A DNA stretch of 64,000 bases from Calcarisporiella thermophila CBS 279.70 (Eukaryota > Fungi > Calcarisporiellomycota), in the NCBI RefSeq assembly GCF_041956535.1, contig NW_027192207.1:591374-655373 (forward strand), given 5' to 3'. Positions 1 to 64,000 of the stretch are shown piece by piece. Both the position numbers and the translations under genes were made by a program. The notes beneath the pieces were generated by a model, which saw only the letters and a list, made by a program, of their open reading frames with translations, was not told the DNA's origin and searched no databases. The number at the start of each line of letters is the position of its first letter. The stretch's first letter is position 1.

Positions 1-77
1 TGCTTTTCAACCCCTTTATTTCATCGTGCCATCGCATTGTTTGAACTGAAGGTGCACACAGCAACTCAATCCTTTCA

Positions 78-1467
78 TTAATAACGACGATACCTCTGAT
101 CTCTCGACCGCTCTCGCCTCCCCCCACCAGAATATCCATCATAGCGGTCCCGATCTCTATCTCTCTCGCGATATCCACGGCCACCTGTCGGGCTCCTTGA
201 GCGGCTTCTGTAATCTCTCCTTCGGGAATCGCGATACCCACCATATCGTCGATCATCGTATCTTCCTCCTCCATACCCTCCCCCCCCACCATAACGGTCG
301 CGGCGATCGTATGAGGACCGGCTGCTATTGTGGCTAGCATAAGAGGAGTTGTCGTTCGAAGGGCCGTATGATTCGCGACCAGAATAACGCAGATTCTGTG
401 AAGCCGAGCCGATTCGTGTGCCACCACCAAGGCCACCACCTAGAGAGAGTACCCACCCGAACAGAGCACACAAAATAGAAAAGAGAAAATATACAAACCG
501 TTACGGATTTGGAAAGAAAACGTCGAATAACACGAAAGAAACAAAAATCCCATAACACTCTTTTTTTATCTCCGGAACTCCAAAATAAAAAAAGGAATGG
601 GATGCGAAAAATAGTATTTTACCTAATCTCCGCGGCTTCCAACCTTTTACAGTGCGTCCGCGCTCCACATCCACCAGAATTCGCCTGCCCTTTAACTTGA
701 GGCCATCGGCGTCTTTGTACGCGGCTTTCATATCCTTCTCACGCTCGAACTCAATAAAAGCGTATCCACGCGATTTGTTGTCTTGGTCTCTGACCAGGCG
801 TATCTAGTAAACAAAATGCGTCTTCAATACATGAACTCCTCTCCAAATACTTCGAGCGAATGGTAAGACTTACACGGGCAATTGGTCCATATACCTCAAA
901 CTCCCGTGCCAGATCCTTTTCAGTTAATTCATAGCTCTAAAATGTAGATGCATGAGCTCACACAAATGCTATCAAAACAAGACATAGATCGCAAAGACAC
1001 TCACCAATCGTGAGACAAAAATCGTTTTATAGGGATCGCCAGTGGCATTCGGATCGTTATTAGGATCCCCTGTAAAAAAAAGTAGACAATGATGAATAGT
1101 CGATAAAATAGAAATGAAAAGAAATGCCCTATACATTTTTCCAATGCCTCCTTTAAATTAATCTCGGCTCGCTTTTTCCTCTCCTCCAGCTAAAATTATT
1201 AAGAAAATAAAATAATGTGAGTCGCTTGGTCATCGTGTAACGATGGACATTTCTGCTCTTTCGCACCCTCTGTTTTCGCTTTTCTTCCGCAGTTGGGGTC
1301 GGAACATAATCTGGATCGTAATCTTTCAGCATAGACACATATTGAGCAATCCCAGTGATGGTCGGACCCCGTCTCGCTGATGGCTCTCTGTCTAGTGGAG
1401 GTGCATAAGGTAGAGGCGGGCGAGGCGCAAAGAGTTTCAAGAGACTAGGCGGAAGTTTATCTGTCAT
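78..1467 (-). CDS. SNP1: U1 snRNP 70 kDa protein (spliced, ~6 exons)
   Basis: N-terminus [19 protein letters not shown]; [12 protein letters not shown]; RNP1 RGYAFIEF; [23 protein letters not shown]; RS/RD-rich tail; GT-AG introns join in frame. Confidence 0.96.
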
Positions 1468-1541
1468 TGGCTCTTAAGAGAACAACTGAAAATCGCAAGT
1501 TCCTTAGGCCGTGTTCATATTTCTTTTACAAAAAAAAAATT

Positions 1542-1551
1542 GTGACGTCAC
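1542..1551. promoter_or_regulatory. Palindromic GTGACGTCAC (CRE/ATF-like) in the U1-70K/ERV1 bidirectional promoter
   Basis: Perfect palindrome centred in the 156-bp gap between divergent ATGs; same core at 2288-2299 and 24499-24506. Confidence 0.55.
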
Positions 1552-1623
1552 CGAGATTTTTTAGTTTTTATAATTTTTTAAGAGTTTGACATTATAAATG
1601 AAAAGTGGTTCCCATTCATAACA

Positions 1624-2142
1624 ATGCCTGTCGAAGAGCAGCCGGCAATCAAAACAGAGCCAGGCAAACCATGCCGCGTGTGCACTGATTTCAAATCATG
1701 GACCAAGCAGAAGAAACAAGAGACTGCCAAAGACTCGCCTAGCAATGCTCCCGCCAAGCCTTCCATAACTCCGGCACCCCTCCCCTCCAATCCCCCTACA
1801 TGCCCTCCTGATGCCGAGCAACTGGGTGCTGCAACCTGGACCTTTTTGCACACTATGGCGGCCTATTATCCAGACACGCCTACTCCTCCTCAGCAGGAAG
1901 GCATGACATCTATGCTCCGACATTTTTCATGGTTTTACCCATGCGGCCATTGTGCCGACCACTTGCGCAAAGAAATGAAGACACGGCCACCTAGAGTTGA
2001 AACAAGAGAGGCTTTGTCGAAATGGATGTGTGAAGTGCATAACGAGGTGAATGAAAGATTAGGAAAGGAAAAATTCGACTGTAGCATTGGAAATTTGGAT
2101 AAGCGTTGGCGAGACGGACCAGAAGATGGGAGTTGCGATTAG
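1624..2142 (+). CDS. ERV1: Erv1/ALR FAD-linked sulfhydryl oxidase (intronless)
   Basis: N-terminal CRVC shuttle motif, CPPD..LG..TWTFLH, YPCGHCA redox CxxC, WMCEVHNEVNERLGK, FDC, RW.DG. Confidence 0.96.
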   Translation: MPVEEQPAIKTEPGKPCRVCTDFKSWTKQKKQETAKDSPSNAPAKPSITPAPLPSNPPTCPPDAEQLGAATWTFLHTMAAYYPDTPTPPQQEGMTSMLRHFSWFYPCGHCADHLRKEMKTRPPRVETREALSKWMCEVHNEVNERLGKEKFDCSIGNLDKRWRDGPEDGSCD

Positions 2143-2421
2143 AAATTCATATATTTAATAATAGATTCAAGTAAATATTACAAGCTCTGAGTTGTCACTC
2201 CATGCACGCTATGTGCACCCCTTAAATGATCTTTAGTCCTGAAATGCGACAGTAGTTTTAAATACGTGACCATCTTGGTCAAGACTTTGTGACGTCACAT
2301 GGAATTGGAATTTGGAACAGAAAAAAGCGTTATGGGAAAATAGCTCCAAGTCGGCAGACGCGTAAAAACAAAAAAGCGCGTCAAAATTTATCCTTACATA
2401 CACACATACCCCGCCCCAAGG

Positions 2422-5400
2422 ATGATGTCTGACCGCTCATTAGACGAGGCGTATCTATCCTCTGCTGATGGCAACTATCGACATCAAGCGGACTCGCTGG
2501 CTACCGACCATGAAAGTAGTTTTCGAGTAAACCCGGGCAACAACAACTTTCCATTCCATCACCGCATGACGCATGTGGAAGATCATGGACCACTGGTCTC
2601 AGTGGACGAAAGTCAACTACGGCAGGAATTTAAAAACTATTTGGACGTGGAGGTTGGCTCCCCAGAGCGGATGGTAAGCGATTAATTTTCATTCGGCAAT
2701 GGATTGTGTCTACGATTCTGTTCATTATAGCTCAAAGAACTCCGTCAAAATCATACTCGACATTTTCAACACAAAGGCAATGTCTCGCCATCGAACCTTC
2801 AGCGCAGCCAAAGTGTCGACGATTCTTTTCAAAACAATTATTCGATCGAGATCACCAATGGCAATCAAACTTATCGCCGCTCCGCTTCTGCCTCCACATC
2901 CCCGACTTCTGCCGCGATCCCTCAATGTCCTCTAACACTTAAACCCACACCATATCGAGGTGGAGGTGGAGGGTATGGACGGCGGGAATACCGTGAGATT
3001 ACTGGCGATGAGAGCTTTGTCGATGAGGAAGGAGAGGAATCTAGAGTTCACCGAAAAATCGAAACCCAGCGCTCCGGTCTTTCTCCAACTCCCCCACATA
3101 AACAATCGTATCGCCCACAAGTAAATAGAGAAGAAGAGGAAGTAAAAGGACAATATCGCTCTCAGCGTCTGACGGAAGTCGCTTCTACCCCATTGAGAGA
3201 AGGGCAGAGACCCTTCGCCGTGAACGAAAATCACATAGTGGAGGATAGCGCGATGAGAAGTTTATCGGAGAGCACAGGCAGCGACAAAGAGCCAACTGCA
3301 GCCAATGCAGATAGGAGCTATATACCCCTACCACAGGATCGAGATGGTTAGCACAACGAACACATTGATTCAATTAAAGATTTTAACCTACGCAATGTTT
3401 TTTTCCCATCTTAGCACTTATGCAGGCGCTCAAGAACCTTATGGCTGAACTTGCACATCTACGACGCGAAAAGGAGTTCACCGATGAGCGTCAACGCAAG
3501 TTACTTGACGAGCTGGAATATTACCGCAATTTGTTTGCAAAACAGCAGAGGGAGCAGCAATCCTCCTATAACTCTCCACCCGTACCTGCACCCGAATCTG
3601 CCTCTAAGGCCGAAGAGCGTCATCATACTATGCATACTGAACCCAGTGATGGTCGTGTGCAACCGCATCGTGGCCCAGACAGCGGTGTTGGGTCTAGTTC
3701 TCTAGAGGAGAATGGGCATGCATTTGGAAAGGATAGCCTTGAGGGATTACTGCACAGAATAAGTACGAGCTTTTTACCTTGCCGGTTTTTTTCTTTCAGC
3801 CTTTAATCTTTCCTCTTTTGTGTGAATTAGGAGAACTTGAAGAGGAGCGAGAACACCTTCTCCGTCGCATCCAAGATCTAGAGCAACAAGTCCAGTTTCA
3901 ACGACATGTGGCGCGCGAGCTAGCGACTGAACGGGACGCGCAGCAGAATGTAGTTGGTTTTCTTGAGGAAAAGCTACAGACTCTGGAGGCAAACATGACG
4001 AGGATGGAGGGGCGCACTCGGTTTCAAGATAAGAGCATTGAGGAAGAGGAGGAGAGACAGAAGGATAGATATATTCCCATGGAGACGTCCGAGATTACTG
4101 ACGATAGAATGGAGGTGAAGATATCGCCGCCGCCGGAAAGAAAGGAGTGGAGAGAACCGCCCAGAGAGGATGACCGAGAGAGAGCCGAGATTGAGTCTCT
4201 GGGTGGAAGCTTGGATGGATCGATGAGAAGCTTTATTGGAGTTGGTGTCATGACTGTGTGTAATCTTGGAAAGTTTCGTTTAAACTAATCTGAATCTATT
4301 TAGGATGATGAGGTCCGAATGCTACAAAAAGAGATCAAACGTGAGCGTGCTCGTCGGGTGAATACACCTTTATGAAGCATGCACGATCTGCAATCATTTC
4401 TAACTCTTGTTGTAAACCTATTTAGAAACTGTTGCAAACCCTTGAGAAGGAGCGAGCAGAACGGCTGAGGTTGGAGACTGAGGAGAAGCAGCGACAGAAA
4501 ATGAGCGAGGAAGAGAAGATGTACGAGTCCGAATCCGAAGATTGGCCGCAGCATAGAGTAAGCAGAGCCATTTATTCTCGATCCCAGCTCGGGGTGTTTA
4601 ACCATGCGTTATTTTCTAGCGGCATGTGCATAATGAAACTCGTGAGGCCATTAAAGTTCACGATACAATTTTTGGAAAGAAGCGAGAGGATGAGGAGGCC
4701 GAGGAGACAAAGGTACGCCATTGCAAGTGAAGCCCTACTGATTGGCCCTTGAAAACTCATACGCATGGCTTTGGTAGATGGATTTCGAACCGGTGTGGAA
4801 GCATCCCCGATCCCATCGCTCTCATGTGCGAAAGCCCGTAGGTTCTGGCACTAGAGGAGGCAACGTGAAAAATATATTCGGACGCGAAATGCCATTCCTT
4901 CCTGCGGGGGTAAACATTGCTAAATAGACCCCCGATGTATAATAACGCCCATTGACACGGTTTTTTGCATAGCAACTCTCCGGAAAATCACATTCATTGA
5001 CAGCCAATCTTAACCGGATGCTTGCGATGCTCAAATCTCACAACCCCGCGCTCTGCACCATCTGCAATCGTAAGAAAGCCAAGTTTGCTAAAAAACGGAG
5101 ACCCATAGCGCCCGACATGATTAGCCGGGAAGAGGACGAGCCGGTGCTGGATCGCATTATCTCCGAGATGGAGGATGAATTGCAGCATCTCCGACTTCGA
5201 TACCACGCGCTCATCCACGAGTATGACGAGCTCTTCCATGATGCAGAGCGACAAGCTAATGAGGATGCAAAAGAAATGGTCAGAGAGCTGAAGGATATCA
5301 TGGAAGGCCTGGAGCTGAAGGAAGAGCAGGTGGCTGCGCTAAAAGAAGTCAGAGCGCGGAGGCGAAAATCGATGAAAGGAGGAAAAATCGAGCGAGCGGG

Positions 5401-5482
5401 TGGCGCTACGTCGACAAGGGAAGAAGCTGCCCAGCTGCTGAGGGGTACGAGGAAAATTATGGAGGCATTGAAAAATGGATAA
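2422..5482 (+). CDS. CEP57/translokin (Ppc89-like) coiled-coil centrosome/SPB protein (multi-exon; internal boundaries approximate)
   Basis: Spliced segment PFLPAG|QLSGKSHSLTANLNRMLAMLKSHNPALC resembles the CEP57 PFVAG..SH.V.AN...L...K.H...LC motif; C-terminal helices (IISEMEDELQHL...MEGLELKEEQV) resemble Cep57_MT_bd. Confidence 0.75.
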
Positions 5483-6293
5483 TCCTCCGTGCTCTCATGA
5501 CCTTGTTTTAACGGCTCACCGCCAACTTCCGTTGTTTGAATTTTGTATTTGCTTTTGCTATTATTTTAATACTGTGCAATTCCCTCTTTCCCCAACTCCC
5601 CCTCTAGCCTTTTCTTTTTCTAATTATCCTCTTTGTCTCTATTTTACTATACTTGGTCTTCATTCCCGTCTTTTGAGATGTTGTGTGTGTGAAGACATGA
5701 CTGGTCTTTTTATTTCCTTGTTTACTGATATGTACAGAATATCATGAATTATTCAATAACTAATGTATAAACAAAAGGATACAAGGATTTACCCTCATGG
5801 AGGTCGGTCTGAAAATCTTGAACCAGGTTTAAAGATGATGCTGATGAGCATTTTCATATGCTATGAATAAAGGCATTTTGTACATTACAGACAAATGTAA
5901 CTCCAAACATACCACGGGATCACGATGACGCCGAGGGATACACGAGGGTTGACTCCGAGTGTATAATTGGAAAATTTCGTCTGTGCTCTCGCACGAGGGC
6001 AGAGCTGATCAAATAGGTTCCATGTAGAGCGAGGTGGCAACGCATGAATGGATGCGTGCGTGCCTTTCTGAGAGTCCCTTTGACAAAACGGCTTTAGGCC
6101 TTGTCGCTTCTGCTGAAGCTATTATATGATAATTGTATATCTTGATTGCCAATCGGTTGTGCCGCGGGCAGCTTATGAAGTGTTTGAGAAATACATATTC
6201 CAAACGATGCGGTCTTACTGCTCAGATAGAGAGATGAAGGGGTATGTTTGGATTCATACAGTTTATCAATGGTATGTTTTGTAATACAAGTTT

Positions 6294-8220
6294 TCATTCG
6301 CTCTCCTCACATGCATCCTCATCCTCATCTTCCGAAGACTCTTGGTCTGAAGTAAGCACCATCCTCCACGTCTTCGGCATGGGGGGTTGGTCCTGCTTCA
6401 CTGTTGCCCGCTCAGGAATCACCCCCTCGGGATTGAGAAACGCGAATTCCTCGGGAGTGAGGCACGCCTGAACATCAATTGCATTTATCCACGCATCGAA
6501 GCTATGAGAAAAAGCTATCAGATTTCTATCCCCAAGAGGTTTTGCAGTGACATAGAGCCTTACGTATTGTTGGTATATTCCTCCTGTAGCATGGACTCAT
6601 AAATAAACTTCTCTTTGAAGGCATCGATCTCCTCCTGTGCACAAAACAATATACAAATGGATTGGATAAGATCTCCATGACTTTTGCATAGCAACCTCAA
6701 CCTCTAATACCTTGTAGGGCTTGAAATCAATGACCTCTAGGCGTTCTTCCGCTCTCTTGCGATTATAACTTCGGAAGAGTGGCTATCACATCCATTTCGT
6801 TAGACTTCGGGTCAAGAGGTTGCACACTCTAATCAAAAAAATTCTCACCTCCTCCAAAAGGAGACCCAGTCCCGGAGCTTTTGGAATCCCAATCTTCGCC
6901 TTCTCAAATGTTCGGTCGATCAGCGTGTTGGGGGTATTGCTTCGGACGACCATGATCGCCATGGATACCATCTTACGAATCTGATGCATCATAAAAGATT
7001 GCCCATGGACCTTAAGACTAATCCACTCGGTTCCTTGAATGAGGGTCGGATCGCTAGCCTATTGGGATATCCAAGTGGGGTGAATGGCATGCAAAGCCTT
7101 AACACACAAGTGCAGGAAAAAATACTTCGAATTTAAATATTCTTCTCCACCCTGTTCTATCCCCGGGGACTAATCCTTTAGTATAGTTGAAAAAGTTATG
7201 GCTTCCCTCAAATTTGGCAAGCGCCCTCCGCAGGTTTTCTAAGGTCTCTGCGCTGATCCTATAGTTTCTTTTTTCGCTTAGCTGTTCAGGCGTGGAGCGC
7301 GGAATTGCGATCCAACAAGCCGTAGCGTCTTCTGGTTTGGACCAGCTCGGAGGCGGGACCCGTAGTTGCTCGAGGGTAAAGCGAGAAGGGGGAAGAAACA
7401 CGTAGGTTGGAAGGCGGTACTCATATACTCGTGAATCACAGTGCTTTTTGCGGAAAGAGTTGACAGTACGAACGATGTCTACAGACACAAAAAACATTGG
7501 GTCGTAAATATCATAACCAGAAGGCTCACTTTTCAAAGTATATGCTTTCTTACCCCACAGCCTAATGTTGGATGGAAGATGCGTATTGATACTCTTCACG
7601 AGCTCATCCTTTGGCTGCGCTCCCCAAATAATGTAAAGCCGAGAAAAATCGAATATGAATCATAGAATCGGTAAGTCCATTGAAACTGACAATAGCCCTC
7701 CTACGTTCAAAATCCAGAACTTGACTTATCTTTAGTGCAATAATATTCGACGCGGCATGGACCCCTTTGTCGGTCCTCGAGCATCGAGTTAGGCCCACTT
7801 TACGAGGATCAATAGAGTTCTCCTCGGATATAAGTCCGGTTTTGACTAATGCCTCGAAGACATCGCCCTCAATCGTCTTGGAACCTGCGTTGCTAAAGTC
7901 CATTCTATTAGTGCCGTCCCTCGCAGGGTCAGGAATGATGTCTAAAGTTACAATTGCGATCCCCGGTACCCGGTACCACAATAGCTGATCAGCAATGCAG
8001 CTTTTCGCTTCGGAAGCTTTTTCAGATTATCCTGGTATTCGATGCTGGATTCAGAGACATTTCTAGATAGGCTGAAGGTGCGTTTCGGCAACTCTGTTTC
8101 TTCCGTTGACTTGCGCTTTGCAGACTGTGCTTCGGATGCCAGAGTCAGCGGCGGAATCATGGTGCTAAATTGATAGAGCCGTCTTCGGTAGGATGATAGG
8201 TGGAGTAGACGGAATGACAT
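6294..8220 (-). CDS. PUS1: tRNA pseudouridine synthase, TruA/Pus1 family, with predicted mitochondrial presequence
   Basis: KRKAALLISYCGTGYRG, RCSRTDKGVHA (catalytic Asp), CDSRVYEYRLP, FEGSHNFFNYT, GQSFMMHQIRKM, PKAPGLGLLL. Confidence 0.92.
7633..7729 (-). other. Non-canonical PUS1 intron, candidate U2-type AT-AC
   Basis: AAG|ATAAGT...TTTAC|ATT ATT TGG restores the frame; the unspliced frame stops at 7604. Confidence 0.45.
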
Positions 8221-8393
8221 TAGAATTCTAATGACCCAAGCACGATTCCTTAATACGAGCACCCTTTAGTCGAATTTAAATGACTGCCTTTTGTGACCTT
8301 GTTTGCTTTTTGGATCGTTTCACCACTCTATTTTAATTAATAAATAAGGAACAATAGAAAAGAGTGCATTCCGAATAGAGTAGTAGAGAAAAC

Positions 8394-8398
<5 letters not shown>

Positions 8399-8424
<26 letters not shown>
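8399..8424. repeat. (AG)n microsatellite
   Basis: About 13 uninterrupted AG units downstream of the chitin deacetylase stop. Confidence 0.9.
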
Positions 8425-8429
<5 letters not shown>

Positions 8430-8568
8430 ATAAGGAGGCGGAATCAATCCAAACCCTTCATTAAATAGAGTGCATAAATAGTCTTTTATAATAAGGGTGA
8501 AATACGAAAGGTTGTCAAATTATCGGACTGGATAAATAATGGCAAAAAATTACGATCAGCAGGGGAAA

Positions 8569-9812
8569 TTAGAGCAGCATTAGGGAGGCCAAAAGGAAAG
8601 ATACTGCGCCAAAGGAGGCCATCCTCTTAGAGGCGGAGCTTTTGACGGGGACTTGCGGCGCAGACGGCCCCGCAGTGGGGTTTGCAGCCCCGGCCGGAAG
8701 CGAGAGCGGAATCGACATAGCGACGATGGGGGCAGAAGGAAGGTTGCTAGCACCAGGAGCAGCGACCATGGAAGCAGGCGCGGCGACGGTCGGGAGACCA
8801 GACGAAGAGGGGGCAAGGTTAGAGACGCCCTGGTAGACCTACACGAAGACATGGAAAGGTAAGGAAACAGGGCGGAGAGCAAAGGAGCGCCATGGTGGGA
8901 CTCACGCTAGTATCGCCGATGCAGGCCGAGAGAGGGACAAGCTTATAGGCCTTGGCAAGTCTGGGCAGGTTTCTGATAGCGGCATTGACGGAAGGTTCGG
9001 CATGGTCATGCTCGAGCAAGATGGAGCCGGTCTGAGCCGTGGCCGCTTCGTTGATCCACTGGGTGAAGTTGCCATCGACCTCGGCGGGGGTGATCTTGTT
9101 TTCGCGCAGCCTCCAGTCGAAACTAGGGGAAGAAGGAGAGTTAGCGCCAGGGGGAGAAAAGAAAAGAGGGCGAAACCCACGTGTCCTTGTTCCAGATCAC
9201 GACTTTGTAGCCCATCAAAACCATAAGCGCGCGCACGCGGTCGTCGATGTCGCCGTACGGCGGGCGCATGTACTTGGGCCTCACGCCGATGGTCTGCTGA
9301 ATTGCAATTTCGGTCCACTTCATCTCGGCGATGATCTGCTCGTTGGTGAGACTGGTCAGGGCGCTGTGGGACCATGAGTGGCTCGCAATCTCGTGCCCAT
9401 CCTGGAAGGCGCGTTGCAGGAATGGGGCGTGGTCGCGAACCTTGGAGCCGAGCACGAAGAAGGTGGCCTTGATCTTCTCTTTCGCGAGGAAATCAAGCAA
9501 AGGCGGGGTGAATTCGGTGGGGCCGTCGTCGAATGTGATGGCCCACTGGCCCTTGGGACATTTGGTGAAGTCGGTCTGCTCGCGAATGCAGTTATCACAA
9601 GCCCAGTGGCAAAATGCCTTTGCCTTTTCGCACTGGCGAGGCTGCGAGATGTCGGGCTGCAGCGGCGCCTGCGGCACCTTGGCCGGGTCGATAGCGGCAA
9701 CCCACTCCTTAACCGGGGGAGGAGACGTGTTTTCAGGGGGAAGCTGGACATTTTGGGCCAGCGCGCTCAGTGCAAGATTGGCAAGGGCGGCAAAAAGGGC
9801 TAGCTTCAGCAT
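8569..9812 (-). CDS. Secreted, probably GPI-anchored chitin deacetylase (CE4/NodB domain), ~3 exons
   Basis: Signal peptide; TFDDGP, ATFFVLG, HSWSH, RPPYG, LEH motifs; Pro/Ala/Ser linker; hydrophobic C-terminus. Confidence 0.93.
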
Positions 9813-12161
9813 GGTTGGGGTTTGGATTCCAGGCGGCAGTCAACGCGGGATGAGGAGGTAGCGGGGGGGGGGGGGATGGCTAGGGAGGAATGCAAGGAAT
9901 GGAGAGGATGGCCGGGAGAGGATGGCAGTTCGGGGGAGACGAAGAAGAAGAAGAAGGTTGGAGGACAAGGTCTGATACAGCCGGCTGACCCACAAATTCA
10001 GCGAGCCGTTCATTTGCGGAGTTGCAAGCGGCTGCAAGGTTAAGGTGTGGTTGAAAACACGGAAAACACACATGGGCACTGTTGTGACAAATGGGGACGG
10101 CGGTGCTTCTCTCCAGAATTCCCCCCGTCCTACAAGCCAATAACGCTAATCCTCTCGTCGCCAATCACAGCCGCGGGCAGGCTTTCCTTCATCTCAACCT
10201 CGTCTCAGGCCCAACCCTACGCCTCCATCGCTGCTCGCGGCCGTCGCGTCTCTTTGGCCCGCGCCGCGGCGCCCTCCGCCCCCGAGACCAAGGCGTGGCC
10301 CTGAGCGGGGCCGGTTCCTCCCGCCAACCCGAGCCACGGAGCGCGGATACTCGAGGTCCACGCCATAAGCACAAGTATCACGGCAGCGCTTCTACAAATA
10401 CCGGATCATGGCCTCAGGCTGAAACGATATTGGCCAAGGCGCGCGGCTTTCTCTCCTCCATTGATCAAGCATGGAGCCAGCTTGAGATTGCCGCTCAGCT
10501 TGCGGGGAGGTGCTGGAGAAACAAGCCTGTTGCGCCCCTCGTTGTCTAGTGGTCGCCTCGCGTATCCAGGGGCTAGAGGAATGGCGGGGCCGTGGATCTA
10601 TTTCCGAGAACAGGCTTATGGGCAAGATAGTTGGCCGCGTGGAGCCCACGCTCAGCTTGCCATGTCCTATTTTTACCGCCAAGTCACCCATCTATTTCGA
10701 GATTATTTTCGTGGCACTCGCGCCTGAATTATCAAAGTTTCAAAAGCTACACAGTAATACAACCACAGCCGATAGGACAAATTAAATACGACCATTTAAG
10801 ATAATGATTTGTGCAAGCGTGCTCAAGGTCCTGAGGCTGAAATCTGGATCATAGTTCAACATCCCTGTCGCAAGTATATTTAGAAACGGCCCATTTCCCC
10901 GGCTGCCTGCGGGTGGTATCAAGAGATGGATCCTAGTCTGGGGCCATCTTTCCTATTCTCCCGGCTGTATTGAAACGCGATAAAATAAAAGCAACCGAAA
11001 ATCGGCATATGGCCAATATCGCAGCCAAGTGTTCGACGCGGTGCAACGATGAATGAAATGGGATATAGAGCTCCAACCCTATCACCCAGGTTAGTAGTAA
11101 CTATTCAATATTTTGGTTATCCAAGTGCATTATGATAGCAGAAGTGGGGTGATAAAGAAAGTCTTAAGGGTTTTCATTTTCGCGACAATCGACCTGAAAC
11201 TGCAGTGAATTGCACGGATCCATGACAGCCCAAACTTGAAATCTGCAGCGTTTTAGAAATATTAGAAAATTCTTTTTGACCCCAGATACCACCCATTGTC
11301 GCATCCCGATAATCTGGGCTCTGGACGCTAAAGACAGCAGTAGCATCCATTGGACCGTCATTTGTTCTAGGAATCAAACTCCAATGGCTACCGCCAAGCT
11401 TACCCTCCATGGTGTTAGAGCATTTGCTCTAAACAAAATGTAGTAAATTGTCCATATCTATGGAAGAGGTGATTGACTTTAGGAAAGAATACAACATCCG
11501 AATTGCTATGGGTCCACTTAAAAAACGAAGAAATGTCATCCTATAAGGACTATTTTGATGATAGAAAAACGCGCTCTATGGTTGTTTATACAAATGGGCT
11601 TACCGCTGAATATTATTTAACATCGTGTGACAAGCTCCGAGATGGTCCAGGAATTTATTTATGTCTCTGTCATGTGAAATATTGGACAAGAGTGGGCGAG
11701 GGTCATCAACCAGCACCTGGTTGATTCGATACCCACTACATACTCTTCCATTGAGTTTGGCAATAACTACTGAATAAGACTCGTACGAGCCTTGGCCTCA
11801 AGTTGATCACGCACCGGTAAATTTTGGGCGCGAAATAGGAACCCTGCGAGTGTCGTAGAGAGCTATGCCTCTGAAGCCGGAAAGGCATTATGCCCTTCTG
11901 CTGTATGAGGTTCAGAGAAAATGAAGAAAAGCCAAGGGAATGCGCTCCTGGATCTTCCTCGCGTGGGCCTATCTAATCGAAAACTGGCAGAGTCATGGAT
12001 GAGGATGATATAGATGCGTGAATTTCGGCTCGATATCTTCAGATCTTCGAATTTGTACGACGACACTTGATCTCAAGTGTCTGATTTTGCCCTCAACTGC
12101 CGCCCCAAAAAATATCGAGATTCCATTTTTCTCTACTCTTCTACTTTACAAGATTAAAAAA

Positions 12162-13026
12162 ATGTTAGATCTAATCCGTTGGAATGAGCCCTCCCTCTGG
12201 AAATCGATTGCCTGTATCTTATTTAATCCAATAGCATGGAACATCGTTGCACGTAGAGGTCTGTGTTCAGCTTAATATGTGATATGGCCGTTTCTGGGAT
12301 TGCTTAATCTTTACACCATACAGAGCATCGTACGCGTTTTCTGACAAAGCTTTGTGGGGGACCGTACCAAGGATGCTATGTCCTTGCCTTTCTCATTTTC
12401 ACCATGGGATTATTCCGCGATTATTTGTAAGATTTTTTTTTTCACGTGGAATGTCCCACATATCCTTAGTAACCCTCTTATGATCGAAGATATAAAAATG
12501 CGATTGAGCATCAGCCAACCCTCGACCTCTTGGGCAACCCTCTGATAAAAGCCATTGGCGGGACATGTATATTTTTCGGTGCCATTCTGGTAGTTTCTTC
12601 GACTTGGAAACTCGGAATCACAGGCACATTCCTTGGTATGTTTTCTTAGATCATTTTCAAACATTTCGTCCCTACTGACGTGTTTATGTATTCGTCCAAA
12701 CAGGCGACTACTTCGGCATCCTGATGAATGAGCGAGTCACCTCATTTCCATTCAATGTTGTCGAAAACCCCATGTATACCGGCTCAACCCTCAACTTCCT
12801 TGGAACCGCAATATGGTAAAGACGGGGGGCTGTTTTATTGCCAGAAGCACATTCTATTGATGATTCTTTTTATTCGATTTTCTGGCTACTTAGGTATCAG
12901 TGCCCCGCGGGCCTGCTACTCACTCTACTAGTGCACGTCATGTACCAGATTGCTCTGCAGTATGAGGGACCATTTACCGCCAAAATATACGAGGCTCGCT
13001 CCAAAAATGAGAAGAAGCAGTCCTAA
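12162..13026 (+). CDS. OPI3: Phospholipid N-methyltransferase (PEMT/Opi3)
   Basis: [59 protein letters not shown]. Confidence 0.95.
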
Positions 13027-13825
13027 GGCAAAGCGTTCTTTTTCCAAAACCAGCTTTCTTTTTTAACCGTTTCATGTAAACAGACATTTGAAAAGCTAAT
13101 GATATAAATCGCTCAAATATAATAAAATAGAAAAAAAATAATCCCTCGGTAAAAGCAAGTCCAATCACTAGACTGAAGTATTAATTAAGCAGGGGAATTT
13201 CGACATTGACTCGGGGCTACTAACGATTGAAGTCTGGTGTCATGCTCCTTTGAAAAAACTAACAGCCTAACTCCTCTCTTAAATAATCTGATGTATGGTT
13301 GCAAGAACGATAGTATGATTTTTCAGAAGAGAAGAATAATAGAAACCGAGAATTGGACATCAATTAGTGATGCATAGAAAACCATCGCCTGAAGTCTTCA
13401 TTGTAGAATTCGATTTCAGTTAGTGGTGCGAAGCGCCTACACAAACGACTCCATCGATAAATTACTCTTGGTATGGCATCCTGACACTAAAGCTAGTAAA
13501 GCGAACCTGTATGTCATAGGTTTCAGTGTGGCAAAGACTTTACTTGGGTGCTAGATTGAAAATTGCATAGTCGATAAGTATCCCCTTCATGTAGTTCATT
13601 CTTCATTGCAGGTAATGCAACAGATAATGAGTTGACAGTTATTAGGGTTACTCGCCTAAGTATTTCACCGTTAGAAGTGGTTTTGATGAGGGTCCAATTT
13701 CTTTCAAAGTCTCTCTCTTGTCCCCATTTATCAACGCTGTACTTCATTTTCATGGCAATGTGAGAGCTAATGGCACTAAGAACAATGAATTTATTATGAT
13801 ACATTAATATGATTCTAGAAAACGG

Positions 13826-14236
13826 TCATTTCTTGGAATTGGCCCCTTTGTTCTTTTCGATTGGTTTTGCTATACTCTTCATAATAGTCAGCTTGCCGGT
13901 AGCAGCCGCACGTGATGCCATGATCGTTTCTATCTTGTTGTTGATAGCTGCCGAAAATTTCTGAAACAAACAAAAAAAAAAGGATAAATCAACGCAAGGT
14001 AAAAACATTTTCATCGCTTGCTATACTACATACTTTTTGCCTTGATCTCTGTTTTTGGACATCCGATTTCTTTGATGCGACAATCTTGCCTGCCATTGAA
14101 ACGGTTAACTCATCATATAACGGGACATGAAAATGGACATTTCACTGCTTTACGTACCTCCTTTCTTCTGTGACAATACCTTTTTCTCAGGCTGCTTAGA
14201 GGGCTTTTTCTTTAATGTTCCTGAACCTTGAGCCAT
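13826..14236 (-). CDS. UPF0390/DUF2462 small basic protein (Leydig cell tumor 10 kDa homologue), 3 exons
   Basis: MAQG..K start, KKG|G.IVA.KK, AAINNKIE..MASRA...GKLTIMK. Confidence 0.8.
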
Positions 14237-14659
14237 GTTGCGAATGGTAATCCAATTCTACTCAAAAAAGGTCTATTTGAAATAATGGTTGGACTTAAAC
14301 TTTTCAACCGTCACAGTGGCGCAGACAGAATTTAATATATTGGAAAGGCGTGACATGGTTATGGTCGAAGGAACACATGAAATGGTGAATGGGGTTATTC
14401 CTATAGAAAGCAAGCTAAAAACACAAAAAAAAAACTTTCTGCAATTATCTGTCTATTTGTACTATACTATTTATACTATGCTGCCTGGATTGACACATTC
14501 TTATGGAATTTAATTTCACGATCCTCTGTTGTATTGCATTTCCATTATCTTGAGGCAGACCAGTATACATCTTTACTCAATGGGGAGTCACAGGGAAATG
14601 CCAAGTAGAATAAATTCTACAGGAAAACAAATTGACTAGTCTATGAATTTCGATGCGAT

Positions 14660-15103
14660 TTATGAGATAGGCTGTTTGGAGGGGCGATCTGTTTGGATGC
14701 TCGTTTTTTCATTTGCCGGGGAATAATCCAAAGAATCCGATCCCTATGGGTGTAACACAGCAAATGGCAAGTGGAAGAGTTCAAAGCTCTCATTCACAAC
14801 AATATAGCGGAGCAGAATCGTAGAGAGACGACTTACCTGGTCTTCTTGCATGCGTCGCTTTGTCTCCTTTGGATCGGTGCTGTTGTCAAAAGCGGGACTC
14901 TTGTGTGCAATCTCGTCCGTTCTCCCCGAAGCAGTCTGCTCCGTGGAGTAGGGAGGGTCGTTTTCCTTATCTTTTTTATTGTGGTTGTCTCGAGCTCGCC
15001 GTTGAGCACTTGAGGATGGAGTGCTAAAACAGCGGGCACCAGAGGCCAATGAAGCACGAGAAACTTGGCGGAAGAAATGAGAAGAGCGATTAGTACGAAG
15101 CAT
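14660..15103 (-). CDS. Small hydrophilic protein with mitochondrial presequence, function unknown (2 exons)
   Basis: Arg/Ser-rich leader ending ARCFS; D.IAH..PAFD..TDP and LDYSPAN segments; clean GT-AG intron. Confidence 0.65.
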
Positions 15104-15557
15104 TATCAATGAACAAACATCAGATACATTATGAGGAACAGTACAGGACTAAATGGATTTTATATCTAAATTCGCGTGGCAAATCGATGGTCCATATATA
15201 GGATCGCAGAATTAATAGCCTGAAACTTCACTCAATGCAACTAATGTTTCTGATGATCAGGAAGGAAATGGGGTGCGAGTTGAGCGGGCCGTCGCGATAG
15301 ATTGATGTATAGCTCACAAAAACAGATTCGCACTTTCATCCCGGGATGGTCTGAAGCTACTGCATGGAAACGGATAAAACCTCGGCTTCTACCGATTTTT
15401 TCTTACACGATAGAATTGACGATTTTTGAATTCGAAGTCATTTTTTACTATTGTGCACCCCTCCCCCTTTTAGCTTCCACAGCACTTTTCCATTTTGAAA
15501 CCCATTTGATCTCATTTTCTTCTCCATTGCTTTTTTGTTCTGCCCTTCCTGCTTGCC

Positions 15558-17160
15558 ATGGCCGACAAGGATAATGTCGAGTGTACAGAGGTCCGTGGTC
15601 TTGCGCTTTCTACAAGATGATGCTTATCTCTGCATTTTCTTATGATTGAGTGATTGTTGACCAAAAGCATTGTTTTCTAGATCCTGGATGAGAAACCGCG
15701 CAGCATTCTTCTTGGCATAATCTCTCAGCTACGGCTCGGGATGGATCTGAGCCGCGTCACCCTCCCTACATTCGTCCTGGAACCAAGGAGTATGCTTGAG
15801 CGCATATCCGATTTTATGAGTCATCCAGAATTGATTCTCAAGTAACAACCCATCCCTCTATCTATGTCCATTGCTTTTTCTTTCTTGAATGACCTTGCTC
15901 ATCTCTATTTAATATCAAAGGACTGCAGTGAAAGAGGATCCACTAGAGCGTTTTATTGACGTTTGCCGGTATTACCTGTCTGGCTGGCATATCAAACCAA
16001 AAGGGGTGAAGAAGCCTTATAACCCGATACTAGGCGAAATATTCCGCTGCAAGTACGAATACAGCGATGGAAGCGAGGGTATCTATTTTGCTGAACAAGG
16101 TCCGTCTTTTATCCCATTAGTTCCACTCGCTATCCACAGGCACTTACTTTTTTTTTACACTCTCTTATCTCATATTCAGTCTCCCACCATCCCCCCATCT
16201 CTGCTTATTTCTATACTTCCCTTACCAATCACCTCGTTATCCGTGGCGATTTTCGCCCCAAGAGTAAATTCCTTGGAAATAGTGCCGCAACCATCATCGA
16301 GGGCGTATCTAGAATTACATTTACAAATCGGCCAGGAGAAGAATACGAGATCTTGATGCCAAACATGTATGCCCGAGGAATATTGTTTGGTGCAATGGTG
16401 CTGGAGCTTGGGGATCAGTCGAGTATCAGGTGCAGGAAAAGCGATCTGATCTGCGAGCTAGAATTCAAGGTGAAGGTAATTTGTAATTACTACCTTGCTT
16501 CGAAATCTTCTGGGCAAGCTAAAGTGTGGAATATTCTGGAAATAGGGCTTCTTTTCGGGTACCTACAATGCGATTGTGGGAAAGATTAAGCGGGAGTCCA
16601 CGGGAGAGTGCCTTTATGAAATATCCGGCAAGTGGTCCGATGTTATGTATATTAAGAAGGCAAGGGTATCTATCTCCTTTTTGCGTATTCAGATTCGTTC
16701 CTCTATTTAGCCGCGATGACTTTTTAGACGGGCGAAAGCAAGATTTTGGTAGACGTCCATGAACATAGAGTACAACCCAAGTTGGTCGCACCTGAATCAG
16801 AGCAAGAGGAGCGCGAATCCAGGCGGTTCGTGTCCTAATTGACTTTTTTTTTGGAGACATGACAGCTAATAGACAGCCCGTGCTTTTAGGCTCTGGTCCA
16901 AGGTAACGAACTCTCTCCTCACCCAGGATATCGATGCTGCAACCGAGGCGAAAACACAGATCGAAGACCGCCAGCGGAAGGAAGCCCGGGAGCGCGAAGC
17001 GGAGGGGCTTGAGTGGGAGCCGCACTTCTTCCACTACGATAAGGCCCACGATGAATACAAGCTCAAGCATCCCGTGGACTCAAGACAAGAGCCCACTAAG
17101 GCAATGCAGGATTTAGAACGCTTCATATTTGCTCGAATTAATGGCACATCAGGGAACTAA
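15558..17160 (+). CDS. Oxysterol-binding protein, Osh6/Osh7 (ORP5/8) type
   Basis: [69 protein letters not shown]. Confidence 0.93.
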
Positions 17161-17484
17161 TTGACAAATAAAGAGCAATAGATATTTAACCATGTTTTAT
17201 CTGAAATTGATTTTGCATTTGTCTTCATTCCTGTGTTTCCAAAATAAAGTTTCTACCTTGCGATATTTACAAGGTGATTTGCTGAGAAAAGCTTAAGCAA
17301 TTTAATTAACGATACTAAATTAGTGGATGATTATAAGCCCTTATATGGAGTAAAAGGAAGGGGGAAGGGAAGGGGGGTAGGGAATTTAGAAAAGATAAGG
17401 AGGGAGGGAATAAAAAAATAAAACAATTATGCAATCAAATCAACAATATAACTACGGATGGCCACATGGGCAGAGCTAGATATT

Positions 17485-18337
17485 TCACAGCATCATTCTG
17501 GCCGCGGCAATCATCAAAACAATGGCCGAAATCGAGGTGCTCATGCGGTTTGCCGAGCTACTCGGAGCCTTTGTGGTACCTGAAACAGTTGCCGGCTTCG
17601 AAGCCGTGGCAACCTGGCTGCCACTAGAAGTTGCTTGAGAAACCGCGCCGGAGGATAATACAATGGAGACGGAGGAGGGAGCAAGTGCCACTCCTGAGGT
17701 GGGAACAGATGTGCCCGTAGGTCGAGCGGTGGAGCTGTAATTGTACTCAGGGGGGAGTACACCGTTAGAAGTATCTGGGGAGGCACTACCCGTTCCCTGA
17801 AGCTATAATGACAGAGTAGATTAAGAAAGAGTTTCAGGCTAACCCGCCCTAGGGCCTGGACCATCCACATACCTGGAAATTGTGGGAGTATGCATATCCA
17901 TCCTGCTCATTTCCAATCCGCACGAAATAGTCCGAGCGGCCAGGTAGGTTGGGGCAAACAAACTTGAAAGGCGAATCCTGCGGCTGCAACTTGATGGCCA
18001 AATTATAGGATACCCTAATTGAAGAGCGAATTAAAGAGGATGGCAGACGCTTGAACCGTAGCTGCGAAAACTTACGTTGCGACCGTGGGTTGGCCAGTGA
18101 GGAGATCGATATTTACGGGATTCTTTATCTCCCCGCCAACAGTCCACACCACCTGGCCTTCGGTGCCAGCCTTCCAAACTGTGCCGCCCCAAGGCTCCGT
18201 CACCTTAGAAGCATATTCCAAATTCAGGCTCACATTCCAAAACGTCCAAGTGCTCAACCGCTTACCGTGATGGGCATATCGGCCCTCGCTAGGAGGATGC
18301 AGGAGAGGATGAGAAGAACAGCAGAGACTCGCATCAT
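17485..18337 (-). CDS. GPI-anchored Ser/Thr-rich cell-wall protein with Kre9/Knh1-like N-terminal Ig domain
   Basis: Signal peptide, T.PWGGTVWKAG...V.W, YFVRIG..YAYSH.F, S/T tract, hydrophobic tail. Confidence 0.8.
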
Positions 18338-18816
18338 GATGGTAAGGAGAGAACTAGGCTGTGGGGGGGTGTAAGGTGGAGAGGTACGGGGGAGAAAAGA
18401 GTGGGATCAATTAAAAGGTTTGAAACTCAGGAGAAGCCCGTCCTTTAATTTCCGTGCTTTCCTAATTCTTCGTGCGTCACTGGGAATATTTCATACAGGT
18501 TGGCACGAGCGTTTTGTAATTTGTAAATGGACACAAATATGTTTCATATTTCCTGTCCCAGCGATATTGAACAGGCTAACAAATGCATGTTTTCGAATAA
18601 AAAAAGCATGTTCCCCGTTTATTTTGGATAAAGAAAAGAAAAAGGCCCCCTTTTAAAAGAAATAAAAAGTAGAAAAAAAAATAATAATAAAATAAAATAA
18701 AATAAAATATTAAGGAAACATGTTCGCAGAGAAAAATAAAATGAAGAGAAATATAGAAAAAAAATTAACAAGAAATATATATATATTTATATTTATATAA
18801 TTTTTTCTTTAAATCT

Positions 18817-21800
18817 TTAAACACATAGATTCGAAAGCCCCTAGAAATGCGTAGAAGGATTAGTTAGATATTTAGTCCTCTTCCCATGAAAGGCCACTCG
18901 ACTGCCTACCTGTTTGGATAAAAACGCGTTGATTGCCTCGTCTGTCCGTTTATCCTCGGGGAAAAGTGTCTTTAGATCAAAACTTGATTCTCGGTATCGC
19001 TCTGCCATCTTCTCCTCGCCCTGCGGATCCGAACCATGGTGATTAGCCAATGTGAAGCTGGTTAACAATGTCTAGGAAAAAAAATTCTCGTCTTACCTCT
19101 ACATCACGCAATGCTTTAAGATATTCTGCTGTTAATTTGGCCGCAGGAGGGACTATCCCGTCTAGAGATAACAGGGGCTGCATCATCTCCGTCAACTTGT
19201 TAAGATCGACTTGAGATGCCACGAGGAATTGGCCAACATAGGAGTATGCAGCAGGGACATCAATCGAGAGGTCGTCGATCATTTCCACCAACCCTGCCAA
19301 TGCCTTGTGAACGGAGTCTAACGCAACGGCATCAGACGAGAGAGCTTGCCGTAGCACCTTGCACGTAAGCTCAACATCTTCCTTCTTGCGCTCGACCGCA
19401 GAGTTGACAAGGGAAGTAAGGAGTTCAACATGGAAAGCAGCGTCATCCAGCTCCTTAATACAATAAATAAGTTCCTAGGGTGCAAAAAATAAAGGGCAGC
19501 ATGAGTATTTCGTTCTCTCTCTTGACCGAAAAACCATCTCTCCAGGCCAAATTACCTCCACATTTCGTACGCTCCAGAATTCCTCAAGGGCATTCTTGAT
19601 TTTCTTCTCCGCCTCCTCCTGAGTCAGCTTGGTATCGGATGGTGCGGTTGCAGCATCCGACGCTGGCTGTTGCTCGGGTAGCGGCTTGGTACGAGGTAGG
19701 ATGTTCAATTTCTTGCGCTCAGTGGGAGGGGAAGGAGTGACTTCGCCTTCCACATTGGCTTGCCGTTCGGATGAGCCACCCTCCGCTAATAATGCACTAA
19801 ACATATTTGAGGTGCCAATTTGCGGAGAGGAGCTCGAGCCGGAGCTGGGCTTTCCGTTTTCGCCCTTCTTCGGCGGTGCCTCCATGGACGGGCTTTTCAC
19901 GCTTTTAGAAGCCGACAAGCTCGCAAACACATTGCTGGATGAACCAGGGCCCAAGTTCAGATTGCTGCGCTGGATTTTACTCCGCTCCGTTCGGCCAAAG
20001 GAGCCTAGGTCACCAGCCTTGCGCACGCTTGAAGAGCCACCCACGGTGCTCCATCCGTCAGTTGAAGGCGTTTGCGGGGTTCCTCGCTCCTTCCCGACAC
20101 GATGCGAGGACGACCGTGTCAACTGTTGGGAGAGATTTGGAAGCCCCCGTCCGCCCGAACTTGTGGACCGTTTGAGGATGTCTTTCTCTTCCTGTGCTTT
20201 GGCCGCATCTTCGTGGATCTCTGCAATAGTCTTGGGTGCATTAAGATCCCGTCGAGGCGCCCAGCGATTACTTCTTAAGTCAATCACATCCTGAAGCATG
20301 AAGCGGATACGGCTCGGGAGTTTTGTGTTCTTAGAGAGAGTAACCATGCGCGAGAAGTAGAGATCCATGTGTCCCTTCGCCTCTTTGCGATCGAGCTGCT
20401 TGCCGACCGTTGTCATTAACTGGCAGAGGCTTTCCATCTCTTCCTCTTCTGGATTGTCAACATTGGTCAACAGCTTCTGAATGCACCCATGCATAATACG
20501 CTCCGTCAACATGTTAAGTTTGAACAGCTCGCCGATGAAGCGGATCAAGCCAAGCCCTCTCCGCTTCGCCTTCACGGCAACATAATACTCGTCAGACATA
20601 ATGTCCACCTCTCCATTTTCCGTCTTAGGAACATCGAATTTCCACCCACGCTCAAAATCTTCTTGACATCTTGTCAATAGATATTTGCGGAACAGGTGGC
20701 CACCGGAGGCGGGTCTTCCATCGGGAAGCTTCAGGCTCTCATCCTTCACATCCTCCTTCACCTTCTCCATCATCCGTCGACACAGTTGCGCGTACATGGT
20801 GGCAAAGTTGGACTCATCCGTTGCCTTCTCGAATACCAGCTGGATTACAAGTTTCATGGTTGTGCCATCTGTCTCGTTCAATGAGCGATTTGCAAATTCG
20901 ATGATTTGATCGGAAATACTCTCGAATTTTTCCAAGGTGAGCTTATTGAGAAGCGATTTCACCTTACGCTGCACCAATTCCATAGGCATTTGATCCTCGG
21001 AGGATGCCGGCTTCTGCTTGTTTTCTTGAACTGTAGGCACCCAGCGATTCTCGGACTTTTGCAACGGTTCGACTGGCTCGGATGGAGTAGTTGGCCCACC
21101 TTGTTGCTGGTGATGTTGATCTCGGGTTCCTTTACGAGAAATACCGCGCCCACTACGAGAACGGCCATCACGCGGGCTTCCACCGCTTGAGCCAGATGAT
21201 GGCAGCATCTGGCTACTACTTGCCGAACGTGGACCTAGTGAAGGCCGTCCAGGACCATGGGGTATAAATCCACCCGTACTGTTCATCCGGTGTGTAGAAG
21301 CCTGGAAGCGCTCTTCGCTTGTAGTCTTTTTGAACTGGCCCATATCTGCAGGGAACTGGGCAAATGCCGGGCTCTTAATGCCACGCTGGCTGCCAGAAGC
21401 CGCACGACGGCCAGCGGAGGATGGTTTCCGTTCATTGCCGCCTGCATCCTCCCCAATTACCGACTCAACTAGTGGAAGTCCTTCCGGCCGTTCCTTACAT
21501 AAGTGCATAAATTGCATCAGGAAATCGCGATCATATTTATATTTGCCTTTATCCGCTGATTTCGGTGGTTTTATGTCAGGCGGATAGGCAACGGCGGAGG
21601 GATCTTCGATTATCCGGTGTGAAGTTTGGAGAGTAGTTGGACTATCGACAACAGAGCTTGTGGTCTCATCCGATGCTTTGACATTTTCTACAGATGTATC
21701 GACTTTGGGTGGAGTAGTAGTAGATGGGGTAGATTTTGCAGCATCGTTTTGAGACTCGAGAGGTTTGTCCGCATCTTCAGGCAAATTCGTTTTCACTGCC

Positions 21801-23933
21801 TCGTTTTCCGCCTTGCGCTTCTCCTCAAGCTCTATACTCTCCCGCTCTTCTTTTTCCTTTTGTTCCTTTTCCCTCCGCTCTCTTTCTTCCCTCTCTTTCC
21901 TTTCTTTCTCTTCTCTTTCCTTCTGCTCTCTTTCTTTCCGCTCTTGTTCCTCCTTTTCTCTGAGTTCCCTGGCTTCTTTCTCTCTCCGCTCCTTTTCTTC
22001 CAGCTCCAGCCTTTCTTTCTCCTCCCTTTCTAATCGCTCCTTTTCTTCTCGCTCTAACCGCTCCTTTTCCTCACGTTTCTTTCGTTCCTCCTCTTCCCGT
22101 TTCGCCCGCTCCTTTTCCTCTTGCTCTTTCTTTTCCTTTTCCTCTTGCCTCTTCCTTTCTGCATCAGCTTGTTCGCGCTCTGCTTGCTTCCGCTTTTCCT
22201 GTTCCTCACGCTCCTTCGCTGCCGGATCAACAATCTTCACAGCTCGCGATCCCGTTGTGGTAGGTGCGACTGTTGTCTGAGATTCATCTTTTGAATCTTT
22301 TTCTTGTGGTTCAGAAGTCTCAGCTTTCTTGAGACGGGGTGATGCATTTTGCGATGAGGAAGAAGATGCAACATCGCTAGCCTTTACCTCCGTACGTGTA
22401 TTAGGATTGATGATGGGGATCGCTTTGCTTGCTTTTGGTTGCGGCGTGAATTGTTGACCCATTGGCATACGTTGATTCGGAACGCCATGCGGGATACCCA
22501 TCGGCATCCCTTGAGGCATTGGTTGACTATAAGGAGGCATTCCATACATCGGGTGATGGTGGCCAGGAAAGTATTGCGGTGTTGGGCTATATGGTGCAGC
22601 AACGTACTGGTGTAAAAAAAGTTATTATTTCACTCTGAGAGTTTAAGAGAATCGAATCAAACCAAACTCACATATTGCTGAGCCCATGGCTGATGTGGAA
22701 CAGCAGGAACCATCGGCTGCATATTTGGGGAAGGGGCAGTGGTGAGATGCGGGGAGTGGGGAGAGGCATGCGGTGCCATGGGTTTTTTCTGTTGGTGGCC
22801 ATAGGGAGATGGAACGTTCGCAGGTACCGGTCCAGAAGAGGGTGCTGGAGACATGCCCATTGGTATGGGAGCGCCGCCCTTCTGGAAGTGATGTGATTGC
22901 CGGTGGTGGTGAGGCGGTGTTTGTGGATGATGAGGATAGGAGTGATGTGCGAGGTGTGGCGAGCTGTGTACAGGCCGTGTATGAGGGGAGTGCATCGTTT
23001 CCACCGGCGGGTGCGGTTGAGGTTGGGGTTGAGGTTGTTCTTCGACGGTTGTAGGAGTGGGGGCCTAAAAAAATTACAGTCATAATGTCAAAATATTTGC
23101 GCATATTGTAAGCAACTATCTTATATTACCACTTCTTCTGAAGGCGGATTTGCAGAAATCGTGCCAAAGGTTGGCATCGATCCTCCTGAAGGAACCTGTG
23201 GATATTGCGGTACACCACCACTTAGTGCAGAAGTATGCTGAATGGGTGATGATGAGAGAGGAGCGGTATTCGGCTGGTTAATTGAGCCAAATTGTATCGG
23301 TGCTATAGTGTACGAAAATTCAAATCAAAAGGTACAATTTACAATTAACAGATAATCCTATTACCAGTTCCTTGAGTATTCGGAGGTCGCACAGGGAATT
23401 GTACACTGTTTCTTGGTCCTTTCATGTGACTTACGTATGGACCTTTGCGCGATGCTGCTGGCATTAATGGTGGATTTGTATGTCTAATTGCAAAAAATGG
23501 TTAAGGATAATCGGGAAAAAAGAAAGTCAAGTAAAAATCGTTCTCTTGATCTCTACGCTCTTTTCTTTTTCTTAAAAAAAAAGAAGAGTTGTAGAAATCT
23601 GATCAAATCCAACAAATTCTGATTTTGATTTTTCTGGGCTATAATCAAATCTATAGCCCACAAGATCTAGATCAGCTAAACTACATACAATAAAGGATAC
23701 GAATTGTGCATTCTGGGAGAACCACCATGAAACTTTCCGTTTACAGATGCATGACTCGAACTAGACGAAACTTGAAGAGAGGATTGTTGAGGTGAGGATG
23801 CAACTATTGCTGGTTGTGATCCAGAGGACGACGAAGACGAGGGCGTTGATGAAGGCTTCGACTTGGCGGAGGAGGCAATCTGAGCTACTTGAGCGTATTT
23901 AGATGGCTGGTTACTTTGCGGAGGCTTACTCAT
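18817..23933 (-). CDS. TIF4631: Eukaryotic translation initiation factor 4G
   Basis: IQFGSI N-terminal motif, eIF4E-binding YDRDFLM, MIF4G (KVKSLLNKLT.EKFE...SRIRFMLQDVIDLR), C-terminal MA3 domain. Confidence 0.96.
23484..23700 (-). other. U12-type (minor spliceosome) GT-AG intron 1 of eIF4G
   Basis: Donor GTATCCTTT; branch TCCTTAAC (23507-23500) 16 nt before the 3' end; splicing keeps the frame open. Confidence 0.88.
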
Positions 23934-24613
23934 TACTTCTCAAGGAAAAATAGGGAGCGATGGTCATCCCACGCGATAAAATGTATTTAGTGACTTATCG
24001 ATTCGTTTACTGAACAGAAGGTGGAAAAATAAAACAAAGCCCGCACGCAGACTACTCCTCTATCGTTCCGTTTTTCAAACTTCTTCACCTTTACAAGCTA
24101 AGAAGAGTTGATGATGGATGGAAAAGACTACCAACTTCTTTGACAAACGGATGGATGGGAGTTTGGTATGCCCAATTTTCTTATCAAGGTCGATTCACGC
24201 GCCCACAATCCACAGGATGAAAATTATTCCCAGCATTTCAGCGAGCAATTTCAGCAGATTTCCTCGGTTCATGCATGAAAATTTGGCCGTAAGATCAACT
24301 ATAATTTTACCTTACAAAAAATATCATACTTCATTCGTTTCTTTTTTAATTTCTTCACCGTTTCAGTTAATACTGATACATATATCATATATACATCTTT
24401 TTCTGCAGTAAAACTAACTTAATGCAAGCACCCTATCTATTTCTGCCTTGTATTCTGAGAGAGGGTTTTAAGCAATAAGAATTATATGTGATGTTTGATG
24501 ACGTCACAATTTGACATCACAATTTGCCCCTGGTCTTTTAGTGAAATAAAAACAACCCTTATACGATTCTTCACTTCTGAGAATTTCATTTTCATCCTCA
24601 ATAACTTACCGAA

Positions 24614-25572
24614 ATGGCTTTCTCTACTCGGCACACTGCAACCACCATCAGCAAGGTATATATTTAGCTCATTGTTGTATTTTCATCAAATAAAAGTTAG
24701 TGTTATTAATATGCTGATATTTTTATTAATTGATGAACAGATGGTGCGCGGATTTGCTTCGGCACCAAAAGCCAGCTCGGTGCAGGTAAATAGCCCTTAA
24801 AAAATATTTTATTTTAGCCGATGCCATCGATCTGGTGTAGAGATGGTTGCCACATGTTGAATATAAAATTCATTATTATAATTTAATTAGCCTCCCATTG
24901 TCTTGCACGGCATTGATGGTCGGTACGCTTCTGCTCTCTACTCTGCAGCCGCAAAGAAGAGCTCTCTTGAGGCTGTCGAAAGTGAATTGAAGCAAATTCA
25001 CTCGGTCATTGAGAAGGATCCAAAGGTGAAAAGCTTCCTTGAGGACCCTTCGCAAAATCGTGAACATAAGCGCGCTTCTGTGAATGCTCTGCTCGGCAAA
25101 GGCAAATACTCTGAGATTACGCGCAATTTGTTCGATTTGCTTGCCGAGAATGGCCGTCTCGGTGAAACACCTAAGATCATTAATGCTTACCAATCCTTAA
25201 TGATGGCTCACCGTCGCGAACTGCCAGTGACCATCACTTCGGCGAAGGAACTGGATAATAAGACACTTGACCAGCTTAAGAACTCGCTCTCGAAGAGTTC
25301 TATCATTGAAGCTGGTCAAAAGCTTATCATTTCAAACAAGGTAACATCTCTACTCCTGTAACTATACAAGTGTTTTATTTACTCTTAAATTTTGTAGGTG
25401 AATCCCTCTATTGTTGGTGGGTTGGTGATCGAGTTTGGAGACAAAACCATCGATCTCTCTGTCTCTTCTAGGATCGCTAAGCTGAACAAACTTTTGACTG
25501 GTAAGTCTTTGGCACTTTTATTTCCGATTTCAGGTTCTCTAAATTTTTGTCTATATCATAGATTCTTTGTAA
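24614..25572 (+). CDS. ATP5: Mitochondrial ATP synthase OSCP subunit
   Basis: PIVLHGIDGRYASALYSAA, LLAENGRL, VNPSIVGGLVIEFGDKTIDLSVSSRI. Confidence 0.96.
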
Positions 25573-25861
25573 ACGAGTGAGAGGCTTTATCTTTATTCCT
25601 TCAAAATATATATAAAGTTAGAATGAATTGTGATTAATACTAACAAAATAGTTGTATGTCAAAATTTGCTTGCTGGAAACTCTTACTCCCAAAGTGGCTT
25701 TGGAGACTCTTTTTATTCTATCAGCATTTATTAAGTTTATGACAAAAGAGAAAAGGCTGCGTAGTTAAATGAAAAAGAATTGTCCAAAAGAAAACGAATA
25801 AGTAAACAATAATGCACAACAATATCCATATGGCGCCGAAATCGACGACGGAAATAATCAT

Positions 25862-27042
25862 TTATAAATTCTTGTATCTCACGTAAGAATATAAGGCAGA
25901 TCCTCCAAGTGCTAGAAGAATCCCAATTCCATTAAGCACAGAGATGGTATTCTGGAAGATCCAGGCTGCTAGCGCAGTTTGGAAGCATGATTTTGCGGTG
26001 CCTAAAAAAAAGTACTGAATTAATATAATCAATTTCCTCTTCAAATGGAATCCTTATATACCTGAAATTGTATTGGTAAGAGGTGTTGTATATTTTATCT
26101 GAAGGAACATTGCAATATTGATAACGAATCCGGTAATCCCAGTGATGGTCATAAGTATCCAGAAGCCAGTTTCTCCTAAAAAGGTGACGGTAGAGAAGAT
26201 GTCCCCAAGCTCACCAGATAATAGTACAAGTGGGAACAGGAAAATAATAGAGAGCGTTGTGTTATAGTGCAGCAAGCGCCACTGGTTATTGTCAACGAGC
26301 ACAAGAGTCTTCTTTACATAGATGCCATAAAGGGCAACGAATGCAGACGAACCCACACCATAGATGATTCCCATCCATGAAAAATTGATCTCTCCATAAG
26401 ATCCGATGACGAATCCGAGTAAAACGATGAGGCAAGTAAAGAGCGTGGCTGTAGATGTTTTATTTCCAAGGATGGTGTAGGTAAAGATGATGTTAAAAAC
26501 GATAGAAAGTGATCGGGCAACCTTAATCAACATTGTGTTATTTAGCTGATTTAGCATTTGAAATAATATTTAATCGTACCTGATAAAATGTCACTTCAAC
26601 ATATTGTAGGCAAAGGTTGTTAAGCGCAAGCATCATCACATAAATGAAGGTAAGTGGAGCAACATTTTTTGCAATGTGTGCCTTAAATTCGAAAGGAGGG
26701 ATTAGGGCAAATTGACTGTTCCTAGCAGTATTAAGAATGCATAATTAGAGTTAACTCCTTCTTATCGCTACAAGTGGAATCCTACTTTTTTCCAATGCTG
26801 CTTCCGAGTAACAATAGAACGAGTGCAACCAGCATCTGGTACCATGTAACAAAAAGCGGGTAGGGGAACTTGTATTCATCACCGCTAAGAATTATCTTGT
26901 TGAGGAAAACCACCGCAAGGGATACGACCCAGTAAAATGCAACAACCAACAAGATAAGATGGGTTGAATGCTGCTTGCGCGCACTAGCATTGGCTGGAGA
27001 TGGTAGGTATTTATCAGACCCTTTTTCGTCGTGGCTGACCAT
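25862..27042 (-). CDS. Nucleotide-sugar transporter, GDP-fucose transporter (SLC35C1-like)
   Basis: YWVVSLAVVFLNK, PLFVTWYQ, NNLCLQYVEVTFYQVARSL, LQIKYTTPLTNTISGTAK. Confidence 0.88.
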
Positions 27043-27429
27043 TACGATCTATTTTTATTTTGTTTTTGTTTGAAATGATGGAAGGAGTGGTACGAACGAA
27101 AATGAAAGAAGCTCATAATTGTATCTGAAATTTTCTGAATTGTAATTTCAGACCAGGCGTCAGTTCGCAAATATCTTTCTGCTCTCCCTTGTGTTCTCGC
27201 GCCTTATCTTCCATTTCTTTATTTCTTTTCATAGTATTTCTTGCATCCATCCATTAGATACGAATATAAAGTATGTATAATTATTTGTTGCAGATGGATG
27301 AAATGATAATTCACCTTTAATCGAAAAACTTGAATTTTCACTTTGGATGATTTTCATTTTTTAAGATGATTTAAAATGTATTTTTAGCTAAACACTAATC
27401 TCTATACTATTCCATAGACTTACGTCGTA

Positions 27430-28226
<797 letters not shown>

Positions 28227-28426
28227 ACAATCCTTTCTTTTTTTTCTTTTCCTAATAAAAATGAACGACCATAATACTTATTTTTATTGCTTTTTCACAA
28301 ATAAAATGAAATATAATACGAATTTACTTTTATTTTTCTTAACATTAACAAAACATTTAACTTTGTAAATGATAATACTAAAGATCGTACATATGATCAT
28401 ACACAGCTGATTAACCTTGATTTATT

Positions 28427-29004
28427 TCACCCAAATGCACTGGCCGTAAAATGCGGTATCTGACTAGCAGACTCCGGAACAACTTCTTCCTGTTTTACAG
28501 GATCATATCTGGCGGAAAATTCATTGCTTTTTGTGCGAGGCCGTTGACGGGATTTTGCAGAGAAATGAGTTCCTATTTAACAAAAGAAATAATGAATCAG
28601 TCGTTCTGAATGAATGCTTTAAACTATTATTACTATAATGTTGCCACATATTATCTTTTCGCGAGAATCTGGAGTTGCAACCGGGCATGAGACAGGCATA
28701 GTTTTTCTCTCCCGTGTGAATTCGGTGATGCCGAGCGAGATGTCCACTAATATAATATATGTTAATATCGATATCCATGGCATAATATTTGAAATAGATA
28801 ATACCTTGTAGTAAATGATTTATCACAGTCGGGATAGCTGCAAAAGTACTTTTTCTTGTGAGCAATGAGGGAGACATTCGTCACTGAAAGTATGCAAGCC
28901 TTTTGGGGCGAGAACTGAGGGATCGAGCTATCATAGTGCTCTTCGTTCAAGAGGCTAACTCGTTTGCCGTTAGAATTAGTAATGGACCACCTCGAATCGA
29001 TCAT
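28427..29004 (-). CDS. Two-finger C2H2 transcription factor, Nrg1-like
   Basis: CSYPDCDKSFTTSGHLARHHRIHTGEKNYACLMPGCNSRFSRKDNMWQHYRTH after splicing. Confidence 0.85.
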
Positions 29005-29534
29005 ATGCTATGTTAAATATTGAGAAATAGAACTACTACTTAAATAAAGAAGATAAATAAATAAACGAAGATAAGCTGAAAAAAAAGGGAGACAACTTGA
29101 AAGAAACTCCCCCTTTCCCTTTTTCTCTAAAGCGGGGAAACAGGGTCAATGGTCAGGCTGGATGAGCCCTTGTTTCAGCCTTTCGACCAAAAATTTAAGG
29201 GCCCACTTGCTGGCCCGAACACAATAGGTAAACTCGTGAGACACTTCATATATCCGCTTAGTGTACCCACTCCATAGTTTAGTAAATACTCTTACGATAT
29301 TGGATTAGTGCAAGTATTTGGAAAATGAAAACGGCGGAAAGGGTAAAGCCGAAAACCGAGATTGAAAAAGGCTTCAGAGGCATTGTACAGAGCCTAATAT
29401 GGACTTAAGAAACCGAAGCAAAAAACATAGCAGAGATCTCGATATTGAAAGAGAAATATATTTTATTTATAACATGCCAACACCAGCACAAAAAGCAAAA
29501 GGAGAGGATATTTGTAATTACAATGTCATTAAGT

Positions 29535-30174
29535 TTACTTCTCCTTGTTTGCTTTGGCTTTCTTGGTTCCGCGGAATTTCTTAGCACGGTTTTTGCGCTC
29601 CTTGCGCTGTTTGCGGGCGACATTGCCAGTTTCCGCAAGGCCGTGTCTAACAAGGCGGTGCTTGGGTTCAAATCTCTTTGCTGACTCTAGTGAGTCGTAG
29701 ATGAGCGCAAAGCCGGTCGATTTGCCACCACCGAAATGTGTGCGGAAACCGAAGCAGAAAATGTTCTCCTTATCGGTTTTGTACATCTTTGCAAGCTTAT
29801 CACGCACTTCATCCTTGCTCAAATTAGCACGCGATGGATGTAGCACATCGACAACCATCTGCTTACGCTGCAGAAGGCGGTTGGTGAGGAACTTGCGGGT
29901 ACGAATTGTAGCAGTCGCTTCAGACTACACGATAAAATAGAGAATTAGCTCTTACTTGAAAATTTTAGGAGATTCATAAGGGAATCACAAATAAAAGATC
30001 AAAATATCCTTTAACATTTCACAGATCAAAATTCTTCACGAAATGCGATTTAAGCATCTAAATCGCATTATTAACCATTCTCACTCCCCATTTGAAAATC
30101 ACATTCACTCCAGTAAAGGAGTTATCCATCCATCTATCCTAAAAACACATCCATCGTCTTTAGAAGCTTACCAT
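29535..30174 (-). CDS. RPS24: 40S ribosomal protein eS24
   Basis: Coding exon 1 is ATG only, then intron; [39 protein letters not shown]. Confidence 0.98.
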
Positions 30175-30402
30175 TTTATCGATGCGCAATATGATATGAA
30201 CCTCTTGGACAGAGAGGGTGTGATGTCTGTGAAAAGAGAGGGAGTCTATCTCATGTAGTCCTTAGATTAATATTTTCGATGCGGAATCATTCATAAGCCA
30301 CTTGATTTAACAAATAGCATATTAAATTATTCTCGTAGTCAAATTATTTCAAATATTACGTTTATTAAGAAACGCTAGAAAATACTCATTAGATTAATGT
30401 GG

Positions 30403-32491
30403 TTACAATGTATAGAAGATTAATGAAATTAGGTTACATTGCGGGTAAAAAAAAAGGAAATTTAATAAAATTACTAATCCAGAAGCAAACCATATAACAG
30501 CTCCATTAGTTGCTATTGATGGTGGTGCATTCGCTCTGGCTGGAGGACCTAATCTAGTTCCACAATCCAAATGGCACTTGAATGCAAGCGTTTTCTGATC
30601 CCTCATTTCAGCATCTGTGGGACACACCTGGAAAATGTTCGGCTGAACTCTGCAATATGCCAGATTGGGAGGTGCAACTATCGAAGGGAATGCTCCATTT
30701 AGCTGATTATGGCCGAGTGCTAAGTATTCAAGATTCTGGAGTTGGGCAATTTCACTTGGAAAGGTGCCGGTAAATCGGTTATGATTTAGTAGACTATTGG
30801 ATTCAATTAGAATACGTATAAATATTCATATACAAAGTTGACTTACAGTTTCTGAAGGGAAACCATGTTTCCGATAGAGGGAGGGATTTTTTCACTCAAC
30901 TGATTATGCCCAACATCACTATTTTGAGTTAGATACATAGGAGTTATATTCAAGTATATCGGGAGACACGAATTTACTTACAATATTCGGGCAGCCGCTA
31001 AGTTTCCTACGGCGGGGGATATAGCGCCGGTAAGTTCGTTTTTACTTAGAACAATATCTATCAATGATGTAATAGAATACAGAGTGTCGGGAATTGGGCC
31101 TGTCAAATTGTTTCCTTTCAAGTTACTGAGCCCTAAGTGAGCGAAGGAACGTACAATATTTAGAAATCAATACATTTCTTACAGTAATTGAAGGCTGCTC
31201 AATTGCCCGATTTCCAAAGGAATTTTGCCCTGGAAATGGTTAGAGTCAAGTGCAAGCCCCTTAAGATTGATTAATTTTCCAATAGTGGGCGGAATAATTC
31301 CGGATAAAGTGTTATTCGATAGAAATCTAATAGCATACATGTTATGAGTTGGAGACTGAATTTTGAAATCTATAATATTCTAAACATACAATCCCTGTAG
31401 CCTTGTCATGTCCATCCACGATTGAGGGAGTCCTCCTGTAAAACTGTTGTTTCGCAAATGGCTATGGAAAGCAGTTGAAAATCAGCGATTTCATAGAAAT
31501 TGTGGGGAAATGGGTGCTTACATATACTCGAGGACAGGGATAGTGCCTAAAGAGTCCGGGAGTATTCCAGATAACTTATTTTCGTCTACATTTCTATCAA
31601 ACATGTACGCCGTTAAACGAAGGAAATAAGAAAGGATAATCTAGGCCGAACTTACAGGTATTTGAGTGTCTTTAAGTTCCCCAATTCTGAAGGTAGATTG
31701 CCTGTGAGGTAGTTTCCGCTCAAATCACTTGAATCCAAAACATTGCAAAAATTAGATTCGCAAAATCATTTAATAAATGCACATTCTAAACTTACAGATG
31801 AATCAATCCCATCAGTTTGCCAAATATCGAAGGAATCTGACCCTGAAGATTATTTCTAGCCAAGTCCCTAGATCAAAATATATACTTAATTTTTTCTTAT
31901 TTTGTTACCTATATTATCAATACAATTAACTTACAATCGAGTTACTACACCCACATTATTGCAGTGAACCCGCGCCCAACCACAACAGGATAGCATATCT
32001 TGACTACTCCAACCAGTTGCTTCGGTCCACTGTCCCCCCGTAAGTTTGAAAATACCGCTAAGCACAGCACATGTTTCGCGGAGCGTTTCGGCATTGGCTT
32101 CTGCAAGCGTTACATTTTCGGGTAAACCTGGTACATTCGTGACGGCTGGTGTCGGAGCTTGTGAAGGTTCTGCTGAAAGTGAAGTCTCCGGAAGGGAGGA
32201 ATGAGCGGAAGAATCTGAACCTGCAGTAGCTGTGGCTTCTGAAGAAGGGATGCTGGTAGTAGGATTCTGAAATGTAGTAGGGACTGTTTCATGCTGCTCA
32301 TCGATGGCTATCTTAGAATCAATTGTTGGCTGAGAATCTACAGTCGGTTCGTCTTCAAAATTATTTGTGGTTGTATTGGTTGTATCCTGAGTGTCCTGTG
32401 CACGCGCAATGGCGAGTAGGATAGAGAGCAAAATCAGAAACAACAATGGTCTCCTCATTTCCTTGAGAACAATAGCTGCTTTTCTTTTCAT
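30403..32491 (-). CDS. Cell-surface plant-type LRR protein (signal peptide, S/T stalk, LRRNT cap, ~11 LRRs, hydrophobic C-terminus), 9 exons
   Basis: W...CCGWARVHC cap; repeats LxxNxLxGxIPxxxGxLxxL; terminal hydrophobic segment; no kinase domain. Confidence 0.88.
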
Positions 32492-32907
32492 TTTTTTTTT
32501 TTTTACTTTTGCTCCTAGTCTTCTACTCTTATTCTACTCGTGCCAGTGTCCACCCATACTAAAGCCACTAGGATGTGAAGCATATAAAACTGTGGAAATA
32601 AAACCATATTAGTTGAAACTTATTCTAAGGATTAATTGTAGAACGTTAATTTCCATATCGGTCGGTAGAGAAATTAATAAATACAGATTGGGCGGGAAAA
32701 TCCACACACATTAGGATATTTTTAGAACGATGCGGTGTTAATCAACTCTGAAGAGATATATTGAACGTTATATAAACACAACTCAAGTAAAAAGGGGAAA
32801 AATATTACACAAATGAAATTGAGGATGCCATATCAAGTCAGGATGATGTAAGGAGAATTGCAACTAAATGATCGTAATGCCAGCAGTAAATTTATCATAA
32901 TTCCATT

Positions 32908-35900
32908 TTAAATGTTTGGTGTGCTGGGTAAACTTGACCTTGGCACACGTGGCTCTAGCTCTAATGATCGATCATAGAGGAACTAGAAGACAAGATAGAT
33001 CTAGCTTTAGACATATCCTATCACCATGAAAATGTAATTAAATTCTTACATCATCGCTCCATAACTGTAAAGCGGCAATTGTCTTGATAATCTCAGGTTC
33101 AAGTTTGATATGCGTATATGGACTACGTTCGAAAAAGCTACCGTTATTTTTTTTCCTCCTATACGTTGCTGCAAACTACCTACCTTCGTTGAAATCTTCT
33201 TACTGTGCCAAATATCGTGTCTCCCATTAGTTGAAATTTCTTCCAGTGGATATTTGGTCCTTCCTTGAAATCAGGATTTCCTTCTGCAATGCTCACCAAA
33301 TCTTTTAAATGGACGCCCCTATTGTACAAAGTTAATAACTTAATGTTGATGCATTTCCCAAAACAGAATTTACAAGTAAGGAACGCAAGGAGCCGTTGAC
33401 CCTTTAAGTGCTAATCTGTAGTTTTGATAGGATCGATCTGAGGACATAAGGGTAACCAGCCCTTGATATTTCTGGTAGATTGGCCGCTGACGAACGACGG
33501 CAAAAGTCTGCGTTAACCTCCCTACTGGACCATTGTTGAGAGCGGCGAGCACGGCGGTAAGGGTGTTAAAATTGTTGAGCTCGCGAAGAGACTGAGCGAT
33601 TTGCATGAACTTTTCCAGAGTTCTCGCACGTTGTTTTAACTTAGGTTGTGAAAGGACCATAGTTGCCGTCCTAAAATGAAATCATAAGAACAATAGTTAA
33701 CAAGATTAACAAATATTTTGCATATATACCATGCGGATACAAAATTAAAATGCGAACTACAGGACGAAACGTTGGGTATCATTGAGCGAGATATTCTTTT
33801 TTGGTCTTTTTCCCCTGACCCCATTACTTGCTGTATCATATCACGCGGCTATGAATAGTTCTAGATTAATATTATTTTAGCCATTTTACTGAGAAATGAG
33901 GTCTTACTTTAATTTTTCGAAAGAGTTCAAACTCGATCCATGTCAATTGAGAAGCAATTTCCATTGCAGATAATTCTAGAATGCTTTGAAAAGGATCAGG
34001 ATTAACTATCGCGCTGAATGCCTTGCGATTTGCAGTGAGGCTAACGAAACTTGGTCGACGAGATATGCGAAGCGTGCTGCTCGATTCGCTGGTAGGCAAT
34101 GATCCTCTACGCTTGTTTGAGACAAACCCTGATGGTGGGAGTGGAAGAATCAAGGCTAATATTGTAGCATCTCCCCCTGCGAACTTCGGGGATTGCAGTG
34201 AGGAAGAGGAGGCGCCAGCAAATTTGTGATTTTCGTCATTTCTCTCGATGATACCGCTTTGCATACTCGTGGTTGAATAGGAAGAAGCGGTTGAGAACTT
34301 ACGATGGGCCACATATTCCGAGTTGATTGATGAAGGGACCTGCCGAGATAGAGGAGGGGTTGTGTTTTTTGTTAAAGGTGTTCCATCTGGAGTAATCCCC
34401 GAGAGTAGGCCCTCTCCAAGATGAAATGTTGGAGTAATTTGGATCCGATCTGATATCATTGCATAGATCTCTGCTGGAAGATCCGAAACGGGTAATTTTT
34501 CGCCTGCTATGCCAGAAATGGTTGTAGGAGATATATAGCCACTATCTTTTCTTAGCGAAGTGATGTGTGTGAACTCTTCCTCAGAAATGGCCGACGATGA
34601 AGATTGAGTGGAGGAGCGCAAGTTGTTTGAATAATCTGTTAAACCCCAACAGTTATCTAGATCTCGTTCACAAGGCTCCTTGATTATCAAGGGTGCTAGA
34701 ATATCACAAAGCGGTTGCGTGTACTCATTTGCGGAGAGGTATTCGAGAAATATATGGAGTTTTTTACGGGTATCAGCGTGTATAAAATCATTCCAGTAAT
34801 CGAGCACCCATTCAGCAATCACGTCCGTGATTCTATTACAGTTATCGTGGTCAAGTCATCTATCTCCAGAGTTTTACTTATCTGTGTCACTCACCTTTTT
34901 TGTACCGGGGTTACGAAGTACGACCGATCATCACATTCCTGATGAAAACGGTCGATAAGATGCGTTAACAGCTCTAGTGGCCGCATAAATCGCCGATAAG
35001 ACATCAGAAAAGTGGAGCAGAAGAGATCATCTAGATATAATAAATAAAAAGTCTAAGCTCTCCAAGCAAAATCTAAAATATAGTGACGGATTACCTTTAT
35101 CCATATCGACGTTCACTAGTCGATCAATCAACTCCCCGATTGTCTGTCCGCCGGCACTCGATTCACTAAATAAAAATTTTAGCTTTTGTAGGACTAAATA
35201 TTTCATTCTTCACAAAATATGCTGCATACTTGCTATCTTTAGATCCTCTTCGTCCTTTAACAACAGGGGGCTCTAAATTATCTTGTAGGTTTTCTTCGTG
35301 AGGATCGGGAGGTGGCCATTTGCAGGGATATACCGCATGAACCGTAAAATCTGAACCTCTTCTTCTGAAACTGTAAGAATTGGGCAACAGTTCAGTTTCT
35401 TCGTCAAAATGATTTAACAAGTTGGAAGTCGAAGATGCATGAGGACAGGTGCGGGCGCTGTGCTTAAGGGTCGGGTGAAGACTTTGGCTATGGTTGATTT
35501 GCCGTTTTCCACTTTCTGCACTAGCCACTTGCGCTCGGGAATTGAGTGAGTGAATAATTAGAGGAGGTTTCACTTTCAATTTTGAATCTTTATAACTCTC
35601 CGGGTTCGGAGCATTGGACATCGTATCGGCTGATTCGACTGAAAGCTTAGCTGTAAGATAATGGAAAACGTTAGCGCGCCTTTATAAAATATGGCTCTAA
35701 AGAAGCTAAATTTACTTGAATGAGAGAGAACCGAAGTTATCAGCGAAACGAACAATTCTCGTATACTCCATAGTCCTTTGTTGCTATTTGCATCCACTTC
35801 CTTATAAGAAATTGCAAACGTTGAAGCTAATTTAGGGCCCATCTTTGTATCAACTTGTCGCTTCCGCGAAAATCCATCTGATTTACACCCTACGAGAACA

Positions 35901-36680
35901 ATTGGAATTCCGAGATCCTTTAAAATATCTGTTGAAGAAAATTTAATACTGCACTTGCCAAGTTCATAAATATAATGCTTACAAAGTGTCCTGTATATCC
36001 CGTGAGTTGAATCCCGTAAATTCAAGTCAAAGCATACTATTATTCCATGAGCCGATTCTACTTCCTATAGGTGATAATAAAATTTGCAGCTCTGCATTAA
36101 GGTAAAAAAAAAAACGACATAAAAATTACCTTCCACCTATCTAATGGATAAATGCTGTCTTTTTCATCCTCCTCAACAAACCCTTCACCCAACTCTAAGA
36201 TTTTTATGTTGTGCTTTACGTTATTTTTAGCGTAGTAGCAGGCATGATATGCTGCATTACTGGCACTATCATCTTGCGGCCGATATTCTTTCGCATCATC
36301 CAACCCCAATCGGATAAGCGTTGACTAGAATAGAAAAACTGAGCATAAAATCTCAATGATTATAATAAAATGTCAAATGTACCTTTCCAACTCCCTTTCT
36401 TCCAAGTACTGCGATAATGATTGATGATTTTCCATCTTGAACATATGGTTGACTTTTTCTAGTTAGTATAACCGCAGGACATGACTATATATTAAGACAC
36501 TATTTAGTTATATGCAGAAATTCAGAGAAGAGAAGACAACATCACCATCTTCCGAAATGAATCTCCTTTAGACATCACTGGCAACTGATTTGTAGAAATA
36601 AGTGGTGGGACGGTGAATGATTCCGTTGAGATTGCCTTGCGAAGTTGGGGAGTGTGGTATTCATGCTTTTTAAACCACAT
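32908..36680 (-). CDS. RasGEF (CDC25 domain) with N-terminal Ras-like P-loop domain; start codon inferred
   Basis: IAVLGRKGVGK|ST, IVLVGCKSD, EVDA; REM-like FCSTFLMSYRRFMRP; IASQLTWIEFELF, LRELNNFNTLTAVLAAL, PCVPYLG. Confidence 0.88.
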
Positions 36681-37113
36681 GGCTTATATACCCGCTTCGA
36701 AAACACTCAGCCTGTTCACTGGGACGCCTAATTTTACTTCCGTTTACTACAAATCAAATAGGCTTGAACTTCTTAGAAGTAGATATGCGCAATCATGAGC
36801 GAGTTTGATAGAATAACATGTAATGCCGAGGGGTGTTATGTGCACGTCAATGGCAAAATAGATTACGTGATGCAAGCGGGATTGGAATGAAGTCAGCCCG
36901 GATGAGGATCCAAAGGCTCAAGCTACCAACAAACCAAACAAGAATAAAAGAAAAAACAGAGAACTGACTGAGCTGAATATAATGGGATTTTCATTAGTCC
37001 CATTTTGGAAGATAAAGTCATTATTAATTTTTATTTATTTATATTTTTTTCCCATAAGAAATCCCAACTAAAAAAAGAAGATATTTGCAGCCCCCTTCTT
37101 GACCAAGCAGTGG

Positions 37114-39542
37114 CTAGTTCAGCACGACCAGCTCCTCATCGTCCAGTAATATGATCCCGTTCCTTTCCACGCCAATATCCTGTCGCGCTTTCTTTGCCGA
37201 GCTCCCTTCTTCCTTAACATCGTCACGCTCCTCATCAGCCTCCCGCTTCCGTTTACTCTGTAACGATTGTGGCTTTCGCTCGCCAGTTACCTCCAATGAA
37301 ATCTGTGGATCCCCAAGACTATCTTCATGTCTATTCATCTCCCCATTAGTTCCATTGCGTAAATTTGAAACTGCAAGTTTCACCTACTTTTGTAATATTG
37401 AGAGAATAATGGGCGTCTGTGCATATTCACCCTCGCTTTCGTCATCTCGCGTGATACTGAGCATCTTGCCATCTGTGATGGCAAGCGATTCAAGCGTGCG
37501 ATCAAGGTTATCATCAAATTCAATATCATAGAGAATGCTAAGTGTTAAAGGATTAGATCAAAGAAACATAATGATTCGACTTGTAGAGTCATACCGATCT
37601 CTTTCGGCAACGATTACTTCATATCCCGTTTTAAATTCTTGATCAATCCCCTTTATTACACTTCGTAAAGTGGCTTTCGATACGTCTGTGCGCAGGATGC
37701 AGTAATGGTTATTACAAACTCGACATTCTGGGTTGGGGGGTGCAAGAGGCTCCGTTACAAAGAGTTTGGGAGCAACTTGACGAAGGTATATCTATCGGCA
37801 GAGATTTTAAAACCAGTTGAAAGCAAAGGAGTAGTATTTTTCTTGTTACCGTTTTGCAGTCACCCAACCTTCCATCCAACACTTTAAAAGCTTGCATCAC
37901 CAACATTCCAGCAATGACCGCGTTTGTTGTGGCAATCGCAGGGATAATGTTTCCGGCCATTTCTTATTGAGATGACATATAAGAACAAAGTCTAGTAGAG
38001 ATACACGGTGCAAAAAATCAGCCTTACCCTTGACTTGGAAACGTGATTTTTTCTCGATTCCAAATATGTGTGCTCGTAAATTCGAAGTGGCCGTAACGAA
38101 ATCCAATGCATCGTCATCATCTTTATCGAAAGACAAATGAGTAATTTGCTCTGAAGATTGTGTATCTATAACCCGTTTGCTTAATCGCTGAATGCTATTG
38201 ATTTATATCGAAGTAGGCCGAAAATATAATTTGTAAGCATATAATAATGAATATTACCTGTCCACAAACATAGCAAAGTTTTCCTCCAAACTCCAAACTC
38301 GATGATCACGTCCAATAGTAGTACCACTATTATTCACACCTCCATTTTCTGTAAGTGTGTTTTTCTGGTCAAACTCTGTAAAAGTTAGAGGGATGGGAGC
38401 GCGTCGATTTTTCCACATATCTTCCATAGAAAGAAGACGGTGGATATCTCTATTGAAAACCTACAGATATGCTAATATTAGCACCGTGCGTAATAATAAT
38501 GCAAGAAAAGAGAGCTGCAACCTTCTCAAATACCAATCGACAATAATTATCTGACCCAACAGAGCTTCGTATATTCCTTAGCTCCTCTGACTCTCGCCTT
38601 AAATTCTCAATTTCCTTCGCATTATCTGGATTTTCATGCTTCTCTTTTTCAAGTGCCATATCTTCATCTTCTTCTGGTTCGTCGAAAAGCTGGCTAAAAT
38701 TCAAGACCAAGTTTAGGGAGTATTATTAAAATCATGTTGCCTCGAGCAATATACCTGAAAAGATAGCTTTTTGCCCATACGATACAGTGTATTGGTGCAC
38801 TGGGTGTACTACGGATAGTACACACTGGGTAGCTTTTGATAATTGGCTTTGGTTGACAATCATAGCATTCTGTTCGACCCATTTGGATGGCAGTAACCTG
38901 GCCCAGATAACCTGTGGTACCAGATTCAAGAAGAGGAACATTAGCTGCAAGACACATCTGATTCACATGGCGCCGAGCATCTATTGTTTTAAATTAGTAT
39001 TCGAATGACCTAAAATAAAACAAAAAATATCCCTTACCTAAATTGTCGAGCCCGTTCATGACAATATCAAATCTCTTGAACCACTCAACATTAAATTTTG
39101 CATCCTTTATATTTGCATGATGAGCTATAATCTCAACTGAAGGATTGAATCTCAAAGCAGATTCTCTGGCCACCTATGATTAGAGAATTAGCAGTTTTGT
39201 GAAAAGTATTACATCTTTGGAATATTACTTGGGCTTTAGATTTTTTTATATGCTGCTTCTGAAAGAGAAATTGTCGATTCAAATTCGATAGATCTATTGT
39301 GTCTAAATCCACCTACCCAATGGCGATAAAAATGAAGAATTTAAAAATATAAGAGGAAAGTGTATCGGGACTAATCTGCATAATGTAATTACCACTTCAA
39401 TGCTTCTAAATCCTGAAAGCACTAAGTTCTTGAGAAGCTCACAGCCAATCCCACCCGCTCCAACTAGTAGCACATGGCTATTGGATACTCTATTATAAAG
39501 CGAATGCCCAAGAAGAGCCTGTGTATGTTTGTCGCGTTTCAT
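37114..39542 (-). CDS. UBA2: SUMO-activating enzyme subunit 2
   Basis: [37 protein letters not shown] (catalytic Cys), [26 protein letters not shown]. Confidence 0.96.
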
Positions 39543-39681
39543 CTTTGCAATGATCATAACTTAATATCTTTCAACTTTGAAATATAGAGTGACTGCTCGT
39601 GGCTTTAAAATATATATTTCATTTTTGATCAATTAAGGGGGAAATATTACAGAGATAAAATACGTTACGTTAATAAGAAAG

Positions 39682-41998
39682 TTAAGTCAATTTTGAAAAA
39701 ATGGTTATCTTTGAATCAGAGTCTTTTTCTTGTTTCTCTCTTGCCTTAGCTTTGATACCTTCAATAATCTCTTTTACAGCGGTTCGATCGAGATCATCTC
39801 GTTTAGAAAGTAGCTCTTCCACATAAGACACTGGAACATCCGGGTATGATTTACGAAGTGCGTAATAGTCTAGATAGATCATTTTTCGCGAACTGCCTAC
39901 AAGGGTGTATACTTTCTCAATCGCATCAAAATGTGGCTCCAGCTCTCGTGCTGGGAGATATTGCGCGAAGAAGTTGAAAGCTGCCCTTACGTCGCTTTTA
40001 ATACGGTCCAAACAGGTCGGCATTCTGAGTTTAGCTTGCTTGCCACGCATCGCTTCAAGGTATGTTATGAGAAACCGTTCTAAAATTCTATCTGTTAGCT
40101 TTCCGAAAAGATACTCGTTCATATGCCTCCGAAAATCATTAAAATAATCTTTGAGAGTTTCCACTACTAAGAGCATTAGTTCTTCCTCGTACCACCGTTT
40201 CGCGAACAGTTGTCCAGATACCGGCTTGATATCATTGAAAACGACATCGATTAATAAGCCGATTGCCAATTGTGCCACCTCAAGGAAACCATCCATTGAT
40301 GCATTAAGTTTATCTTCAATCTGCTCCAAATACGATCTGTCAAGCATTGGGTGAAGGCGTTTCAAAATGGCTTCAGAGAAATCAGCACTTCGCACTTGGT
40401 CGTTCGCGAGTGCAATTGCATAATCAACAAATCCTGGAACTTGAGCGTCCTTAGGAAGTTCGATTAGTTTTCGATATTCGGATTGCAGAAGCTCCTTCCA
40501 TAGTTTCTGGCTCTGGGTCATTGCTTCCTGACACTCGTTCACTATCTTGAAAAGTAGCGGCCCTTGATTTGATTCAGATACAATGTCAATTTGTTGATTT
40601 ACCATCTGGAACATAATAACAGAGCCCTGCATTGTGTAGCGGCCATCTGTATCCACTTCTGGTGAATTTTTACGCTCTGTGAACTCAGAAGTCTCTGTGT
40701 TCATCAGATTGGTTATCCATTCATCCAACTTCTGTCGTACTAATTTAACATAGTCATCGAGCAAATCGCCATCCTTGCCATCAAGTAGACGAGGTTCAAG
40801 TAGTTCTTCTGTCACCCCAAGTTGTACGTTCATTGTATCGTAATATTCCCGGACCCACTGCAATATCCGCAAAACCACGCCTCCTTCCGGATCTTGCTGA
40901 AGGATTCGACCAAGCATGTCATGGGCGTGGCGGTGGTATTCAAGTACGAAAAACGGAAATATCTTATATTTTTTAGGAAACCGAGGAACAAGCTCATCAA
41001 ACACTAGTGCGAGATCTTCAAATATGAAGCCAGTATCATCGAGAGCACCCGCTAAGTCATCCCGGTGCTTTTCAAAGTGGACTTCAAACTTTTCAGAGAG
41101 AGATTCATGCAATGTGTCGAAAAACTGTACACGATATGACTTAATTGTGCGTGGGCTGCCTTGGGAGAAGCTCCACTTTACGCCCGTGGCTGATGCGAGT
41201 TTTTCATTTTCAAAGCGTGTTCTTTCAGTAGCTTGAGCTTTTTCATCAGCATTCTCTTCTATTTCGATTATCTTTGCAAGACATACTATAGTATTGTGTT
41301 GTTGATTTCTAGCAAGTTCTAGGAGGTTACGCGTAAGATTCCAGATATGTCGAGTAAAATCTTTGGAGAATTCGTCTAATCGTCGAAAATATTGCTGAAG
41401 AGTTACAACTACTTCCTGCGAAGACGAAGCTCGAGCCCTATGCAGAGTCATGTCGCGAAATTCTTCGAGTTTGAATAATTGTTCATGAATAATGAGTAAG
41501 TCCTCTGTGGACTTAAGCGGATCACTTCGCTCCCTATCGAAAAGTGTTTGTATCTTGTCCATCTTCAGATAGAATTCTTGTAGGCTTTGGGCTACTTCCT
41601 GCGTAGCGGCAAAATTTTGATGAATGCGAGAAATCTATTTTTAAAGCTGAGATATAATTCAGGATAAAGATCTAAAAGACGTGGTAAGTTACCTGATTTA
41701 TCTGAGGGTAATTCTTGATCATTCTCTGAGTCTCAACACAAATGCGATCAATCATCTGCATGTTCTTTCTAATTTTTCGCATTTGGTCTGATGATGTATC
41801 TAGTACTTCAAGAGATTTTTGGGTGCTGTCGACATGTGATTGCACGCCCGCTTTTAATTGCGCATCGATCGACACCTTTTCTTTTGCAAATCTAGATCGA
41901 AGTGCCGTTAGCTTCGTGTTGAGATCATCAGGATGTCTTAGCAATTCTGCCAATCTATTGGCAGCCGCCTCCGTAGCCTCTATTGTTTCAGTTTCCAT
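39682..41998 (-). CDS. SEC6: Exocyst subunit Sec6/EXOC3 (2 exons)
   Basis: LAELLRHPDDL, IFPFFVLEYH, MFQMVNQQI, ALANDQ, LSKRDDLDR. Confidence 0.95.
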
Positions 41999-42086
41999 TG
42001 CATTCCATCTCTCTTAAAATATAGCTCAGCTTTAGAGATTTCTGGTTTTATGAACTGTGCCACTTTTTTCCGTGCAGCTTTGGATT

Positions 42087-42440
42087 ATGTCAAATACCAA
42101 TAAAAAGGTAAGTGATAATATATATAAAATTTGAAATGATACTAAAAACATTTTCATTCTTTTCTATGTAAAATAGCAAATAACCGTGCTCTATTTTGCA
42201 GCAGCTCGTGATGCCACGGGACACAGCACTGAACCTATTGAGCTATCAATTCTAGGAGAGTCGCCAAATCTGGGCTCACTTAATGATCATCTCATTTCAA
42301 AGCATCCACTATTAAAACCAATCCTTGACAACTGTGTTTACGCTATAAACATGGAGTACATAGACAAGAAGGATGTTACTGAGAAGCAGCTGACGCCAGG
42401 GGATGAAATAGCCGTAATTCCTCCTGTTAGCGGCGGTTAA
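42087..42440 (+). CDS. MOCS2A: Molybdopterin synthase sulfur-carrier subunit (MoaD/MOCS2A)
   Basis: ITVLYFAAARD, AINMEY, GDEIAVIPPVSGG C-terminus. Confidence 0.93.
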
Positions 42441-42767
42441 CTTTAATATTAGATCTAATTAAGATTTGATATGCTACATTCTGGTTGCATTAATTTTTTT
42501 ACTACTATGTAATCGAAGATTAGAGACGGCACGAGTTTGTCTTACAGCTCATACTGTAGAGTATAAGCTGTTTTTATAAAAGATTTTAATTCTAAACACA
42601 TGTGTAGATATTCGCGACTCGAAATAATCTACTCACTCAAAATTAAAGAAAGTGGCTGAAATACTCTGAAATTTGTGACTTGAACTTTCGACAACAAAAT
42701 TTGCCGGGAGAAGCGTAAGAATGAACCTCCTCTTTTCCCATCCCACGGAAGCTTCGTTGAATTCATC

Positions 42768-43554
42768 ATGGTAAGTATAACAGATACTTAGCCAAACTTC
42801 GGGTTAATGAACACTAGGATGGATGAATGAAAGGATAAACACATATCTGTGTTGGGGAATAGATTAGAATGGATGGATTGATATGAAAGAGATTTTATGA
42901 TCAATTATGCATTTTTAAGATGTAACTAATTGATCTATTACTAATTTGAACAGAGCACCGAAGACAAGAAGACTACTACCAGCAACCCTATGAAGGAGTT
43001 GCGGATTGAGAAGCTTGTCCTCAACATCTGTGTTGGCGAATCTGGTGACCGTTTGACCCGTGCTGCTAAGGTGCTCGAGCAGCTGACTGGCCAGCAGCCC
43101 GTATATTCTAAAGCTCGCTACACAGTTCGCACGTTCGGCATTCGTCGCAATGAAAAGATTGCTGTTCATGTGACTGTACGCGGTCCTAAAGCTGAGGAAA
43201 TTCTGGAACGCGGACTGAAAGTAAAGGAGTATGAGTTGCGCAACCGCAATTTCTCCGGTACTGGAAACTTTGGCTTCGGTATTCAGGAGCATATTGACTT
43301 GGGTATTAAATATGATCCATCAATTGGTATCTACGGTATGGACTTCTATGTCGTTATGGGCCGCCCTGGCCTTCGCGTCAGCCGGCGTAAGCGCTGTGTC
43401 CAGAAGATTGGTTTCCAGCACCGCGTCACGAAAGATGAGACCATCAAATGGTTCAAGCAACGGGTAAATATTATACTCTTATTTGCTCTTTCATGATATA
43501 CTTCTAATTTCTTTAAATCCTATCTAGTTTGACGGTATTGTTCTTAATAAGTAA
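42768..43554 (+). CDS. RPL11: 60S ribosomal protein uL5
   Basis: [50 protein letters not shown]. Confidence 0.98.
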
Positions 43555-43757
43555 AAATATCACTCTTCCATCCTTTTGTCCTACTCCAAGCTGCCTTTTT
43601 CTTCCTCTGCTGTTTCATGTAAACCAGTGAAAATAAAGAATAATCTAGAACACAACATATCAATTTCATATGCTAAAACAATTATTCAGGACAAAATCGA
43701 TTATAAAAATCGAAAAAGTCATCGAAACCTTATATTGGCACAATTCCTTCTGTAACT

Positions 43758-45669
43758 ATGGTGCAAGAACTAGAGGTTAAAGATGATTCCATTTTGCTTA
43801 GTTACATGCTAAAGCGGATGCAAGAGATTATTCCGGAATGTAAGTCATGTGTTCCGATAACTGATAAAGCTTAAAGAAATATAATTCCACGTAAACAGAT
43901 GTAAACAATGGTCGAAATAGAACAAAGCCTGTTATAGACTATCATAAACCCGAAGAGCTCAAAAAGCTTATTGACCTTCATTTGCCCGATAATGGAATGG
44001 GAATCGAAGGTAGGCTCCATTACGAAGAGTATAGTTGATTACTAAGCAAAACTATAATATGATTCCCAGATTGTATGGATATTGTTGAGTTGGCTCTACA
44101 ATATAATCCCAACTCATGGAATCCCGCTTTTCTCGATAAGCTATATTCCGGCACGAATCCGATTGGAGTTATATCAGAATTACTGCTAGGAGTTAGTAAT
44201 GCAAATGCTCACGTCTACCATGTCTCCCCTGTTTTTACCCTTATGGAGATGGAGGTGACGAGAAATTTAGCTCATTTGTTTGGTCTAGGCGAGGTGAGCC
44301 TATAAAATGTCGAATAACATACAATTTCAATAATGTCATTTGTTTCAACCAAAGTCTGCTGGCGGTATTTTTTGTCCCGGTGGGTCTGCGTCAAATCAAC
44401 TTGCATTAATAACGGCCCGAAACTATCTTTTTCCGTGCATCAAGGATAAGGGCTATTTTCCGAAGCCGTATTTTCCGAACTCAAGATATGGACGCTTAGT
44501 GGCTTTTACGTCTGCGCATGGCCACTACAGCATTGTAAAGGCAGCGGTGATGATGGGGCTTGGAAAAGAAAGCGTGGTTGCCGTTCCTGTAGATCCTTTA
44601 ACGGGGAAAATGGATGCTGCAGAGCTCGGTGAGTTATACGAGATGTCATACCTGAAGATAGACTGTGCCACTCACACTTGCTGGCTGTTTGGTTAGAACG
44701 CTTGATAAAAGAGTCCATTAAGCGAAATGAAACGCCGTTTTTTGTCAATGCTACCTCGGGGACAACGGTTTTGGTAATTTCTGAGCCTATCGCCTCGGTA
44801 TTTTCATTTCCTAACTTAATTTAAAATAGGGCGCATTTGACCCGCTAAGAAGTATCTCATCAGTTTGCAAGAAATATGGCTGTTGGCTACATGTGGATGG
44901 TTCGTGGGGAGGTAGCGTCATCTTTTCTCCGAAACATAAGCATTTACTTGACGGATCAGAGCTAGTAAAACCCCTTAACTTGTAGATGCTCGTTCACGCG
45001 TTAACTGTGTGCTTTTGATTATAGGCTGATTCTATCACAATTAATGCTCATAAGCTACTTGGGGTCCCTCTTCAATGTTCCTGCGTAATTGCTAGGGATC
45101 GACAAATATTTTCGGCATCGAATTCTTTAAATGCAGAGTATCTGTTTCATGGCAATAGTTACGACTTGGGGGATGGTACTATCGGCTGCGGTAGAAGACC
45201 AGATGCGGTGAAATTTTTCCTAAGCTGGCGTTTTTATGGCAGCAACGGGTTTGCTGAACGCATAGAATTGGCTTTCACTCGGGCTCGCTATCTAAGCCAT
45301 CTTATCGAAAAAGCAGAACCGCAAGGCTTCTGCCTTGTAACGCAGCCACAGAGTCTTCAAGTATGCTTCTGGTATATACCCCCCCAACTGCAACTCCCTT
45401 CTGGCTTCGAGAAAATCGATCGAGCAAAATGGTCTTTTATTCTTACCCAGCTCACATGTGAAATCCATAGACGAATCCGACACTTTGGAGAGTTTATGAT
45501 AGACTATTCCCCGCTTCCACCACCTGCAGAGATTCCACCATTTTTCCGAGTAGTTATTAATCAGCCAAGTGTAACGGAGATCGTATTGGAAACTCTCGTC
45601 GAGCATATAAAACTAGTCGGCGATAACCTTGGAGAGCCTTTTTATGAGAAACTGCGGCATGATATATAA
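43758..45669 (+). CDS. Group II PLP-dependent decarboxylase, GAD/CSAD/GADL1-like
   Basis: HVYHVSPVFTLME, GIFCPGGSASN, HYSIVKAA, ATSGTTVLGAFDPL, WLHVDGSWGG, NAHK (PLP lysine), GCGRRPDAVK. Confidence 0.9.
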
Positions 45670-46303
45670 TTTATTTATTTCAATATTTATTATTTATTTA
45701 TTTAAGTGTAGATTATCCACTGATATTTTATAGATAGACATATTCAATATACTGTTAGAATAGCTTTATCTTTAAGTGCTACGCTTGAATCTGGTTCATG
45801 ATTATTTTGTCCAATATAAATCTATTTAAGTACGCAAAATGTATCACATGAAGCTATAGCCTATACTTTTTAGCCTATATTATGAATTTATATGAGTTAT
45901 TAGCAAAACATGTGGTTACTTCACTTCCCTCTTACTCTTTCGGCACCATATTTCCAAGTGCTTTCACAATTCAACTAGAATAATATTGAATAGAGGTTCA
46001 TATCTCTTTTATTCGACTGCAGTAACTTACATGTAATATAAAGGGAAGTTTTCTATATATTACAAATAATGTAGTAGTTTCTTCAATTTCCAATTGTCCT
46101 TCAAATAATGCACCGAAAAAGCTCTATCTCCCTGCATAAAATCTCACTATCTAATAGTCAGTCTTTAAGGATCAGGGATAGATTCGAATTCTTGAGTTAT
46201 AGGTGGCATTTTCCAAAATATTACCAGTTTCTTTTGCAAGTCACGGTCTCGATTTTCCTATATAGCTAATTAAGACGCGTTTTTAACTCGAATTGCATTT
46301 GAA

Positions 46304-49300
46304 ATGGAAGAGAGAGGTATAGAATACAATAATGTTTGCTATTGCCAACACCTTACTTAACTTACTTCTATATAGTTCTTAACGAGATTGTTCAAGCAAT
46401 AAATGTTATATATGATCCAACCACTTCGTCAAATGCGCGCAAATCAGCTTATGAAGTTTGTTTCTCTGAGGCAATACGCTAGGTATTTAAAGATCTTATA
46501 TACTTATGTCTTTATATCAATAGTTTTGCGAACGATTAAAATCTGATCCGGGATGCCTGATCTACGCACAAAATCTCGCCCATAAGTCCTCACTGCAGCC
46601 TGATACAGTTCGCCACTTTGCCTTAGGTTTATTAGAGGATACTGTGCGAATTCAATGGAATTCTCCCTCTTTTGACCAGCATGCTAGAGATAACTTGAGA
46701 AATATTATTAGCTTGCTGGCTTTGGAGGTAATTACTTATCAAACTTCTCAGGAATTAAAGTTGCTTATTTTATTCCATAATTTAGGGAACTAAAGATATT
46801 TTAGAAGAGAAGCAATATATTAAAGAAAAGCTTGCAAAACTTTTTTCAGAAGTGGCTAAACGTGAGTGGCCTTCTTCCTGGGAGTCAATGGATATCCAAC
46901 TACAAGAAATGGCAGCGAAAGGGGTAAGTTATTGAAGCCTTTTGTTCAGTGAGATCATAGATTGATGGTCGTATATCTTTACAGCCAACCACACAAGAAT
47001 TGTCCTTGATAGTATATCGTTTGCTAGCAGAGGATATATTCTTATACGATAGTGCTATTAGCGATTCACGTAAAAAGGATCTCCAGCGGGCGATGATCAC
47101 TGCAGTAGTGAGCGCAAAAGTATTGGAGTCAGAATATCCAGAGGGAGTGAAAATATCCGGCGAGAGCGAACTAACTTTGATGCGAGGAGTCCCTGGTAAT
47201 GAAGGCTGGCTCGCTCGATGGACTTCGATGCTGCAGTCGTATTGTAATATCCTTGAAAATGTAATTTATACCTGCATTTTAGGCAAATATTCGCTTTCTA
47301 CTTATTGAGCTTGTATATCAAATAACTGTATAGAATAACTCAGTGGCTGAAAAGCTCGCTATTGCCATATTGAAAACACTGGCTGCCCATTTAAGCTGGA
47401 TAATTCCAAAGTAAGATTACTATCGTAATATAAATGTCAGTTGTCTATAATTATACTTGGCAATTCAAACAGGTCAATCGTCGAAGTGGGAATATTACAA
47501 ATATTGCTTCAGCTCCTATTATCGCCATCGCTAGCTATTCGCAAAGTATTTATTTCACTGCCGGCGTTCTTTTATTTTATTGTAGTTTCAATCTTTTTTT
47601 AAATTTAGGGTGCAAGCGAGTGTCTCGTTATCTTGTTTTCACGGAATTTCTACAAGGATGATGACAGGGCATCAGTATTTGAACCACTGTTAAAAGGAAA
47701 TGGATTAGATTACATCTTTAAAGCGCTCGCATTATTGCAATCCACCGAAGATATGTTGGAAGAAGATGCCTATGAAATCATGAAACTACTTGTCCAAGTA
47801 AGAATTTTAGTTCAATACTTTTATTTATTCTGTTTATTTATTTTTTAATTATAGGCTATAGTATATTTTGGAGTTGATCAGCTATGCACTAAGAAGATAA
47901 CTTCGCAGATGCCGGAGCAGTTTCCAAAGTGATTCATCTTTATATACTGGCTGAATATTTTGAGTTAATACCTAATATACTGCCATACTATTAGATATCT
48001 CGAACTCCTTTATACAATTTCAAGGCACAACTCTGTTTTTGTATCCTTGCAGGCTTCAATATTTTGGTTGACAGCTTTCAAACACGAGCAGATAGCACCG
48101 GTAATATTAAATGATAGGTTTAAGTTTTGAAATTTAACTTGATATATATTTTAACACTTTAGAATCTCTTCAATTTTATTCCAACAATCTTTGATTTATG
48201 TGGAGAAGTTTTAGAGCGCTTCTATCGGCCTGCAGAAGAATCTCCCCAGATGACTTATGCTCTTATGGACTATGATTCAACTGAGGAAGCGCGAGATGAG
48301 TTTAATAAAATCAAAAAACGCATCGTGGAGCTTATTAAGCAGATGTCACAAGTAATGGTAAGGTGTTAAGATTTGTGGTATTTTTTTATAAATTAATTCA
48401 TTATATTGTATTCTTGTAGCCAACTAGTTGCATAGATTTAGCAGTAAACCGAATTCAAAAAACCAGTGCAAACGGTATACTTCACGAAATGATTCTTTTC
48501 GTTATTATATGCTAAAACTTTGATTTACGCTTAATATCTGCAGAAGAAGCCCTTAGCATCAGCTGGGTTTTGTTAGAGCCGGTTATAGTTGGCGCATGTA
48601 ATAGTTTAAGTCAAACCGATTCCAAACAAAGTAAAGAAAGGGTACTGAATTATCTTAAGGAACGTGTTAAAATTTTATACTGAATGAGGTTTTCTGTTTT
48701 TTCTTTAGGTTTATTCCTCGATGGAACAACTACTGTATTTTGTTATTGGCTATGAAAATGAAGTAGGATAAACTCGGTTTATTTTTTGATATTAAACCAA
48801 AGCTAGGCCAGCGTTAATATTTTAAACGTTTTCAACTTTTCCAATCTTAGTACGTTGCTGTAAAAAAGCTTCAGCTTGCGTCCATTGTTAAATTCGGTAA
48901 ATTTTTGAGACAGGCTCAAAGTCTATTTTTTCCAACGTTGGAGAAGGTATGAATTACTCTTAAGTTGGTTGGAATATTTCAGGTGTTAATCAATCCTCTT
49001 TAGATATTTTCTATGATGACTTTTTGTCCAACGAGCAGTTCTGCAATGGATCCTACGCTTAGCCAAGTTACACCCTTACGCAATAAGGCAACATCTGTAC
49101 TAGTAGAACTCGGATCGCTGCTTCCTGATGCCCTAATGGTAAGCAACCATTTCTTAACGTCTGAAAATACAAATGAAAATATTAAAAATTCGCATTTTAA
49201 TAGAATGTTTTTAATGAAGTGTCAACTTCAATTGGAAATCTTATAACAAATAATCTAGTAACTGGTGATCAAAAAACACAGTTGCTTGTGTTCCTTTTGA

Positions 49301-51713
49301 AGATTAGGTAACGGCACCTATTAGTTTTATTCTTTTTTATAACTCGATTGGTGAAGTTTTTCTCGTATATTTACATGTAGTTTAGGATCTTCTATTCCGC
49401 AATCGCAGAAATGCAATATTTTTGAAAACATTGCTCTCCCAATTATAATGGACTGGAGTTCCACGCATATCAGCGAAATATTATCTCACCCAGAGAAATT
49501 TATTGAGCAAATGGGAATATGCCTCCTTATTTCAGCAGGTGATTTGACATGAAAATATGTTCAAAATTAAAGATAGAATATATTTTCATTTTGCAATTAT
49601 AGAAACTAACTTTGAAAACTCCGGGAAAGATCCCGCTGTTCTTCAAGCTAACGAATTTAAAACTGCCCTCATTTCGGCATTGGAGAAACGACAACAGGTA
49701 AATATGCTCTGTTGTAATATGGTCATTTTTTACTGACCGTTTGTTTGCGTAGCTTTCTTGGATCATTAGCACATTGTCAGAGCTGATCAAAAGATCAGTT
49801 GATATAGAAAATAATGAGGTATATAATTATTGATCATTATGTGTTTCCATATTGTCCATAACCGTACTTTTTTTTTCTCTTAAAGTTGAAAATTCAAGCC
49901 TCGAATCTTTGGGTTTCTCATATTGATCGCATTGTACCAAATGCCCTTGCACTGATACAGTAAATTACATTATATTGATTATGCAACCTCTATTTTTAAT
50001 AATTTTTTATAATTCTACAGAACATTACATACAATTTATGGCGATCCTCATCACAAGTGTCTTTCAATAGAACTATCAATCTATTTGAAGTCTCTCAACA
50101 GCAGGACTTTCGCTCGTATATCAGGTATAATGGATAGCTATTCTATTTCGTTAGATCCATTTTTATCGACTTATTCAAATCTGCATATATAAGACACACC
50201 ATCGCTCGATGGACTTCTTTTTAATCTGAGAAAATGGCTTAACATAATTCGAGAGGAGAGGTTATTTTTTCATTTTCATTCATTCGATTATTTAAAAAGT
50301 TAATATTACTTTATTTAATAGCTATGGCTTAATCTCAACACTTTGCCTTTTAAAAGGTCCTTTTTATAAACATTACGTAGAAACCGGAGCTGTTCATACA
50401 TCAATATTTTACTACGCTGAAGAAATGATAAATTTGCACTGGAGAAGACTAATTGATATCCTTTAATTTCCTATTACACCCGTTATTCCAATATCCATAC
50501 TATCCTTAACTTCATCTTTACCTCTAGCAATTCGTCCGCTTTTCACTGAATGTCCAAATGAACACGTCTTTAGCCTTACAGGTCATTTTATTCCAAATCT
50601 ATTGAAGTTCATGTCCGACAAACTTGCAAAGGAATGGGCTGCTTTATTAGAGCAAGGGGCGCAGCTTTCCTCTGAAAATGAGTAAGAAACAATTTTCCAA
50701 TTTCCAATCTTATGGTCAATTTTACTATTTCTATATATTAGATTGATGACCATTGAGGAGCTCTCTGGAAATAATCTATCTAATGAAATCATCCAAGAAA
50801 AGAACTTACGCGAGCTTACTCGCACCTATATTGATTTATTGGCTTCACTTTCTGATCCTCGTAAGTGACTTTCGTTTTACTAATTCCTAATTCTGGAAGA
50901 GACTGATTTTATTTTTCATTGCTGATTACAGAAAATAAAAATATCTTGCAGTCTACGATCCTTCTTTCCAAGGTAAGCAAAGTAACAAATATTGTATAAC
51001 ACGGATCATTCAACTTTTTACTTTCAATAGGATTTGAGAGATTTATTTATAAATAACCTTGGACAGCTAATTATTACCAAGGATAGTATTACGTGTCAGA
51101 AAGCCGTGCTTTTGGGTCAGAAAATTTTTCCTATTATTGCAGAGAATTCGGTGCATGATTATACTATAGTCAAGGAATTAATGGTCAAAGCGTTAGAGGT
51201 AAACCTATGGCTTGAAAATTTTACGAAATTCCATTACTCACCAGTTGACCTTTAGGCTCTTCATGACGGCTATCATCGTGACGACCAAACGACACTCATA
51301 TCTTTCATCACAGAAATTTATTTAAAATTTCGTCCTGTCTCATCTTTCCCGCTAGAAATTCTATCTAATCTACCTGGAATGACGGTTGAAAGATTGAATG
51401 TATTATTTTCATTTTATTGCGCAAAAGATACTGCTTATTAAAGAAATTGATTTTTTATTTTTTCTAGGCATTCGATCAAGATTTCTCTAAAGCGAAAAGT
51501 TCGAGAGAGCGCAAATCAATTATAAGGGATTTTCTGCATTATATTACGGGAAAGTCTGTAGGCGAATGGTTTAAACAAGAGTATCCCGTAATATACGAAA
51601 CATCAAGATCCCGATCCGGTCGAATTGAACGCCGCAAAGATATCCTGGACTCATTCTTAAGAAAGGAGGAAGAAAGCGATGAAGCTTCATTTATTTCTGA
51701 GCTTTTTGATTGA
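46304..51713 (+). CDS. MSN5: Exportin-5/Msn5 karyopherin (more than 20 introns)
   Basis: IYDP....ARKSAYEFCE.LK, VRHFALGLLE...R..W, YIKEKLAKLFSEVAKREWP..W, L.EDIF; ALHDGYH near the C-terminus. Confidence 0.85.
50456..50521 (+). other. U12-type AT-AC intron in exportin-5
   Basis: Donor ATATCCTTT, branch TCCTTAAC at 50503-50510, AC 11 nt later; read-through gives GAT ATC CTT TAA; splicing gives WRRLIALAIRPLFTECP. Confidence 0.9.
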
Positions 51714-51922
51714 ATTGACCGTCTTATAAATATCTTGTCTTTCCACAAGGTGATGAGTAGAAAACTAATAAAGGAGAAATAGGAGTATAAACTTAATACC
51801 ACTGGATAAAATTAGTGAATATTAAAGTGATCGAAATTTTCTAAATAATAAAAAAATATGTGGATTCAAGACAAACGAATATAAAAAAAATCATCCAATA
51901 TGAGAATAATCGTTGCATATTA

Positions 51923-54059
51923 TTAAGAAGAGATGCTTTCCGAGTTTTTGTTAGGCGCAGTACTTTCGTCAATAACAGCCTTTTTCAGTGTCTTCTCAAG
52001 CTCATTGATTTCCCGAACCGTATCTTCAGGTTCTATTGTAACAGGGAGGGAGTGGGTTTCAAATTCGTCGTCTGAAATATCATTCTCAAATCCAGTCAGC
52101 AAGGGGTCATTTTCGTAAGTAGGAAAAAGATATCTAAATAAAAGTATGATTAGTAATGGATTTACATAATCTTATTTTTTAAAATTACTTTGAGTCTTTC
52201 CAGAATTCGTGATCGTGGGAAGGGATTTTAGTAAAACACTCATTTTCTTTCATGTGGTGCGAGAGTTTGGCCAGATCTTCTGTCACTGTTCCACATGAAT
52301 AGCATTTGCTAATAGATGTCTGGTGGCGGATATAGTTGATAAGAGTTATAGTCTTGTAAAAATCTAGTTCTAGACAATAAAAATTAATTAAACTGCTATT
52401 CAGGAAAAACCTTTTAACTCATACCCAAATCCCTTCTAACTTTTTTAAGATCAAATCCATGAATTTCACTCATATGTCGACATGCTTCCTCGGGAGATGG
52501 CAAAACTACTTCATCAAAAAGGCACATTGTAGGCTCAGGATCAAGTGCTTCATCCCAATCCTCCCATGAGCTAAAAAAAATTATAAAATAGTTGCCAATG
52601 AAGTAAGTAATAGCTCAAAACAAAAAAAAAAAATACATAATATTTGAAAACTCACTCGTCACGGCGCTCTTCATCGCTTTCATATCGATCGTTTTCAAAA
52701 TTCTCCCAATTTTTGCCCGGTTCCTGGAAAAAAAAAGTTGAGAAAATAATTTACTCGTAAAGCACTGCAATATATTACCAAGTAATTAATAACATAGAAT
52801 TGATCGTAGAGACGATTCTTGGCCGCAATTTTAAAATGCTTCTTCTTTCGCATGTGCTTACGCAAAACCGCTGGCGTGGTAAAAATTTTTTCGCAATACA
52901 AGCATTGGAGGCTTTTGGAAAAAAATAACAGATATATTGTTAGCAGAATTATTTTTGATGTTAATAAAAAAAAATGACGTCAGTTAATATCATTCATATT
53001 CATACTATATTATTACCTAGTAAGCTTCTTCTCTAGCAAATTCAAAAACTCATTAACGTTTACAAGATTATCTGGGAGGCCAATGTTGAAGTTGTGCTCA
53101 GCGAACATATGACGAAAAAGATTAGGTCTATAAAAATAACAGAAATGTAAAAAGAAAGTTTTTGTAAAGAGCCAAAAAAAAATACCTGTTATCACAAATG
53201 TTTTTGCAAAATAAGCATTTGCGAGGCAAATTGCTGTCGTCGTGTCGTTCTTTTTCTTGGATTTTAAGTATTTCATTCTATAAATAAAATTTTAAAAATA
53301 CTTAGAGATGTTGCATTTAGTAATACCGCTTATTATTCAATAACCAGTTTTTCACGTTGTAATTTTTCTCTGAGTTCCTTGTCCTCCGTGCTATTTTCTG
53401 GGTCTATCTGATAAAGTGTATCTAAAGGAGAATGTCAATAAACTTATAAAGCCCTATTCATAAAAAACGCAATTACCTCCATTTTCTTGCACGTATTTTG
53501 TGGCATATTTTTCAATTCCATTCGCTGTAATAATTTGTGCCCAATTATCCAAATATTTGTCTAGAGTGATGTACATATGGTGTAGATCTTTGAACACAAT
53601 AGAATGTTGCTCTTTAAGATGTTTTGTGAGACTAGTCGTGTCGGTAATAGGAGCTTCAATAGAACAATTGCTAAAAGTGCAATGGACAAGACAAATGGTG
53701 TGATAAGGTGGCATTGTATCTTTGGATGCATTTTCAAAATCAGAAGAAGCAGTGGACGAACAAGAAGAGCATGATGCTGATCTTCGATGCTGAATAGGAG
53801 AAATAGGCGCGGTAATTCCTGTAGCTATTTCTTCTTGAGTTTTCTTATGGAGTTCGCTGCTAATACTAAATTTGCCAATAGAGTGTTTTCCCGTCGGGCG
53901 TCCTCTATTGCTGCTGCCACTTTCAACATGCTCCCGTGTATTGGACTTATTCAGCTGGTTACGAAAACGCCCGCGGGATCCGAATCCTTTGCGTCCTCCA
54001 GCGTTAGCATGGGCACCTTGTCGTGAATTTGAAACGGTTTGCCACTGCCCATCTGCCAT
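51923..54059 (-). CDS. ZNF277: Zinc finger protein 277-like
   Basis: CLFC...HMFAEHNFNIGLPDNLV, LQCLYCEKIF....LRKHMRKKKH, YDQFYVINYLEPGKNW, FYKTITLINYIR, YLFPTYENDPLL. Confidence 0.88.
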
Positions 54060-54202
54060 TTTCACTTTAATTCCCTGAATTGGTTGAAATAATTACTGTT
54101 TACAATTTATATTTATACTGGCAAATTGGAAGTCACGCGTTTATCACCACAAACGGTGGCCAAATTAATCAGAAGAATATCAGAGAATATCAAATCCAAA
54201 AA

Positions 54203-57142
54203 ATGTCAAAATCACACAATTTTAGTTCATCGTGTGAAATGCTACGAAATATATCCGTGGAAGGTCCACCTCATAACACTGTCCAACCATTTCAGCTTAA
54301 GGTGCTCAAACTTTTACGATGTAAGTCGGGAAACTAACTGTATCTCGGGGGGCAAAAATTTCACACCAAAACAGATACAATTGACAGGGATGCCAAAATA
54401 ATCTTAGAGAAATCACTTGGAATAACGATGGATGAAAGAAATCTTTACGATGTTATTGTTTCTGATGGAATTATCAAGGTAAATTTATAGTTCTTTCCAG
54501 AATTTTAGTTGCATTAACTCACCTTTTGTTTTTAAAGGACAAAGTAATTCTTTCGCCTTTTCTGAATAGATTAATTCGACATGGAATCTTGCGGATTGGC
54601 TGCAATATCGAAGTAATTTAGAAGTATTTCTATTGCATCTATTTATTCAACTAACACTATGATTTAGGTGAATTCATATCAAATCTGTGAAAAACTCGGG
54701 CCAAAAAATGAAGATACCTTATTTATGATCGTCTCTCTTAGCGCAGACACTTCCACGTTCGATTTAACCTCTGAACTTCAGATTATAGTGGAGCTATCTA
54801 AGGTAATTTCAGAAAAGGGTCAGGTTAACCTAACACTGCGAATGAATATGCCATCTTCCACTATATCCCACTACTTAGATACCTTGGATATCTGATATAG
54901 CCGAGAAGCTAGAATATGTTCCACTCCTTGGAGAGCGGAGCTATCTTGATCTTTGGGACGAAAATGATTTTATACGAGAACCGAGATGGGAACAAAATAA
55001 CCTCTTAGTCCATACAGTAATATCATTCTATCCTATAATTTTAGTTCTATTCTTATTCTCATATATTATACTATTTTGTACCATAGTCATTTCAAATAAA
55101 CAAAGATCACCCGTGTATCCGCGAAATTCTTACAGAGAATTATAATCGTTCTGCATCGTCTTCGATTGCTGTACCAGCCATTGGTCGAGTGGTTACAAAA
55201 TCTTCCATTAAAAATTTTGGAAAACCAGAAGACAAGAACAATGCTTTCCCATTTCAGTTTTATATTGAAATCGCTGATTGCTCTGCAAATATTCGCGTCG
55301 TAATTTGGAATGAACTCGTTTTCAAGACTTTTGACTCCATACATGTTGGTGACGTTGTCTATATTGAGAATTATCGCATAAAACGAATATATGGAATAAC
55401 AAATGACATGGAGTTTTCTTTGAATTCGAAATCGCCAGCTGGGAGAATCCGTAAACTTAGAGGTAATTTTCCTTGCAGCTTGCTTATTTATTATCTTAAT
55501 TCACACTTTCAATCAAATTACCCTACTTTCACCATAATATAGAGAACAACTTTGAATATTGGCCTGATATTGATCAAATACACCGATTTCCGCTGACTCC
55601 AATCTTTCGACTTCGACTTTTGCCCCGCATTCTTTATGATACGACACCTGATGGGTTTGAATTTGATGTAATTGGTAGAGTCGTTTACGTAAGTGGAATC
55701 GAGAGAGAAGAAAATGATAATGGCGTAGGGTAGGTACAAATATTCGCTTGCATTACAAAATAAAAATAACTGTATTTTTACTACATACAGCCTTTCGGAG
55801 TATCGTTGGGTCAAACTATATGATACAACATGCGAAAGAGGTATTACCTTGAAATTGTATCGATGTAGTCAAGGCGCCATATTTAAAAAGTATTGCATTA
55901 TTTACATACCCTCCAAATTTATTATTTATGTTTCCGATATATTTAGAATACATCCCGATATTATTCTTATTTGCACACGAGTTAAACTTTGCAGCATTGC
56001 ACGAAACTCGAAATCACCTCGATATACCTTTGTAATTACGACTAGTCTCAGTCAGTTTACTTACATTGACGATTTAAATCAAAATGATCAATTGAAAGAA
56101 AGATTTTACGATCTGGATCCAGAGGTATAAACTGCATATATACTAAGCAACTTCAATTTACATTGCACTAAATATATACCCCAAAGGCTCGAGTTTTGAT
56201 ACCTCGACATGACGAAATTCCACTTAAAGACTTTTGTTGTAAGTACAATTGAATACTTTTGTAAATGCTTGAATTAACACCCAACTGATGATTAGACGGA
56301 GGATATTTCAATCTACCTATATCATTTCAAACATTCGAAGAGTTCGAGAGTTTTGATCATAAAGTTAAAATAACCCCTCTACGGTAAACAATTTTATTTC
56401 TGACTATTATTAATGCTGTCTATTGTAACCTGGTTTGTTGATTTAGAAATCTGAACCGTATAACAGATAAACTAAGTATTCAAGAAAGAACTCGAACCTT
56501 TGTTATTGGATCGTTGAAGCAGGTTGAGTTCAACGATATATTTTTAGCCATTATGAGTGAACACGACGACTTTTCGTCAGATATAATGACCCGTGAGAAT
56601 ATAACTTCTCCTGAAATGATTGGATTCTTGCCACGGCTCCCATTCCAACATTATTACGCCCCACTTACAGATTCAGACAAGAATTTAACAATCGAATTAA
56701 CAATACAAGAAGGAGAAAAAAATTTGAAAGTATTTGTCGAAGGAAACGCTGATGAACAGGCTGGAGCTCTAAATAGTCAGGTATTGTTGCTTTAATTCAA
56801 AATATATAATTTATATGATTTTCATGGCATTGCTATTAGGCCGATTTAGCATTTTGGAAGCTAAAAACTTTCATCGATTTCTTTGCCGATTATTTTAAAG
56901 TAACAGAGATTACTCAATATGAACTAGACGAGCTCCAATTTTATATAATCGAGGTTTGTATAAAAAAATTCTCTTCAACTCGCAAATCTAATGATATCTT
57001 AACTTTAAAATAGCGCCTGGCTAAATTGGAATCTCAAAGATTTGTTTTTTTTCTTGATTTATGGCGAGAGATAAATGGAGATGTACAGATATTTTTATCC
57101 AAGATTTTTAGCATGTCGCCGAGCGACCGAAGTGAAAATTGA
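54203..57142 (+). CDS. RADX: RADX-like RPA-related multi-OB-fold ssDNA-binding protein (~14 exons)
   Basis: YDVIVSDG..KDKVILSP.LN.L....LRIG; PL.G.RSYLDLW; RVVTKS.IKNFGKP....FPFQFYIEIADCSANIRVVIWN; FDVIGRVVYV..IER; YRWVKLYD; LYRCSQ; terminal FVFFLDLW....V.IFLSKIF; colinear with recalled human RADX motifs. Confidence 0.8.
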
Positions 57143-57181
57143 TATCTCCATTAACAACATTTGTGTTTATTTAATAAATAC

Positions 57182-59220
<2,039 letters not shown>

Positions 59221-59383
59221 TTCGTTTTGATTATTCTTTTTTCAATTAATGTAATATTTGGAATGTAGCTACAGGTAGTAAACATAGATTTAAATTGATA
59301 ACAGTCACAAGAGCGATTTATTAGAGTACATAAGATGATGCAAATAGGAAGATATTGGCTTATACCCCACGATACCCGCTGTG

Positions 59384-60452
59384 CTATACTGTATCATCTA
59401 ATCATTATAATGCATCATGAAATTAGAAATTTTGCTTCACTACAATATTAGAATAGTAAGGGTGCAAAATAAAAACAAACCATGAAATGCCCAAGCTGTG
59501 TGCTTTGGTGACGAACTAGCATGCTTAATATAGATACTATTATCGGGAGGCAACTCCTAGGAATTGACAAGAAATATCAAGAAATTATAAATATGTCATC
59601 ACATCATCACATTAATTAGACGCCTACTTTTTTTGTGCAACTAGATAGCATAGATTGAATAGACAAGCACACTGATGATACAGTTTGAACCGGACTCCAT
59701 TGGCCATAAAGTATATTGATGCATATGTGTCCGTTACTAAAATAAATATTTGTATATAATATTTGTATTAATATATGAGTAAACTCATAATAACCTCCAC
59801 CCATTATTACCTATATATCTAGAGTTTGAAAGAGGTCGAAAATATAAGACAGAGTTATTTAAATATCTAGTAATTTATGGATTATCTCATACATGAGGGT
59901 GAACCGGAGGAGAACCGAGAAATACGACCTAAGTTAAAGATATTTTAGTCTGTATTTTATATTCAATACTTGTTGAGAATAAAACAAAAACCTCTGGAGA
60001 TTCAAGCGGGTAACTGTTTCCAAACCTAAACTATTAAGAAAATACTGAAAGATGAATACATCTTTAAATAAACAAGAATCAATCGATTCTACCTGTAATT
60101 TAAATGTCTCACCCTGTCAAAGGACAATTCAATAAATTTCATTTAATTCGAGCATACAATTGATTCAGTTAAATATGTGTATACCTCATATAGCGTATTA
60201 GGGGCCCCTTTTAATATTAGTCTCCAGCTAAAGTATGACCATGAATACTGATTCATTCAAAATATAAGAGAATCTACATTACCATTGAAAGTCATCAGCA
60301 CTATCAACAGAGACTCCAACCGGAGGATTGGTTTGCAAATCTATAAAAAAAAACATCATGTGAGGAGGGGATCCATAATGGATATAAAAATGAAAATATG
60401 TCTTCCAACCTCGCAATTCTTTTGAAAGACGTCTTGTGCATAACGAGGACAT
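59384..60452 (-). CDS. UBE2W: Ubiquitin-conjugating enzyme UBE2W (10 exons)
   Basis: YPLESPEVVF, HPHIYSNGHICINIL (His rather than the HPN Asn), WSPVQTVSSVCLSIQSMLSSC, PPDN..Y, W.FHDDTV end. Confidence 0.93.
59811..59818 (-). other. 8-nt microexon ATATATAG of UBE2W
   Basis: Flanked by CTAG| and |GTAAT; required to encode HPH-IYS-NGHIC in frame. Confidence 0.85.
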
Positions 60453-61793
60453 CTTAATCCGAGGGATGCGAAAATGCAAGGAAGAGAAAAAAATGTATAA
60501 AGAAATTGCGAGATAATAACTATAAAATCTTATTGCGGAATTGCCGATTTAATTTCAGATGGATGTGATAGAATTCAGCTGGCCATTTTCTCACATAATT
60601 TTACATCCTGCTTAACTCGCGAGGTTGTAATTCAACAGCAAATCAGAAGAACATTTTATTCCATTTATTCCATTGGTAACAAAATTATAACCCACAAAGC
60701 TCATTTATGTGCTATATATACTGTTTTATAGAGACTCAATGTAATGTCAGATAGTAGTCTTGCAGAATTAAAAACATCTATTAAAATTCTAGATCTATAT
60801 TCAATTTGCCTTAATGCAAACCAGCCAGATATTATTGGAGCATGTTGATAAGCGATATATAATAGCTTGAAAAATGCAATGGATAAAGTGTGTTAACGTT
60901 ACATTGAGGAATACAATATTTTAATCACCTAGTTGATAATATTTGTATTTTTTTGTACGTATGCATATTTTTAGAGGTAATCTATTGACCTTAATCTACA
61001 GTTTATTATGCTAAATGTGCAAAAGTCCAAGACGTAAGATTTTGCCCTAACATTCACCACTGTTAACCAGTGTTTGTATTATGATTGCACTATGTCAGTA
61101 TTAGTAGAAATATGCATATACCTCAGTTAATAAATACTGATTATCAACCGGTTGTTTTGCCATTTCAAGGCTAATTATAGTAGATTAAATGAGCAATGAA
61201 AAGCTTCACAATCAATGGTTCTTGTTATGGATCAATAAATATTTTCCTATATTGATATTTCAAATCAAAAAAATTATACGAAAATTTAAATAAATTGATT
61301 AATAATTTTAATAATAAAAAATTTTAATAAATTTGAAAAATTTTTAATTCTTTCATTTTCTCCTATTTTTTAATTTTTTCAATAGTTATTGGTCAAAATT
61401 GAAATTTTTTTTGCATTTTCCCACAAAACTACTCAAAAGCTACAAGTTTCTCTTTTCATAAGAGTTGAGGTAATATTGCTGCGAAGCTTTGATATTAGTC
61501 AGATTTTGTATATATATTCAAGCATAGTGTATAATAAGCAAAATAGAAATATTAACAGTGTATTGAGCAATCGAGAAATCAAAGTCAGATCGTCCCTACC
61601 TCTCTTAAATTACTCCAATTTCATTTTATAAGTTACCTCGATTTACTAAAGATATTCACATATTTATGTGGACGCAAGAAAGCAGAAACAAAGCATTATG
61701 CAAAAAAACTTTTGTAACCTAACATCATTCTTTTCGAATTTACAAATTTTCGATTGATTTGTATTTTGTTTACTGTATATAGTCGACATTCTG

Positions 61794-62750
61794 ATGGCTT
61801 CTCCTGGACGTCGTATCAGAACAAAGTCAAATGAGAGTGATAAAAAACCATTGGATGTGAGATATAACAAATGGGATTCTGCCCTCCGAATATATTGCAA
61901 GGATCCGGAGTCCCATCCTGACATTGTAATTTTTCATGATGAGCTTTGTGTGGCAATACGTGATAAATACCCAAAGGTGATTAGAATTTATAATTGACTT
62001 CATAAGATTATTAAGTATACCCAAATACAGGCGAGACACCATTATCTTGTAATGCCACGAAGATTTATAGATTTTTTAACTGATCTCCGTTCTGAGGATG
62101 TTGGATTGATTAGACATCTACAAGAAATAGGGAAAATGATAATTAGGAAAATTATGTAACTTAATTTTTAGTTTTAACAATATTTACTTATCCCTTTTAC
62201 GCCTTTTTTTTTGGGTTAATAGTGAGCATCCAGAGCACGAATTTCGTATGGGTTTCCATGCTGTGGCCAGTATGAAGTACTAGGCATATTATTTTTATTT
62301 TCATAGCCGAGGCTAAAAGGCTATTGTACTTTCAGACAGGTGCACATGCATCTGATATCACAAGATATGTGTTCTCCGTCGCTTAAAAATAAGATACACT
62401 GGAATTCGTTTACCACCGACTTCTTCAGAGTTAGAATACTTTTCAGGAGTGCATGTATAGTTAATTCATTAATTAAGCATTTAACTTAATAGAATGTCGA
62501 CGATGTAATTCACGAGTTAAAAGAAAATGGCTCACTTCAAGTATGTAATTTAATCCCGCCAATATTTGAAATGATTATATGCTCGTTTCTGTAGACTAAA
62601 TGGAATATTTCTAATTGGATAATATAGTTTGACAGAAGCTATTACGAGTCGCTCCTCAAGAGGCCTCTAAAGTGCCATCGTTGTGATGAAATGCCAGCAA
62701 ATATCCCCGCTCTCAAACGTCACCTAGAATGCCACGAGAGTAATAGGTAA
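61794..62750 (+). CDS. HNT3: Aprataxin/Hnt3 (HIT domain plus C2H2 finger)
   Basis: [53 protein letters not shown]...LKRHLECH. Confidence 0.93.
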
Positions 62751-62943
62751 AAAATATTGAAGAGGCTGAACAAAATTAATAATTTTTTCGTGGCAACTCC
62801 GATTCTCTGTAAAAAACAAAGGATTTATTCAATATAAGCATCATATCTCTTTTATATATCGAGACCAATTAAGAGGAATAACTGAAAGCAAGTCTACAAA
62901 AGATCCTTTTTTTTTGTGCTTTTAAAGCCTTTTTTTTGCCCAG

Positions 62944-64000
62944 ATGAGCCATTCCTTTGCTCCTCCCAATATCTCAAACAGATGTTTACGGGGATTGGCG
63001 CATGATTTGAGTCAATTATGGAATAATCCACAAGATGCGGATGTGGAATTTATTGTCGGTGGAAAAAATGCTGGCGTTCAAGGTGATGAGATTTGTACAT
63101 TCTATGCACATCGTGTGATTCTCCGTTGTCGCTCCGACTATTTCAATAAGGCATTTTCTCGTGAGTGGGGTAGAGACAATAATGGCAAACTAGTATTTGA
63201 AAAACCTAATATATCCCCGGAAGCGTTCTCGCTTGTACTTCGCTTTATATATACTGGATGGGTGGATCTTTCTATCGCGTCCGAATCCGACTGTTGGACA
63301 TGGGAAAAAGAGGAAGTTAGGCCCAGATGGAAGGACGAAATTGATTTAGAGCCTGAGCATACTCTTGTTGGTAAAACACTAGTTGATGTGCTAGTCGCAG
63401 CAGACGAAATGCTTGTGCACGATTTGACTGATATAGTTCAACGCAGGCTTATTAGCCAACATACTACGTATATTGAGAACAACGCAGCTTCTTTGCTTTT
63501 ACTTTCGGACCGACACTCATTTAATATTCTCAAGCAGTATTGCATTGAAATTGTGTGTAAAGATCCTTACCCTACTTTTTTTTCCGAGGCTATAGCGGAA
63601 TTTGATGCTGATCTACTACTTCATTTTCTACGGTCTAATGAACTAAGAATGAAAGAGGCTGATGTATGGGATGCGGTACTTGACTGGGCATTACGACGAT
63701 GTGGACTTGAACTGGATAAAGCTGCAAGTGCTGCATCAGACTGGCCCACAGATAATTTGGTAGCAATCCGAGCATGCCTGGAACCTCTGCTACCACATAT
63801 ACGCTTTTTTCAAATGACTCCGAGCGACTACGCGAAGCGAGTTAAGAGGCTAAAGATAGTTCCTCCGAAAGTGGAGCGCGAAATCTTACGATATTACAAT
63901 GAGAAGAACTATATTCCTACGTTATATCATCCGTATTTTTTTTTGGCTTCGAGAGAAACACATCATTTCTCATCGCGGATTATTACTGAAAAGCATCGAC
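62944..64000 (+). CDS. BTB/POZ-BACK protein, intronless so far, truncated by the window end
   Basis: Open frame with DADVEFIVG, FYAHRVILRCRSDYF, KPNISPEAFSLVLRFIYTG, LVAADEM, E.DVWD.VL.WA, PLLPHIRFFQM. Confidence 0.9.
   Translation, partial: MSHSFAPPNISNRCLRGLAHDLSQLWNNPQDADVEFIVGGKNAGVQGDEICTFYAHRVILRCRSDYFNKAFSREWGRDNNGKLVFEKPNISPEAFSLVLRFIYTGWVDLSIASESDCWTWEKEEVRPRWKDEIDLEPEHTLVGKTLVDVLVAADEMLVHDLTDIVQRRLISQHTTYIENNAASLLLLSDRHSFNILKQYCIEIVCKDPYPTFFSEAIAEFDADLLLHFLRSNELRMKEADVWDAVLDWALRRCGLELDKAASAASDWPTDNLVAIRACLEPLLPHIRFFQMTPSDYAKRVKRLKIVPPKVEREILRYYNEKNYIPTLYHPYFFLASRETHHFSSRIITEKHR

Follow-up and report, generated by a model that had tools for sequence, protein, structure and literature searches.

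A native RADX-like gene in the fungus Calcarisporiella thermophila and its bearing on the age of RADX

To our knowledge RADX (CXorf57), a DNA-binding brake on RAD51 at replication forks, has been studied only in vertebrates. One paper calls the protein mammalian, a review of 2025 names no counterpart in yeast, and a literature search, with several primary papers beyond its reach, returned no report or comparable survey of RADX outside animals. What, then, is a gene that reads like RADX doing in the genome of the early-branching fungus Calcarisporiella thermophila, and how much of the mechanism mapped in the human protein is such a gene likely to carry? An earlier note on this DNA had proposed that about 14 hand-spliced exons encode a RADX-like protein with its OB folds in the human order, that RADX-type fork control predates the animal-fungal split, and that the gene is expressed in S phase.

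The gene lies in a window of 64,000 nt, the whole stretch of DNA that was analysed and to which positions refer unless another contig is named. It occupies 54203-57142 of the plus strand, with its start ATG at 54203 and a TGA stop ending at 57142, and its 14 exons (Table 1) join into a frame of 2127 nt, encoding 708 aa, with no internal stop in a three-frame reading. The 13 introns are all of the GT-AG type, 54-80 nt long and mostly AT-richer than the exons. The encoded protein is RefSeq XP_069249504.1, 'uncharacterized protein VTP21DRAFT_3500' of C. thermophila, in which all 14 exon peptides fall at their expected positions, and the hand-spliced gene thus matches the public protein exon by exon. 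Support for the splicing comes from the uninterrupted frame, from the public annotation and from introns at positions that recur in other fungi; searches were run per exon first, and the full-length analyses used XP_069249504.1. The fungal motifs that had been quoted were found in exons 6, 8 and 14, and the human RADX strings set beside them agree with the human chain of PDB 8u5y, the chain used for all comparisons with human RADX. The GC content is 40-54% over the first 24 kb of the window and drops to 30-36% across most of its final 18 kb.

Table 1 Exons of the C. thermophila RADX gene and the promoter box, in positions of the 64,000-nt window
Feature	Position	Strand	Content
MCB-type box ACGCGT	54135..54140		in 143-bp divergent promoter
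Exon 1	54203..54320	+	aa 1-39, OB1 start
Exon 2	54375..54478	+	aa 40-74, OB1 (RPA70N-like); preceding intron position common to Hyaloraphidium
Exon 3	54538..54612	+	aa 75-99, OB1; preceding intron common to Paraglomus and Hyaloraphidium
Exon 4	54668..54802	+	aa 100-144, OB1 end
Exon 5	54879..55016	+	aa 145-190, OB1-OB2 linker with RADX-family PL-x-G-x-R-x-YL-x-LW motif
Exon 6	55087..55462	+	aa 191-315, OB2, predicted ssDNA-binding domain; OB2 residues by site conservation F234, Q247, Y249, W264, Y286, K289, Y292, N303
Exon 7	55543..55729	+	aa 316-377, OB3 start
Exon 8	55791..55889	+	aa 378-410, OB3 YRW motif
Exon 9	55947..56124	+	aa 411-470, OB3 end; loop aa ~428-435 at human QVPK position
Exon 10	56187..56238	+	aa 471-487, OB3-OB4 linker
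Exon 11	56296..56383	+	aa 488-516, GGY-F/Y motif ahead of OB4; flanking introns both common to Paraglomus
Exon 12	56447..56780	+	aa 517-628, OB4 strands 1 and 2 around ~40-50 aa low-pLDDT insertion
Exon 13	56840..56953	+	aa 629-666, OB4 helices
Exon 14	57014..57142	+	aa 667-708 and stop, final two OB4 strands

RPA1, POT1, CTC1, MEIOB and BRCA2-type proteins all have OB folds, and a divergent one of these might merely resemble RADX, a reading towards which weak Pfam matches to Rep-A_N, tRNA_anti-codon and MEIOB_N lean. However, these matches score at or under their cut-offs, against 140.1 bits for Pfam RADX (PF17659; cut-off 33.4), which covers aa 33-545 of the full protein. Pfam scans of most single exons returned nothing, the matches coming from exon 6, which by itself exceeds the RADX cut-off (E 1.3e-13) and has 8u5y as its best match in the PDB (E 1.4e-10), and from exon 8 (RADX, E 0.02). 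With the whole protein, phmmer against the PDB gives human RADX as the best match at E 9e-32, with RPA70 at E 0.12. The AlphaFold model, made with an alignment of 99 relatives (pLDDT 84.5, pTM 0.87), finds 8u5y in Foldseek at E 5e-41 and TM 0.70, the next family being RPA70 at TM 0.27. In VIA the model matches 8u5y with Z 24.7 over 593 residues at an rmsd of 3.3 A and 22% identity (next best Z 13.2), superposing model residues 8-700 on residues 43-851 of the chain, that is, over all four OB folds; the Atlas result is consistent with the same assignment, and the C-terminal half of OB4 aligns with vertebrate OB4 in hhalign at 98% (E 1.5e-13). The fungal and human proteins agree in the order and packing of their four OB folds and have in common the PL..YL.LW linker, the OB3 YRW and GGY motifs, the OB2 ssDNA residues and the lack of a zinc ribbon.

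The individual candidates fare no better, since the structure searches set RADX apart from every other family and canonical RPA1, POT1 and BRCA2 sit at other loci of the genome. Identity with RPA1/RPA70 was rejected as the protein has no C-x2-4-C pair and no PF08646 match, the PF08646 gene of this genome being on C12; identity with POT1, CTC1 or the BRCA2 DNA-binding domain, as there is no such Pfam match and TM by query is 0.25 or less; and identity with MEIOB, as MEIOB_N reaches 18 bits against a cut-off of 27, with TM by query again 0.25 or less. RPA70/RPA1 (PF04057, PF01336, PF16900, PF08646) likewise begins with an RPA70N-like OB, continues with DNA-binding OBs in tandem and is likely the parent family of RADX, but the fungal protein differs from it in fold score and in having neither the Cys4 zinc ribbon nor the long C-terminal trimerisation helix, both absent from exon 14. 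In reverse searches of the C. thermophila genome the Pfam RADX model leads to this locus only, as does caecilian RADX. The earlier note had held that best reciprocal matches to RPA1, POT1 or CTC1 would count against RADX; RADX was returned both ways, and given the profile, structural and reciprocal results and the separate RPA1 and POT1 loci the call stands. We regard a look-alike from another OB-fold family as scarcely credible, and we are almost certain that C. thermophila has here its one RADX orthologue, acquired by vertical inheritance.

Could the gene nevertheless be contamination, a horizontal transfer from an animal, or dead? The family is patchy among fungi, being found in three named species, which would suit an import. 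Yet the gene sits on a 695-kb contig among ordinary fungal neighbours, its introns are of 54-80 nt and its frame is intact through 13 junctions. Its closest relative is the uncharacterised Paraglomus occultum protein CAG8584439.1 (753 aa against 708), 31% identical over 91% of the length and its sister in all trees. When intron positions were compared by mapping public proteins onto their genes, six of the 12 Paraglomus introns fell in the same column and phase, with five more nearby in the same phase, and three of the five in Hyaloraphidium coincided exactly, whereas no position was shared with Saccoglossus, the sole animal gene mapped (0 of 16), or Galdieria (0 of 2). The tree, drawn from named rows or rows near them, without an outgroup and without inference of a root, places the gene as sister to Paraglomus at 98/97 and the animals as a separate group at 100/99; forcing the C. 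thermophila protein among animals is rejected (AU p=0.003), and the three fungi lie together on the same side of a branch that lacks support (77/52). The shared fungal introns and the tree argue that the gene came down the fungal lineage rather than from an animal, and contamination, transfer or decay is accordingly most improbable.

How old, then, is the family? Besides C. thermophila, two named fungi exceed the Pfam RADX cut-off, Paraglomus occultum and, marginally at 35 bits, Hyaloraphidium curvatum. Outside fungi and animals, named members occur in a choanoflagellate, an apusozoan, a malawimonad, an amoeba and a red alga (Salpingoeca urceolata, Thecamonas trahens, Gefionella okellyi, Pyxidicula operculata and Galdieria partita), and some 50 further metagenomic RADX proteins fall outside the animal group. 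Judged from those named members that lie outside opisthokonts, the family is older than the animal-fungal split; the earlier proposal on this point was sound but understated the age. The Galdieria partita gene (L022:4001-6349) lies on a 135-kb contig and contains two short introns, and the set includes a close relative. It is the only named member beyond Amorphea, apusozoans and malawimonads, and is placed, without firm support, next to holozoans at 78/92 among the weakly supported deep branches of an unrooted tree, so that either ancient presence or transfer could account for it; from this one lineage, RADX may be as old as the root of the eukaryotes. A separate observation concerns a locus (L016:1632-3362, Logan SRR10063242) with an intron-less RADX of 576 aa, apparently without OB1, which groups weakly near the fungal pair; its contig is eukaryotic and compact, with COX17, PEMT and Dicer as neighbours.

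The three named fungi are those among the 150 matches listed of 221, which suggests, as an impression from the listed matches, wide loss of RADX in fungi. A protein homologue search with XP_069249504.1 or with the 99-row alignment returned only the protein itself and Paraglomus, but the same search missed vertebrate RADX present in its query alignment, and another query (P0006) found itself only, so its blank says nothing about the rarity of fungal RADX. DUF5088 (PF17008), a 184-position family of unknown function, also passes its cut-off on the C. thermophila protein (E 7e-10), at aa 223-409 (55183-55887), which takes in OB2 and part of OB3, and it matches many other RADX proteins more weakly. 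DUF5088, presumably built on microsporidian proteins, may be a reduced RADX family.

The co-occurrence with BRCA2 and RAD51 that had been proposed as a check is found in this genome. RAD51, at C22:116493-117931, is the only strong locus of the RAD51/DMC1 class that was found and has RAD51-type motifs; there are two RAD51-paralogue-like loci; and BRCA2, at C26:~329000-332860 (L025), combines an OB1 domain with three repeats of the BRC-like form F-x-T-A-S-G. The genome also encodes RAD52 and a HIRAN-domain protein, RPA1 on C12 has its zinc ribbon, and POT1 has its own locus. In this intron-rich genome no separate DMC1 or MEIOB (MEIOB_N profile) was detected, and the HARP and ATP-cone profiles gave no match.

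The ACGCGT box that had been taken as a sign of S-phase expression is present, separated from the RADX ATG by 62 nt (63 in the earlier figure). It is also 75 nt before the ATG (54059) of the upstream neighbour, a C2H2 zinc-finger gene at 52600-54059 on the minus strand, which we take to be ZNF277-like and whose start is 143 bp away from that of RADX. At a genome density of one ACGCGT per 7.5 kb, a 143-bp promoter would contain one about 2% of the time. Among four control promoters, WCGCGW occurs within 150 nt of the ATG in RPA1 (C12:824917; L023), PCNA (C27:82870; L034) and BRCA2 (C26:332860; L025), and no MCB-type box was found before the ATG of RAD51 (C22); three of four corresponds to p ~0.004 at the background of the window. 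The genome has two KilA-N genes of the Mbp1/Swi4 (SBF/MBF) type, and an E2F_TDP profile search of this intron-rich genome gave no match. The upstream region of the Paraglomus gene differs, with no ACGCGT within 500 nt. A G1/S element is thus credible from the DNA motif, and S-phase expression is plausible in the light of the RPA1, PCNA and BRCA2 boxes; its target is uncertain because the promoter is common to the head-to-head zinc-finger gene. Downstream, a RIO kinase gene (57182-59100, minus strand) ends 39 bp from the RADX stop, a packing so tight that the two 3' UTRs probably overlap. A ubiquitin-conjugating enzyme gene is also among the neighbours. Neither of these two neighbours recurs at the other RADX loci viewed, and no functional cluster is indicated.

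What of the human mechanism has the fungal protein kept? The DNA contacts of human OB2 are defined in PMC10962997, and of the ten that can be aligned six are identical (Q262, W279, Y301, K304, Y307 and N331) and four are conservatively replaced (R248/K, Y250/F, F264/Y, R333/K); W264 in fungal numbering is invariant across 99 sequences. By alignment, then, the aromatic and basic ssDNA surface of OB2 is conserved, while the human OB3 contact R396 is not. The human oligomer contacts compared were R58, Y138 and E140-R142 in OB1 together with E526, L529, Q553, N759 and E761: an EK pair and an L-x-x-x-E motif are present and the N759/E761 strand aligns as D/N, both in an uncertain register, so that the OB1 Y138-R142 and OB4 N759/E761 contacts are loosely matched.

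The picture is different for the two stretches of human RADX to which RAD51 regulation has been mapped, in a protein of 708 aa against 855. The first, the RAD51-binding loop of OB3, is Q451-K454 (QVPK) in human RADX; the fungal loop is of human length and has KSPR opposite QVPK in a pairwise alignment. QVPK is, however, absent from every RADX protein fetched, vertebrates included, and therefore cannot define the family, and the loop is hypervariable across the family, with a length that varies even among fishes and amphibians; KSPR as a sign of RAD51 binding was set aside for this reason. The second is the 3,4-interdomain block (678-750), mutation of which removes the stimulation of RAD51 ATP hydrolysis (bioRxiv 10.1101/2023.06.19.545603). 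This block is conserved from Saccoglossus to tetrapods, and a profile built from the animal block scores positively on none of the named non-animal RADX proteins; some fish also score weakly. The fungal protein is without most of it, the S705/E713 part not being detected, and without the human 111-aa disordered OB4 loop, the insertion in OB4 spanning ~40-50 aa where a caecilian has ~250 aa. Near aa 573-579 a short [NG]-x-L-x-P motif may be what is left of the block's tail. Neither region is recognisably conserved as far as alignment can tell, which lowers the claim of a full human mechanism and leaves RADX family membership untouched.

Three readings of function can be set against these data. 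The one we prefer, at roughly even odds of being right, is ssDNA-coupled oligomerisation with restraint of the RAD51 filament, most likely by capping or occupancy, as in the capping model for human RADX (PMC10962997). The protein would be expressed at G1/S, would bind ssDNA of forks or gaps through OB2, would oligomerise through OB1-OB4 contacts as in human RADX, and would limit the growth of RAD51 filaments mainly by occupying or capping ssDNA, in opposition to BRCA2. The animal step of RAD51 ATPase stimulation is probably absent or done differently, given that the block and the long OB4 loop are undetected in any named non-animal member.

It is also possible, at perhaps half that weight, that RAD51 antagonism is an animal invention and that the fungal orthologue has a RAD51-independent job as an oligomeric protector or compactor of ssDNA, in gaps or at telomeres, where its main competitor would be RPA. 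This would agree with the unrecognisable RAD51-regulating regions, with the lack of a detected MEIOB or HARP domain, and with the action of human RADX at telomeres and its condensation of ssDNA, as described in bioRxiv 10.1101/2020.05.15.098996. Against it, an oligomer held tightly on fork ssDNA would block RAD51 extension without any specific contact, the genome retains RAD51 and a BRC-repeat BRCA2, and absence of a QVPK loop that varies even in fish and amphibian RADX is weak evidence. Somewhat less likely still is the full animal-type mechanism, in which diverged surfaces would both contact RAD51 directly through the OB3 loop and stimulate its ATP hydrolysis. The loop of human length with KSPR, the possible remnant of the block tail and the whole-fold TM of 0.70 speak for it, but in so variable a loop KSPR may match by chance, S705/E713 is undetected and the insertion is short. 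The proposal of RADX-type fork control in fungi thus holds for the gene and its age, whereas RAD51 antagonism is only inferred, neither of the mapped RAD51 regions being recognisably conserved.

The claim of novelty likewise stands in part: no published RADX outside animals was found, but Pfam PF17659 is already precomputed on the C. thermophila and Paraglomus proteins, and novelty is lower than had been held. According to PMC8021618 and PMC10684384, DNA-PKcs and fungal BRCA2 had been taken for vertebrate-specific genes, owing to their absence from model yeasts, until they turned up across fungi and protists; they are precedents for such an extension of range, and with the Pfam tag this known pattern, of early fungi keeping 'vertebrate' repair genes, tempers the surprise. 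More broadly, and tentatively, RADX could be an ancient eukaryotic ssDNA-binding family that was present before the Amorphea/malawimonad radiation, perhaps already in LECA, and was repeatedly lost, model yeasts included; its ancestral form would be a compact four-OB oligomer capping RAD51 filaments, to which animals added the OB4 loop and the ATPase-stimulating block, and DUF5088 may be what remains of the family in reduced form.

The fungal orthologue, native and ~22% identical, shares its genome with RAD51 and a BRC-repeat BRCA2, and it moves RADX back before animals. It also offers a natural case of separation of function, the DNA surface being kept while the ATPase-stimulating block and the disordered loop are missing, and its compactness may ease structural work. 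Having the DNA surface without the block, fungal RADX bears on a question left open in PMC10962997, namely whether RADX acts by capping alone or by capping together with ATPase stimulation.
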